NCBI GenBank assembly: GCA_907165135.1
Contig: OU015568.1
Coordinates: forward strand, 4,712,001 to 4,776,000
From: Oikopleura dioica
Lineage: Eukaryota; Animalia; Chordata
Direction of reading: 5' to 3'
Length of the DNA: 64,000 nt
The notes under the pieces are model-generated. The model did not search any database. It worked only from the letters and a program-made list of their open reading frames with translations, and was not told the origin of the DNA. This document shows positions 1 through 64,000 of this stretch, piece after piece. Positions within the stretch are counted from its first letter, which is position 1; each line of letters opens with the position of its first letter. The position numbers were made by a program, and so were the translations under genes.

Positions 1-1
1 G

Positions 2-91
2 CCAAATATCAAGGTCGAACAAACAGAACTGTTACAGATACGGTCGGAAGAAAGCACAGCCGCAGGTCACTCTGGCGAATTCCATGGAAAG
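2..91 (+). CDS. Possible internal exon of a gene entering from the left edge (PNIKVEQTELLQIRSEESTAAGHSGEFHGK)
   Basis: Open frame from base 2 ending at a G|GTAAAT donor at 91/92. No homology recognised. Confidence 0.3.
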
Positions 92-173
92 GTAAATAAT
101 GTTCTGAGAAAACATTTTCGAAATAATTTTCAACTTGTGAAATTTCCAATTTATCAAAATTTTGATTAAATGG

Positions 174-423
174 GGTGTATCCCCTTAATTTTGAGCCGAA
201 TTTTCAGAACCTCATTTATAAATTTTCTTCGGTAGAGCATAATTCTGATTTCTCAGTATCGAAAATAATAAATTTATAAATTATAAATTATCTAATAGAT
301 CAATTTAAATGATATATTTGATAAATAACCAATTAAAGTATAATTGAAAATTGCTTTAACGAAGAAAGTTAATTGATGATGATTGAGATGCTTGAATTCG
401 GCTCAAAATTAAGGGGATACACC
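174..423. mobile_element. MITE-like element with 29-bp perfect terminal inverted repeats
   Basis: GGTGTATCCCCTTAATTTTGAGCCGAATT at 174-202 and its exact reverse complement at 395-423. AT-rich non-coding interior. The end resembles the GACACCCTTAATTT family (family B). Confidence 0.75.
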
Positions 424-1623
424 TCACTATATCAAAATTAATGTTTTTTATCATATTGATAATAATTTCTAATAAATTTATTCTCAAATTTTTCTCAAAA
501 ATTATAATCCAAAACAAAAAAATTCTAAAAAATTTTCCCTATATTTAATACATCGTTTAGTACATCGTATTTCAAAAGTTCTAAAGTTCGCCTCGACTCC
601 TCGATAAGTGATAAGCCCAACTCTTATCATTTCGCTCGACTTTCGAAAATCCCGTTTTTTCCTTCAATAACCCTTGTCCGAAGCTGCTCCACCAAGAATA
701 GACCGCGCTTTATTTTTGGCGTTAAACACCACCGAGCTCGTTTTGTCAATTGTTGATTAGGCGGCACCACACCGCGCAGCGCGGCGCGGGCTGGTGCGTC
801 AATCACGTGGGAAAAGTATTTCGCAATTTTCTCCCTCTCTTTTCGCGAAGGAAAAAGAGATCATCGTTGAAAAGAGCGAGAGAGAGAGAGACTCGCGCGC
901 TACTACCACACCAGAAATAAAAAAAAATATAAGAAAGGAATTTACTTAAAAAAAGCTTCGTTTTTTCGCCTTTTCTGCTTTTTAACCTATTCATGCGCTT
1001 TTTAACCCACCGCAGCACGAAAAGAGAATAAAGGGAGAAAAGAAAAAGGTGATTGTTTTTGGCGAAAATGGGTGTGGTGACCCTAATTTCGAAATCGTTC
1101 TAGTTCGGTTATTGTGAAATGGAAAGTTTACAAATGATTTCGAACTCGTTGTCTTTTGTGAAATTCGCGAAATAACGAAATTTTGAAATTCGCAAGGATT
1201 TTGAAATACTACTAGACCAGAAAGTGGGGAAAGAATGTGGCATTCCGTTCCAATGTGCTTGAAAAAAACGTGACTAGGGGGAGGTCGCGGACGTAAGTTC
1301 AAACAATGTACAGTCCGATTGCGTAATTTGTCCTGTTTTCCAATTTCGGGGCTATTAAATTTCTGGCTTTCGCAATCAATCTCAAGGGAGGAAAAAAGAG
1401 ACAGTTTCCGGTTGAAAAATGGCCAAAATAATAACCATTTTGACGATCCATTTTTTCGTAATTGACCTTCTTCCTAAAGAATTAACCAAGTGACACCCTT
1501 ATCACAAAAATTCAAGCTTTCTAGTCAATCACATGCCTCTCTTCTTTACTTGTCTCTCATTGTTTCATCCTTTTTTCGTCTGTTCAGATTGCCCTAGACA
1601 TGAAAAACTCCGTCTGGCCAGGG

Positions 1624-2063
1624 CAGGGCGGTCTAATTTGCATTCTTGTAAATAATCTCGAAAATTTGCGAGATTAATCTTCTTTGGAAAAAGATTCTGG
1701 GATTAGTCAAGACTGGACTAGTTTCGAGATTAATCTTTTTAGCGAGGGTCGCGTGGCTCGGGGGAAAAATTTGGGTGGCGCTGGCGAGCTGTGAGCAGTG
1801 CGAGGCGGCGCGGACAAAATTTCAAGCTGCGCTCCAAGCATGTTTGAGTTTCATTTTTCTCTCGCGCCGTCGGCCATTGGTCCACCAATCACAGCGCGCG
1901 TTTCAAGATTATTTGAAATAATCTCGGAACTATTTCGAAAATTTCCCGAATTAATCTTTTTTATTCAAACAGACTAATCTCGCGTCGAGATTAATCTTAT
2001 AAGAATAAATGAATAGTCTTCGGAAAAAAGACTATTTACAAGAATGCAAATTAGACCGCCCTG
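1624..2063. mobile_element. Non-autonomous hAT-like element (440 bp)
   Basis: Perfect 31-bp TIR CAGGGCGGTCTAATTTGCATTCTTGTAAATA at 1624-1654 and 2033-2063. 8-bp direct repeat GGCCAGGG on both flanks (1616-1623, 2064-2071). Subterminal palindromes AGATTAATCT at 1671, 1727 and 1988. Confidence 0.85.
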
Positions 2064-2640
2064 GGCCAGGGTCTTAATTTGCCTCCGTCCCAGACGGAAA
2101 ACCTCCGGATCATGCTAAAAGGGCACAATAAACGTCAAAAGCTCGTCCAAACGCTGCCCCAACAATTTCACAATCAACCAATTTCTTCATTTACAACCTG
2201 ACCTATAAACTAACCGCCAGACCACTCGGCTGCCAACCATCAACTTGCCTAGGAAAATCCACCAGACAAGACCTTCAACTTTTCTAGTACCAATTTTCAG
2301 ACTTTCCACCCCCTTTTTTCAACCTTTTCCCCCTCCCCACCCTTCCTCCTACCCTCTCTCGTTCGAGGGGGAGGGAAAAAACCACCAGAAAGTTCAACTT
2401 TTCACCTTTTTTTAAAAAGTTCACTCTCGAATGAAAGAAAAACCGTCCAAGTCGTAATAATCGTGGTGGCGCGGTCGAGCTGAAACGCGCCCCGCTTTTC
2501 TTCCTGCTGTCTATCGCTCCTCTCCAGAACGCACTTTTCAATTAAACGACAATTTTAAAATATTAAAACTTTCATTTTCAAACTTGAAACTTCAATTCAT
2601 CGATTGATTTGGAATCAACAAGGACTCAATTCAGAAAAAC

Positions 2641-4858
2641 ATGAGCTCCAGAGAAGAAGAAGCTGAAGAACACTCTTACTTAGAACACCTAGATGATCAA
2701 CTCGATGATACTGTATCTGACAGTGAAGAAGCCCAAGCCTGCTGTACCCAAGCACCAAAGAGAGAACGAAGGGCGCATCAGATTTCGGAGAGCAAGACCG
2801 TCCGGGTCAATGAACCGAGCGTCATTTCCAGGGTCACCAACAATGTATTCGCTTTTCGAGATGATTCAAGGGAAGACCAGCGGCTCTGTAAGGTAAGATC
2901 GCTCTATTACAGTTCTCCCTTTCGTTTCTCTTAAAATTTAAGAAGTTCAGACAATGAACTCAAGCGAGAGTTCAACCCTCTTTTTTGTGTAAAGTTTACA
3001 CTGTAAACAAAACTCTTCTAAAAGGACATTTTTGATGCCTTGGAAATTCAATGAAAATAGAAATAAGGGATTCTTGGGTCATTTGGGATTTCGCATTTTC
3101 GAAATAGTTCTAAATTAGAATTTCGACATAGAAGCGAGAATTACGCAAAACGGGCGGACCGAGCCGCGGGCCATGGGAGAGGCCTTGTTTTGCAACGACC
3201 GTTCAAACTATTTCGAAATTTTTTGATTACTGTTTGTTCTTTATACAGATTTAGTGGCAAGAATCAATGATCAAATCCACCAGGGGGGTTAACAAATCAA
3301 TTAACTAAAGGCTGCTAAAATGCATAAAATTTTAACATTGATTTTTTACAAAAAAAAAAAGAATAAGACAGTAATACCCTTAACAAAAAATCAAGTGTAT
3401 CTCTTTCGTTATCTCAGATAACTTATCTGCCAATTTGAATAAGCTTTGAACCTTCTTATTATAAAATGAATTTTTATAAAGATTTTCTTTCAAAATTATC
3501 GCCGGTCTGACCCTTATTTTTCAGGTCCACTACGGCGAACTAGACGAGGACTTCCGGGAGGAGCTATCCATCATCAACCGCCTTAAACACCCCTGCTTGA
3601 CCCCGATCGAGGAGCTTCGCCATAAACCGGAAGTCGGCTCTGTAATCATCTACAAAAAGAGCTCTGGCAATCTTCGAGGTAACAATTTAATCGACACCTC
3701 CGCGGTTTGGTTTTATCAAACGCGGTTGGCTTCAAACTTGGCCTGATCAAGTTTGAAAATCGAGTTCATTTTCAAATTCAGATTTCATCGAGCAGAACGG
3801 ACCGATGAGCGAAAAAGTCGCTTCGAAAATGTTTCGCAAAATCGTGGATACAGTCGACTACTGCCATCAGAAGAATGTCGGGCTTGGGAACAACATCAGA
3901 CTATATCATATAGTTTACGATGATGGACACAGGTACGTTCAAAATATTCATAAAATGTCCTAAATATGCATTTTCCCACATAAGATATAATTTTATTTCT
4001 GAATAAAAATATGTTACGAAAAAGATATTTTCATTACAAAAGATGAATATTCAGCTTTCATAACATTTTTCAATCTTCATTCCCATAAACATTACCTAAT
4101 ATAACATCATCGAAATTATTTTGATACACAGAAATCGAAATTTGAACACAATATCTTTGAAATAGTACATCAATCGTTTCATAAATCAAATGAAATATTG
4201 TAAAAAACTCATAAAAAAGTCGGCAAAATAAGAAATGAAAGCAACAGGTATCGCTTGTTTTTTGGTTCTTATAGGTAATCCTAGTCTTTGATTGGTTAAA
4301 TTAAGTTAAACTGCCATCTGATTGGCTTAAAATCCCCATAACCCGCACTGACTCTGAGCTGCGGTACCCTATTGGCTGCTAGACTTGCCAACCTATCATT
4401 TTCTCTTTCCGAAAAGACATCAACTCGTAAAAGCTTTCAACAAACTTTTCAGCTCTCAAATCCGTTTTGACATGCTTGACTCCCCGATCGACACGAGCGA
4501 TTCTCCGGTCACCTCTCTTCGAAATTACTCGGTCTTCTACTGTGCTCCCGAGCTCATCTTCGACATCGAAAACGACTTCGACATCGTCAAAGCAGACCTC
4601 TGGTCGCTGGGAATTCTCCTCTTCAAGATGCTCACCGACAGCTACCCCTTCCACGACACAGACCTGAAAAAGCAATTCACGCGCATCTGCCACCAGCGAC
4701 TCCCTCTACCCGGCCATTTGTCGACCTCTGCGCTTTCCGTTCTCGCGAGTCTGCTACACAAGAATCCCGAGAAGAGAGCGACTCTCGAAGACCTCAAAAA
4801 CCATCCCTGGCTCAATTCGAATTCGGAAATTGATGAGCCCAAATCAGTGCTATTTTAG
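2641..4858 (+). CDS. Tribbles-like pseudokinase, 4 exons (approx. 2641-2890, 3525-3678, 3782-3932, 4450-4858)
   Basis: GT-AG exons join in frame. The C-lobe APELI...ADLWSLGILLFKMLTDSYPFHDTD...LLHKNPEKRATLEDLKNHPWL resembles TRIB proteins (YPFHD). No HRD or DFG motif. Confidence 0.65.
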
Positions 4859-4985
4859 ACTAGCACGAGCTTAAAAAAACGTTTCAACTTTTTTCTGACC
4901 TCGATTTTTTCAGCAATTTTTACCTATATTCATTCCTATTTACCTATATTATTTTATATTTATTCCAATAAAGCTATAAACCCTA

Positions 4986-5089
4986 GGCTCAGCAACCTGT
5001 GAGAAAAACCTGAGTCAGGGTCCCCTACGCGGCTTATTGAAAAGCCTTTTCGAGACCCTGACTCAGGTTTTTACACAGGATTTTGAGCC
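4986..5089. repeat. Family A fold-back element (TIR ..CCTGTG.GAAAACCTGAGTCAGGGTC)
   Basis: Imperfect TIR of about 36 bp at 4986-5022 and 5054-5089. The same TIR recurs at about 9 sites in the window. Confidence 0.8.
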
Positions 5090-5547
5090 AAGAAAAAAAA
5101 ACGAGGTAAGTTCTTGCCAAAAAAGCTTCTTTTTCCAAAAAGCTACTACTGTAAATAGACATCTTCAAACGACAAAAAAGGTCTTATCTACTGTAACTTT
5201 TACACTGAACCCTACAGTCTTTTTCCAGCTTTCAGTTCTAGTTGCCTTGTTTCTTAATTTTTTATCTTCTATTTTTTTAACAGCTTTCTGTTGAATCTGT
5301 AGCTGTATATTTTTCTTGAGCTGTTACTGTAAATATATGAATATAAAGAATACAAATATAGTTGCATCATTTCCTTTCCCACTCTTGGGAAATAGAATTG
5401 CGATTGATAATCAACGATTTACTATTTCGATCGGGTGGGAAATTGACTTGTTTTTGAGATTCGAAAATGATTGCTTCAGAAAAAGAGAGGGTTCATTTTT
5501 TATCACAAGGGTTTTTCGACTGTAACTCCTCGAATTAGACATAAATA

Positions 5548-5708
5548 CTTAAGGATACACACCTCGATAGAACCATTGTTTGATGCTATTTCTGATGATG
5601 CCAAAACCTGCGAGATTCTTAAGGGTGTCAACGAGATAGGACCGTTTTTTGATGCTCTTTCTGATGATGCCGAAACCTGCGAAAGTCTTAAGGGTGTCAA
5701 CGAGATAT
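5548..5708. repeat. Tandem repeat, about 69-70-bp unit, about 2.3 copies
   Basis: Unit CTTAAGGGTGTCAACGAGATAGGACCGTTTTTTGATGCTCTTTCTGATGATGCCGAAACCTGCGAAAGT repeated with divergence. It contains the family B TAAGGGTGTC motif. Confidence 0.75.
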
Positions 5709-6263
5709 AGCAAAGAAGGTTGCACCAATTTTTTGGCATCCAAACCATCCTTTTTTCGATTATTTTTTGGCATCATGCTGCTGCAAGTTTATTTTTTGAA
5801 AATCGAATAAGAGCAACTCAATAATTAAAGTATAAAAGATACAGATATGTAGCTAAAGACATTTGTTTGGATTTGAAACGGAGAATTGAAAGTTGAAAAT
5901 AGCGAGATTTTGAAAAAGAAAAATTATGAAGATCAGTTTTTTTGTTTGTTTTTTGTTGTTGTAAGTTGGATAGTAAGATACTTTGCTTGCTTTTCAGGTT
6001 AAGATAAATGATTAGGCATTTTGATGGATAGAAATAAATAAACACAGAAACACGCGAAAATGAATTGAAAAAGTTGAGAACAAAAAAAGGGTTGAATTCG
6101 TAATGATAGGAGTATGAATTTTTTACAGATGTAGTTTTTTTTTTGAAAATAAATAATAGTAGCTTCTTTTTTTGGCTTCGGACACAGTGCCGATTTTTTC
6201 GATTAGAAAATTTTATGAATTTTTTTATATATTTTGCGAGCGCGATGAATAGTTTAATTGATT

Positions 6264-9070
<2,807 letters not shown>

Positions 9071-9597
9071 CAAATCAGCATCTGAAACATTAAAGTTTCA
9101 AAATTGCTCTTTCCTTAAAAATGGAGAGACAGAAGTTGTTCCCCGCTAAGATGAGACCCCTTATTCTAAAAGTTATTTTTTCATATTTTAAATTTATAAA
9201 AATTCTCTGTAGTACCTTGCTCTGAAGTTAAATATACTGTAGCTTGATGCTGTTCAAAATGAAACATTCTTTTTTTTTTTATTTTTAAAATTGCACCGTT
9301 ATCTTTGGAGAAATTATTGATGAGAGGGGGAATATTCTGGAGCTGTTACGTCATGACGTAAGAGAAGGAGGAGGATCGAAGAAAATGTAAATGAGCCCGA
9401 CTGTAAATTGGTTACTGGGTACTGTAATTAGACAACTGAAGAAGAACGAATTGGTAGATTTTGAACTTTGAATGGCACTCCTCGTTGATTTCAGTTTTTC
9501 AATTTTATTGAATGAATACAGATCTTGATCGAAGAAATAATGGCTTGGGTTGAGTACTTTTATACAGAAATAATAAATGAATGGGAAAGATACAGGT

Positions 9598-10631
9598 TCA
9601 GCCAATTTCTTCAAGTCGGCGAAGAACCAGATCAGCTGGAGGGCGATATTTTGGATCCTGATCGAGCATTTGCTCTACCAGCGCTTTCAACTAAAAGCAA
9701 TCAATAGAGAGACGATTGGGCTTTCGACTTACCGGTCCAGAAACATCGTCTAGTCTCCTTGTGTCAAAGTTAGCGCTTTGAACGGCCAAATGAACAGAAT
9801 CACCTTTCAACCAAACGGAATCAAAAGGACCTTCGAGATAAACCAGCGAGTACAAAATGCATCCCACCGACCAAATATCTGTAGCAGTAGTGATACTCTC
9901 ACCCACCGGGACAGCCAAGAGTTCTGGTGCTCGATAAGGGAGTGTGCACCTTAATCGCAATTAACAACGCGCCGCCCCTAAGGTTCAAACCTTTCAGAAG
10001 CAAGATCTTCGAGAGTTTGCGCCTCCTTCTTTGTCGAAATCTTGACAGTGGCCTCTGCTAGACTTCCAAGGTCGCATATGACTGGAATATTTCCCTCTCC
10101 CAGGAGGATATTCGCCGGTTTGAGGTCCCGATGAACCATCCCTGCTTCGTGGATTGCATTGACTCCTTCGACGATGCCTCTGAAGAGTCGTACGATTTCG
10201 TTGAACTTGAGCGTTTTTCCCTCTCCCTTGAGTTTTTGGTAATGATCCCAAAGCGTTCCTTTGTCGAAATATTCTAGTACCAGCCAAACTTCGGAATACG
10301 GTGATTTCTTGACCACCTCAAATGACCGGCATTTGATGATGTTTTTTGAAGATAAACTCTTAAATTCCCCATTTTACTTTCTCCTTAATGTTTTTTTTCG
10401 ACAAACCTGAGTAGCTTTAGCTTCATCAAGTGCTTCCTTCTCCGACTTTGAGTCGTGGCAGATTATTCTTTTCAAGGCATAGAACTTTCCATCCTTGATG
10501 TTTTCAATTTCGTCGACATAGCTGAACGCTCCCTCCCCAAGTTGACGATGCTTGATGTATTTTTCCCCAGCGATTACAGTGACACCCACTCCGCACAAGG
10601 TTGAGCCGATTCGAGACAGTGCCTTACCCAT
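9598..10631 (-). CDS. STK16: Serine/threonine kinase 16 (NAK family), 4 exons
   Basis: MGKAL (myristoylation Gly2), [69 protein letters not shown]. Confidence 0.92.
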
Positions 10632-10954
10632 ATCAACATCTGAAATTGCAATGACAGAATTTGAAATATTTATTTTGAATATCCATCAAATTGAGAAATT
10701 AGTCCGTGATTCAGGAAACGCTTCATTGTATACCGGAACCTATTCGATCTAAACAAAAACAGAATGCTGGAATTCGAATCATTTTAAAAATAATATATTA
10801 ATATAAAACTTATTATTTAAAGATTCAGTCCTTTTAAAAACATGGGGAAACTTCTTCTGAGACTTTGCGATTAATGTGCTTCATTTTATTATTTTGGCAA
10901 ACATCAATTTTTTGTAAGAGTATTTTATTTATTTTCATTCAATTTTACAATTCA

Positions 10955-11512
10955 TTATAACGTCAAAATATTATAGAAAATGACGGCAGCCTGTGTTAAT
11001 CCAATTGCTACATTGGCAGGATTCGGCCAAACTTGCCACCATCTCATCCAGTCAAGCACCAACACTGGCGCGCTCAGGAGATGGGCAAACACAACTACGG
11101 TGAGTCCTAATTTACGATTGCTAGAATTCGAAACTGTTGCGGCAAATAATGACCAAATAAGAACGTCGATGGGGGACTGGGGGAAGAGTTTTTGGCCGAA
11201 AGAAACGGAGAGACAGTAGAAAAGGATCATGTCTTGGAGCATCGTTGAAAGGCGAGGAGAAGTGAAGATAAATGCGAGGAGAATGTATAAAATAGGACAG
11301 TAGGTTGTCAAAAGATTTGACTGAGAAGAAAAGATGGTGGAAAAGAATGGCAGAAGAAGAGTCAAAAGTTCCAGAATTGTTTTAATAGAGAATTCACGCC
11401 GTTCCGATCGAAGAAGCAGCTTGAAATCAACGAGGAATGATTTGAATTCGTGGAAGTCTTCCATTTCCGAGTTTTTCTGAACACCATAATTACCGACTTT
11501 GTTTGTAGACAT
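10955..11512 (-). CDS. PIGF: GPI ethanolamine phosphate transferase accessory subunit PIG-F (Gpi11), apparently intronless
   Basis: Hydrophobic multi-TM ORF with the C-terminal signature APVLVLDWMRWWQVWP (compare PIG-F LDWERPWQVWP). Confidence 0.75.
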   Translation of the reverse strand: MSTNKVGNYGVQKNSEMEDFHEFKSFLVDFKLLLRSERREFSIKTILELLTLLLPFFSTIFSSQSNLLTTYCPILYILLAFIFTSPRLSTMLQDMILFYCLSVSFGQKLFPQSPIDVLIWSLFAATVSNSSNRKLGLTVVVFAHLLSAPVLVLDWMRWWQVWPNPANVAIGLTQAAVIFYNILTL

Positions 11513-12149
11513 GGTGGGTTATCAAGCATTTTTGAAGTTAACTTTTCAAAATCATAAGGTCGAAGATGTCACACAACTTAGGACACCTCTTGAATTTCAC
11601 AAAGAGTGGAATCATGAAGTCACAAAGTTATCCCTGTCTGAGCCCTACTACTCTTTCAAGGAGGCGTATCATACACTCACACGAGTGTAAGTTCTAGTTA
11701 AAAGCTGTTGAAAGTCTATCATATTGAAAAATTGATTCTGTTGAAAACTTACATTTTCAATCGAGAAAGTAAGGTATTTCCCAACTTATTCCCGACTGAC
11801 TGATTCCAACATCGAACTTATCTGAACGTTTCTTTTGATCGAGGAGCCATTTCTTCAGAAATAGATAGTTTATTATGAGCAAAACAGTTGGTTGAAGACA
11901 TATATAATTGATAAATTTTCGGTGCAAGCTTCGAAGAACAAAAAATAGTATGTAAAATTGTATAAAAAAGCTGGGGCTTTCATCATTGAATATTGATTTG
12001 TTAGTAATAGGTTCTTTGTTGTTTGAAATTTTGAGGAATCACGATTCGATGATACATGTTACAAAAAATTTTATGTATTGATAAGTTGATCATAGGTAGA
12101 CATTACTGTGACAGTAAAATTCAGTCAGGAATGAACAAAAATTAATTCT

Positions 12150-14438
12150 CTAAACATTTTCTTCTCCGATTTCTTGGGCAAAAGGTTTGAACTCCGGTTC
12201 CAGGACCAGTTTCTTCCTCCAGTCGACCACCAGCGCTTTCTTGCCGCAAAAATCCAACTCGAAGAAATCGAGAAAATTTTGGAACACGCCGCGGTTGAAT
12301 GAGTTGTGGACGATGCCGCCGTTTCTGACTGTTAAATAGCTGTAACGATGGGCACGGATGCGCTCGTTGGTCGTGACGCCTTGGACGAGGACGAAGTTGA
12401 GCTGCGTCACGAGAAGGAGGGAAACCCAGATGAGATGAAGGCAGGTGTGGAAGAATTGCCAAGTGACGTAGCCAGAGCAGGCGAAGGCGCGGAGGATAGA
12501 ACCGCGCTGCGAAAAGCTAGAAAGGATTGAATAATGGGCATTTTCAAAGCCTTTGGTCGATATTGCCGTCTACTCTTACTGTACTTACTCGACGTTACAG
12601 CCCTGTTCTGAACCCCAGTACAGTGTAATTGCATAGAAGTGCCAAGATAAGTTCACGATCAGCAAGGATAGGTACATTATAAAATACTAAAAAACTGTCA
12701 GATCGAGTAACAGAGGAAAATTGTTACTTTGTGATTGCCAAAGCCGACAGCATTGTTGACCCACGGACAGTAGTGATCGAATCTTGCGATGAGTTTTTTC
12801 GAGGTGCCGCAGTACTTTGAGCGAAGAGGACGCTAGATAATGATAAAAAGAAAAGAAGGGAGTTTTTTCTTACTTTGATAAGAGATGAAGTGCAGAGGGT
12901 GGAAGAGTCGAGTTTTTCGGCTTCGGCCAGTTCAATAATTGAGCTGTATTGGACGTTTCTGTCGGTTGGAATGTAGCCTGGATCGGCGGTGACAGTCTTG
13001 AAGGGGTTAACAGCTCTGATAGGGCGGGGCGTACTTACTTTGTAGAAAACATAGTGCAGCAGAGGTGTACAAATAAGCGTGCCGAGCCATCCAACATTAA
13101 TGACGGGCCAGAGAATCAGGAGTCCGACCCCGGTGATGTACGTTTTTGTTGCTTCGGACCAACAGATTGGCATTTTTAGACTCACTTCGCTAGAAGGAAC
13201 GGCCTACGAACTTGTTAGACAAGGAAACGAGGAGGATAGGACTTACGATTTTGATTACAAGAAAGACGAATATATACAGACAGATAATGGCAGCGAACTT
13301 TGATGCCCATGGACCAAGGTAGATGTTGTTTGTGTGGAAAACGAAGCCAGCTAGAGAGAAAATAGCAAAGGAAAAGATGGTATAAACTCACCAGCAACTA
13401 GAAAGAAGAGCGAGACAGCGTACAAAAGGCCGGTTCTTCTGGCCTTCGAGCTGAAAATCCTCCTTACACCTCTTGTTCTTGTTATTCCACGATTTTCCAG
13501 CTCAGTTTCAATCTGCTCGGCCATCCATTCTTTTTTGCCCGAGGCGAGTGAAATCGGCGAATTGCCCTTGCCATTGTGTTGTTGTAGGTCTTTCGTGATT
13601 TCGAGCAGTAATTCGAATGAATCAGGGCTGAAAATTAGGATTTCTTCAGTGATTACTGAAGATAAGTTACCTTGGTGTCTCGATGGCAAAATGAATTGGC
13701 AAGTTTCTGAATTTCCTATCAACCAAATTTGGATCGGCGCCGAGTCCAAGCAGCACTCGGACTGTATCAGGTCCCCTGCTGCGCAGAACAGCCCACATAA
13801 GAGGAGTTAACCCATTTGTATCGTACGTATCCACATCGACCCCCTTCGCGACTGAAAACCCATTTAGTCTCTTAGCCCATTTAGGTATATTTACCAAGAT
13901 AAGCGACGATCGGCCAGAATGAGTACTGAGCAGCGACGTGAATAGCGGCCGATCCTTCTCCATCGCGAATTGACGGGTCAGCCCCGTGGCGCATCAGACA
14001 AGCGATCATGCTACAGCGGATGAAATCTGACAACATAATTTTTTCTACCTTTGATGGCCTTGTCGGACAGCCCATTGAAGAGGAGTGGCGTTCAAGTCGC
14101 CTCCGATTGCATCGACAATGGCTCCTAAGGTCGATGAAGATGGTTTGAAATCAAGGAAGAGTACCTTTTGAAATGTAGTAATCAACGACATCGTGTCTGT
14201 TGTTAATCGCAGCCCAGTGAAGTAAAGTGATATTATCCTTGTCTGGCTTACGTACGTCTATTCCTTCTTCCTCCACGATATCCTAAAAGAAGGGATGAAA
14301 AGGAAAAGATGGGGGTTAATCCTCCACCTTGCATCTGGTAAGGATCCCATATTGTGTGGCTTTGACAATATCCCAGTGATTTGGGTCATTTGGGTCGACA
14401 GCTACTGGTGCTGTGTCTACGATTTCTTGATTGTTCAT
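12150..14438 (-). CDS. ZDHHC17: Ankyrin-repeat palmitoyltransferase HIP14/ZDHHC17-like, multi-exon
   Basis: [19 protein letters not shown] ankyrin repeats, [14 protein letters not shown] catalytic motif, TTNERI and FNRG..NFLDFFE..VDW C-terminal motifs. Confidence 0.9.
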
Positions 14439-14594
14439 CTTTATTTCATTCTAAAATAAGGGCTGAAGCTGGTTGAGCCAAGGGAAAATAACTGGTAGCA
14501 GTTTGTACTGATGTACAGAGCAGTGGTAAAACGCGCAGATAATCTGTAACTGGAACGATAATACAGATGGACATGTCAATGGACAAAAAATTGT

Positions 14595-16378
14595 TTATGT
14601 TTTCTTGAGACTGTAGAGCTTCTTTTTGTCCTTGGTTTCTGACACGAGCGAGCCTTCCTCATTCAAAGCTTTCATAATCTTCCCGATTCTAGAAACGATT
14701 AAAACTGTACTTGTTAGTATGCTGTACCTTTCGATGGTTTCGTCCTGAGTCAAACCAGTTTTCTTCGTCTTGAATTTCTTCAAGATTTCCTTCGTCGTCA
14801 GAGGCTTGAGAGCAAGAACCTCTCTAACGGCTTCGAGAGAAATTCCAACGCCACCGGAAGAGGGGCCAGGAGAATCACGCGATTTTTTGGCAGAGGTGGA
14901 GTTTGGAGAAGCTTGGTCGCGCACGCGCTTGAGGCTTGAATGAGTTGGCGTCGGGGTTGCCCGTTTCTAGAGGGAGAAAAGTAGAGAAGAAAAGGTAAAA
15001 AGGTTTACCTTGTCGGTCGGAGTATTCGGCCGAGAAGTCTTTTGATTTTGGGAGAACTTGAAAAGCGCGGATTTTGAAACGATGTCCTCGATGTCTGAGT
15101 CTTTTACATCTGGATCGTCTTTGTCCTAGAAGCAAAATCAAAAAGGAGTCGAAAACGAAGGGCGATACTTCTATTTCCTGAGTTTCTTTCTTTGTTTCCT
15201 CTTCTTCCTCTTCGTCCCCACTCGATTCGGACAGCTCCCGGTCAGAAATGTCTTCGTTGATCCCCTTTAATTCCGGCTTGTCATCTTCTTTGAGCTCAAA
15301 GTCGGATGAATCATCGGACATGTAGTCGACTTCATCACCCTCTCCGTCTCCATCATCAGAATCTTCGAACGCCGCGTCCCCCTTTTGTTTGCCACCGAGG
15401 TTCTTTTTGCCTCTTCCCGCTTTTGTCCGATTCGCCGCAAATTCGTCCTCGTCGAAGCCCATTTCGTCGACGTTTTGATGAACCTACAAAATTATAGACG
15501 GGTGAAAGGGACAAAATAGTACCTTTAGATCAGATTTGGAAGCCCCTTCTTCTTCGTCCCCGTCTCTTTTTGCTTTCATAAGATTGAATTTGTTCATGAT
15601 TTGATCTCTCCTGTCCCATTCTGCCTCTGCTTCTTCGTAGTTCAAAGTTCGGTGGCGGATATCAGGTCGAAAGTTGTACCAGTCCTAGGATGACTCGGTT
15701 AGAGAAGGATCCATTTCAAATAGACTCGTACCTCAATTTTGAAAGCTTCAAAAATCTGTCCTTCCTTCTGATGCATAACAAAATACATGCTATTCTGCGT
15801 TACATCTCCCTCTCGATTCCCCGTAAATTTCCTCGGCTTCTTCTTCGCCGCTTTTCCTCCCTTTCCTTCTTTTTCAAAATCCGAGAGGGTCAGTTTCCAT
15901 GATTGAGCGTCAATGTCAAATTTTTGAATGCGATGTCCGAGGGTCATTTTACGAGCGATTTCTTTCTCGCGAGCTCGGTATTCGGAACCTTCTCCGAACT
16001 GAGGAAGTGCTTCGGATTTGAGATCGTATGCGCGCTTTTTGGACATGTCTCGCTCAATTTCGACGTCTCGTTTGTTCCACTTTTTGAAGGGGTTTTCTGT
16101 GGTGTTTGATGCGGGAAAATACATCTTCGATTATCCAAATACATCAAGAGACATCTGTAGACATCTGCAGACCTCAAAAGACATCTAGAATGACCTTAAG
16201 ATAGCGCTACAGTCCAAGAAACATCTTTTAACAGCTCAGATAAACTTAAGAACTATTGAGACATCTTGAAGAAAACCCGATCCTGTGGCATGTCAACGGG
16301 AACATTGAACTTCATCATACTGTATTTCCTAGTGCTGCGCGAGACATGAACCGAAAATGTACTCACATCGTTTTGCAT
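14595..16378 (-). CDS. GTF2F1: General transcription factor IIF subunit 1 (RAP74)
   Basis: RKYSMMKFN, WNKRDVEIERD, PQFGEGSEY..REKE, FEAF...WYNFRP..HRTLNYEEAEAEWDRR, acidic middle region, C-terminal winged helix (EAVREVLALKPLTTKEILKKFKTKKTGLTQDET). Confidence 0.92.
16121..16270. repeat. Degenerate 10-bp-periodic ACATCT repeat in GTF2F1 intron 1
   Basis: ACATC or near-variants start at 16121, 16141, 16151, 16161, 16171, 16181, 16221, 16231 and 16261, all in one 10-bp phase. Confidence 0.8.
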
Positions 16379-16565
16379 CTTTCTGAGAATCAAAAAATAT
16401 AAAATCTTTCTTTGAAATATCATCTCGGTAGTACATTAAAATAATTAAAAGAAGAAACAACCAGCATGTCACAAGTGTGTTGATGACAGAAATTAAACTC
16501 TTTGGCAGTGAAAAAAGAAAGAGAAAGGAAAAGATACGGAGAAGAAAATTGGTTTAAAATTGGTT

Positions 16566-18210
16566 TTAGAATTTTCGCTGTTGAAAAACTTGTTGCTGTC
16601 CAGTCGCGTATTTATTGCCAGGCATCATGTTCGGCTGCTGACGGATGTTTTGCATGTTTGGTCGTTGGTTTTGAAAGTTCTTGGAGAAATGAGCTTGCTT
16701 CAACTTTTCTTTGTTTACCTGATTTTGTCTTTCAGGCTCATTTTGCTGCTGTTGCTCGATTCGTATCCTCTTGGTTGGCGGTTCCTCTCCTTTTCCAGCA
16801 GGACCAGCTTGAGCTTTTGCTTTATCCTTTTTTCTTTCCTCGTCCGTGAGAAATTCGCGTTTGGGATAAACTATCGGGCCATCGCCAAATGCGTCCTCTG
16901 AAAAAGAGTTGTAAAAATTGATCGATTTTCGATCCTACCAAGTGGGATTTCGTCCTTTTCTCTGAAATAGTAATCTTCCATCGCCGCTGCAGAGGTCATT
17001 CGCTGCTTTGGATCCATGATCAACAAGCTAGAATCGTTAAAAAAGGGTTGAAAAGCGGGGAAACTCACTTTTTGAGCAATTTAAAAGCATATGAATCTTG
17101 CCGCAACCGATGCTTGTCCATGTATCCAGCCAAACTCTTGCCGCTGAAGTCAACTCTTCTAAAGTCTTTTTGAAACGTCATGTGCTCCGGCATCTTTTTG
17201 ATATCATCCCAGTCAGCAGGAAGGCCCATGACTTGGAAGATTTTTTCCAGCTGATCGTGGTGGTATGGATTCGAAGTTTTGATGTCTTCTTGGCGGCAGT
17301 GAAAGATTGGCTCGGAGGTGAGCAGTTCTGCGAAAATACAACCTTTCTCACGGTTCAATTTCAATTTTTCGACAAAACGAGGGGTCAAAAAATGAAGATG
17401 AACCGTTCCCTATCGCCCAAATATCAATCGCTTTCGTATAATGCCGCGCTCCAAGGAGCAGCTCAGGCGCTCGGTACCAAAAAGTGACGACCACTGGATC
17501 CAGATCTGCCAGCGGCTTTAGCGGCGAGTTAAAAAGACGGGCGAATCCCATGTCTGCAATTTTCACCCTGCCGCGTTCTTCGCCCTCTCCCATCACCAAA
17601 ATATTCGCTGGTTTCAGATCCCTAGGTTTTTTATTAGCGCTGGGAGAGTCTAAATGCTTCTACCTGTGGAGAACCCAGTTTTCATGAAGATAGTGAATTC
17701 CATCGAGGATTTGGTACATTAGAGACTTGACCATTCGCTCTGGGATGTTTCCATGTTTCTTAGAAAAGAACTTCAGTTCAAGGGAAAGGAAAACCGAAGA
17801 GGGTACCTTATTCGCGCGGTGAAACTTGATAATGTGCCAGAGATCGTGTTCGGCGTAGTCGAAAAGCAACCACACTTTGTGGTCTGAATGGTTCTCATTT
17901 TGGATTTCAACCGGCCTCAAAAGGAGGAGAATCAGATGATCAAAACCCTTGCCAGAAAGACCTTCTGCAGCGCAATAACATTCGGATGCTGTAGCTCCCT
18001 CAGAAGCGCGATTTCTCGACAGGCTGAAGGCGTAATACCAGTTCCTTCAATCAACTTCAGCGCGTATTCCCGCTTGTCGTTTTCATCCCGCGCGCGAGCC
18101 TTGTAAACATGGCCGTATGTGCCTCGGCCTACTTTGCATCCTTCGTAGCTGAAATCGTCGTCGACTTTGCGACGCAGCGAGCTCAGTTTTTGAAGAAATC
18201 CATGATCCAT
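16566..18210 (-). CDS. CDK8: Cyclin-dependent kinase 8 (Mediator kinase), multi-exon
   Basis: [110 protein letters not shown]-rich tail. Confidence 0.97.
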
Positions 18211-18410
18211 TTGATTTCTAAAGAAATGGAAAAATGAGTTCAATCGTTTGTTGAAAGAGAACATTTCTAAGTTGATGAAAAAAAATAACATAAAAATGAA
18301 CTTTGCTCGTTTCGTGACGAAACTTTCGTCTCTTATTCTAGTGGAATGAAAAAGCTTTCTGAGTTGGGATAGTAAAGTAATTTTAAAATATACAGAAAGA
18401 AGCAATAACT

Positions 18411-20158
18411 TTAGACGACTTTCTTCTTCGGACTCATCGGGTCAAGTTTATACAGCTCTTCCAGCTTCAACTGACCGCCAGTCTCGTTTAGCCAATCCAT
18501 GAACAATTTATTCGTGAAACTCTTTAAATTTTGCTTCATTTCGGCTGTTAGTTGTGGGTCTTTCGTAAGTTTTCGGCCGTTCCGCAGGACTTTTTCCTGG
18601 CTGGCGACAGCTTGAGCGTACTCTTCGGGAAGATCGATGAAGAATTTAGCGACACGGGGAGCGGGATTTTGAGGTTTTGAAGAGGCAAGTTCGAAAGGGA
18701 TATTGATGTAGAAAAACTCTGAACACACAGTTGCCAAATACATTCAAAGGAAGGATGCAAGCTTTAAGTAAGGCTGACTCACCTTTAGGGTCTAACTTCT
18801 CAAAGATTTCTTCAACCGGAACTGAGCTTCGTCTGACCGTCAAATCAAGAGGACTGTCCCACAAATTGGGATGCGATGGAAGAGCAGCTTTCTTGACATC
18901 TTCTGCCAGTCTCGAATGATTCACATTTAGTGGCGCCAGTTTGATTCCGGAGCAACTGACAAGAACTGGATTCGTCGGGACAGAACTATATACGGTAGAG
19001 TTTGAGGTCGTGGAGATGAAGAGACATCTGGAGTAGGTAACTAGGCTTATATTTGATGATTTGGTGAGGCGAACGATTCCGGATACTGACGGGGCGACAA
19101 TCGTACAGTTGTTGCACTGGGAGATACTCACTGACTTGATGTTGCCGATAAGGTAGAGGGTACTCTTAAAGAAAATATGAAAAGATGCTTCATCTTTATT
19201 TCAAACATACATTTTCGCACTTTGAAATTCGTATACAAGAGTCTTCCAAAATCTGATGATTCAAGCAAGCAGTTTGATCGACCATCCTTTTCAAATAGAA
19301 TTCCCTGTCTTCTGATTCCGTCACGATCGAATGATTGCCGATGAATCGGGCCGGTCTGTCGATAAGTCTAGTCGTCGCTCCTTGGAGGGCTGAGACTGGG
19401 CAGCCATTGATGTGACTGGTGATGAAATTTTTGAGTTTTGACGTGGAACAGTGCTTCGTCTCGCGATTGTAGATCATTTCATCTTCGAAGCGCGCAAGGA
19501 TACGGGAGAATGGGAGGATGTTTCCATCCACTCGGCCTAGAATTGATTTTTAGCGAGATGTCTAGTTTGCTAAAAATGACCTCTTATCAGAAATTCCAAA
19601 CCACGAACTCCATTCAAACTAATCGTCCCCTTACTCGTCGCGTTGTAAGAACAAAGTTTGAAAATCTGGTCAAGATTGTTGAGAATCCATTCTGCGTGCG
19701 GCGAACTGATCTGTTTCCAGGGACACATTTCGTTGATGCTCTTGTTGAGCGATTGAACCTTGACGATCGTCTGAGCGTAAAGAAACAGAGTAAATTGCAG
19801 CGTGTTCACATGTCGAGTCGCTTTGAAGTCAGTCAGGGAAAGAGCAGCGCGTTTGTCAAGAATGGACTTTGCTTCGTTTTCGTTCACTTCCTCAGAAGAG
19901 TTCATTTTTATTGATTTTCGAAATTCATACTTGGAAAGAGTCGAAAGTCTCAAAATACACCCAAGCCAGTTGTTCCGCCATTCCTAGCTTCTCACAAGCC
20001 ATGTGCCGCCATACCTTCCAGCTGAGCATCGGCCAGTTTTCCTTCGACAGAGAATATTTGATGATTCTCTCCGCGTTGGTAAATGTGATTTTAGGATGAG
20101 AATACACCATCCCATACTCGAAGAGTTTGCGACTCGGCCACAGTTGAACTTCGTTCAT
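18411..20158 (-). CDS. TBCCD1: TBCC domain-containing protein 1
   Basis: [30 protein letters not shown] matches TBCCD1 LYWSTWRHIACGKLQLAKDLAWLYFEIFDS. Beta-helix C-CAP/TBCC segment ([27 protein letters not shown]). Confidence 0.85.
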
Positions 20159-20515
20159 TCTTTCTCAAAATTTCTATTATTTATGCTCTACAGAACCCCG
20201 ATACAGGTTTAAAAAAAAGGTAACCGAGTCCAGAAAGACATCACTCTTTCAAGTAAGGATGAATTGTATTGCACTGAATATTGAATTGAAGGATATAGAA
20301 GGAAGGTATATATTTTCGGTTGTTGTTGTTGTTCTTGAGTACAGTTGTGTTTCATGTGAGAACTTTGAGTATATTTTGAGTTATAGGTAAAATAGAATAG
20401 TAACACTGCAAGGCACTAAAGAGCAGAAATAAGGAACAGTAGCAGATTCACAAGTAGAACTAGAATTGAATCAAAAAAGAGCAATCATTTCTTCAATCAA
20501 GCAGGATTCGGAAAT

Positions 20516-22065
20516 TCAGACAAACGCACGGTAAATGTCAACGGCTGCGGAAGTCTCGATGGAAATTGTCTCAGCTGCCGAGGCGTAGAAAACTGCTCCC
20601 CGGGGAGCTTCATTTCCATTGATTGACGCACTTCCTGATGTTACGATCAAAATCGAGGCTGAGTCGCGCACTTACACCCGATTGAATAATTTAGCAATAA
20701 TTTTGCAAAAGAGATGGAAAAATGAAACCGGTTCCTGGAAGGGCTCGTTTTCCAGCTTCTTTCAGCGAAGTTGCTTCGAGGGAAAAGTCCGGAATGTCGG
20801 GATTAAAGACCTTGACTTGACCATCGTCAGATTCAGCTTTGAACTTGAACGAATCGGCTTCGTTTGGAGAGTACTCGAGCATATCCACAAGTGTATCGAC
20901 ATCCATGAACTAGAATTCACATGTTTGAAGTTGGTCGGAAAATTGGAAGAACAAACCTTTGGAGTGAGCCCGGCGCGCACGACATTGTCAGAACAAGCCA
21001 TGCACTCGACACAGTCGCCCGACAAATAAGCATGTGGCAAGTTGGCTTTCAAAAACATCGCTTCTCCTTTTGCAACTTTGATGTAGTTGAGAAAATACGC
21101 GACAAAAATGCCCACATCGCCGGGGAAGTCTGAGTTGAGACGGAGAACAAGATCTGCTTCCACATCGTCTGGCTTTGTTGAATTGATTCTAGCGACGAGC
21201 TTTGCGACTTGAGCGGAAATCAGTTCTTTTGGAAGATTCATAAGCGCGGCAAAACCAGATTTGAGGGCTAAAATTACCGCTCTTTTATCAAATCATGGGC
21301 AGATTCAAACCTTTTGGGTACTCAACAGGGTCATCTTTTGCTGCAATCATTTGTCCTGCCTTTTCTCCGAGCAAAATCGCTAGTTCTGGAACCGAGTTCA
21401 AGAAGCCAACTGTCTCCCGAGCGGGTCGAAACCCACAGAGCCCGTTAAAGTCGGTCAGAGCAACGCACATTTCTGGCTTGTGATTGTCATCAGGATAATG
21501 AGCTGGGTCCTTAGCGTGGAGAATTTCTGCAAGGGACTTATTTGGGTGAGCTTTTTTAGAGATTTTCATGACGTTCAGTGACATTTGATTCGTTTATACA
21601 TATATTAAGCGACATTAAAGAAAATTGGGGGACCATGCAAAATATAATATCCATTTTCGAAAAGATTTTAGCAAACAAAAATAATCATTTGAATTGTGAA
21701 AATCCGACCTTGAATAGAGAGAGCTTTATTAACAGATAGAACTTTCAGGAGGAAGGGAAGTTTCTTGCCGAATTTCTCCAAGACATTCTTGCCAAGATCG
21801 GATCCATCCGTATTCTTGATGTGCTCGGACAGAGCTGTTTTATCCTCCCAAAAGCTTGCTGGACCTAGACGACATTTGTAGACATCAAAAGACATTTTAG
21901 GGTACCTTTGGGGTGAGTACTCATCCACAGCTCCGCATAAGGGACTCCCTCATCAACGGCGAAATCCTTGACAGCTTCTCCCGCCAACTGTGCCACAGTC
22001 GACTTTGAGCCTGGAACTCCCCAAGCATAATTATTCGCAGCACAGCTTATTCGTTTCAAAACCAT
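20516..22065 (-). CDS. MPI: Mannose-6-phosphate isomerase (type I PMI)
   Basis: [103 protein letters not shown]. Confidence 0.96.
21865..21905. repeat. 41-nt MPI intron made largely of three 10-bp-spaced GACAT units
   Basis: GACATTTGTA GACATCAAAA GACATTTTAG at 21871-21900, between the GTACC donor and CTAG acceptor of the minus-strand gene. Confidence 0.7.
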
Positions 22066-22383
22066 TTTTCGCTGAAACAAACGGGTTGAAAAAATGGGTG
22101 GTTTCGCTTTTTTGGCTAGTGTTGATCTAATGATGCTAATTGACGAACTTGTGACAGCTGGACAGAATTTAAAAATGTGAAAAATTGATGATGGCCGCGG
22201 ATGTACAGTCAGAGTTACAGCGCGCAAGAGAGGGAGAATTTGAAGCAGTCCAGGAGAAAGTCAGTTGTTCGAAAAGTGGTGGTGTTTTTTGGTAGTCGAT
22301 CGTTTCGACTAGAGCGCGATTTTGCTAGAATGGAGGTCAAGAATACGGTATTCTGAATACCGAAATAAGGGACTGCCAGTACC

Positions 22384-22782
22384 TTAAGCCTTTCCAGCCT
22401 GGTTTCGGAGAAGAATGTAGATCTTCTCCTTGACCCAATCTTTGTTGTAGGGCAAGTAGGTCTGCGAGTTCTTCTGGTACACGAGGCAGGACAAGTCCGA
22501 AAGCTCATCGATGAAATCGAACAGCTAAAGAATAAAAACAAGGTGTCCAAACGGGAAGTGTACCTGGCTAATGTCGTAGGTGATCTGGGGAGAGCTAGGG
22601 TTGAGTCGTTTCAAGTGCTCCTCGTAGATCTTGCAGACGCCCTAGAAATCATCAGATTAGTTTCGAGAAGGTTGAAAGTGGGGATATACCTCCATGCAAT
22701 CATTGACCGACTCGTAGTCAGAGTAGGTTCGACCTTCTGGCTTTCTAGTGGGCTGGACAAGGAGGATGGTGTGAGAAGACAT
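22384..22782 (-). CDS. ERH: Enhancer of rudimentary homolog, 3 exons (not resolved by the ORF track)
   Basis: Manual translation [31 protein letters not shown]|[26 protein letters not shown]|[46 protein letters not shown], near-identical to animal ERH. Confidence 0.97.
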
Positions 22783-23088
22783 GACCTTTTTTCTGAAGCT
22801 GAAAATTGTTGAAATCGGGAGAGAAAGGTACAAAAAGATAGGTTTAAATAATATTGGAGCAGCAATTGGATCAGTGGAAAAATAATGGAGACAACGTATA
22901 ACTTTGAATATTAGTTTTTGAAGGGAATAAGAATAAATAATAAGTAATTGGTTGAAAGAAAAAACGACAAAATGATAGAGAATAAAAAGAAAGGGTTGAA
23001 TTGCAAATGACAGAAAATACTAATGAAATGATGACTTTATGTTGCAAGGGGGAGCAGGGGGCCTTGGGGACCCAAGCTGGGGACGGGG

Positions 23089-25160
23089 TTAGTTTTTTGG
23101 TCGACGAACATGTCCATCCGGATAGCGGGTACGGAAAGAGCGAACAAGCTCTTGATCGTGGATGTGGACTCCTTCAAGCTGGTTGCCTACAGTGACCCAG
23201 TTTGGCTAGAAAAGTGATTAAAACCCCTGTATGGAAAAGATTCTCTACCTGGATGTTGTGCATTCGTCCGAAGAGCTCGAGCTTCTTTGTTCCAGGTGTG
23301 AGACGCTCAATTATTCCATAAATTTCGTCGGGTTTATGACTCGTGTCTCGAACTTCTATCAAAGGTTTTATGTTTCAGTGAGTTTTATTGCTTAATTGTT
23401 ACCAGCTACAAGTACGTCACAGTCGAGTCCGCGATTCAGATTGGGAGGAGAACCCTTAATCCCGACAAGGCAGTGTTCTTTTCCGTGGTTAAGCCAGTGC
23501 CCAGTTCTTCCTGTGCGGATGAGTCGTTGAAGCTGGTTAATCTGAACGGAAACGTAAGAGTTGGAAGACAGTAAGATTCATTTCGAGACATCAAGATACA
23601 TTTTAAGACATTGAAAGACATCTGAAAACATCTCAATACACTTTTGAAGCATTTACCTTGACCCAAGTAATTTCATCGATCCAAGTGTATCCCCAAAGCC
23701 TCAGGAGCTCCCTCCCAAGTTCCATCGCTCTTCCAGTTACCCAAAGAAAGAAGAGTCCGTCGTCTGAAAGATCCTGTATTCTCAAGTTGCGCATTTCTTC
23801 ATCCTTCATGGTTCCATACGGCAGTTCCATGTGAATGTCCCACGGCGGATCGGCCATTATTACTGTATACTTGCCAAGTACAGTCAAATCGAGATGGCGA
23901 ATATCGCAGTTGATCCATTGGGGCTCGATCATTCCTGGAGCGCATTTTGGCCGCGCTTTTTCGCTAGAATTTTTGATAAAATGGGGGAGAAAGGGATGGT
24001 GTTTACCTGTTTCTGGTGATTCTTGAGCTTTTTGTTCTTCCTTGGAGTCCTTCTCGATTTCGTAATGGACGTATTTACAAGTGTCATGGTTGAAACAATT
24101 GTTGAGGAAAGAACAATCCCCTACAGTATGAAATTAGCCAAGCGTAAGAATTTACAAACGTACCTAAATGCTCTTGAGTGTGCGGCTTGATGATCTTTTT
24201 GAAGTGAATCTTCTGGCAGTTTGGGACCGGGCAACGCCGCCTCGTTTGAAAATCGCAAAAAATCTAGAAAGCATCTTTGAAGCTCCCTTTTCTTTCGAAA
24301 TATATACTTTTAGCCCGTCGTTCGACTTGAACTTTTGCGCGTTATTTTTCTCCTTGATCGATGGAGTGCCAAGAAGCTTGTCTATTTCCTCCAGATTTCG
24401 CTTTGATTCGAGTTCTTTCGCGCTTTTAGTATTCAGCAATTCGTCCAGCTCGCAATTTGAAGAGTCGCTTCTTCGAGTCTAAAAATATGGAGATGAATCG
24501 AGAAGATCAAGAAGCTGCTTGCGGTTTCGAATAAATTCAAATAAAAGCCGCACTATTGCGGCTTCTTTTATTATTTAGCTCGAAGCCGCAACCGGCTTCT
24601 CGACTCGAGGAAAAATCATAAAATGAAAGGGAGTGTTAAAACCCCGATATTATTTGGTGGCAAAATTATTTAGTAAAGGATTACACAATGAGACGGGCGG
24701 ACAGAACGAACACCTGTTGAATGTCTCGATATTTATCTGATACAAGCCAGAAACATATGGCGAAGAAAACAGGCATAAGCCTGCTCTATTTTATGAATAA
24801 AATGAACCATGAAGCTTTATAAAACTCATGTTTTATTAAGACATTCGTCTTTTCACATCTCGAGATGTTTAAAAATGTCCAGGGACATCTAAGATATTTG
24901 AAATGTCTTATTGAAGACATTTTTTAGTAAAATAAACATCTTTAACTTTCGATAAGAGTTGTAAGTCCTCAGACCATCATTCCTTTTATGAGAAAACGTA
25001 CCTTTTTTGGAAGAACATGGACTTTTTTCGCCTCAGAAATGGCGCTCTTCTGAATCGTCCTTTTCGTCCCTTCATTCGGCACCGGCCCAGGTGATTCAGA
25101 AACAACTGCGTTTTCTGCTTCTTTTCCTATCTCTTTCAGATTCAAAATTTCATTCGCCAA
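23089..25160 (-). CDS. METTL3: m6A RNA methyltransferase catalytic subunit METTL3 (start codon unresolved)
   Basis: CCCH zinc-finger region, PQWINCDIRHLD..LGKYTVIMADPPWDIHMELPYGTM, LFFLWVTGRAMELGRE, TSHKPDEIYGIIERLTPGTKKLELFGR, PNWVTVGNQL, RYPDG. Confidence 0.95.
23581..23650. repeat. 10-bp-periodic (G)ACAT(C/T) repeat in a METTL3 intron
   Basis: GACATC, TACATT, GACATT, GACATC, AACATC and TACACT at exact 10-bp spacing. Confidence 0.8.
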
Positions 25161-25551
25161 AATGATTCAAAAAGAAAAAATTCTATTTTTGAAATTTGAA
25201 ATCTGGTGCCTGCGATTTGGCCAACTGGGGCAATAGCGGCGCTTGTCCACGAGCCTCGCGCCGAGCCGCCAATTTGCTTTTCAGAGATTCCGACATTTAT
25301 TTTTTGAGAGCCCGATTTTCAGTCTGAATTTTGGGCAATTTTTATTGAGGTCTAAAATAAGTTTCCAAGTCTCGAATCGAGTAATTAGAAAGAATTGCCT
25401 CGGCTTCTACGATTCTTAACTCAAAGCCGCACGCGGCTTTTCGAAGATTTTTCAGAAGTTTTTTTCGGAGACAAATTTTATTGTTGTGTTATCAAAATTG
25501 TGGTCATTGTTGCATGAAATTTCATTAAATGACGCGATTCTTTGATGAAGT

Positions 25552-25970
25552 GCGCAATATCTTTCGATAATGAAAAATTCTTGAATTATTTTATCGTCAG
25601 CAAATCAATCAATCGTGACTACATATATCTTTACCGCCGAAAATAGCCTTGGAACTTAATAAAAATAAACTTTTAACGATTTTAAGCACTGTAGAATACC
25701 TGAGTCAGGGTCTTGAAAGAGCTCTGCTTAGATCGAAGTGCTTTTTATAAGCTCTGTCAAGAGCGTGACTCAGAATTTATATCTAGAGTTTTTAATCGTG
25801 AAAAGTTTATTTATATTCAGTTTCAAGTAACTATTTTTGGCGATCAAGATATATGTATTCACCATTGATTGATTTGCTCAGGATAAAACTATTCAAGAAT
25901 TTTTTATTATCGAAAGATATTGCGCGTTTTATAAGACCCTGACTCAGGTTTTTTCACAGAACGCCGAGCC
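25552..25970. mobile_element. Nested fold-back element: arms of about 135 bp around a family A core, plus a family A right TIR
   Basis: 25552-25690 is the reverse complement of 25788-25925 with scattered mismatches. The centre 25689-25785 holds CCTGAGTCAGGGTC...GTGACTCAG. GACCCTGACTCAGGTTTTTTCACAG lies at 25935-25959. Confidence 0.8.
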
Positions 25971-26464
25971 CAGTTTCCGACAACCCAGTAACACGCTATT
26001 TCAAAATATAGGAGTAGAACATTAATTTAAACTTTATTTCTAAAAGAGAGGAAGAGAGAGGGGAACAATGAGAGAGGAACATGAAGAAAGAGAGGCAAAA
26101 TAATGAACTAATTTTAAAATTGAAATTTAACGAAAAAATCGAATCAAAGATAAATTAACAATGAACAATTATTTGAACAAAAAAAAAATGAAGCCCAAGC
26201 GCGGCTTATCAGTGAGAAAAACATACAAAAAGGGAGGGACAGGAAATGGCAGCTTTTGGAACATTGAAATACAACGGAAATAAGAATTTTTTGGATTGAC
26301 AGATGATTGAGCGAAATCAGGAAGTTTTGAACAAATTGCAGTTGTGGTAGAAAATTGAATATGAATTAATCAAGTTGAATCAGAAGCGTTTTGTTTTAGC
26401 ACCAGGATTGAACTACCCCCTCCAGAAGAAAAGGGGGCGTTGATTTTGACAGCAGGCTGATTTT

Positions 26465-27953
26465 TTAGGCTCTAGTTGGAGCCAATTTTTGAGCGTATCG
26501 AGCGAGGGCGACGCCGCCGAGGATGTTCTGTCGATCTTCTTTCGGAATTGCGGGGTAGCGGGCGAAGATGGCGGTGATTTCTTCGACTGGGCAGGTTGTG
26601 TAGAGGTTCAGGTTCAGCATTTTGTGCTTTTTCAGGGCCTGAAATTCGGGCTTTAGAAAAGTTTTGAGATATTTGATGGACTAAGGAGACATTTGAGGAC
26701 ATTTGCAGATGTCTCCAAGTAAAAGAAGACATCCCGAAACATCTGGGTACATTTTCTGATGCCAGATGACATCCAGGCATATTCAGACATCTTTATACAT
26801 CCCCTGACATCGCTACACATCTTGATTCTTCAAGAGAGATCTAAGGGACCCTTTCTACTCCCAGAAAAGCAAGATAAAGTCAACTAACCTTGAGGGTAAC
26901 TTTCGAGGAAATCGGCAGCGCTTTCGTGATTACATTTTCCGGCATCATGAGCGGCTGTTTCTCCAATTTGTACTGTCTAGCCGCATGTAGCCGCGCTTGA
27001 ACAACCATGCATTTGAGCGCAGTAACATCGCCCTCAGGAATCTCGAGTTCTTCAAGCTCTCGGTCAGAAATTCTGGCAAAAACTTGTTCGGAAACGAGGT
27101 TCTCTCGTTGAAGGGTGGAAATGGTGCTTTGGGAGAGTTTTGAAAGCGTCTTTTGGAATTGAATCGGAAAAGCAGCGACTGAGCGGCGTTTTTCAGCGGA
27201 AAAATTCGGAAAGAGCAGATTTCTTCCTTGAAAATCAAGAGCAGTTGGCTCGGAAATTCCAGAGGAACGACCACAGTAACCCGAATCGAAGGAGACGGTG
27301 GAGGAGGAAGCACGATCGGTCTGGAACTCGGCGACGGGCTCGGTCGTGAAAGTGACATCTTCGCCTTGTTGCTCGCTAGAATTGTGCTTAGGATTGATTC
27401 CGAAAAAGTTGGCGGGTCAGACTCGTGACAGCCAAATAGGGGGACTCTTGGGGGGTCTTGCTCGGCTTTGATTGGCAGAAGCGAAACATACAGTATGTTA
27501 CATACTGGCTTCTCTTTGGCTAGCTCAAGACGGGGTTCATTTTTGGCACGTTATTGGAAAATTTAAAGGAACCCCTTTTAAGCAAGCCAATGAGAAGCCA
27601 GTATGTGTCGCTTGAGCCAATCCTAGTCGACCAACCCCCGCAAATAACCCACTGCTTTCGTTTAGGGCCCCGAGGAATCAATTCAGAAATATAAAACTCA
27701 CCAGAACTGCTGTTGCTGTTCAATAAACTCAAATTGCGCTTCCATATCCTCATCCTTCAATCCATAGACCTTGGGCTTGATATCCGCCATGGACATCTTC
27801 GCGGCTTCGTTGAGATCGAGGCCGATCTTCTTGAGAATTCGCGAATAAGTCGCTGAACGAAAAAATTTCATTTTAAAATTATCTGATGGAAAAAATTTTG
27901 GTCCTTGAATTTTTAATTTTACCTGTTGGCGAGACATGTTTGAGCACTGGCAT
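26465..27953 (-). CDS. Uncharacterised protein of about 280 aa with up to three SAM-like repeats, 4 exons
   Basis: In-frame GT-AG exons: MPVLKHVSPT|ATYSRILKKIGLDLNEAAKMSMADIK...|CEQQGED...LSQSTISTLQRENLVSEQVFARISDRELEELEIPEGDVTALK...SSKVTLK|ALKKHKMLNLNLYTTCPVEEITAIF...TRA*. Confidence 0.65.
26670..26825. repeat. 10-bp-periodic GACAT repeat in the last intron of the SAM-like gene
   Basis: About 13 GACAT/TACAT/AACAT-type units in 10-bp phase with one small phase slip near 26785. Confidence 0.8.
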
Positions 27954-28436
27954 CGTGTTTTCTTTTATTGAAAAGAAGACGATCTCTGATTTCAGTCGTT
28001 GTGGAAGAAAGTCTTCGTCGCACGCTCTTTTTACTCTCCATCCTTCGAGGCTGACCAATCGGCGCGCCGCGCGCTGGACTACATAAAGTACGAATTTCCC
28101 GGAGCGAGACGTTTTCGCCAGATGGCGCAGCGGAGCGTATTGATTTTATGAAAATTATTGATGGACCTTTTTTTTCAAGAAATGGTGAAACTCTCAGGCA
28201 ACTTTTATCATTTTGAGTAACAAAAAAATTTACGATAATCGAATCATTCGATCGTGAAAAAATTCTTAGCGGCATTCTTTTCAATAAGGCTCGAATCTGC
28301 CACCACTCGCCCCCTACACTCAGCGTGAGTCCCCCGGGCGGTCTGCCCCCTTGCATGTTGTTTGCCCTTGCTTCACACCTGGCCATGTGCAGAGTACCCC
28401 CTACAGAAAGCGGCAAACCCCATCTGAGCTCGGCAA

Positions 28437-28520
28437 CCTGTGTCCAAAACCTGAGTCAGCGCCTGAAAAACCTAGAAATTCTAGCCATACAGCGCCCCTG
28501 ACTCAGGTTTTGGACACAGG
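28437..28520. repeat. Family A fold-back element with perfect 23-bp TIR
   Basis: CCTGTGTCCAAAACCTGAGTCAG at 28437-28459 and its exact reverse complement at 28498-28520. Confidence 0.85.
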
Positions 28521-28974
28521 CTGCCTGGCCCAGGTTCGATGCCTGAAATGACTGCAGTTTTTGTGGTAGCATTTTCTCTTCAACTCATTTTATTCGTCGA
28601 TAAGTTGAACTAGGTAGGTTAAGATATGTATAATAAGGTCGTTAGTCAACCCATTCTTCGTCAGACAGCTCATCCACAATATGTTTGTTTTCATGAACTT
28701 CAATCTGGCAAATTGAATTGTCGTCATTTTCAAATGCCGTATTTCTTTGTCGAAATTTTCATCTTTTTTAAAATTGAACTTAGTTTTCTATGACATAGAA
28801 AACATTGTTGAGTAAATCGATCCTTGGCGTCATTGTATTTCCAACCATATTAGCAGTTGATCTCAAAAGAATTGCAAACGAGCTTTTCATTTTCGCTGTT
28901 CCTCTGAAAATTTTGTTCTGAAAAATCTAAATCATGCAATTTCTACTCTAGTACTATCTACAGCGTTTGCACAG

Positions 28975-31274
28975 TCAAAGTGTCTCAGCAAGCAGTTGTT
29001 GATTAATGCTATTCAAGGAATACTCCTTGTTGATTTCAGGCAAGGATTTATCGTCCGAGTTTTTCAGCGGCTTGAAATCAAGCTGGCCAGAAATCGGGTC
29101 ATCTGGCATTTTTGCTTCCAGATGGTTGTTTTCCTCTATGATTGCAACTTTTTGCAATGGGTAAAAAACAGGTCTCTGACGAAAAAAGAACTACAGTATC
29201 GAGCTAAATCTACAGCGAGGGAAGGAAAGAGCCTTTACCCACTACCTTGGATGATTTTAACAGACCTGATCACATTGTTCAACCCTTTTACCATCATCGT
29301 TATACATGTTCCAGTGAAGCTAGCGGAGATACAGTAATGAAGAAGAAAGAAAGTAGTGCTACCTGAGACCGAGAATCATCCAAAAGAAAACGCCAATCCT
29401 GTAGATCGCGAAATACATGGTCACGTGCCACGGCCAGACGGATTTTTCGCACTCCAGGGGCATCTTGTCCTTTCCTTCTTTGTAAGGAGTTGGGGAAGGG
29501 ATGATGAGTTCGGTCAAACAAGCGGTAGAGTTGTGAACAGTTCTAGTAAAAGACTTAGCGCTAGAAAAGATGAGTTATTTACGTAGCCAGTCGATCAGGC
29601 GGGCTCATTCGAGGAACATAATCGCCAAACCCGATTTTTGTCAGCGTAATTGTGCAGAAATAAATTGCGTCGAGCATCGTCCAACCCTGATCAAAAGAGA
29701 ATTGAAGTGAGAGAGCGAGAAAATGAACCTCAATTTCGGTGAAAATGAAACTGGGCAAGATAATGAAGAAAACCACTCCGCAGGCGAAATAGATCATTTG
29801 CATCGTGTGGATTTTGATAATTTGGCGCTTCAGCATTTGGTTGATTTTCGTCATGATTGTGATGAGCTGAAATTTCAAGAGTGCATTATTACAAACAAGC
29901 TTACTTTTTTGTCGATCAAATTCGAAATCGACTGAACCAAAATCGCGAAAAGCGGAACTGCGAAAACTGCCAAAAACACGCAAATAACTCTTCCAGCAAA
30001 AGTCCTCGGCACCAAATGACCGTATCCAATCGTCGTCGCCACTGTACCCATGAACAAAATCGTGTTGTCGAGCGACCAGTCCCAGTTGCTATAGCAGCTG
30101 CTTGCCAACTCGCCGTAAGTAACGAGACTGAACTCGACCGTGTCCAAAAGCATCTCGGTTATGTCTTCTCCGCGGACTACGAACTCGGTCTCTCTTTTCA
30201 GAAAGTTACAGTAATTTGTTCTGATGATGTAAGATACCGAAATTTGTTCAACTTGAGTGGGATAGCAACTCGTTTCCAAACATCGATGAATTTGATATGA
30301 ATTTCTTCAATAGTTTATGATTTATAAAATCGATCTTTGAATTTTTTTCGATGTTATAAGGTAGTGACACCCTTAATTTTCTTCGGCAAAAATTGCTTTT
30401 CCCCAAAGAGCTCTTACCAAAAATAATGGATAAGAATGTTTTGGGGAAAATAAGCATTTTTTCGCAGAGAAAATTAAGGGTGTCACTATCTTATTACATT
30501 GAAGATGGTGTTTATGACATCAACTCAAATTGATGAATAAACTGTCCTTCCCCAGCTGCAACCATTTCTTCATTCGTTCGATCAATAATTTCCTGGCTAC
30601 TGTTTCAGAATTATTAATTTCTGATTAGTCTTCTGATTAATTAAAACTCCGAATTGAATTCCGTTCCAGTTATTCCTCGCAATAGCAAAGTAAGCATTCC
30701 CGATTATATCTCCGTTTCTTAATAATCTTAGATCGAATTTGGACGAAAGAAGACTGTTCTTACTTGGATCTGATTGTATCGACGTAGTGGTTGAGCAATT
30801 TGCATAAGCGCACGTGATAGTTGAACTTGTAGAAAGTGTTTCCAACCAATTTGTCTTTCAAAGTTTCAAAAAATATAATTTTCAAAATACTTCATGATTT
30901 CTAGAGAGCATAAATGAAAAGCCGCGTAGCGGCTTTTTCAAAAACGAAGACGCAAAACATAAATTTTGCGATGCCGCTCCGCGGCTAGGTCCTTGAAAAA
31001 GCCGCTGCGCGTCCTTTGGGTCTTGTTTTTCAGAACCTGACTCAGGTTTTCTACTCAGTTTTCAAGCCCAGACCCAAATCCTAGCCCAAATCAAGCCTCT
31101 ATCAACCCTTACCGACCAAATTTGAAACCTTCTTTTATAGTCACGTGCTTCCAACTTCGCCCTCTCGCACATATCCTGCTTATTCTTACTCTCTAGTTTC
31201 TTAAAAAGCAAAGCTCCGATGAACAAGTAGCAGACATAGACGATTCCGAGGGACAAAATTCTCGAAACTTGCAT
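28975..31274 (-). CDS. Two-pore-domain potassium channel (K2P/KCNK family), multi-exon; the 3' end may extend to about 28650
   Basis: M1 [14 protein letters not shown]1 [27 protein letters not shown]2 [16 protein letters not shown]2 [25 protein letters not shown]4 FWMILGLSF. Confidence 0.88.
30356..30494. repeat. Family B hairpin element (TIR GTGACACCCTTAATTTTCT) in a K2P intron
   Basis: Perfect 19-bp TIR at 30364-30382 and 30468-30486, extendable to 27 bp with one mismatch. Additional internal pairing. Confidence 0.8.
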
Positions 31275-31500
31275 ATTTTTTCGTTTTCAGGCTTGCTGTT
31301 AATCAAGTTTTAAAATTGTACGTATGCTCCGAAGGAGAAAATGATGCGAGATGATGGCGCGTTGCTATTTCATGCAACATTTAATTCGTTTTTCGCTCAA
31401 GACGGATAATGGATTTATGAAGAACGAAGGGCTTAATTATGCAAACTTGCGATTACCAATACGAACACGAATGTGTCTACTTATCAAAACTAACGAATCT

Positions 31501-31713
31501 TTATTTAATCAAAAAGAAGAGCATCAGAAGAGCAATGATGAAGGGAGAAGTAGTGGCAATTGTGCAGCCGCCGCAAGGCCATTCGAATGCGTCTTTAAAA
31601 CCGTCACACTGGATGTTCTCTTCCTTGAGCATGGTGTTGATTTCCTTGTAATAGGCTTTCTTCGCGGCTTTCGTAGCAGCTTCGTCATTGATTTGATTAA
31701 CCTGGTCACACAT
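31501..31713 (-). CDS. Small Cys-containing protein with a hydrophobic C-terminus (possible GPI-anchor signal); may have upstream exons
   Basis: ORF MCDQ...CDGFKDAFEWPCGGCTIATTSPFIIALLMLFFLIK*, with typical codon usage and a terminal hydrophobic stretch. Confidence 0.45.
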   Translation of the reverse strand: MCDQVNQINDEAATKAAKKAYYKEINTMLKEENIQCDGFKDAFEWPCGGCTIATTSPFIIALLMLFFLIK

Positions 31714-32405
31714 GTCCGCACTGATATGACTTTTTTAAGTTTTATTAATTATAATCATTATTGGCAATAATTTATTGCCTCGTAGATCTTGTGAATAAGG
31801 TTGAACTTTTCCTCATGACTTGTTGCCAATAATCCGTGGCAACAAGTGATTCCATCATCTCACAACCTTTTGAGATCAGAGTTGAAAATTAAAAAAATAC
31901 AATACACTGTTTGATGTCAGTTTAGCTCAATTTCGAGCTCGACTTCGAAAAAAAAATAATTAAAAATTTGCAACTCAATCTTCATTAAGGGGCTCTTTCT
32001 TTTGAGAGATCTCATTATTGTAGGATACTGGAATCTTATTGTAGGAATAGCTCATTTTTTAAATTTCTTGTACCTCAAAAGTGATCAAAGCGACTTTTAT
32101 ACCCGTTTCTGTGCGAGTGACTGACATTTCAAATGCTGCTATTTAAAGGTCAAAACTCGGAAGTGTTTTCGAGAAAGAGGTATATTTTCTTGTGATTTCT
32201 AAATAGGAATTCTGGTCATGAGCTCATCGAGGGTCCTTAGAATGCAATTTACAGGCATTTGAGAAAAATCATGATGTAATAAAAAGGACGTGTTTGAGCT
32301 AATCATGAAATCTCCTGCGGTGGCGCTGCGGTGATGTAACTTTATAAAGCCTGAAATTTCCAGACATTCCAGTCGGACAAAAAATCAGTTCAAACTTTTT
32401 CCGTC

Positions 32406-33021
32406 ATGAAGTTACTCCCGTTTTTCGCCATTATTTCAGCGCAAAAGCCTCCAGAGCACAAAGTTTTCAAGCTCCAGTCCAAACTCGAGTGGGTAGTTGA
32501 TACTTATTACGCTGATTCTTTTCCAAAATGGAGTGCGGGAATGAAGGCGAAAACAAAACGAGTTGGGCTCAAGTAAGAAATTTTTTGAAAGGAGAAAATT
32601 GAGCTTTTAGACTCGTTGATGAGTACAAACGAAAAATCACCGAAATGGAAAGTGCTTGTTTTGAAGGATCTGGATCAGAAGAAGAGGATAATCGAGCTGG
32701 AGAAGTTCTCAGAAGCAATATTGAAAACTTGAGGTGGGATTTCCATTCTTCGAATTTTTGCCTGAAAAATCATTCATTTCAGATTTGTTCAAGATGACCC
32801 ATGCCGAGGCTCAAAACAACTCACCAGAAACATGATAAAATGGGCGAACGAAAACATTCTCGACTACAACTGTGATGGTTCTCCTAAAGAAGAGCAAGGT
32901 AATTCAATGATGATTTTCTCTTCCTTTACATTTTCTAGGAGAAAACTCAAGAAAAGAGCGGGTCATCAAAAAGTGGGAGAAAATTCAGCGCCGATTTCAG
33001 ACACGAATTGACTGCAATTGA
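32406..33021 (+). CDS. Larvacean-type secreted protein, 4 exons
   Basis: Signal peptide MKLLPFFAIISA. GT-AG exons join in frame to ...KPPEHKVFKLQSKLEWVV...RFVQDDPCRGSKQLTRNMIKWANENILDYNC...KKWEKIQRRFQTRIDCN*. Confidence 0.7.
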
Positions 33022-33165
33022 GACTTTTTTTACCTGTACAAATGAGCATTTTTGTAATAAAAAATGAACCCGATTTGTTCTTCCAGGCTTCTAGAATGGA
33101 GTGCTTCTATATTTTGCTCAGAAAACGACGAGAGCTTGTTTTTGTAGCCAGAGAAAGGGTTGATC

Positions 33166-34840
33166 ATGGCAAAATGTGAGTATTGATTTGCCAACATGAT
33201 GATATTTCAAGTAAACATGATGAGAGAATAGTTTTTGTCAGAAACAACATTTCCGCCTTTTAGTTATTTTGAAATCAACCTCGAAACTTCGAATAACATG
33301 GGACACGATCGTCCTTATCTTCCTCGCCATCGACTTGTTCCTCCTCCCCCTCGGTAAGCTCAGAAATCAAGGAAGAGAACGCTCAATTTTTCTTTCCCCT
33401 TCAGACGCGGCAATGGGCGACCAAGTCCGTCAAATCTACAGCGCTCGATTTTACATCGACATTTTGTTCCTCCTCGATTTGGCGTTGAACTTCAGAACAA
33501 GCGACAAAAGCGACAGGACCAAGATCATCCGCGAGGATTATTTCAAAGGCTGGTTTGTGATTGATTTCTTGTCTTCCTTCCCCTTCGAGTTTCTTTTCTA
33601 CAGACATGTAAGCTGAAGGAACTTAAAAATATCAAGGCTGTTTGTTCTAGCACTCAAGTTTGGAATGGATCGGAAAAATTCTACGATTGCTTCGGCTGAC
33701 TCGACTGTTTCGCTACATGAAGGTACTCAGAAGGTCGATTTTTTCGACTTCTTTTAAAGACACTTTAGAACATCCGGGCAAAAATCCGCTTCGAATACAG
33801 CGTCACCGAAATTTTCTTCAAAATGCTTACCCTTGCCGGTCTCATTCTTATTTGGGGCCACTACGGCGCTTGTCTCCTCATCTTCACTGCAAAAAAATCA
33901 ACCAGCGGTACTCTTCATTTCTTCATCAGAAATCTTTAATTCGTTGCAATAGATGGTCATCGTCCAGAAAACGCAATTTTCACTCCATCGGAAAACATGA
34001 ATTTCAACTGGTACTACGCCAATGATTTGCACGAAGCAACAAAAAGTAATCACCTCCGAAAAATCCCTCTTAAAAACCCTCTTTCAAGCTTTCGGTGAAA
34101 TCTACATAACTGCTCTTTTCAAATCGATGTCCTGCACTCTCACCATCGGATACGGCCTCTACACCCCCGTCAACGAAAGCGACGTGGTTGTAACGATGGT
34201 CGTCATCTTTTTCGGAGCGATTATTTTCGCCCTGATTGTGTCGCAGCTCATCGCGATGATGGATCAAATCAATGTTGGATCGCTCAAATTCAAGGTAAAA
34301 AAATTTCTGAAAAAAAACCATAAAGTAGATAAAAGACTGATAAAATCTATTTTTTTTCTGTGTATCTTTATTTTTGATAGAACAAAATAACTTCGTTTGA
34401 TCTTCTTCTTCCGACAAGGCCTAAACAGAATTTTAAAAAGAGAAACCTCTTATTCATTTCATTCAAATCCTCTTCTAGCGGCATTTGCAAGAAGTTGGTG
34501 ATTACCTCCGATTCAACCGAATCCCCAAGCCATTGAGACAATCTGTCCGAGAATTCTACGGTAACTCCCTTGTTACCCACTTCAATAAGTCCTCTCATAT
34601 CAGATGTCCACTATAAAAAGCGAATCTTCGACGAAGCATCGATCCTCAAAGAACTGAATCCACTGCTCTCCGAAGAGGTCCGAAACTGTGGCAGAATCGA
34701 CAGCGGTAAGTCCAAGAAAATCAGCGCTTTTTTGCGCAAAAATCCGGCTGTTATCGTGAAAAGGTTTTTTTCCTTGATCAAAAGACCATGAACCCGAACG
34801 ACTCGAGTCTTCGACATGAAAAATGGACGACATGCTTTTG
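33166..34840 (+). CDS. HCN-like (KCNH/CNG superfamily) cation channel, S1-S6 plus C-linker; 3' end uncertain
   Basis: KLRITWDTIVLIF (S1), DILFLLDLALNFRT (S2), WFVIDFLSSFPFE (S3), KILRLLRLTRLFRY (S4), ALFKSMSCTLTIGYG (pore), EVGDYLRFNRIPKPLRQSVREFY..IFDEASILKELN (C-linker). Confidence 0.82.
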
Positions 34841-35499
34841 ACAAATGATGGCTGATGACGCAATATCCACCGGGAAAGAGATAAGGGGGGAGAGGTTCAG
34901 AAGAGTTTACAAGTTATTACGTAATCTTCATCCATTCTTTTATCAGTTTGAACTTGGAGACACCCTTAGGTGAAAATTCACTAATTCGCCTCTCCGAAAA
35001 AGACCTTCCCGACTCGAAAATGGAATTGGAAATGTCTGATAGACAGTGTCAATGTCTACTAGACATGGATTTGAATGCTGAGATTTCTGCGTATCGCAAT
35101 GACACCCTTAATTTTTTTTCTGTTTTATGAATTTTATTTCAAGAAAGAATCCCTAGCTGTGCAGGTGTGTTTAAATAAATACAGTCAGAAATACTGTAAA
35201 AGGTGATTTTTCTTACTTTGAAAGTTGTTTTTGTTTTCTTTGTTTCGTTTTTTTGTTGTTTTTTGCGATTCTGTTGAAAAAGAAGCGGCTAGCCGTGGCA
35301 GGAGATAGAAAATAGTAATAAAAAGAAGGAAGTAAAAGTTGGAGGTACAAGACACAGAAAGATTTCTTAACCCTGGCGAACCTAAGCTATCGTAGAGAGA
35401 CGTCCCCTTTTCGCGCCTTTTTTCTTGTTTTGACGGCAATAATGAAGAAAGTCTGAAGAAGAAATCGTTAATTAATGCTTAATCGGAGATTTCAAGAAT

Positions 35500-35728
35500 A
35501 TTTAACAAAGCGACACCCTTATTTTTCAATAAAACTCTAGATAAAGATTGAAGCTTTCTTTCGGTATGATAAATAAGGGTATCCCGATGTTAACTCTTGA
35601 AAGCTTTAACGGAGATCTCGAAAAAGATTTAACAAAGTGACACCCTTATTTTTTCAAATTGAAAAAAGATAATCTATCTTAAATGAAGATTCAACCTTTC
35701 TTTGGGTACATTTTAATAAGGGTGTCAT
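35500..35728. repeat. Two tandem family B hairpin units
   Basis: TTTAACAAAG(C/T)GACACCCTTATTTT at 35501 and 35628, each closed by AATAAGGGT(A/G)TC about 75-90 bp later. Confidence 0.7.
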
Positions 35729-35843
35729 TCCGTTTATTCTTCTAGAAAAAAACGAGCCTCCAAAAGTCCTTTTTTGGGATCTGGCTTTGCGGCTCAGTTC
35801 CGGGATAAAACATTTTACTAAGTTATTTGAAGAAAACTCACAA

Positions 35844-37162
35844 TTATAAATTGGCTGAGGTATGATTGTTGAATTCTCCGAAACCAGAGTCGGCAGTGTT
35901 TGTTCGGGATCGGAAGTCCTTTTCTGACTGGCTCGGAACTTTGACAAAAACGGGGTCGAGGAACTCCAAGTCACGTGCCACCGTCTTCGGGATCAATTCG
36001 AATGTCGATGTCGAAAAATTCCAGCGCTGTTCTGCGCGGATTTCTTCTTTCTCGAAAAGACTGTCCAAGAGCTCATCCACTGAAAAGCTTAAATTTAGAC
36101 TGCAGGTCAAGGAAGGGGATAATTTATTTGATTATGTAACCATGACAAAATGCAAAAAAAGAGAAAAAAGGTAAGTAGGCCAGGGCCTCTCACGTGAGAC
36201 GATTCTATTTGTGGAACTCATTGAAATACTTCTATTCAAGGTGAAAAACTTCAATCAAGGAGGACAAATTGTAAGCTCTTTTGATGATTTTTAAGGGAGT
36301 AGACCTTAATAAACTCGATTTTTCTTCTGATGTTTGCGAGGAAAATAACTTAGTTACACCCTTAATTTGTCACTAGAAATTTTCGTACAAATGGCGATGA
36401 AAAAATGAGACAATTATGATTTTTGAAAACAAGAAATTCGACAAAATTTTAGACAGAAAGGGGGAGGAGCCTAAGCGTTTAGCCTGAAGGTTATTGAAGT
36501 GAAAGATCAGGGTCATAAATCATCCAGTGCTTAAGAAAAGTAGACAGCTCAGAGTCTTTGGCTTTGAAACCTTTGTAAAAATCTAATAAAAAAATGGCGA
36601 GATTAAAAAATACGATTTTATGATCAATTTTGAAGAAAGAATAATCTTTCGCCGGCGAAATAATTTATTGCCAATAAATCTTTCAATCAAGCCCGGGCCG
36701 GCAAGGTCAACGAGGACAAATCAGCCGGCGCTGTCTTTTCATTTTCCTTTTTTTATTTTCAAAAAGAACGAATTGGAACGTGTTATGTAACGAATGGGTT
36801 TGCTTTTGAGTTTTAAATTCACGTGAGAAGCTGAATTCCTGTGGTTTTTTGGCCGAAGGCTAACTTAAGCCCTGCTTTTTGATAATAACGATAAAGGGAG
36901 CTAACAAAGTGATACCCTTCATTTTCATTTCACCGACAGTCTTTAAACGTTCAAAATGGACTTTCTGGCTTTTTGCCAAGACATAATTGCCCTCAGAAAA
37001 CATGTTGTTTCTCAAAATAAAAAAATAAGGGACTTGATTCTTACCATTTTCTGGAGGCCCAAGCTCGGCGAAAAGGGTTTCGCCCTGGTAGTCTGACCCT
37101 GCCGAGCCGCCGATTTCGATAGTCTGTAGTCTCTCAGAAGTTGAAATTTCACCGTCACTCAT
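35844..37162 (-). CDS. Probable multi-exon gene of unknown function; strand and exon structure not fully resolved
   Basis: First exon MSDGEISTSERLQ...PPEN|GTAAG and last exon FSVDELLDSLFEKEE...NTADSGFGEFNNHTSANL* look coding. Middle exons are ambiguous, and plus-strand donor sites also occur. Confidence 0.35.
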
Positions 37163-38373
37163 AATTTTTTTCGAATTTCTCGATTTCTAAAAATAGAAAA
37201 AATTATTTTTTTTGTCAAAATTATATTTTTTTTTTACTAAAATAATAAATAAAAATTTTAATAATTTTTTTCAGTGTTTTAATAATTTTTCTTCAGAAAT
37301 ATAAATTTTGCCAAAATTTGTTTTTTTTTCATAATTGGTGTAAAAAAATCAATCCGTCTCTATAACTGTCGAATTGAGAGAGAAAAAAGGAAAAAATAAT
37401 TTCAAGTAGCGCTCAGAATGTGGCGCCACTCCTGGGTGCTTTCTACCACGTGATCGCTTTCCGTGAGAGCGTCACTGCCTACGCGCAGAAACAGAGACAT
37501 CTGAATTAACTTATCAGACAATTTTTAATTTTTACTTTTAAAAACTTTCTTTAACTTTTATCGAAAATAATTAAATATTTCAAGAATAAGAATAATAATA
37601 TTTTTATGATCAATTTTTCTTGTAAAATAATTTTTCCCTGAAATCGATTTTCCGTGAAATCACCTTTTCCGCAATTCACGAAAATCCAGGTTTACGGAAA
37701 ATACCATCAATTGAAAATCGAGCTCAAGGAAAATCGAGTTCATGGAAAATCAAATCGTCCAATTCAGCACATAACTTTTGACATTCTCTTTTTTCAAAAA
37801 AAAATGTTCGTGAAAGAATGCAGAAAATTGTCTCTCTAAAATTCACGTCGCGAAAAACTGCTGCTTTCACTTGAAACTCGGCTCTCCATTCGTCTAGAAA
37901 GCGGCAGTCTTTGAGACTACCGCGCCTGTCAGACCTACTGTCTCTCCGTCTCCCCCTTTTTTCGCGCCACTTCCGCTTTTGATTTCAAAACAAACCCTTT
38001 TTAGCAAAAATCGTAAACGTGAGTTTAAAACAATAAAAATGCCAATTTGAATTTGACCAAGTTGACGACTTTGAATTCATAAAAAAGCTGTCAAGCGCTG
38101 CGTAAATCAAACAAATCTTCGGCTGATCAAAAAAGCATGAAAATTTGATGATTCCGTTTTGACAAATGCTGAAAATCCATCAATTCTCATTCTTTTTCGA
38201 GGGCCGTTTCTAGGAATTTCGAGAAAAGGGCGCTCTTTATTGATAATTTTCTTCAAGAGCCACTTGAGTGGCGATTTTGATTTTACTCCAGAATCGGCTG
38301 ATTGACCTTTTTCACCTTTTACTGATGAAATTTTGCGACCTGAATCAGGAAGAATGTATACAGCGCTCGAAAA

Positions 38374-38508
38374 CCTGTGTGGAAAACCTGAGTTAGGGTC
38401 CTGAAAAAGCTCTGAGAAAATCCGCTTATCGGCCTCGTTTTTAATGAAGCTGCTCCGCGGCTTTTGTCCGAGCTCTTCCGGGACCCTGAGTCAGGTTTTG
38501 CACACAGG
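38374..38508. repeat. Family A fold-back element
   Basis: CCTGTGTGGAAAACCTGAGTTAGGGTCC...GGACCCTGAGTCAGGTTTTGCACACAGG, with GCGGCTTTT inside. Confidence 0.8.
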
Positions 38509-38568
38509 TTGACAAGCCGAGACTGTTTTTGCTGTATTTTTTAATCAAAAACAACGTAATCGTAACTT

Positions 38569-39006
38569 TCATGCTCTTCTTTCAATAATGATTTTCAAAT
38601 TTATATGTTCCTCTATTTCTAGAGCTTTATTTGAAAATTTTCCTTGATGAAAAAGTACTTGGAAAGCTTCGCAAAGTTTCACTAAGTTTTCAGAAGGTCT
38701 GTTGGTTAGGTATCTCGACCAGGACAACCATTGGGGGCAGTCTTCCTTGATTTCAAATCTTATTTTCGACCAAGAAGTGGCTGCAAATGAAATCTTTCCT
38801 AAGTGATTGTCCGAAATTATTGCTATTCCTTCAACACTCGATCTTAAAATAACAAATAACAAACTCAGCATTCTGTTTTTTCTCTTTTGATTTCGAAAAG
38901 AGTTGAACTCCTTGAAATTAAAGCCAAATATATCGTTTTTATGCATGAAAGATTGATCAAAAAGGAACTTCAATTTATTGATATTGAAAGGCATCGTCGA
39001 TTTCAA
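38569..39006 (-). CDS. AT-rich ORF of 145 aa, no recognisable homology
   Basis: ORF track only. No motif recognised. Confidence 0.25.
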   Translation of the reverse strand: MKSTMPFNINKLKFLFDQSFMHKNDIFGFNFKEFNSFRNQKRKNRMLSLLFVILRSSVEGIAIISDNHLGKISFAATSWSKIRFEIKEDCPQWLSWSRYLTNRPSENLVKLCEAFQVLFHQGKFSNKALEIEEHINLKIIIERRA

Positions 39007-39224
39007 AATTAAAATTCCTGACTTCGGAGTAAATAATATAGGTTTTATGTTCGATCCAGTCCAAGTTCTTTAAAAAGATGAGCCAGCAAATAATTCCAAA
39101 GATCTTTAATTTAAAAAGCGAGAACTCAGGAAACTTTTAACGCAGGAAAGACGTATTATCAAGGTGTTGCTAAGCAAATCTCTGAGCGACCTTTTCTCAT
39201 TAAATATACCGCGATATATAAAAA

Positions 39225-40489
39225 TTGAATCTCTCTCTTGAGCTCATTTCTGATCTTTTCGATGCCGATATGCCAAAAATTGGAAAAATAAGTGTTGAAA
39301 AACGAGAGATTCCGGCAAAATATTTAAATAATGGAAATTACTGGTTCGAGTGGGGGAAAAAACCATCTGGGGCAAAACGCGTTTACAAATGCAGTATATG
39401 CTCGTGAGTTTTATTTTGAGTATGTATAAAATTTTTCATAAAAATACTTCAGCGTTGTTCCGGAGAAATTCTACGGGTTTAATTGCAGCGAGAATACAAC
39501 TGGTAACAATGCATTTTGTCTGGATTGTTCTTCAGTCAAGAATTTTCGTCACAAGCCAAATTGCACTTGCAAAATTTTTGACTTTAATCAAATAACATGT
39601 GATGGAGACAAATGTTCAAAAAACATTCGCTTTAAATGCTTTTACCTTGAATGCACGACTCTTTGGGGAACTGAATTGTGCCCCTCTGCCTAGCGCAATC
39701 GTCAATTTACTATCATCTGACCAAATCATGATCGGTTCTGAACAATAGTGAGTCTTGACCCCGCCAACCAAATGAGTTCTTTCCCAGATAATGCGCGCGT
39801 AAGGGCCTTTTAAGGGCTTCCGCAGGGCGGCACAATTCAGCAACTCACGGATTCCTCTTACTTTCAATGAGTTTCTGGTGCATTATCAAAGCTGTCGGCC
39901 CTCTTCAGCTGCTAGACGTCGTTTTCCAGAAGATCAAGCAGTAAATTCTTTCGTTAACTTCACTGATTCACGACACGTGGATCTCCCTATGATTTCGAAA
40001 GAAATCTTAATTCTCGCGAAAAAGAGATTAAGTCGTTCAGAAGTGAAATGGAACAGATTATTTTGGAAGAAAAATGGAAAAGGAAAGAGCAAACAATCTT
40101 CAAAAAAGGATGGATGAAAACTCAAAGAAGATCGAGCATCTTCTGCAGGATAATGACAGAATTTCTCGGGAAAAACCAAGATTGACAAAAACCTAAAAGC
40201 CTTACTAAAGAAAAAGAAAAAGCAAGTGAAAAAATAGCCAAGTCAGCAAATCAAGGTGGATCATCCAAACATATATTTATTATTTACTGTAATTATAGAC
40301 TTTCAAGAATCTGATGAATATTCTTGCCAGATATGCTTCTTTCCGTTTGATAAGAACCAGCATCATAGGTCCGTCATAGCGAAATGCTATCATTCGTTTT
40401 GTTTCTCCTGCCTCAGTTCTATGGGCTCGAAAGTCTGCCCGAGTTGCCGGGCATCATTTCGAATGTACGATGTAAGAAAAATCTTCTAA
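39225..40489 (+). pseudogene. ZZ-finger / coiled-coil / C-terminal RING-HC gene with apparent frameshifts
   Basis: KCSICS|VVPEKFYGFNC..AFCLDC and ITCDGDKC..IRFKC..ELCPS (ZZ-like). Coiled-coil segments are split over different frames. Terminal C3HC4 RING CQICFFPF..KCYHSFCFSC..VCPSCR. Confidence 0.55.
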
Positions 40490-40766
40490 GAAAACAGATA
40501 TTATTCAATTCTTTGCTGATTTCTATTAATTATCCGCGTTTACTTAGTGGGCCTTATCTTGAGCTTCGACTTTACTTTTTCTTTGATTCGAATTTACATG
40601 GACAATTTTAGATAGTCTCAAACGCAATAAATAAAAAACAAATTTCTTGACATTTACATGTTCTTAAAATCAAGTTGGCATTTTTTAATTATTCAAATCA
40701 AAAACTGGCATATTATTTCTAGGATCTTTAATTACAAAACAGGTAATAATAGGAAGTACTCCACGC

Positions 40767-42400
40767 TCAGTTCGAAATCAGTTGGGCTTGTTTTTGTGCT
40801 TGAAGAAGTTTTTCTTTCAGCGCATTTGCGATCGCCTCAAGTTCAACGCGTTTTTTCTCGGCAAAAGCAAATCGGTCTTCAGCGGCATTGACGAGATCTC
40901 GTTTCTGGCGCACTTCTTCCAAAAGATTGTCTTCTGTGCTGCTGTGCTCGATGTTCTGAAAGGATTTGATTAGAAAGAGGTGGAATCAAGGAAGAAGACC
41001 TCAAGTTCGCGTTGTTTTTGAAGAGCGAGTTGTTCTTCGAGCAGATCTTCGTTGATGTTCCCTCGCTCCTCGGCCTAAAATAGGCATACCCAATCAACCA
41101 AACAAATCTGGAGACAACCTGGTCTCCTCGAGCCTTGACGGCAGCAAGATGCTTTTCCAAAAGAGCAATTCTGACGGTCAATTCTTCGTAATGAACAGTT
41201 CTTTGCTCCGCTCGATCAAGTTCCATCTTCAACTCGCGCTCGTTTTTCTCCTCGTCCAGTTGGAACTAAAAAGATTCATTGAAAGAAAGAGCAAAAGATC
41301 CCACATCAAGAAGGCGTCGATTGTCAAGAGTTCTAGTGGATCGCTCCTGTCGCAGATAGCCGGCGATTTCTTCCATTCGATCCTCGATTCCGAGCTCTTT
41401 TGCGCGAGCCTCGGCGATTTCCTTTTCCAAGTTAGTGGCTCGGCTAGTCAGCTCTGCGCCCAATTTTTGACTTTTATCAGCAGCTTTTTCTAGCGCCTTG
41501 ATTTTTCTTTGCGAGGATCAAAAGATTGAAACATTTTCAAAGTGAAAATCAAGTTTTTTGAAAATTATTGATTCCTTTCCTTCAGTAACAGAAATAAGCG
41601 CATGGGTCTGTCCACTTTGGTCGTCCAACTGCTGGATATATTTGGCTACCTAACTCTTCAAAAATCATAATCTCTCATTTGCCGCTTCTTACCCTTCTCA
41701 CTTCCTCATCAACCTCTTCGAAATGTTCTCGCACATCGCGCAAGTCGGTTTCTAGCTCTTTTGCTCGGACAACGGCGTCCTTTGTCGCTGCGATTTCGTT
41801 GTCCAAATTTGGGTTTCACAAAATACTTTCAAAAAATCACTAAAAATCTCGGATTTTTCTATCTTTTGAAGCTCTAGAAACCCTTTTCTAAATGACGAAG
41901 AGTCTCCTGAATTGTCATTTTTGGATAATGCACAAGAAGAAGGCCCTGAAATTAATCATTTTTTTCATAAGGAAGCCTTTGTAAGATTAATTGAACCTTT
42001 TAAGATCCGCAGGCGATTCTTACTCTCTAACTCTTGCCACACGCTTGATGATCTCTTCGCGCCACTTGTATCCAGAAAAAGGTGATAAGCTATTCTTGCA
42101 CTTAGAGCCTTACGTCACGCTGTAAGCAAAATTTTAAATAACAAAAATTAGTTTATTTTAATCACGAAAATGGACTTTCAAGGCAGAGGCGAGAATTTTC
42201 AATAATCAATCAAAGCAAAAATTATAATAAATTTAGTAGATGGTTATATTCCGGCTTCTTTTAAAAAAAGTCTTCCAGCAGACGCTCTCCTCCTCAGCTC
42301 TTGGGAAAAAGAGTCCTCCGCAAATTTTTCACACGCGAGAAAAGTGAAAAGTCGTTTCTTCGAAGATTCCAGCTGATAGAGCAATTTACCGCGGAGAAAA
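40767..42400 (-). CDS. Long coiled-coil protein, many short exons; 5' end uncertain
   Basis: Heptad-rich exons (RAKELETDLRDVREHFEEVDEE; NLEKEIAEARAKELGIEDRMEEIAGYL; ELDRAEQRTVHYEELTVRIALLEKHL; ALKEKLLQAQKQAQLISN*) separated by GT-AG introns. Confidence 0.55.
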
Positions 42401-43088
42401 ACAAAGAAAAAACGTAATAATGAACAAAAAACTTAACTTTTCTTTTCAAAATTCACTGCTCGTCAAGACTTTTCGCAATTTCGGGTTTTGGGATTTGAAT
42501 CGGACAAAAAGTCGGAAACGTGAATTTTGAAAATAACCCAAATTGTACAGTAAGATTCCGTTAACGAGACAGTAACTGTAGCTGAATGACAGTATGAGGT
42601 CCCGGTGGACTTATTTTTTCAGAACAAAAAATTAAGGAGAGCCTTATTTTTTAGCCTAAAAAGCCTTTCACTTCAATCTCTGTTTTTGGCTAATCAAAAT
42701 GCTGGAAAAACTGAAGGGTCCAATTAGAATCCTTTCATTTAATTTCGGCTTCTTTGATTAGCCAGACTGACGGAAACAATTAGCGTTAGGGGCCTCCTTA
42801 AATTTTAATCATTTCGGAGTAAAAATCAAGTCAAAATTCACGCCGTGATGTTAAAAAAAACCTAAAAATTGATAATTTCTTAATAATTTTTTGTCTCTTT
42901 CATCTCTTTTTCAGCTTTTCAAATACAATAAGCCAATTTTTTTAAAAAGTATCAACTTGAAAAGCTGGAAATATCCTCGTTGTAGTGATTTAGTATATAT
43001 TCTTCAGTATCATTGTGAATTCTGATCTAAGCCTGTTTTTTTTCTGTTATTTTGCTAATTTCACCCTAACTAGTGAGCTTCTTTCAAT

Positions 43089-46000
43089 ATGCCGTCTTCT
43101 GATCGACGAAGAGACGACCGTGATCGCGACCGAGACCGGGATCGAAGAAGGGATGACCGAGATAGGGATCGAGACAGAAAACGAGACACAAGAGACAGGG
43201 ATAGAGACAGAGATCGGAAAAGGAATGGTTAGATAAGCAAGCTTTTTTGTAGATTTAATGGGCTTTTTTTCAGAAAATTAGAGATCAGTATAGGTAAACC
43301 TTGTCCAAGACAAACGACCATTGGTAGACATACCCATACTGCCCACTGATATGCCCAGAAAAGGTTATAAAACCCCATGTTTTCATTACGAACTTCGTAA
43401 TACGAAGCATCTGCGATAGTACTGTTAGATGAAATTAAAAAACTTCACTTGAGGCAAATTTTCATAAAAAATTTTTTCGTGCTCAGAAGATAGAGCAGAA
43501 AATTCTGAGTCGAATAGGCTAGAATTGACCCGAAAATTTTTACTTTATGACGTCAAAAATTGCGTAATAAAGTCCAGATTAGGGCATTTTTGGTAAACTT
43601 TTGGGGAACTTTTAAGGGGGTTTCTGTTGGATTTATTCGACGTTCTATAGCTCAAAAGAATCGCCGTCGAAAACTGAGGGGGGGTTTCCAAGGGTTTTGA
43701 AAAAATTCAAGAAAAAAATTTTGACCATAATGCGACCGGTCGGTTTCAGCGTGTTTCGCTTGGAATTTCTCAAAATCCAAGAAAACCCCCCCTCAATTTT
43801 CGACGGCGATTCTTTTCAGCCCAAGAACGCCAAAAACTCCATCGGAAACCTCTTCAAAAGCTCCCCAAAAGTTTTTGGGGAAATGAGTCATAATGACGTC
43901 ATTTGACGGAATTATAGAGCCGGAAGTGGACCATTCGACTCAGAATTTCCTGCTCTTTCATATTAGCCAATAAAATTTTTTGAAAAATTTGCCTCAAGTC
44001 GACTTTTTAATTTCATCTTACTTTAATTCTAACCTGAAAAGGGAAAAGAGCCGCGACCGGGATCGAGACCGCGATCGAGATAAAAGAAGAGATGATCGCC
44101 GCAGAAGCCGTAGCCGCGATCGCAAAACTGAATCGTAAGAACAGCCCTTCTTTCTTTTTCTCTCAACACTTTCTAGCTCTTCCGCTCCTCCTGCCCAGCG
44201 TTCTCGATCGCGTTCGCCGCCAATGACTGCCGCTCGTCTCGCTGAACTGGCACGTGGCCCTGAAGGCGGTGGTGGAGGCTTTTTCGTACGCGGTGGAGTC
44301 CAACAATCGACGCTCAAAAAGTCCGATAATGTCGACGATCACGTCTTTATGCCTGGCGAGAAAGTCAACATTGCCTACGTCGAGGAGAAGCATGAAGAAG
44401 GCGACGATGATGCCGGAACTGCTCAGGATCGCGAACTTCGCGATGCTCAGCGTGCACAAGCAGGCGACGACTATCAGAAGAAGATGTATGACGCGGCGAC
44501 AAAGTTCTACGGAACTAAGGAGCGAATGGAATTGAAAATGACGGCGAATCGGTTGGGCATGCAATCTGGCTTCAAACCTGGCGGAGGAATCAGAGCTAAC
44601 GAAATCAAAGGCTTCCTGAACATTTGGTGCAACCAGCGACGACTCAAGCCAGAATACGAGTTCATCGAACGGGGAAAGCCGCCCAAAGGAACCTTTATTT
44701 GCAAGCTGAAAATTGAAAGCTTTGACTACATCTCTGAATGCGAAGCGAGGACGAAGAGAGAAGCTCAAGCCGATGCAGCCTGGGACTACGCACTCAAGCT
44801 GGTTTCAATGGGTTATTGTTCCAAAGCTGATCTGCCGAATAAGACCATGGCGACTGTTAATAATCAAGGCTGCGTCCCAACCGAGTGGAAAGCCGTTTTA
44901 ACCGACGACCATCTGGCTGCTGCTGGAAACTGGACGCCGGACAACTGTCGAAAGCGACTGTCAATGTTCTGTAACTTCGAAAAAATCTCATGCGAAATTC
45001 TCAACACTTCTGTCGGACCAGATCACGCGAAGATCGCCATTGCCGAGTTGAAATTGACGCTGCGAAAATATGGCAAGGAATTTTACGCGAAAGAGCAGGC
45101 GAGGACAAAGAAGCTGGCGAATTCGCTCGTTGCTTGGTCGATTATGAAGCAACTTTACGAAGCGGACATGATCGAGGCGTTCGGACAGAGACTGAAGAGA
45201 GCCTGTGAATCGAAATTTTTGCAGGCGGCTGAGGGAGGACCTGAAGCCGGCTATGCGATCGGAAACGACATCCAAGTAGACACGGGAATGAACGAAGACA
45301 CAGGCGATTGGACCCTGGACACCGCTCGTTCCCGCCTTCACGAGTACTTCGCCGCTCGAGGAATCGAAGTTGAATACGCCATGAAAGAAATCGGCTTCCC
45401 GCCAGATCGAGTTTACCAGGCGCTTTTGGTGTTCGAAATCGACGGTCTTCGATACCGCAGTTTCCATGAATGCGACAATAAAAAGATGACCCAGAAAAAG
45501 ACTGCCTTTGATTTGATCGTCCAGCTGTATCATGACAAGAAGATAGAGCCAAATCATGGACGACGAAACTGGGGAGACGGGCCAAACGGAAACATCCTTG
45601 GCCAATTCATGCCAGGAGCATTTATGCCGCCGCAAATGCTCGGACCGATGCATGGACCACGAGACAAGGACGAATTTCTAGTAAAAACGAAGCTCTCCCA
45701 AATCACTCCCAATCCCAACTTCGCCAACGTCGTCAATTCAACTCTACTGATGCTTGAGCGTTTCCTGAAAGAAGTGTCGGAGGAAATGATCGCCACAAAA
45801 CGAGAAGACGATCATTGGAAAGACAAGCCGGACGAAGAAGTGCGCGATTTGATGGGAGTAATGCGGGTCGGAGCTTTGAGCGCAAATACCGTTTTGACGA
45901 ATGAATCGGAATTCATGGTGATTATGATGATGCGAGACAAGCCAACGGCTGGAATGTTGTGCGAAATCGCAGCGAGACTCGATGAAAAAGTGCCGAAAGA

Positions 46001-47554
46001 TGAGGAGTTTCCGTTCACTGTCACGCCTAATATTTTGCGAGGAGGGATCGAAGTCACGAGGGATTGCGTGCCTTATCTGTCCATTATGATCAGCATTACG
46101 AGCGCGATGTGTAGGGAAGATGCTTATGATGATGCCAAAGAACTTTTGAAGGTAAATAATCTTAAAATATCATTAATATTTAATCTATCTTTCAGGTTCG
46201 GCCAGATACTCCTCCCGTCAAAGCAGAGCCACCAGGGGCAGAAACGAAGACAGAAGTCAAAGAAGAAGGAAACGGAGATATAAAAACTGAAGGAACAGAT
46301 GTTCCTGAAGCCGCTACGGCCGACGATAAAGCTCCCGCACAGCCAGAGAATCAGTCTGAAGCCCAAAAAGAGGCTCATGCAGAAGCTTCTTCCGAGGAAG
46401 CTCCTACTCAAGAAGCTCCTGTAGAAAGCGCCTCGGAAACGGTCGAAGAAAAGGCCGAAGAAGCATCAGCAGAACCTGAGAAAGAATTACCGCCATGCTA
46501 TAAAGACCTGCCCTTTACTCCTGCAGATGAACCCGCGCCAGAAAAGCCAGAAGAAGCTATAGTAAATGCCGAAGAAGTGAAGCAAGAACAAGTCGAAAAT
46601 GGGGCGACGGAAGAGGTGGAAAAGATGGAAGTAGATGGCGAAAAAGAGGAAGCAGCAGAAGGAGCTGCGGATTCAACTGCAGAAGATGGTGAAATACCGG
46701 ACTCGCCAACGCCGGATTCGAAGCCAGGATCGGCTAAAGGAAGTCGTCCACAAACTCCGACGCAAGATGAAAATACTGCTGTTGTGCCTGTGGAAATAAA
46801 AGAAGAGAAAAAGCCAGAGAAGAAAGGGCTTCATCACTGTAAGTTTCAACGGGGAAGCCCGACTTCATTTTATCAAAAATTTAGTAATGACGAACCCTGG
46901 CATGGAGAGATTAATCGACAAGGAGCATTGTTTAGCCGGCCTTGCCGAGCTGCGACGAGCGAAGTGGTTCCAAAGCTGTGCCTGCAATGTTCCAAGCTGC
47001 ATTCCAACGATTCGTCTCTTCAGAGACCTCTCTCAGGTACAAACTCAAGCCTTATCTTCTCCCTAACATTATAACCGACAGCGTGTTCAAACATGGGGCC
47101 TCCTTACCGACTGGCAATTGCATTTGCTTATTCAAAAGAGCTTGGAATCGTTCCAGCAGCCGATGCTTCCGTCCGACGCCGTCCGCCGCGTCTTTTGCGC
47201 AGTTTCGGGCGGAGTACTCCTCAAGGGTGGACTTGGAATACGCGACCCTTGCGAGCCAGGAAATGTCGATGCCTTTGAAAATTTGACCGAACAGGATCGC
47301 CACGATCTAACTGCCAGGTACACTCAACTTTGAACTCGGCCACCTGTGCGGAAACCTTAGTCAGAGCGCTAAAAGGGCCGATAGCCAAGCCGCGAAGCTC
47401 TTTCAGGACCCTGACTCAGGTTTCCGCACAGGTTGTCGAGCAAAGATTCAATCCCATCACACCTTTTCAACCCTTTTTTAGTGCCCAACATGCCCTCCGT
47501 CTTATCTGCTTCAATTATTTCTACAAAGTACTTGGTCTTCTTCCGCTGCAATGA
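43089..47554 (+). CDS. RD/RS-rich, three-dsRBD (DHX9-type), DZF-domain protein (ZFR/ILF3/STRBP family DZF)
   Basis: IKGFLNIWCNQRRLKPEY..EAQADAAWDY resembles DHX9 dsRBD1. GNWTPDNCRKRL..VGPDH..KKLANSLVAWSIMKQLY resembles DHX9 dsRBD2, and a third similar repeat starts GDWTLDTARSRL. DZF motifs: LMGVMRVG, DKPT, CLAGLAELRRAKWFQ, PSDAVRRVF, GIRDPCEP, SAQHALRL..KVLG. Confidence 0.88.
43428..44017. mobile_element. 590-bp fold-back (MITE-like) element in intron 1 of the dsRBD-DZF gene
   Basis: GATGAAATTAAAAA..CTTGAGGCAAATTTT..GAGCAG.AAATTCTGAGTCGAAT pairs with the right end. Inner arms AAACTTTTGGGGA.CTTTT and AAAAGAATCGCCGTCGAAAA also pair. TTA flanks both ends. Confidence 0.8.
47343..47432. repeat. 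Family A fold-back element in the last intron of the dsRBD-DZF gene
   Basis: CCTGTGCGGAAACCTTAGTCAG...CTGACTCAGGTTTCCGCACAGG. Confidence 0.8.
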
Positions 47555-49218
47555 CTGTAGTTTTTAAATTAATCGTTATCTAAGTAACAATTACTAAATA
47601 TTAGTTGAACTAATTTAGTTCATTTAAAAAGAATCTATTCCTGTCCTTTATTGTTCATAGAAAGCGTATCCTTGACTGTAACTCTGTGCTTTGAAGTCGT
47701 AACACAAAAAAGAGTCAAGTGTAATTAATAACTTCCTTGTGTATTTGTTCTTTCAGTACTTGACGTCTCGTGACATCGATAATTAGGAGAGTCTTAAAGT
47801 GCGTTAAAAGCTCATCCGTGACCTCAATCGAGGAACGAGTTCAAAAAAGAATGAGCCTATCTGATAATTTGAGTTGTTGCCAAAAAGCTTGCAGTCGCCA
47901 AAAGTTGCTGAAAAGTTTATCAGATTCATAAACTCAGAAGAATCTTCATTCTGACATTTATATTAGTTTTTTAATGCGCAGGTCTTCAACTGTGTCTATT
48001 CTTTCTCATGAAACAACGCAGATGGAGAATTTTGTAACCCAATTTTTCAACAGATTCTTTTGTGGAAACTTTGGCAGTATAAAAATATTCTTCTTGGTCA
48101 TCTGTCATGAGAATCCCACTCATCAGTAGTATTACGTTTTTTTACTGTCATTAAAAGATGTTCCCCTAACACCTCTGATCCAGGAGGTGGACGTAATTGA
48201 AGACCCTTTATGACGTAAATTTTGCTACAGTTAGCGTTCATGAGACAGGATAACTAAATAAGAGTGCAAACAAAGTTCGTTTGGATACTGATACCTGGGA
48301 AATCAGAATAAGAATAAGTCTACTGTGCAAAGAGGGTGTTTTTCTTATGTTTGTCACATAATTTTCCCTCGCATTCTATGTTCACCTTTTTCTGCTTCGA
48401 AAACAATCCTAACAACCCTATATTTGGGTAGCCCAGTCTTGGGGTTCTTTGAAGAAATCAAAGCTTCTTATTGGCTTTAACTCTCCACTGAACCCCATAT
48501 TTCGGGAAAAGGTCGGAAAATGAAAAGGCTCGATCTAAACAGTAGAAATCATCATTGAGTTATTCCAGAATCAGAATTACTTTAACCCAGTAACTAAAAG
48601 CCTCATCGTTTTTGTCCGAGAACAAAGAAGATATGAACAGGCCGGTCTACTGAATAGAATCGCAACATCGAAAAACGATTCGTTGAACATCGAAACAATT
48701 TATCATCCTAGAACGACCTGCCAAGCCTCGGGCGGTGATAACATTCCTTTGACATGCATTTTTTTACTGATTCTAGTGCTCAGAACTGCACCGAAAGCGA
48801 AAGTAGAATTAAGCTACTTTAGCTTAATTTTATTTTTTAACTCGTAAAAACGGCGAGAAAAGAGGGAGCGGCGGTCATTAAGCTGATTCCTGCCTAGAGC
48901 CAAAAAGCTGATTGACGGGAATTAAGTATCTTTTTCATTAAAATTTTGAGAAAGTTTAGCTGCTATGTTATAGCGCCAACAGAATCTCAGGAAACTCCCG
49001 CGCTCTTTGAACAAACACGGGGATAAAAAAAGACCCGAGATCGACTGTGAAAAACTAGAAATCAAAGGACACCCAGAGGATTTTCTACAATTTTCTAAAA
49101 AAGAGAGACATACACTTTTCTACGTAGCAGCGTTCCTACTCTGCTGTCTTCTGATAAGGTGTTTTGATTGATTGGCTTTTGGAATTAGCTCGCTGGAATA
49201 AATAAGAAAGAGAAAAGG

Positions 49219-51918
49219 ATGGAAAGACTGAAGGTGTTGCCTAAGAAAGTGTTGCCGATTATCACCTGGCTTCCAAAGTACAATGTCCAGTTTGCTATCA
49301 GGAAATGTTTGAAGCTTTAAAATTGAAACATCATCTTTATTTCCAAGTACTTTTTAGTCACTCTATTATAGACTGTAGTTGTCTTGAATTAACGAAAAGA
49401 GCTCATAATTAATTTAATGACAGTCTGGCTAATTAATGATCTCGTTCATTCTCCGCTTAGTTTACCTCCCTGAATGACTTATTACGACCTTGAGGAAGCA
49501 TTACTTTTGTATTGTAAATATTTACGCTTCGAATAAATCGGTCACATTTTGACCTTGAGGCTGTCCCAAGGAGGTAGTGAAGCAGCCCGCTGCTGAATCT
49601 TCAAACTTTTGACAGAGATCTCATCGCTGGACTAACAGTCGGCCTTACAGTCATTCCACAAGGATTGGCTTATGCTAACTTGGCGAGTTTACCTGCGCAG
49701 TATGGACTGTATTCTTCGTTTATGGGAGTTTTTGTTTACTGTCTCCTGGGAACATCGAAAGATATCACGCTCGGTACGCCATAAAATTCACTGACTCATC
49801 CTCATTTTTATTCCAGGGCCGACAGCAATCATGTCAATGCTCGTGGCTCAATTCTGCAGTCGCCCAGACAGCTGGCCGACCGAGTATCCCGCTGCTATCA
49901 GTCAATCCGACCCTGCTTTGGCGATAAATCTGACGATGCTTTCTGGACTTATTCTCCTCGTTCTCGGCATTCTCGACCTCGGATTCATCGTAAACTTCAT
50001 TTCTCACGCTGTTATTGTCGGTTTCGTCTCAGCTGCTTCTATTCTCATTTCCTTTTCCCAAGGTTGGTTGTATCATCAAAATCGTTATTAACAAAAACAC
50101 CAGTGAAAAAGCTGTTCGGAATCAAGCTCCATCACCGTGAATTTTTCAAAGCGCTGCCAGAACTAGTCTCGGAAATATTCAAAGGACACATCAACTGGTA
50201 CGATTTTGCGATGGGCATTATCTGCATCGCGCTTCTCAAGGGGCTTCAAATTCTCAAGCAAAAGAAGGAGAACGACGAATCACTTTCACCAGTCGTTCGA
50301 AAAGGTAACAGTTGAATAGGGATCTCCTTATGATTAAGGGTGTCACTTCGCTGCCACGAAAAAAAGTAAAGAATGTCTAACCTTGCTTAACCCAAGAACG
50401 CTTCTGGTAGTCGCTGCTCTTGACATTTTGATTTTAGTGATTTGGCTGATCGGAACTGCTCGAAACGCATTTGTTGTGATAGGAGCCGCTTTGGTCGCAT
50501 TTGCACTAGGCCGGTGAGGCAATGAAATTTAATTGACTTGTGTAATTGCTGTCATAACCGAGGAAATAGATTTCTCGCCAACTTTGGAAATTCTCCGAGA
50601 CAGTAAATGTAGATCTTGAATTTCCTCATCGCTAAAAAGAAAAGGACAATATCGACTTCTGGAAAGACGGTTGCAAATCAGGAACCGCCAACTGCACCAG
50701 CCTGACTCTCACAAAACTCGAAGACGCCTCCCTTCCTCCCTTCAAAGTCCCGATGCTTTCGTACAGCTACGAGTTTTTGAACGAAACGACGCAAGAACCA
50801 GAAGAGTTTCATGTTGGACCAATGATGATCATTTCCAAATTGTCCATCGGATTGTTCATCATCCCGTTGATGGCGTATTTGGAATCGATTGCGATTGCCA
50901 AAGGGTTTGCGATCAAGAATGGATACAAAGTAGACCCGACTCAAGAGCTTGTAAGTAGAATATGACAGTTATCATTAACTTATCAATCGAGAGACACCCT
51001 TTGTTCTAGTAGAACTTCTACTCCAAAGCTAAGTTCAAAGCTTTATTTATCTTCAGCTTGCTATTGGCCTCTCAAACTCAATCTCCGCCTGTGTATCCTC
51101 CTACCCCGTCACTGGTTCATTCTCCCGCTCAGCTGTTAACAGTCAAAGCAACGTCGCCACCCCTGCAGGAGGAATCGTATGTGGCGCACTCGTCCTTCTT
51201 GCGCTTCTGTTCCTGACTCCAATTTTTGTTTACATTCCAGCCGCTTGTTTAGGAGCAGTCATCATTCTCGCCGCCATTTCCATGTTCGACGATGCCGGAA
51301 TCAAGTAAATAACCACTCATCATTCCTTTTTTCATCTCTTCTTTTCTAGGCATACTTGGAAGCTGTATCGACTGGACATGATCCCACTTGTCGTCTGCTT
51401 CGTCGTTTGCTTCCAAGACATTGCTCATGGCATCATCGCTGGCATCATTTGTCACGTGTTGATCTTGCTCTACAAGACGTCAAAGCCTTCGGATGGAGCA
51501 TCAGAATCAGAGGGACACATTCAAATGGCCCCTGCTCAGGGTCTTTACTACCCAGCAGCAGAAGTACTTGAGCAATACATTGTTGAAATAAACCCTGTTT
51601 TCTATAGATGCTTGCTGAAAGAATCGAATCCGCCGTCCAAGACGGCAAAAACATCACCCTCGATCTTGGAAAAGTCGCTGAAATCGACTCCGCTACTTCG
51701 GACGCCTTCAAGAATGCCTTGAATTTCGCCAAGAAAGAAAGCCTCTCTGCTGTGGTTATTAATGCCAATGTACGTACCCAACCCTCAATCACCCCCTAAA
51801 TTGTCTTTTCTAGAGCCAAGTCGAGCAAATCCTCCGCGACAACGGCGCAGGTGATTTTATCGCCGAAGAAAAATCATCTGGCGAAGACGAAAAAGACGCT
51901 TTCCTCGAGAAAGTATGA
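49219..51918 (+). CDS. SLC26A11: SLC26 anion transporter, SLC26A11-like, with C-terminal STAS domain
   Basis: LPIITWLPKY, DLIAGLTVGLTVIPQGLAYANLASLPAQYGLYSSFMGVFVYCLLGTSKDITLGPTAIMS, ESIAIAKGF..YKVDPTQEL, YPVTGSFSRSAVNSQS, STAS ITLDLGKVAEIDSAT. Confidence 0.92.
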
Positions 51919-52232
51919 AAAACTAGCATCAAGAATAACGAAACAAGTTCAACCTCATTCTCAAAGTTCACAAGTGCCTAAAAGTTTCATTCATAAAAAC
52001 GCGTCGTAATATCGCTACTGACAAAAACTCAAAACTTCTTCGTCAAGTCGAAAATTATTTATTGCTAACAAAAAATGATGAATAAAACAAAAACCAATTT
52101 TCTTAGACACAAAGTGTTGATGAGTTCAAAAGTAAAAAAAGAGGAGGTGGCCTGGCCTATGCAAATAGCAAAAAAATAGACAGAGGTCCTGAAAAATTGC
52201 ATAGAAAAATTGAAAGAGAGATTGAATTAAGA

Positions 52233-53142
52233 ATGCTAACGCTCAAATATTTCTCTTTGAAAGCAAGAGGAGAAGTTCCCAGGCTATGATTGCAGACAGA
52301 ATAGTTTCTAGCATCTTCTTTCCGTTTGTATCCCTTTCAAAGGCTTATTTTGACAGCAGGAGGCGTTCCGTTCAACAACGTAAAATACGATTTCACCGCG
52401 CGCCCACCAAATCACCCGAAAATCGCGGCAAAAGTAGCTGAGTACAAAGAAAGCCCAGCCGATTTCACTGGGCGCCAATGGATGGAAAACAAGGGAGACT
52501 ATCCATTTCAAGCGCTTCCAGTGCTGGAAAATGTTCCGGAATTGGATGGAGCGCCTTTTCCGCAATCAAGAGCGATTGTTAGATACTGCGCGAGATTGGC
52601 AAATCTTGAGGGATCTGATGAAGCTACAAAGATAAGGTAAGAGACCAGAGGTTCATCAAGAGTATCGTCAAATTCAAGGGCGGATATTTTTGCCGAAAGT
52701 GCTTATCAATGGTTCGAAAAAGTGTGGATGAAATACACAATTCTCGTTGGAATGGATCAAATGTCCATGAAAAGTGAGAAGAAACTCGAGCGAATGGACA
52801 AATTGAAAGGAATGATGGGTACCGGAAAAGTTTGAGGAGTTTCTTTACAATTTTCTTTCAGAGGGCGAATGCGAAGACTACCTCGAATCGCTTGAAAAAC
52901 TCCATGTTTCCCACTGCGGCGAGAATTCTCCATTTTTCGCCGGAAAAGAAGTCACTTATGCCGATTTCCAACTCCTTGTTACTTTCGATTTGATGAAAGA
53001 CATGGGCTACGAAGAATTGATTGCAGAAAATGCTCCGAATCTAGCTCGAATCGCAAAATCAGTCGCCGCCCTGCCTCAAATCAGTGAATACATAGAAGAG
53101 AATCAAGGAGTCGCTGTTGTTGCTGCTGGAATGCTCTTTTGA
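52233..53142 (+). CDS. Cytosolic glutathione S-transferase (sigma/alpha-like), 4 exons
   Basis: LKYFSLKARGEVPR|LIL, PFQALPVLE, QSRAIVRYCAR, FFAGKEVTYADF, LPQISEYIEE. Confidence 0.88.
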
Positions 53143-53179
53143 ATAAATGAAATAATCGAAGCAAGGGTGTATTTTCTCC

Positions 53180-55412
53180 TCAAGAAAATCGAATAAAAGC
53201 GTATGATTTTGCAGGGATTTGAACAGGCAGCGTTTTAGTAACAAACATTTCCGTCGGATCAACTGTGTTCGTCAAGGGAAGCTCGTTTCCATTCAGAAAT
53301 ACGACTGAGCTTTGATCGTCGGGCGAGGACATTTTCCAAATGTCGACTTCAAGGTCAAACAAGCCATTGATATTTTTGATTTCGATCGGCTCGTCTCGAT
53401 TGAAATTGATAGCAAGGAGGACTGTTTCATTTTTCTTGTTTTGGTGCGCGTAAAGATGCAATTTTTCATCCCCTGAATTTCAATAAAAACCAATCTCGAA
53501 AGTGATAAAAACCTGAGTGAAGAACATCATGGACAAATTCGCCCATCAGCGAATTGAACAAAACAGTTCCCCAGAAATCTGGATTGATAGAATTCTCCCC
53601 GTTCGTTCTCTGTAACAGACCGTAGTTTCCTCCGATGAGGGTTTGTCGACAATAAGCATCGTGCTTGTACTGGGCGAAGATGCCAAGCTGATCTGAACGT
53701 TTTTTTTTGGAGATTTTCGGGAGAAAGGGAAGTGCTTACCGAGGTACCACCGGTGGGACATGAAACGATTGGTTGTCGTATTTTGACCGCTGTTGAAGGC
53801 TCCGCCGGTTTCGCCCATCCAGAGCTCTTTATCTCGACCATGCTGTCTTTAGTTTCAGACTTTGCTAAAACCTCACACCCTGTAAATTTTTGGAAAAATC
53901 ATTTGAAAACTATTCCTGACGCTGCCATAAATTCACAATTTCCAATCTCTCCTTGATCTCCGTCAGCGTAAAATTCTCATTATTCACATTCGGAATAACT
54001 TCATCACTTCTTCCTGCTCCAAGTGGATACCAATGCCAAGCAACTCCATCCCAGCCGTCGTATTTTTCGATGAATTCGGTCATAAAAATATATTCCCAAT
54101 TTCCTGATAACGTCAAGATCTTCATTCTTCCAGGCCCAAAGACTTCATCAAGCTCTTTTCTCAACAGAGCATAATCTTTCGCTGCGTTTTCGGGAGTAAA
54201 ATGAGCATCGCCAGTTTTGACTCCCCAAACTTCATTTCCCAATTCGAAGCCGTAGAAAAGATCTTCTTTTCCCTGGTTTTTGATGTATTCGAACAGAGCT
54301 CTTGCGTTTGCAGAGTCCCAGTCGCCCTCCCAAATTGTCGGTCCAACAAGTGTCCGGCCAAATTCAGCTGAAAGATCGAACACGAGCTTTTTCTTGTTCC
54401 GCTCCGCAAAGTCCATTAGAATATCAAATCGGCCACCAGGGAGGCAGGCTTTTCCAAAGCCGGAAAAACTGCCGTCTGAAAATTTTTCATTATGTATTTA
54501 CATTTAAGCTCAAGTCGTTTAATTTTTATTGACCACCAATCAACAAAAATTGATGTCAAAACGAGAAAACATAAAAAAGGGAAAAACAAGAAAGCGAGTG
54601 AAAAATGTAATTTTCAACTAAAGATATTTGATCGATGAGAAATTCAAAAAGATCAAGATCAAGCGCTTCCCAAATATATTCGCGCTGGCAAAATATACCG
54701 AGAAATATTCAACCGACTTCTTTTCGAAGCAGAGTAACCGACTCTCCTGTGAGCTATTCAAGAGAATCTCAAGCTTCTTCTTCAGGTTTTCAAAATTATT
54801 CTGATTTTCTACAATTCTACAATTTAATATTTCATAGATGAGCTGGAACAGATTGTGGGTCAGCTTCAAAGTCGTGTTTTGAAGCTTGAAGCTCAGGTTA
54901 AAACACTCATCGCGAAATCGGAAGCGGAAAATTCGAAGCCATCTCAAAAGAAAATAAAAAACAAAAAGAAGAAAAGCAGAAAGCTTTGCCGTATCTGTTG
55001 AAATTATTTAATACAAATCTTCAAAGAGAAAATTTATTCAATGAAGACTACCTGGATAACCATGTCCCACCCAAGGAAAGTAACAAAGCGGATCTGTCGG
55101 GTCATTTGGATCAGGGCAAGTGCAAGACCCCCAAGTCGTCGATCTATCAGCAGTGTCGACTTCCACGTGATCGCAAAGCGTTCCTCCAACTCTCAGTAAA
55201 GATTCATTTCCAAGCATTTTTGTCGCATTGTTCAAAAGCTCATCTTCAAAATCAAGATCCATGAGTCCCATCTCCACCCAGCTGCAATTCCCATAGTCGC
55301 ATTTCTCAGAAGGCCAGAAATCAAGAGTTTGACAAGTGTAAGAATGCTTCTCTGAAGGCAAAACATGCAAAACTGTCGAAGTAACGTTGAGAAAAACTGG
55401 CAAAAGAGCCAT
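53180..55412 (-). CDS. Glycoside hydrolase family 79 (heparanase-like / beta-glucuronidase), plant-type sequence
   Basis: QTLDFWPSEKCDYGNCSW, LRVGGTL, FELGNE (acid/base), LWMGETGGAFNSG (nucleophile), YCRQTLIGGNYGLL, NPDFW. Confidence 0.9.
54635..54956 (+). CDS. Small 2-exon gene (89 aa, Ser/Arg-rich plus coiled coil) nested antisense in a GH79 intron
   Basis: Exon 54635-54785, GT..AG intron 54786-54837, exon 54838-54956, phase-consistent. The product ends DELEQIVGQLQSRVLKLEAQVKTLIAKSEAENSKPSQKK*. Confidence 0.55.
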
Positions 55413-55612
55413 CTTTTCAAGCGATTCTGAGAGAAATGAGGCCAGAAAGAGTTGGCGAACTTTGTGAAATTTACTCAAGAAGGGAGTTTCATATTTGAAA
55501 ATCAGTAAAATGAAGCACTAAACAAGCCATTGCTTAAATTCACTTTCAATAGTCATCTTTATTGTTAGAATTATTATGAGTATGAACCCAAGAGTCAAAA
55601 TTTTCTTTATCC

Positions 55613-58007
55613 ATGCCAAGAATGAAGATTTTGCGATTCTTGTTTTTACGGTCATTTCGAACATATTTGATCAAGTCGATAAGATTTGGACAGATCTTTG
55701 TCTCTACCATTTTATAGGATTTTTAAAAAGGAGAAAACTCGAGTTTTTGTCGAAGAGGATTCATTTATGAGGGTCTCAACGCATCCAAAAGAGTTGTCAA
55801 GAAAAAGCGTCGAGAAATGGCTTCAGATATTTATAAAAAGGTTGAAGAGAGAAACAACTCTGACTGACTTGGATAGATTAATTTTGTCTGTTGAAAGAAT
55901 GGATTTCGAAACAAATGAGTCTGCTGATTGGGACGAAGTTATTTTCAAAAATGGAAGAGGGATGGCAGCTGTCGAAAAATGGGACATTAATTCTACTCAG
56001 AGAAAAATCCTAGGATTTTTTAACGCTTGGTATGGAGGAGAAAAAATCAAGCGATCTCAACTGAGAGCGGAAACTGGAAACTGGTTCCTCGAATCTTCCC
56101 TCTCTCATAAATTGATTTCGATTGGGGGTGAGGCAATCGTCCTGGAAGATAACTTCGGAATTCTGGAAGTTGCTGTTCGTGTTCAAATTTTTGACCCAGT
56201 GCTTTTTACGAAAAATGGTGAAGAAGTTTCGTATGAAATTCATCTTTCATCAGGTGAACCAATACTGTCTCAGATTATTTAACATGAATCGTAGATTACG
56301 AAATCGCAGTAGATGATGCAGAAACCGAAAAGAACGTTATCCCTGTTCATGAAAACGTGATTAAAAACTTTGTGAATATTGAGATCTTCTCGGCAATCGA
56401 CGAAATGAAAGAAGATTGTTTAGGCTGGATAACAATAATGGAAAAATGTGACTCAAATTTGAGAAAACGATTGAAATCTGAAGATCTTAGTTTTGAAGAA
56501 AGAAAAAGAATTGCAATTGGGGTTCTGACTGGAGAGAAGTATTTGAATAGTATTGGCATCGGTCATTACGATAAGAAACCAGGGAATATCCTTTTAAAGA
56601 ATGGAGAGCCGAAATGGATAGACTTTGGCCTGGTGGAGGAAAGAACAGGAAGAAAAAGTTATAGAGAGATGGGATACGTAAGAAGAGGAAGCAAATATAG
56701 GCATCATAAATATTTACGTTAGTTAAAACACTTTAAAAAAAAAACTTACGATTTATTTGAGGGTCTGGGTCAGCTGGATTTTCTTTGCTCTCTCAGCTTT
56801 CGATTCATAAGTGCAGAAAGAATTACGCCGAAAAAAGAGGTAGGTTATTTTTAAGAAAATTATATTTTTCAATTCACTTAAGCTGGATCTGTTCGATTTT
56901 CCTCTGTTAACGAAATTACTTCTGTATTAAAATCGAAAAGTAATGAGAGAAGCATTTATATTTTTATTTTATCCGATTGGAAAACAGCGTGGACCTTGCA
57001 TTTCAATCCTATCGAACCAGATGAAAGAAACGAGCTCGAGGTAAATTCGGTCCTTTTGGGAAATATGCATCGTATTAAGATTTATAAATATCGAGGGCTT
57101 ATAAATGATGACACAACTATCGATGAAATACAGAAGCTGTCAAGTTTGATTTCTTTAAAGAATGCTCCATCAGACTTCTGTCTTGACGATCCGAACTTAA
57201 CGAAATCATCCGCTGTAGCTTATTTAAAGCCGAATATGACAAAATATTTCGAAACTTTCGAATATCTGACAAACCATGTTCCTGATCAAAAAGATACGAA
57301 CCTCTGTGTCCCGATCTCAGTTACCCTTCTTTTACGATGGGCGCTGAAAAATGATGTAGATTACGATCCGATAGAATCCGCTTTTACTTTCGAAAACATA
57401 TTTACCGCACTGACAATGGTCATTTATCCTCGAAGCTTGGCTGGACTCAATCTTAACCCAAAAAATGACGAAAAAGACTATCAGTACAACGATATTGAGA
57501 TGCTTTTAAGATGTCTGAAATATGAGACTTGCTTTAGAAAAAGTGGATGGTATATACTTAAACAACTAGGCGGTCTGGATATTGGAAGTTTTAACTATGA
57601 AACAGGTAATAATGAATAACCAAGTATCAAGATCAATCTCTTCAGTCCTTCTACACAATAATTTCGTCTTTGACCGCCCTTTGACTGTTACATGTGCCTA
57701 TCTGGAGCCCGAAGAAGAAAAACCTTTCTTCCACCAAATGGTTCTCGACCGCGTCGAAGGAGAGGAATACGTTCTTCAAAACACTCTTCTTTCTCATTCT
57801 CCTTCTCGAATTCGAATCTTTGTTCAAAACCGCTACTACGCCAATTACGAAATGATGGATGATTGTTTGCAATCTTATGGGGCTTTCGATTACCACGGAC
57901 CGAACGGAGAATTTCTTCAACTTGCTAATGAAACATGCGGAAACATGATTACTCGCCAGTGGTATCTTTTTCCTCAGGCCTACTCAATAACTCTTACTAA
58001 ATCTTAA
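55613..58007 (+). CDS. Divergent protein kinase fused to a C-terminal papain-like cysteine protease domain
   Basis: Kinase: ISIGGEAIV, VAVR, IMEKCDSNLRKRL, HYDKKPGNILL, WIDFG. Protease-like: PDQKDTNLCVPIS and FFHQMVLDRVEGEEYVLQNT. The exons join without frameshift. Confidence 0.8.
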
Positions 58008-58991
58008 TTCAGACCGTTAAAGAGACTGTCTGACAATTGTCTATTGACAATCGATAGCGACAGATTTCCGTTTTTGAAATTATAGATTCTTCAATCAACC
58101 GGGCTCAAAATCCAAACATATGACCTCTTTTACTCCGAAATGCTGTATTTATTGTCTGAACGTATTATAAAAATCATTGATGCTGTCAAGATGATCTCAT
58201 TTTGGCTTCCATGAATTTCTTCTTAATTAATTACTGAATAAATAACGAGAGCCAGACCTTGATAAGGCTTCGGTCGTTGCATTTTGTTTCCTCTAGTCAA
58301 GAGATTCATTTTTGCGATTTGGCTCATCAGCTGTTGAAATTTCTTTGTCTCTACATATCTCTCCACAAATTTCGCCATTGTTTGGTCATCATATTGAGCT
58401 TGTACTAACTTTTCTATGTTCTCAAATTTTCTTCATAAAAACGACAAAATCACTTTTGAAAACGTTCCGAAATTGCTAGAAACAAAAATTGGGCAAAAAT
58501 CTTCATCCTATTTTTAAGTGCTCTTTGTCTTTTTTGTTCTTTGGCAGGGTATCTTCCTGGTTTCTTTTTTATCTGGCAGCTGGTTAATTATTAACTTGAT
58601 AACCTGTCAAATAATTTGAAGACATGGGTTCTCCTTAATAACTGCTATCTGGTAGAAGAAAGGTCTAATGGCGGTCAGCATGGTGCCAAATTAGTTACAG
58701 TTTCGACACATTTTTGGATATTGCTTTTCTATTACAACCATGGAGAATAAAAAAGGCTTCTTTTCTCTCTATTATTTTAGTACTGGAAGGTGCTTCCTTT
58801 GCTAAGTATTCTCAAGGATAATTTGAATAAAGCAGTTGGCTAATGATTAAAGTTAAGACATGTAAGATTATTTAACGACAGGAGTTTAGCATTAAATAAC
58901 TTTGATTCAGAAAAAAATTCTTGATTTTGAATAAAAATTTGAATTTTTTTTTATTTGCATTATATAAAAAGAAATAGTCAAAAATAGCAGT

Positions 58992-59505
58992 TCAGGGAGA
59001 TTCATCGGCGCAGAACTTTCGGTTCCACATGAAATCGATGACAAAGTCAAATCGCTTTTGGATTTTCTTCGTCTCTTGTTTTCCTTCTTTTGCAAGATTG
59101 TCAAGACAGAGGTTGTTCTTGGTCCATCGAAGATACGATCGAGCTACTTTTCGAGCGTACTGGCACTTTGTCGCTAAAAATAAGGGTTGGTTTAAAAGAC
59201 GGTTGTTTTAATGTACCTGTTGCTGGATCCCAAGCATCATCAGCCTCGGAAAATGGTGCCCAGAGATTGCTGCATCCGTCGACGGAAGTTTCTGCCATTG
59301 GAATAGCATCAAGGGCTTTTCCAAGGATTCGATCGAATCGGTCCGCAAATCGATCGTATCCTTCATCTCTCAAAACACTGAACAAAAAAATCATCATCAT
59401 CATAAAAATTTTTGTTTCTTACGTGAGAAAGTCTTGGTGTCGCTGGTCGAGATCATCTTTCTTTGCGGCGAGGGCAGCAGAAGCGAAAAGAGCAAAAATC
59501 TTCAT
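58992..59505 (-). CDS. Larvacean-type secreted protein, 3 exons
   Basis: Signal peptide MKIFALFASAALAA. Exons join in frame to ...KCQYARKVARSYLRWTKNNLCLD...RFDFVIDFMWNRKFCADESP*. Confidence 0.75.
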
Positions 59506-59827
59506 TGTTGACGGTTGTCTTGAAAAGAATGATATGAAAAATGCCCAGGCGAAGAGAATTTATAGTGGTATCATGATTTAATCAGAGGGCGCTCCTGGTC
59601 AATTTACGCGCATGGAACCGAGGAGAGCTGAAAATTCTGAGGATCAGGAAAGGCTGATTGTTGCAGTATGAAAAGAAAAAGGTGATTCTTGCCGAATTCC
59701 AAAAAAAACGTGCCTAAGATGCGTTTTTGCGAAGATATATTATTTATAAAAATGTCAATTTGATTGTCAGCCGGGAACTCCTTCTGCTACATTGTTTCTT
59801 TTTTCTCTATTGGTAAAAGATATTGAG

Positions 59828-60164
59828 ATGGCGTTTTTCTACGAGAAATTATCTTCTTCTTCTTTTAATTTACGAAGAAATCGAAGCAAAAGGTAGAAAA
59901 TTTAATCGATTCTGAAAAATTTAAAAATTTAGGCTTTCCCGGATCGTAAAACCGACAGTTTTCTACGTCCGAATCCGAGAACTGCAAGAAAAACTGATCA
60001 ACGAAAACTTCGAGCTTCAGAAAAACGCTAGCGAAATCGAAAAACCATGCTGCTACGGATGCAGATGTTGTGATATGTGCATCGCGCTATTTTGCTTTTT
60101 AATTACTGTTTTTTGCCTTTTGTCGTATATTTCAAAGCTGAACATAAATTTTAATCTCTTCTGA
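59828..60164 (+). CDS. Small tail-anchored protein with a Cys cluster, 2 exons (absent from the ORF track)
   Basis: Exon 59828-59892, 40-nt GT-AG intron, exon 59933-60164. Product MAFFYEK..RLSRIVKP..RELQEKLINENFELQK..KPCCYGCRCCDMCIALFCFLITVFCLLSYISKLNINFNLF*. Confidence 0.55.
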
Positions 60165-60909
60165 GTTTTTCGAAATTTCTGCTCAGAAAGGATTAAACAA
60201 ACATTGAAAACAACGTTTATCACTTTTTTCGTTCACGTAGAACCGCGACAGGGAGTGATAAGGACTTAGCCCCGGCGATACCGATGGAACAATCCCAAGC
60301 ATCATCCGACCAAAATAGAGATAATGATCGCTTATTTCTAAAAATTCAAAATTCAAGAGCGACTTTTTACAACCAATACTAACGGAAAAATAAAGTGTTT
60401 AGTTTAATTTAGGGTTAGATCAAGATTTAAGGTACCCTCATCAAGAATTGCGAAAAGTGGCCTCCTAATCTAACTATCTTTGCGACACCCTTAATTTCAA
60501 TTGCAATTTTTAGATAGAACCCTTGACTACAGACATTCCTCTTATGGCGATCTCTCGATCAGCAATTTAAGGATATACAGGCCGTTAAAGGTCAGGTTTC
60601 TAGGAGCAAGCTTTTTTAGGTTTTTAGATGAGGGAAACCCTTAATTTTTTTAGGAGATTATTTTTGCTTTTTCCGCAAGTTTGGTAGAGGATCTTTATTA
60701 GCTTTGAAATTGGCCTTTTGATTATTTTCCTGATAATACTTTTACTCGTAATAATTCACAGCGATTTCTCCTCAAAGCATGAATATTTCATTAGTATCTA
60801 ATTTTTAGAATTCCTTTACTTATGCATGAAATTCAATCAATTCGTGTCCGCTTCTAAAACCGATTATGAAAACAAAGCGAGAATTAGTGACGTTCCAAGC
60901 ATATCATAT

Positions 60910-63600
60910 TCATTTATTCAGCAAAAAGTACGGCTCCTTGAAAATTGAATTGTGTCTTCGACAATTTTTCTTCTGAAATTGCTCCATCTTCTTTGCCGAC
61001 TTAATTTTTGTAGAGAAAAGAGTCTTTGATTTCTTACTTGATTTGACCCCTTGCTGAAAAACTTGGGACTTTGGGAAGCATTTCTGAAGCAAGAAGAAAT
61101 CTGGCGTCGACTTCGGCATTTGAAAGCTTCCGGAAGTCATTTTCTTTTATTGACAAGACCTGGCAGCCGCAAGAAATCAGGTACTCATCTTTATTTGCTC
61201 GAGAAGGCGTGAAGAAATCACCGGATCTTTCTACAGGTAGATATAAGAAAAGATAAAGCCTCTAAATTTTAGAGTCTAAAACACAGGATCTACACGGTAT
61301 GAGAGCAGGTGTTCAACTAAAACCTGCACTTAACAGCTGCCAAAAGAAATGAAATGGCATAAATTGAGCGAATTTTTGAAAAATTAAAAAATTTTTGAAA
61401 TGTATCCGAAGTGATTGAACGGTAAATCGTAGATACTCCTTTTCGAGATTTGATATTTTTTACATAGAAAATTCTCATTGAGTTTTTGGCTCAGTCATTT
61501 TTATATATTATTATAAAAATTACAATTATAAAATTATTATAAAAAATGCAGCAATTTATCGAAAATTATTAATGAGAAAGAGTTCCACCTGTTCCTTAAC
61601 TCCCTGACTAAAATAAACACATTATTGACCACTTTCTTCACAACTTTAGCCAGTCCACTTTCAATAAAATGCAATTTTCGCGGCATCTCATTCGGGTCCG
61701 AAATCAGTCTTTCTTTTCGATAAAATGTTCCGGTGACGGATTCATCGGTCAATTTGCCAACTGGAAAGTCTCTCAAACAACGAATCGTTTTGAGAAAATC
61801 GTGGACTTGGGAGATTTCTTGCTTTCTGTGGAAAATTCGCATGTAGTCGGCGCGGGAGAGGGTTAACACGTCGAGCGCTTCTTGGACGAAAACGGTCTCG
61901 CGGCGGGGAATGTTTCGGCGGAGGCAGTCGTCGTCGTCGCCAATGCATTGGCCGGCGGAGATGCTGCCCGTCACTGAAGAAAGAATTGACATTCAGGTAA
62001 AGGACAGGGGAGTACAACGAACAAGGCCACGTCTAAGCCGGAAAATCCGATGCTCACGACGATTTTACCTCATCAACTTGGATCGTGATATTTTGAAAGA
62101 TCATGGTTAAAATTCAATGAAAAAAAATTTTCTTCCGTAATCTTTAGGCCTCGGACGTAAAAAAGACGATTTTCACCTTGTCCAATATTTTCAGACATTA
62201 AATTGGGGAGGTTTTTGGAACCGACAAAAATTTGGACAAATTTTGCGTGGAAATTTTCAACCAATAAGAAACACGGATTCGGCTCACTGGCCAATCAGCA
62301 GTCGAGTAGCCGCCCACGCAAAATTTGTCGAAATTTTTTGTCGATTCCTGATCTTTGGTCGGATCCCCATAAAATTGTCCGTTTCGACAATTTTTCCCAT
62401 ATAATCGTTTTTTCGACAAATAATTGGACCGTTTAACATATTTTTTTTTGCAAACCAGAGTCAAAGAATTTAGTAAAATCATGTTTTATATCCAAAAAGC
62501 CCGTTGAAACAAGAGAATCTCAATATTTTTATTTTGGAAAAGCCTTTTGTGTTATCTTAATAAAAACATTGATTACCTTGAAGTCTGTCCCCATTTAACA
62601 GTCTAGCTGTCTTGCCCTTCAATGCTCTTCCTTGAAGAATAATGTAATAATTCTCCGATCTGTTGTTTTCTTTACAAAGAACTCGGCCAGAATTGAAATG
62701 CTCCAAATGCGCACATTTGCAGATTTCAAGTTGGATTTCCATGTTGAAGCTTGAAATTGGAGGAAAAATTCCAATCGCCCGGGCGCTCGTTTCCAGAAGG
62801 GATTGGGACTTGCGGAGAGAGGAGGGGAGGCGCAGGTATCGGCGGACGGAGGAGTGGATGTTCAAACTAGAATGAAAACCTGTGTAGAAAACCTGAGTTA
62901 GGGTCTGAAAAATTTCTAATGAAAAAAAGCGAATGATCGGTCAGACCCTGACTCAGGTTTTCTACTCAGGTCCGACTCGGCAATGCCGAGCCAAGCTTTT
63001 TGACTAGCAGAAATAAGGGTGTCAACAAGTTAATTTCATAAGAAAAAACTATTTATCAACTGTCAGTTAAATGCTCTAAATCACTGTTGATTCGTTTAAT
63101 CTCTTCTGACTAAATGGATAAGTCCAAAGTCAAAACTGTCAATTCAAGATTTACGCCCGTCGTTTTTAATTCCAGTCAATGTCAAAATTATTGAAATAGC
63201 CCAACTCACGTATTGCCGACTTTGTAGAGCGCAGGATTGAAAACTTCGTTTCCCAACTTCATCTTTTCCGTCAGCTCGGATCTCTGACGAAGCAGCTTGG
63301 AAAATCGTTCTTCAGAAGATTCGTCGTTGAATTTTACTGACTTTAAAACGCCTCTAATTACAGTCAACTTACTGTCAAAGAAAGTAGTCTTACCCAGCTC
63401 GAAGAAGAATAATCGTCTTTCTGACTGCCCGAACAAATCTCTCTAGAAACGAAGATCAGCTCAACTTTTTCCGACTTGTAGGAAGTGTTTTTTGAAAAAA
63501 AAAATGGAACTTACGGCGGGGAATGTTGATTTTCAATACACCTGCACGTCGCTCGGGTATCATCGGCATCCAGGGGAAATCGATAAACTCTGATAGAGTC
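60910..63600 (-). CDS. Cyclic-nucleotide-binding-domain protein (CNBD2-like, two CNBDs); the 5' part probably lies beyond the window
   Basis: QLEICKCAHLEHFNSGRVLCKENNRSENYYIILQG, GQCIGD..RRETVFVQEALDVLTLSRADYMRIF, and a second CNBD start LHFIESGLAKVVKK. Confidence 0.6.
62879..62970. repeat. Family A fold-back element
   Basis: CCTGTGTAGAAAACCTGAGTTAGGGTCTGA...TCAGACCCTGACTCAGGTTTTCTACTCAGG. Confidence 0.8.
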
Positions 63601-63763
63601 TAAAATTGGATACGAGTTATTCTCAAATTTAAGGGCGTGCATTCGTTATTTTTTAAATGGGTCAAGGCAAGTGGAGGGTATTTATTCTAACTTTGATGTC
63701 GAAAAATAACGCTTTGATACCCTTAATTTTTGCCCTTAATAAAGGGTCTCTCCGAGTCGAGAA

Positions 63764-63832
63764 CTTGTGTAGAAAACCTGAGTCAGGTTCTGAAATATAG
63801 TCTAAAAATCTGACTCAGGTTTCTTTCACAGG
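63764..63832. repeat. Family A fold-back element
   Basis: CTTGTGTAGAAAACCTGAGTCAG...CTGACTCAGGTTTCTTTCACAGG. Confidence 0.75.
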
Positions 63833-64000
63833 CTCCCGAGCTCAGTTAAGGGCAAAGCTTTCTCTGTGTTCAGTATTCTGACTTTGATCGAGCAGAATGG
63901 ATCCCCTTATTGGCACCGCTAAACCAACACTTCTATTGTTTTTGCTCAGAAAGTTCTCTGCCCATCACCTGGCTACCGTCTTGTTTTTTGTCTCTCCCGA

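What the first reader, a model, noticed from the sequence alone, without database searches (positions are those of the whole stretch)
43089..47554. Novel architecture: DHX9-type dsRBDs fused to a ZFR/NF90 DZF domain with an RD/RS tail
Seen: one uninterrupted ORF (44223-46283) contains three dsRBDs followed by the first half of a DZF domain, so the fusion is not a gene-model artefact. Repeat 1 (about 44600-44830) matches DHX9 dsRBD1; repeats 2 and 3 (about 44920-45180 and 45300-45550) match DHX9 dsRBD2, including GNWT and VGPDH. The DZF is completed downstream after an acidic insert of more than 200 aa. Established: ZFR has zinc fingers before its DZF, NF90/ILF3 and STRBP have dsRBDs after it, and DHX9 associates with NF90/NF45 and with inverted-repeat dsRNA. 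Inference: a Rosetta-stone chimera in which the DHX9 N-terminus replaced the ZFR fingers. The exon of about 2 kb hints at a retroposed donor. The protein could help process the many fold-back introns of this genome.
Basis: partly seen in the sequence, partly recalled or inferred. Interest (0 to 1): 0.82.

Follow-up and report, generated by a model that had tools for sequence, protein, structure and literature searches.

The report
Tunicate dsRNA-binding protein: DHX9 dsRBDs plus DZF
This is a real, expressed Oikopleura dioica gene that joins three RNA-helicase-A-type double-stranded-RNA-binding domains to the NF90/ZFR-type dimerisation (DZF) domain; it belongs to a gene family named so far only from tunicates and not described in any paper I could search, and it looks like a tunicate counterpart of the vertebrate-only protein NF90.

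Summary
One 1,975-base exon encodes three dsRBD folds and the N-lobe of a DZF domain. A separate exon then adds a 214-aa acidic, disordered insert, and three more exons complete the DZF. The RD/RS region is N-terminal, not a tail.

The dsRBD pair has DHX9/MLE as its only relatives outside the family among 1.84 billion proteins. The DZF is of the NF90/ZFR (NF45-partner) type and lacks the catalytic residues.

The gene is not unique. O. dioica has at least five full paralogs, one divergent copy, a ZFR-like gene (dsRBD1 + one zinc finger + DZF) and two NF45 genes. It also has an ordinary DHX9 that keeps its own dsRBDs. The scan had flagged two of these paralogs before, on other DNA of this genome (s1-409187, s1-378113). 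Orthologs exist in Ciona, Phallusia and Styela as "uncharacterized" entries. Every named member is a tunicate.

The Styela ortholog shares two intron positions and phases with lamprey DHX9. The cassette therefore came by genomic exon shuffling, not retroposition.

The likely function is binding dsRNA as a heterodimer with NF45 during nuclear RNA processing. That is inferred, not tested. Verdict: new variant of a known kind, moderate interest.

The parts
43089..43226 (+). Exon 1: start codon and Arg/Asp-rich N-terminus (46 aa)
   Evidence: Sequence. The NCBI O. dioica ortholog P0001 begins with the same kind of RD-rich region. The join to exon 2 needs a non-canonical GG..AG intron and was not covered by RNA reads, so it is unverified.
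43227..44048 (+). Intron 1, mostly a 598-bp fold-back (MITE-like) repeat at 43424-44021
   Evidence: Nested inverted repeats span the element. The genome holds at least 14 near-full-length copies at 84-96% identity.
44049..44134 (+). Exon 2: RD/RS-rich segment
   Evidence: In frame with exons 1 and 3. The first 90 aa hold 37 R, 25 D and 11 S.
44177..46151 (+). Exon 3: linker, three dsRBDs and the DZF N-lobe in one exon
   Evidence: Open frame. tblastn of the ortholog P0002 covers 44223-46154 at 93% identity. Donor GT at 46152.
44598..44807 (+). dsRBD1 (DHX9/MLE dsRBD1 type)
   Evidence: Pfam dsrm E 5e-14. PDB DHX9 dsRBD1 1whq/3vyy, E 2e-10. AF2 fold, residues 9-78. 3vyy TM 0.90.
44937..45161 (+). 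dsRBD2 (DHX9/MLE dsRBD2 type, with GNWT and VGPDH); its N-terminal extension starts near 44904
   Evidence: PDB MLE 6i3r/5ztm E 3e-20 and DHX9 3vyx E 8e-16. AF2 residues 111/122-196. 3vyx TM 0.90, rmsd 1.8.
45315..45533 (+). dsRBD3 (a second dsRBD2-type domain; GDWT, NKK..QKK)
   Evidence: Internal repeat match to the dsRBD2 part of the query. AF2 residues 248-320, pLDDT about 90. Conserved across the family.
45657..46151 (+). DZF N-lobe (pseudo-nucleotidyltransferase half)
   Evidence: PDB ILF3 9gtz/4at7, E 1e-8. Pfam DZF_N 21.5 bits, below the 27.1 cut-off. AF2 of the 93% ortholog has pLDDT above 90, and its best match is NF90 chain B (E 7.5e-22).
46196..46838 (+). Exon 4: 214-aa acidic, Pro/Ala-rich insert between the two DZF lobes
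   Evidence: pI 4.2, with 46 E and 13 D. Predicted disordered, pLDDT below 50. RNA reads of a sister lineage end exactly at 46838 and continue into the exon-5 sequence.
46885..47036 (+). Exon 5: start of the DZF C-lobe
   Evidence: tblastn of P0002. Splice sites. HMM alignment fills 312 of 337 DZF columns.
47082..47317 (+). Exon 6: DZF C-lobe
   Evidence: Pfam DZF_C 27.7 bits, above the 24.3 cut-off. This is the best match in the whole genome to gar ZFR, at 43% identity and E 1.3e-23.
47318..47481 (+). Intron 6, holding a 106-nt hairpin repeat (47335-47440)
   Evidence: Inverted repeat with 44-nt arms, 82% complementary. It belongs to a dispersed short repeat family with dozens of matches.
47482..47554 (+). 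Exon 7: end of helix 9 (SAQHALRL..F interface motif) and stop codon
   Evidence: RNA reads of a sister lineage join the preceding exon sequence at 47481/47482.

Best explanation
The locus is an intact, transcribed Oikopleura dioica gene of about 1,100 codons.

Build of the protein:
- an Arg/Asp/Ser-rich N-terminus;
- three dsRNA-binding domains derived from the two-dsRBD cassette of RNA helicase A (DHX9/MLE), with the second domain duplicated;
- a C-terminal DZF domain of the NF90/ZFR type, which is a catalytically dead nucleotidyltransferase fold split by a disordered acidic insert.

Origin: it belongs to a family whose named members are all tunicates. The family was built by genomic exon shuffling of the 5' dsRBD exons of DHX9 onto a ZFR-type DZF gene. 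It expanded to at least five paralogs in larvaceans.

Likely mechanism (inferred): the DZF helix 9 pairs with one of the two NF45/ILF2 proteins of this genome. The three dsRBDs clamp A-form duplexes such as intronic inverted repeats. The RD/RS region takes the complex to the splicing machinery. The heterodimer would then act on splicing, back-splicing or editing of structured pre-mRNAs, as NF90-NF45 and ZFR-NF45 do in vertebrates.

Shown here: gene structure, folds, homology, family distribution, shared introns and loss of catalytic residues. Inferred only: RNA binding, NF45 pairing and nuclear role.
For: Gene and folds. Poly(A) RNA reads from a sister lineage confirm two splice junctions.

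dsRBD origin: of 206 significant hits in 1.84 billion proteins, those checked are family members, DHX9 helicases (dsRBD part only) or ZFR/ILF3-type proteins (DZF part only). Family and DHX9 split cleanly in the tree (100/99). Two introns of the Styela ortholog, inside dsRBD1 (phase 0) and dsRBD2 (phase 1), sit at the same codon and phase as in lamprey DHX9.

DZF type: it groups with ZFR/ILF3/STRBP and not with ILF2 (100/99). The model fits NF90 chain B (E 7.5e-22, TM 0.83-0.90) better than NF45 chain A (E 2e-12).

Interface: three of the four core NF90 helix-9 contact residues named in PMC3467086 (Gln319, Arg323, Phe327) are kept; Glu312 is His here. Both O. dioica NF45 genes keep the HxPFDF extension and the D..Q..R helix-9 motif.

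Catalytic residues are lost. RNA-contact motifs (GPxH, KK-x-A) are kept in dsRBD2/3.

Literature: NF90/SPNR are vertebrate-only. NF90 and DHX9 both bind intronic inverted repeats.
Against: No binding data of any kind exist. The NF45 complex could not be modelled. Glu312, one half of a salt bridge in the NF90-NF45 structure, is His in this protein, though it is Glu in most paralogs. Pfam DZF_N is below its cut-off on this copy. In the dsRBD tree the family lies outside all DHX9, including protostome ones, which taken literally argues for an older origin than the tunicate stem. DZF monophyly of the three-dsRBD family alone is rejected (p 0.0085, a post hoc test). The N-terminal RD/RS exons rest on a non-canonical intron that reads did not cover.
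Confidence: 0.65

Rival explanations
1. The architecture is ancient (at least chordate or bilaterian). It was lost everywhere except tunicates, rather than invented in the tunicate stem.
For: In the dsRBD1-2 tree the family is separated from a DHX9 group that holds vertebrate and nematomorph sequences and O. dioica's own DHX9 (100/99). In the DZF tree rooted on ILF2 the ascidian members branch below ZFR+ILF3.
Against: No named non-tunicate protein with both domains appeared among the hits listed from 1.84 billion representatives. The AU test does not reject family + O. dioica DHX9 as one clade (p 0.48), nor all tunicate partner-type DZFs as one clade (p 0.094). Fast tunicate evolution explains the long branches.
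Confidence: 0.15
2. The protein works without NF45. It might be a helicase-less decoy that competes with DHX9 for dsRNA. Or it might be a fast-evolving antiviral or anti-transposon dsRNA sensor whose DZF is only a scaffold.
For: The family has at least five paralogs, long branches and lineage-specific inserts. Glu312 of the NF45 salt bridge is His in this copy. The dsRBD cassette is the one DHX9 uses to bind dsRNA.
Against: The other helix-9 contacts are conserved across the family, as in ZFR and STRBP. Two NF45 genes are retained with intact interface motifs. Published data show NF45 is unstable without a partner and that ZFR, NF90 and SPNR all use this interface. The catalytic residues needed for OAS/cGAS-like signalling are absent.
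Confidence: 0.2
3. The fusion is an artefact of assembly or of reading two neighbouring genes as one.
For: None beyond the general risk with unannotated sequence.
Against: dsRBDs and the DZF N-lobe share one stop-free exon. The same order recurs at six other loci of this genome. It also occurs in four ascidian species and in intron-free transcript contigs.
Confidence: 0.01

Closest known systems
NF90/ILF3 and SPNR/STRBP (vertebrate DZF + dsRBD proteins)
   Same: They combine a partner-type, catalytically dead DZF domain with multiple dsRBDs. The DZF model's best structural match is NF90, and the helix-9 NF45-contact motif is conserved. The expected role is the same: binding dsRNA as an NF45 heterodimer.
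   Different: The domain order is reversed, with the dsRBDs before the DZF. There are three dsRBDs, not two, and they are of DHX9 type rather than the NF90/ADAR-like type. There is an RD/RS N-terminus instead of a C-terminal RGG/GQSY region, and a 214-aa acidic insert inside the DZF. NF90/SPNR are reported only from vertebrates (PMC3467086). No such gene is in this genome.
ZFR / Zn72D (zinc-finger RNA-binding protein)
   Same: The RNA-binding module sits N-terminal to a C-terminal DZF. The DZF C-lobe of this gene is the best match in the genome to gar ZFR (43% identity). O. dioica's ZFR-like gene (L021) nests with the larvacean family members in the DZF tree (96/94).
   Different: No C2H2 finger is present. 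dsRNA recognition would be by dsRBDs instead of zf-met fingers.
DHX9 / RNA helicase A / Drosophila MLE
   Same: The dsRBD1-dsRBD2 cassette is homologous (E down to 3e-20; TM 0.90). In the Styela ortholog it shares two intron positions and phases with lamprey DHX9.
   Different: There is no helicase core, HA2, OB fold or RGG tail. dsRBD2 is duplicated. O. dioica has a separate, complete DHX9 (L023).
Database orthologs: Ciona intestinalis F7AFE0 ('RNA helicase'), C. savignyi H2Z307 ('DRBM domain-containing protein'), Phallusia A0A6F9DI36 and Styela XP_039252997 ('uncharacterized protein')
   Same: F7AFE0, Phallusia and Styela have the same domain order by Pfam; H2Z307 is a 364-aa entry covering only the dsRBD part. 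Identity to this gene over the dsRBDs is 28-36%.
   Different: The ascidian proteins have a Gln/Ser/Tyr-rich N-terminus with RGG, not RD/RS, and no large acidic insert. None carries a functional name, and I found no paper on them.

Membership tests
DZF-domain NF45-partner proteins (ZFR / ILF3 / STRBP class) | Complete DZF domain (N-lobe + C-lobe, nucleotidyltransferase fold) | tested here: met
   DZF_C scores 27.7 bits, above the 24.3 cut-off. DZF_N scores 21.5 bits, below the 27.1 cut-off. 312 of 337 profile columns are filled. The AF2 model of the 93% ortholog has both lobes at pLDDT above 90 and matches NF90 at E 7.5e-22, TM 0.83-0.90.
DZF-domain NF45-partner proteins (ZFR / ILF3 / STRBP class) | Partner-type rather than NF45-type DZF | tested here: met
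   It groups with ZFR/ILF3/STRBP against the two O. dioica ILF2 genes (100/99). Foldseek ranks NF90 chains ahead of NF45 chains by about 10 orders of magnitude in E-value.
DZF-domain NF45-partner proteins (ZFR / ILF3 / STRBP class) | Helix-9 residues that contact NF45 (NF90 Glu312, Gln319, Arg323, Phe327; PMC3467086) | tested here: inconclusive
   Gln, Arg and Phe are conserved; Glu312 is His in this copy. Glu is kept in P0003, P0006, P0008 and the ascidian orthologs; P0002 and P0020 also have His.
DZF-domain NF45-partner proteins (ZFR / ILF3 / STRBP class) | Physical heterodimer with NF45/ILF2 | not testable with these tools
   Both NF45 genes (L024, L025) are split by introns, so no unaltered sequence could be given to the complex predictor. 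Co-IP is needed.
DZF-domain NF45-partner proteins (ZFR / ILF3 / STRBP class) | Loss of the catalytic Ser and acidic triad (pseudo-transferase) | tested here: met
   Aligned to NF90: the G-S motif is G-A, the second acidic residue is Met, and the third position is Ile/Thr (with the residue definitions).
ZFR proper | C2H2 (zf-met) dsRNA-binding zinc fingers N-terminal to the DZF | tested here: not met
   No zf-met hit. No C2H2 pattern in the close ortholog P0002 or any other family member checked (the spliced window protein itself was not pattern-scanned), while the control ZFRs show three.
ILF3 / STRBP proper | Two dsRBDs C-terminal to the DZF | tested here: not met
   All three dsRBDs precede the DZF, and the protein ends 19 residues after the interface motif.
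DHX9 / MLE | N-terminal dsRBD1 + dsRBD2 cassette | tested here: met
   Shared introns in the ascidian ortholog.
DHX9 / MLE | DEAH helicase core with HA2 and OB domains | tested here: not met
   No helicase family hit on any exon. The genome's true DHX9 (L023) has them.

The most novel reading that the evidence does not exclude
Tunicates independently invented their own 'NF90'. A ZFR-type partner of NF45 acquired the dsRBD exons of DHX9 by exon shuffling. This parallels the separate vertebrate acquisition of C-terminal dsRBDs by NF90/SPNR. In Oikopleura the system expanded to five or more partners and two NF45s, giving a combinatorial set of dsRNA-binding heterodimers. These may be tuned to the abundant fold-back repeats in its tiny introns, and possibly to its unusual splicing.
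Probability: 0.35. Interest if true: 0.7.

Novelty: new variant of a known kind. Interest (0 to 1): 0.55.

Why it matters
DZF proteins (NF45 with NF90 or ZFR) control splicing fidelity, RNA editing, circular-RNA formation and tolerance of self dsRNA. It is an open question why vertebrates keep two NF45 partners that read dsRNA through unrelated modules.

A third solution exists in the sister group of vertebrates. It is built from the dsRBD cassette of DHX9, a helicase that targets the same kind of intronic inverted-repeat duplexes as NF90. This suggests repeated selection for 'dsRBD + DZF' proteins.

It also gives a natural Rosetta-stone link between DHX9-type RNA recognition and NF45 complexes. 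And it explains database entries wrongly named 'RNA helicase'.

Tried and rejected
1. Active dsRNA-triggered nucleotidyltransferase (OAS/cGAS-like): rejected. The Ser and two of the three acidic residues are missing.

2. Retroposed donor: rejected. The Styela ortholog has introns inside dsRBD1, dsRBD2 and dsRBD3, and two are shared with lamprey DHX9. The single large exon here fits later intron loss in O. dioica (my inference).

3. Gene-model artefact: rejected.

4. RNA support: the only raw RNA runs under the same species label are from a lineage whose reads are mostly under 95% alike. Only patches aligned. They confirm the junctions at 46838 and 47481/47482 but say nothing about exons 1-2 or expression level.

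5. Complex prediction with NF45: not run.

6. The word search with carp STRBP returned only fish STRBPs and no ILF2 or invertebrate references. The DZF tree was therefore rooted on exon pieces of the two O. dioica ILF2 genes.

7. The dsRBD1-only tree (86 columns) could not place the dsRBD1 of the ZFR-like genes.

8. The timing of the DHX9 split could not be settled (AU p 0.48).

9. Organism of the unnamed family members (ERR14799794, ERR6349562, JGI 3300018785): not obtainable.

10. An intron in Styela dsRBD3 lies next to, but not in the same phase as, a lamprey dsRBD2 intron. It was not counted as shared.
Full report
**What is there**

The window is Oikopleura dioica DNA. The best protein match is an NCBI O. 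dioica entry at 94% identity. The finding lies on the + strand of G000:C1.

Using the ortholog P0002 (93% identical) and the splice sites, I built a seven-exon model:

| Exon | Coordinates |
|---|---|
| 1 | 43089-43226 |
| 2 | 44049-44134 |
| 3 | 44177-46151 |
| 4 | 46196-46838 |
| 5 | 46885-47036 |
| 6 | 47082-47317 |
| 7 | 47482-47554 |

- The model gives 1,100 codons.
- All introns are GT..AG except intron 1, which would be GG..AG. Such non-canonical introns are common in this species (my own knowledge), but this one is unverified.
- The first 90 residues hold 37 Arg, 25 Asp and 11 Ser. The RD/RS part is therefore an N-terminal region, not a tail.

**The domains**

- The large exon carries an ORF without stops.
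- ORF residues 125-205 match dsRBD1 of DHX9 and MLE. Residues 228-329 match their dsRBD2, with E-values down to 3e-20. Residues 529-645 match the DZF of NF90/ILF3.
- An AlphaFold model built on a 14-sequence family alignment shows three alpha-beta-beta-beta-alpha domains with pLDDT of 80-90.
- Its best structural matches are the MLE dsRBD1/2-roX2 complex (E 8e-13) and human DHX9 dsRBD2 and dsRBD1 (TM 0.90 each).
- The third domain matches the dsRBD2 half of the query and has the same N-terminal G-[ND]-W-T extension. It is therefore a duplicate of dsRBD2.
- Exon 4 encodes a 214-residue insert of pI 4.2. It sits exactly between the two DZF lobes and is predicted to be disordered. In the model of the 93% ortholog the two lobes have pLDDT above 90.
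- That model matches NF90 in the NF90-NF45 crystal structures (E 7.5e-22, TM 0.83-0.90). It matches NF45 less well (E 2e-12).
- Aligned to NF90, the nucleotide-binding Ser is Ala, the second acidic residue is Met, and the third position is not acidic. Like other DZF domains, this is a pseudo-enzyme.

**Expression**

The only raw RNA runs under the species label come from a divergent lineage; most laid reads are under 95% alike and none reaches 99%. They still show poly(A) RNA over the conserved exons. Reads stop at 46838 and continue with the ortholog's exon-5 sequence. Other reads carry the ortholog's exon-6 end joined at 47481/47482. Exons 1-2 were not covered.

**It is a family, not a one-off**

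In this genome the DHX9-type dsRBD pair recurs at several other loci, followed on the same strand by DZF pieces in the right order:

| Locus | Content |
|---|---|
| L017 (56% identical over the dsRBDs), L018, L019, L020 | Three dsRBDs + DZF |
| L022 | Divergent copy |
| L021 | One dsRBD1-type domain and one zinc finger (44% identical to finger 3 of gar ZFR) in a single 408-codon ORF, then a DZF |
| L023 | An ordinary DHX9: both dsRBDs, helicase core, HA2, OB and an RGG tail |
| L024, L025 | Two NF45/ILF2 genes, each with the HxPFDF N-terminal extension and the D..Q..R helix-9 motif |

- No DZF-then-dsRBD (ILF3/STRBP) gene was found.
- Two earlier first-reader notes of this scan (s1-409187 at the L019 locus, and s1-378113) flagged paralogs independently.

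**Distribution**

A full HMMER scan of 1.84 billion representative proteins gave only 206 significant hits.

- Every listed hit that carries both the dsRBD cassette and a DZF is one of two kinds.
  - Some are named tunicate proteins: Phallusia mammillata, Styela clava and Ciona intestinalis, plus O. dioica itself. A Ciona savignyi entry (H2Z307) covers only the dsRBD part.
  - The rest are unnamed marine transcripts. Many are 45-93% identical to one of the O. dioica paralogs.
- The other hits checked are DHX9 helicases (dsRBD part only) or ZFR, ZFR2, STRBP and ILF3 (DZF part only).
- The database names are 'uncharacterized protein', 'DRBM domain-containing protein' and, wrongly, 'RNA helicase'.
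- Three full-text searches found no paper on this architecture.
- The structural paper on NF90-NF45 states that NF90 and SPNR occur only in vertebrates. It also states that Ciona has NF45 and a Zfr-like protein with one annotated finger.

**Origin**

- In a tree of the dsRBD1-2 cassette, the family and DHX9 (including O. dioica's own) are separated by a 100/99 branch. Larvacean paralogs form their own groups and the ascidian sequences lie near the base.
- The root is unknown. An AU test does not reject the family being sister to the tunicate DHX9 (p 0.48).
- In the DZF tree rooted on the two ILF2 genes, the family, ZFR and ILF3/STRBP form one clade (100/99). ILF3/STRBP fall in an unresolved polytomy with the ZFR sequences. 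The O. dioica ZFR-like gene groups with the larvacean family members (96/94).
- Holding the three-dsRBD family alone together is rejected (p 0.0085, a post hoc grouping). Holding all tunicate partner-type DZFs together is not rejected (p 0.094).
- The simplest reading is that a tunicate ZFR-type gene acquired DHX9 dsRBDs, and that its descendants lost some or all fingers. L021 would be a surviving intermediate. Long-branch effects among fast-evolving larvacean sequences remain a caveat.

**How the cassette moved**

The Styela ortholog spans about 20 kb with many introns.

| Domain | Styela ortholog | Lamprey DHX9 |
|---|---|---|
| dsRBD1 | phase 0, ..KFVCT / LKISG.. | phase 0, ..TFTCE / VRVEG.. 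|
| dsRBD2 | phase 1, in the codon before FTAKERGSNKK | phase 1, in the codon before IFAREHGSNKK |

- These two introns fall at the same aligned codon and phase in both genes.
- Two exact coincidences among a handful of introns are very unlikely by chance (my estimate).
- The cassette was therefore copied as genomic DNA with its introns, not retroposed.
- The 2-kb exon in O. dioica then most simply reflects later intron loss in that lineage (my inference).

**Likely mechanism**

The following steps are inferred.

1. The dsRBDs keep the GPxH loop and KK-x-A helix motifs and should bind A-form duplex.
2. Helix 9 of the DZF keeps the Gln, Arg and Phe that contact NF45 in the crystal structure. 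The Glu of one salt bridge is His in this copy but Glu in most relatives. Pairing with NF45a or NF45b is therefore likely.
3. The RD/RS region resembles the targeting regions of splicing-associated proteins (my own knowledge).
4. NF90/NF110 stabilise, and DHX9 unwinds, intronic inverted-repeat duplexes in human cells. ZFR-NF45 and NF90-NF45 regulate splicing.

The gene's own introns carry such repeats:
- a 598-bp fold-back element with at least 14 near-full copies in the genome;
- a 106-nt hairpin from a dispersed family.

A role on structured introns is plausible but untested.

**Verdict**

The chimera and the 'fingers replaced' idea hold. Uniqueness and retroposition do not.
- It is a new variant of a known kind: an NF45-partner DZF protein with a DHX9-derived, N-terminal triple-dsRBD module, named so far only from tunicates and without literature.
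- Interest is moderate.

Noticed in passing
window:43424-44021 (intron 1): A 598-bp fold-back (MITE-like) element makes up most of an unusually long intron. The genome holds at least 14 near-full-length copies at 84-96% identity, which suggests recent mobility.
   Followed up: partly
window:47335-47440 (intron 6): A 106-nt hairpin (44-nt arms, 82% complementary). It belongs to a short dispersed repeat family with dozens of matches, many of them to one arm only.
   Followed up: partly
window:43227-44048: Joining exon 1 to exon 2 in frame needs a GG..AG intron; no GT..AG pair keeps the frame. RNA reads did not cover it.
   Followed up: partly
L024 (G000:C2:11331500-11340500) and L025 (G000:C4:3007500-3016500): O. 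dioica has two diverged NF45/ILF2 genes. Both keep the HxPFDF N-terminal extension and the helix-9 D..Q..R motif. The duplication of the shared partner parallels the expansion of its candidate partners.
   Followed up: partly
L021 (G000:C2:9341500-9350500, minus strand, about 4316-6808): ZFR-like gene with a DHX9-type dsRBD1, a single zinc finger matching ZFR finger 3, and a DZF. It is a possible intermediate between ZFR and the three-dsRBD family.
   Followed up: partly
Protein P0025 (UniRef F7AFE0, Ciona intestinalis): It is named 'RNA helicase' in UniRef, although Pfam finds only dsRBD and DZF domains and no helicase. This looks like an annotation transferred from the DHX9 dsRBDs.
   Followed up: yes
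RNA runs X4-X6 laid on window:43000-47600: No laid read from these runs, filed under the same species label, is 99% alike; most are under 95%, and reads align only in conserved patches. This fits the deeply diverged cryptic lineages of O. dioica.
   Followed up: no

What the first reader, a model, noticed from the sequence alone, without database searches (positions are those of the whole stretch)
55613..58007. Kinase-papain-like protease fusion with intact catalytic geometry: candidate undescribed signalling or defence module
Seen: after an atypical kinase domain (G-loop SIGGEA, beta-3 VAVR with Arg in place of Lys, HYDKKPGN, DFG) comes a domain with Q-K-D-T-N-L-C (Gln 57287, Cys 57305) and H-QMVLDRVEGEEYVLQ-N (His 57732, Asn 57780). 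Established: papain has oxyanion Gln19 and nucleophile Cys25 (Q-x5-C), and His159 and Asn175 (H-x15-N) on a beta hairpin. Both spacings are matched exactly, with hydrophobic strands after His and before Asn. There is no signal peptide or propeptide, so the protein would be cytosolic. The gene is intact and more AT-rich than the housekeeping genes, and it sits in an accessory region. From memory, similar kinases form a large unannotated Oikopleura family. Inference: a phosphorylation- or nucleotide-gated intracellular cysteine protease, perhaps for innate immunity, cell death or as a selfish element.
Basis: partly seen in the sequence, partly recalled or inferred. Interest (0 to 1): 0.88.

Follow-up and report, generated by a model that had tools for sequence, protein, structure and literature searches.

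The report
Kinase fused to papain-fold protease
This is an intact, deeply diverged copy of a large gene family, so far seen only in the tunicate Oikopleura dioica and in marine metagenome fragments, in which one protein joins an unusual protein-kinase domain to a cysteine-protease domain of the papain fold; I found no published description of the combination, and its function is untested.

Summary
The motifs are at the stated coordinates: Gln 57287, Cys 57305, His 57732, Asn 57780, plus HYDKKPGN, DFG and VAVR. They lie in one + strand gene of 5-6 exons with GT-AG introns, encoding about 660-720 aa.

The gene is colinear with about 40 O. dioica 'unnamed' proteins. Fourteen of the 16 members that cover all 12 sites keep the full kinase set and Gln/Cys/His/Asn.

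An AlphaFold model of a paralogue's C-terminal domain puts the Cys at the start of a helix, with His and Asn on a beta hairpin. All 50 best solved-structure matches are papain-fold (clan CA) cysteine peptidases (Z up to 9.7). Other structure libraries point to C39-like peptidases, not papain's own family C1. No Pfam or sequence link to any peptidase family exists.

The kinase has the kinase fold (nearest RIPK/IRAK/RLK, weakly). It has Arg for the beta-3 Lys, a weak G-loop, no APE motif and no predicted alpha-C helix.

One exon encodes both the end of the kinase and the protease Cys box, so the fusion is real.

Gating, immunity and selfish-element roles are untested. Expression of this copy was not seen.

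The scan has met this family before, on other DNA of the same genome.

The parts
55613..55650 (+). Uncertain.
   Evidence: It joins in frame through a GT-AG 67-nt intron, but nothing in the paralogues aligns to it. Alternative starts are ATG 55767, or ATG 55576 in another frame.
55718..56253 (+). Exon encoding the N-terminal helical region and the kinase N-lobe. It holds the degenerate G-loop SIGGEA (56118-56135) and the beta-3 VAVR with Arg (56169-56183). The first homology-supported Met is at 55767.
   Evidence: It aligns to paralogue N-termini from 55746/55767 onward.
56295..56717 (+). Exon encoding the kinase core: HENVIKNF (beta-4), the catalytic loop HYDKKPGN (56564-56587), DFG (56621-56629) and a basic activation segment MGYVRRGSKYR.
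   Evidence: Pfam Pkinase E 3.1e-10, 40.3 bits against a cut-off of 31.7. Family conservation.
56762..56839 (+). Small exon encoding the P+1 loop equivalent (SGSAGF...). It may end at 56810 if the alternative intron 56811-56940 is used.
   Evidence: The alternative removes a 28-aa insertion that is absent from all paralogues and from metagenome contig L001.
56883..57605 (+). One uninterrupted exon running from the kinase C-lobe (SDWKTAW, 56972-56992), through the conserved flexible linker (DDPNLTKS, 57185-57208), into the peptidase Gln 57287 / Cys 57305 box, the helical sub-domain and the YPRSLAGLNLNP loop (57425-57460).
   Evidence: It shows that both domains are on one exon.
57646..58007 (+). 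Last exon: the beta sub-domain of the peptidase, with His 57732 and Asn 57780 on a hairpin, the C-terminal WYLFPQAYS strand and the stop codon at 58005-58007.

Best explanation
The locus is an intact, probably functional member of an Oikopleura-restricted multi-copy family. One polypeptide carries four parts:
1. A helical N-terminal region.
2. A very divergent eukaryotic-type kinase-fold domain. It keeps the catalytic-loop Asp/Lys/Asn and DFG, but has Arg at the beta-3 Lys position, a degenerate G-loop and no APE motif.
3. A sequence-conserved but probably flexible linker (DDPNLTKS ... NLTKN-type motifs).
4. A clan CA (papain-fold, C39-like) cysteine peptidase domain with Gln494, Cys500, His629 and Asn645.

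Shown: the architecture, the fold assignment, and the co-conservation of both residue sets.

Inferred: the C-terminal domain is an active cytosolic cysteine peptidase or isopeptidase. The kinase-like domain, more likely a nucleotide-binding regulatory module than a conventional kinase, controls or targets it in cis. The conserved linker just before the Gln/Cys box may be a candidate auto-inhibitory or self-cleavage segment.
For: Gene model and fusion:
- The introns are GT-AG, and one exon spans the kinase C-lobe and the Cys box.
- The protein is colinear with about 40 O. dioica proteins; the best match is 42% identical over 713 aa.
- Metagenome contig L001 has the same domain order.

Fold:
- In the AF2 model of the paralogue's domain (pLDDT 74.6, core mostly 85-97), the Cys sits at the N-terminus of a helix. 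His lies in a strand and Asn follows the next strand.
- All 50 best VIA matches are clan CA peptidases: Der f 1 Z 9.7, cathepsin B 9.0, PCAT1 8.8, ATG4A 8.3.
- In AFDB clusters, the matches after the paralogues are bacterial 'Peptidase C39-like' models, E 4.9e-4.
- The ESM Atlas gives C39, C39_2, C10, C1 and Mac-1 both by shape and by features.

Constraint:
- Fourteen of the 16 members that cover all sites keep RHDKNDFG plus QCHN.
- This copy sits on a long, deep branch, yet keeps 127 of 152 family-conserved positions.

Kinase:
- Pfam Pkinase matches above its cut-off.
- The full-length model has pTM 0.80, and its best matches are RIPK/IRAK/RLK at Z 12.8.

Population: five DNA runs from two studies hold the gene.
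Against: - No enzymatic or expression evidence exists for this copy. No RNA run holds it, and the reads laid on it came from paralogues only.
- The model coordinates could not be read, so the Cys-His-Asn distances were not measured.
- The model is of a paralogue 45% identical to this copy, not of the window's own protein.
- Z scores of 8-10 are only a little above the tool's stated background of 7-8; the case rests on the uniformity of the hits.
- There is no sequence-level link to any peptidase family.
- Arg at beta-3 and the missing alpha-C helix argue against ordinary kinase activity.
- Papain-fold enzymes also include deamidases, acyltransferases and transglutaminases.
Confidence: 0.6

Rival explanations
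1. The C-terminal domain has the papain fold and is active, but it is not a general protease. It would be a deubiquitinase or ubiquitin-like-protein isopeptidase, or a deamidase or acyltransferase, working on a modifier or on one specific target that the kinase-like domain recruits.
For: ATG4A (Z 8.3), UfSP (8.0, 7.7) and the ZUFSP family (7.4, 6.7) are among the structural matches. There is no propeptide or signal peptide, as in cytosolic isopeptidases. An earlier unverified scan note reports a paralogue with a UBA domain.
Against: C1 and C39 peptidases score higher than the isopeptidases. No UBA or ubiquitin-related Pfam domain was found in 7 long paralogues. No ubiquitin-binding feature was identified.
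Confidence: 0.22
2. Both enzyme-like domains are catalytically dead scaffolds (pseudokinase plus pseudoprotease), kept for binding only.
For: Arg replaces the beta-3 Lys, the G-loop is degenerate, there is no APE motif and no alpha-C helix is predicted. No activity data exist.
Against: Gln/Cys/His/Asn and HxD...N/DFG are kept in 14 of 16 complete members and on this long branch. Dead enzymes usually lose such residues. The exceptions are rare (P0119 Cys to Ser, P0043 Asn to Thr, P0100 Asn to Ser) and include a garbled gene model.
Confidence: 0.1
3. This particular copy is an unexpressed relic, a young pseudogene whose frame is still open.
For: No RNA run among those listed holds its words, and no read matched it over its full length. 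It is a singleton on a long branch. It may carry a 28-aa insertion in the activation segment.
Against: About 2.1 kb of coding sequence is open across 5-6 exons with intact splice sites. 127 of 152 family-conserved positions and all catalytic residues are kept after deep divergence. The RNA runs laid may be of another O. dioica lineage, which could not be tested.
Confidence: 0.08

Closest known systems
Peptidase C39 and C39-like domains (PF03412, PF13529; e.g. the peptidase domains of PCAT1 and ComA)
   Same: Both have the compact papain fold. The Gln lies six residues before the Cys, which starts a helix, and His and the third residue sit 16 apart on a hairpin (C39 spacings recalled from memory). 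These are the nearest shapes in AFDB clusters, the ESM Atlas and Foldseek PDB, with VIA Z 8.1-8.8.
   Different: No Pfam match even at E 10. The third residue is Asn, not Asp. The domain is larger (about 225 aa against 130-150), with an extra helical sub-domain and a family-specific YPRSLAGLNLNP loop. It is eukaryotic and fused to a kinase, not to an ABC transporter. No double-glycine leader substrate is evident.
Papain family C1 (Der f 1, cathepsin B, xylellain)
   Same: These give the highest VIA Z scores (9.0-9.7). The catalytic residue types and spacings are the same (Gln-x5-Cys, His-x15-Asn).
   Different: Identity is 6-12%. There is no PF00112 match; the only trace is one paralogue's E 0.037 to Peptidase_C1_2. 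There is no CGSCW or NSW motif, no propeptide, no signal peptide and no disulfide pattern.
IRE1 and RNase L (a kinase or pseudokinase fused to a C-terminal effector enzyme)
   Same: This is an analogy of design. A kinase-fold module lies N-terminal to a hydrolytic effector domain in one chain. IRE1 chains head the Foldseek list for the full-length model.
   Different: The effector here is a cysteine peptidase, not a KEN RNase. The IRE1 alignments have rmsd above 20 A, so only the kinase part is shared. Nucleotide-driven activation is not shown here.
IRAK / RIPK / Pelle-RLK kinases, and beta-3-Arg pseudokinases such as KSR (the latter from memory)
   Same: The best structural matches of the kinase part are ScRIPK, IRAK3 pseudokinase, IRAK4, SOBIR1 and IRAK1 (Z 12.2-12.8). 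It has a non-RD catalytic loop and Arg at the beta-3 position.
   Different: The margin over other kinases (Z 11-12) is small. Sequence similarity to any solved kinase is E 6e-5 at best and limited to beta-4 through DFG. There is no death domain or receptor part.

Membership tests
Clan CA (papain-fold cysteine peptidases) | The nucleophile Cys is at the N-terminus of the central helix, with an oxyanion Gln a few residues upstream. | tested here: met
   In the AF2 model of paralogue P0035:16-297, Cys62 starts helix 62-78 and Gln56 lies six residues before it. This copy has the same motif at 57287-57307.
Clan CA (papain-fold cysteine peptidases) | His lies on a beta strand and Asn/Asp on the neighbouring strand of a hairpin in the beta sub-domain. 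| tested here: met
   His192 lies in strand 188-200 and Asn208 directly follows strand 203-207. Both are conserved in the family.
Clan CA (papain-fold cysteine peptidases) | The overall fold superposes on solved members. | tested here: met
   All 50 best of 48,161 chains are clan CA peptidases, Z 5.8-9.7, with 118-179 residues aligned.
Clan CA (papain-fold cysteine peptidases) | Cys-His ion-pair geometry and measurable catalysis. | not testable with these tools
   Model coordinates are not exposed by the tools, and no biochemical data exist.
Family C1 (papain) | A match to PF00112 and the C1 motifs (CGSCW around the Cys, N-S-W after the Asn). | tested here: not met
   No PF00112 hit at E up to 10. 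The sequence reads SNLCVPIS and LQNTLL.
Family C1 (papain) | A signal peptide and an inhibitory propeptide. | tested here: not met
   A kinase domain precedes the peptidase on the same exon. No hydrophobic N-terminus is seen in this copy.
Family C39 / C39-like | A match to PF03412 or PF13529. | tested here: not met
   None at E up to 10 in six family members. Only shape-level similarity exists. One paralogue carries the automatic name 'Peptidase C39-like' in AFDB.
Family C39 / C39-like | A Cys/His/Asp triad. | tested here: not met
   The third residue is Asn in 34 of 37 family members.
Eukaryotic protein kinase superfamily | A Pfam Pkinase match above the gathering score, with the catalytic loop HxDxKxxN and DFG. 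| tested here: met
   40.3 bits against a cut-off of 31.7. HYDKKPGN and DFG are present and conserved. Kinase fold at Z up to 12.8.
Eukaryotic protein kinase superfamily (catalytically competent members) | A beta-3 Lys paired with an alpha-C Glu, a GxGxxG loop and an APE motif. | tested here: not met
   Arg is at beta-3 in 34 of 35 members. The G-loop is IGGEA. PGF...Q stands in place of APE. No alpha-C helix is predicted between beta-3 and beta-4.

The most novel reading that the evidence does not exclude
The family could be a larvacean-specific intracellular sensor-executioner system. An IRAK/RIPK-like pseudokinase would sense a ligand, nucleotide or phosphorylation state and release a fused C39-like cysteine protease, possibly by self-cleavage at the conserved DDPNLTKS linker. 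The system would serve innate immunity or regulated cell death in an animal that has lost much of the usual immune toolkit, and it would have diversified into 40 or more paralogues under conflict-type selection.
Probability: 0.15. Interest if true: 0.85.

Novelty: new variant of a known kind. Interest (0 to 1): 0.6.

Why it matters
Both folds are textbook, but I found no description of a kinase and a papain-fold peptidase joined in one chain. Here the combination is expanded to dozens of copies in a chordate with a very compact genome. If the peptidase is active and is controlled by the kinase-like module, this would be a new way of wiring proteolysis to nucleotide or phosphate signalling, comparable in design to IRE1 and RNase L. 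It would also be a candidate for lineage-specific immunity or cell-death machinery. The peptidase domain would define a new clan CA family. All of this is directly testable with recombinant protein and activity probes.

Tried and rejected
- RNA support for this copy: reads from three bulk runs and one single-cell RNA run of the same species label matched only 30-40-nt conserved stretches and ran on into paralogue sequence. They gave no joints, so the splice model is not confirmed by RNA. No indexed RNA run holds the locus.
- Sequence links of the C-terminal domain: Pfam at E up to 10, PDB sequences by profile, phmmer against 1.8 billion representatives and a family-profile search found nothing outside the family. 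The Kunitz-repeat protein P0149 is a chance match to the linker.
- Foldseek against PDB, Swiss-Prot models and viral models gave no significant hit. C39 domains were on top at only E 0.06.
- Viral or mobile origin: no viral fold match, no flanking direct or inverted repeats and no second copy in the window.
- UBA or other extra domains: none in 7 long paralogues.
- Josephin/UCH idea: my initial guess, from the look of the His motif, was dropped because no such chain appears among the 50 best matches listed.
- An upstream hydrophobic first exon like that of one paralogue subfamily: no significant match.
- The window's own spliced protein could not be folded or searched whole, because it has no single reference. 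A paralogue was modelled instead.
- Literature: five searches found no description.

Full report
**What is at the locus**

Reading 55400-58200 and translating all frames shows a + strand gene with very short introns. My model has these exons: 55613-55650 (uncertain), 55718-56253, 56295-56717, 56762-56839, 56883-57605 and 57646-58007. All introns are GT-AG and 40-67 nt long. The model gives 719 codons with a single stop at 58005-58007.

SIGGEA is at 56118, VAVR at 56169, HYDKKPGN at 56564 and DFG at 56621. Gln is at 57287, Cys at 57305, His at 57732 and Asn at 57780.

Two details of the model are open:
- Nothing in the paralogues aligns upstream of about 55746-55767, so ATG 55767 is the first supported start.
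- My model carries 28 residues in the activation-segment region that no paralogue has. Metagenome contig L001 also has the shorter family length there. A GT-AG intron at 56811-56940 would remove them in frame, and with the 55767 start that gives 661 residues.

Neither point touches the domains of interest.

**The fusion is real**

The exon 56883-57605 (or 56941-57605) is one open stretch. It begins in the kinase C-lobe (SDWKTAW), runs through the linker, and continues into the Gln/Cys box and the helical half of the C-terminal domain.

The protein is colinear over its whole length with about 40 'unnamed protein product' entries of Oikopleura dioica. The best match is P0177, 42% identical over 713 residues.

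A 9.5-kb marine metagenome contig (L001) has kinase exons followed by C-terminal-domain exons in the same order. It also has short introns.

**The family**

phmmer against 1.8 billion representatives gave 56 hits. Those I looked up were O. dioica proteins or unnamed short metagenome fragments, apart from one chance match to a Kunitz-repeat protein. A word-indexed search and a family-profile search listed only O. dioica proteins and metagenome fragments.

Of the 16 sequences that cover all twelve sites, 14 (this copy included) carry Arg(beta-3), H-D-K-N, D-F-G and Q-C-H-N together. Exceptions are rare. P0119 has Ser for the Cys and a garbled C-terminus. P0043 has Thr for the Asn, and P0100 has Ser.

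In a maximum-likelihood tree this copy is a long, deep branch outside the two large young clades. The tool warns that its placement beside P0136 may be a long-branch artefact. Even so, it keeps 127 of the 152 positions that are at least 90% conserved in the family. That argues for purifying selection on both domains.

**The C-terminal domain**

It has no Pfam match and no PDB sequence match.

I could not submit the window's spliced protein as one reference. I therefore modelled the paralogue P0035:16-297 (45% identical to this copy) with a 42-row family alignment that included the two window pieces. The model has mean pLDDT 74.6. The core, residues 60-282, is mostly 85-97.

The Cys is the first residue of a 17-residue helix. 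The His lies in a long strand, and the Asn directly follows the next strand of the hairpin.

The structure searches gave these results:
- An exhaustive VIA-align search of 48,161 solved chains returned clan CA cysteine peptidases in all 50 top rows. These include Der f 1 (Z 9.7), xylellain (9.6), cathepsin B (9.0), PCAT1 C39 domain (8.8), ATG4A (8.3), staphopain, UfSP and IdeS.
- Foldseek against PDB was not significant, but C39 domains were on top.
- AFDB clusters gave the O. dioica paralogues first. One of them is automatically named 'Peptidase C39-like domain-containing protein'. Bacterial C39-like models followed, at E 4.9e-4 and probability 1.0.
- The ESM Atlas gave C39, C39_2, C10, C1 and Mac-1 clusters, both by shape and by language-model features.

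The fold is therefore papain-like. The nearest shapes are C39-like, and at the sequence level the domain is a new family. As far as I recall, C39 peptidases share the Q-x5-C and H-x15-(D) spacings, so the 'exact papain spacing' does not single out papain.

I could not read the model's coordinates, so the Cys-His-Asn distances remain unmeasured.

**The kinase**

Pfam Pkinase matches above its cut-off, but only from beta-4 to DFG. The best PDB sequence hits (CDK9, p38-gamma, DAPK1, TTK) are at E about 1e-4.

A full-length model of P0177 has pLDDT 77.8 and pTM 0.80. It gives a kinase fold whose best matches are ScRIPK, IRAK3 pseudokinase, IRAK4, SOBIR1 and IRAK1, at Z 12.2-12.8. Other kinases score 11-12, so the assignment is weak.

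The domain has these unusual features:
- Arg is family-wide at the beta-3 Lys position.
- The G-loop is IGGEA.
- PGF...Q stands in place of APE.
- The activation segment is long and basic.
- No alpha-C helix is predicted between beta-3 and beta-4.

Many structural alignments start at residue 39-40. This raises the untested possibility that the conserved N-terminal helix fills the alpha-C position.

I read the domain as a nucleotide-binding regulatory module or an atypical kinase. It does not look like a conventional kinase.

**The linker**

The segment just before the Gln/Cys box is among the best conserved in sequence. It carries DDPNLTKS and, in most paralogues, a second NLTK motif. Yet it is modelled with pLDDT below 50, both in isolation and in the full-length protein.

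A conserved linear motif next to a protease active site is a candidate auto-inhibitory or self-cleavage segment. This is inference only.

**Localisation**

This copy has no evident signal peptide under any of the three possible starts. About ten paralogues of one subfamily begin with a 20-residue hydrophobic segment followed by basic residues. Some members may therefore be membrane-anchored.

**Expression and population**

Five DNA runs from two studies hold 86-100% of the locus's sampled words. No indexed RNA run holds them.

Reads from three oligo-dT runs and one single-cell run of the same species label matched only short conserved stretches, in both the kinase and the peptidase exons. They continued into different sequence. 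This means paralogues are transcribed, but this copy was not seen.

I could not test whether those RNA runs come from the same O. dioica lineage as the window.

**Context**

There is no second copy in the window. I found no flanking repeats and no viral fold match. The GC content is only slightly below the window mean. Nothing supports a mobile or selfish element at this locus.

**Literature and earlier notes**

Five full-text searches found no description of the family or of a kinase-papain-fold fusion.

The scan has already met this family several times on other DNA of the same genome. Those follow-ups reached the same architecture. My tests here agree with them and add the following:
- The C39-like placement of the peptidase domain.
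- The deep position of this copy in the family tree.
- The open points in the gene model.
- The conserved, disordered linker.
- The missing alpha-C helix.

**Verdict**

The fusion and the papain fold hold, but the domain is not a member of family C1, and the gating, immune and selfish-element roles are untested.

This is a new variant of known kinds and is worth biochemical follow-up.

Noticed in passing
Paralogues P0177, P0176, P0181, P0178, P0187, P0185, P0200, P0194 (not in the window): One subfamily starts with a roughly 20-residue hydrophobic segment (MLEFSILAILATCIAGMI...) followed by basic residues. This is a possible signal anchor that the window's copy and the other subfamily lack.
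   Followed up: partly
window 56811-56940: A possible 130-nt GT-AG intron. Splicing it out removes a 28-aa insertion in the kinase activation-segment region that no paralogue has. Both readings stay in frame.
   Followed up: partly
window 57725-57757 (reads of runs X4-X6): An expressed paralogue shares the FFHQMVLDR stretch but then reads D-D-S-T-N-E-Y-V-I-H-(N/K). Its His-Asn hairpin would be two residues longer, so the H-x15-N spacing is not fixed in the family.
   Followed up: partly
window 10026-10238, minus strand: A weak protein match (35% over 71 aa) to the kinase core of this gene, presumably an unrelated protein kinase gene.
   Followed up: no
P0201 (O. dioica protein, not in the window): A family member annotated with a fucosyltransferase domain (PF00852) after the kinase. 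This is probably two merged gene models rather than a real fusion.
   Followed up: no
P0149 (not in the window): A 510-aa protein of six Kunitz-type repeats hit the linker motif APSDFCL..PN six times. I take this as chance similarity to the start of the Kunitz domain.
   Followed up: no
L001:3008-5829, minus strand: The metagenome contig that carries a family member has a multi-exon M14 carboxypeptidase gene next to it.
   Followed up: no
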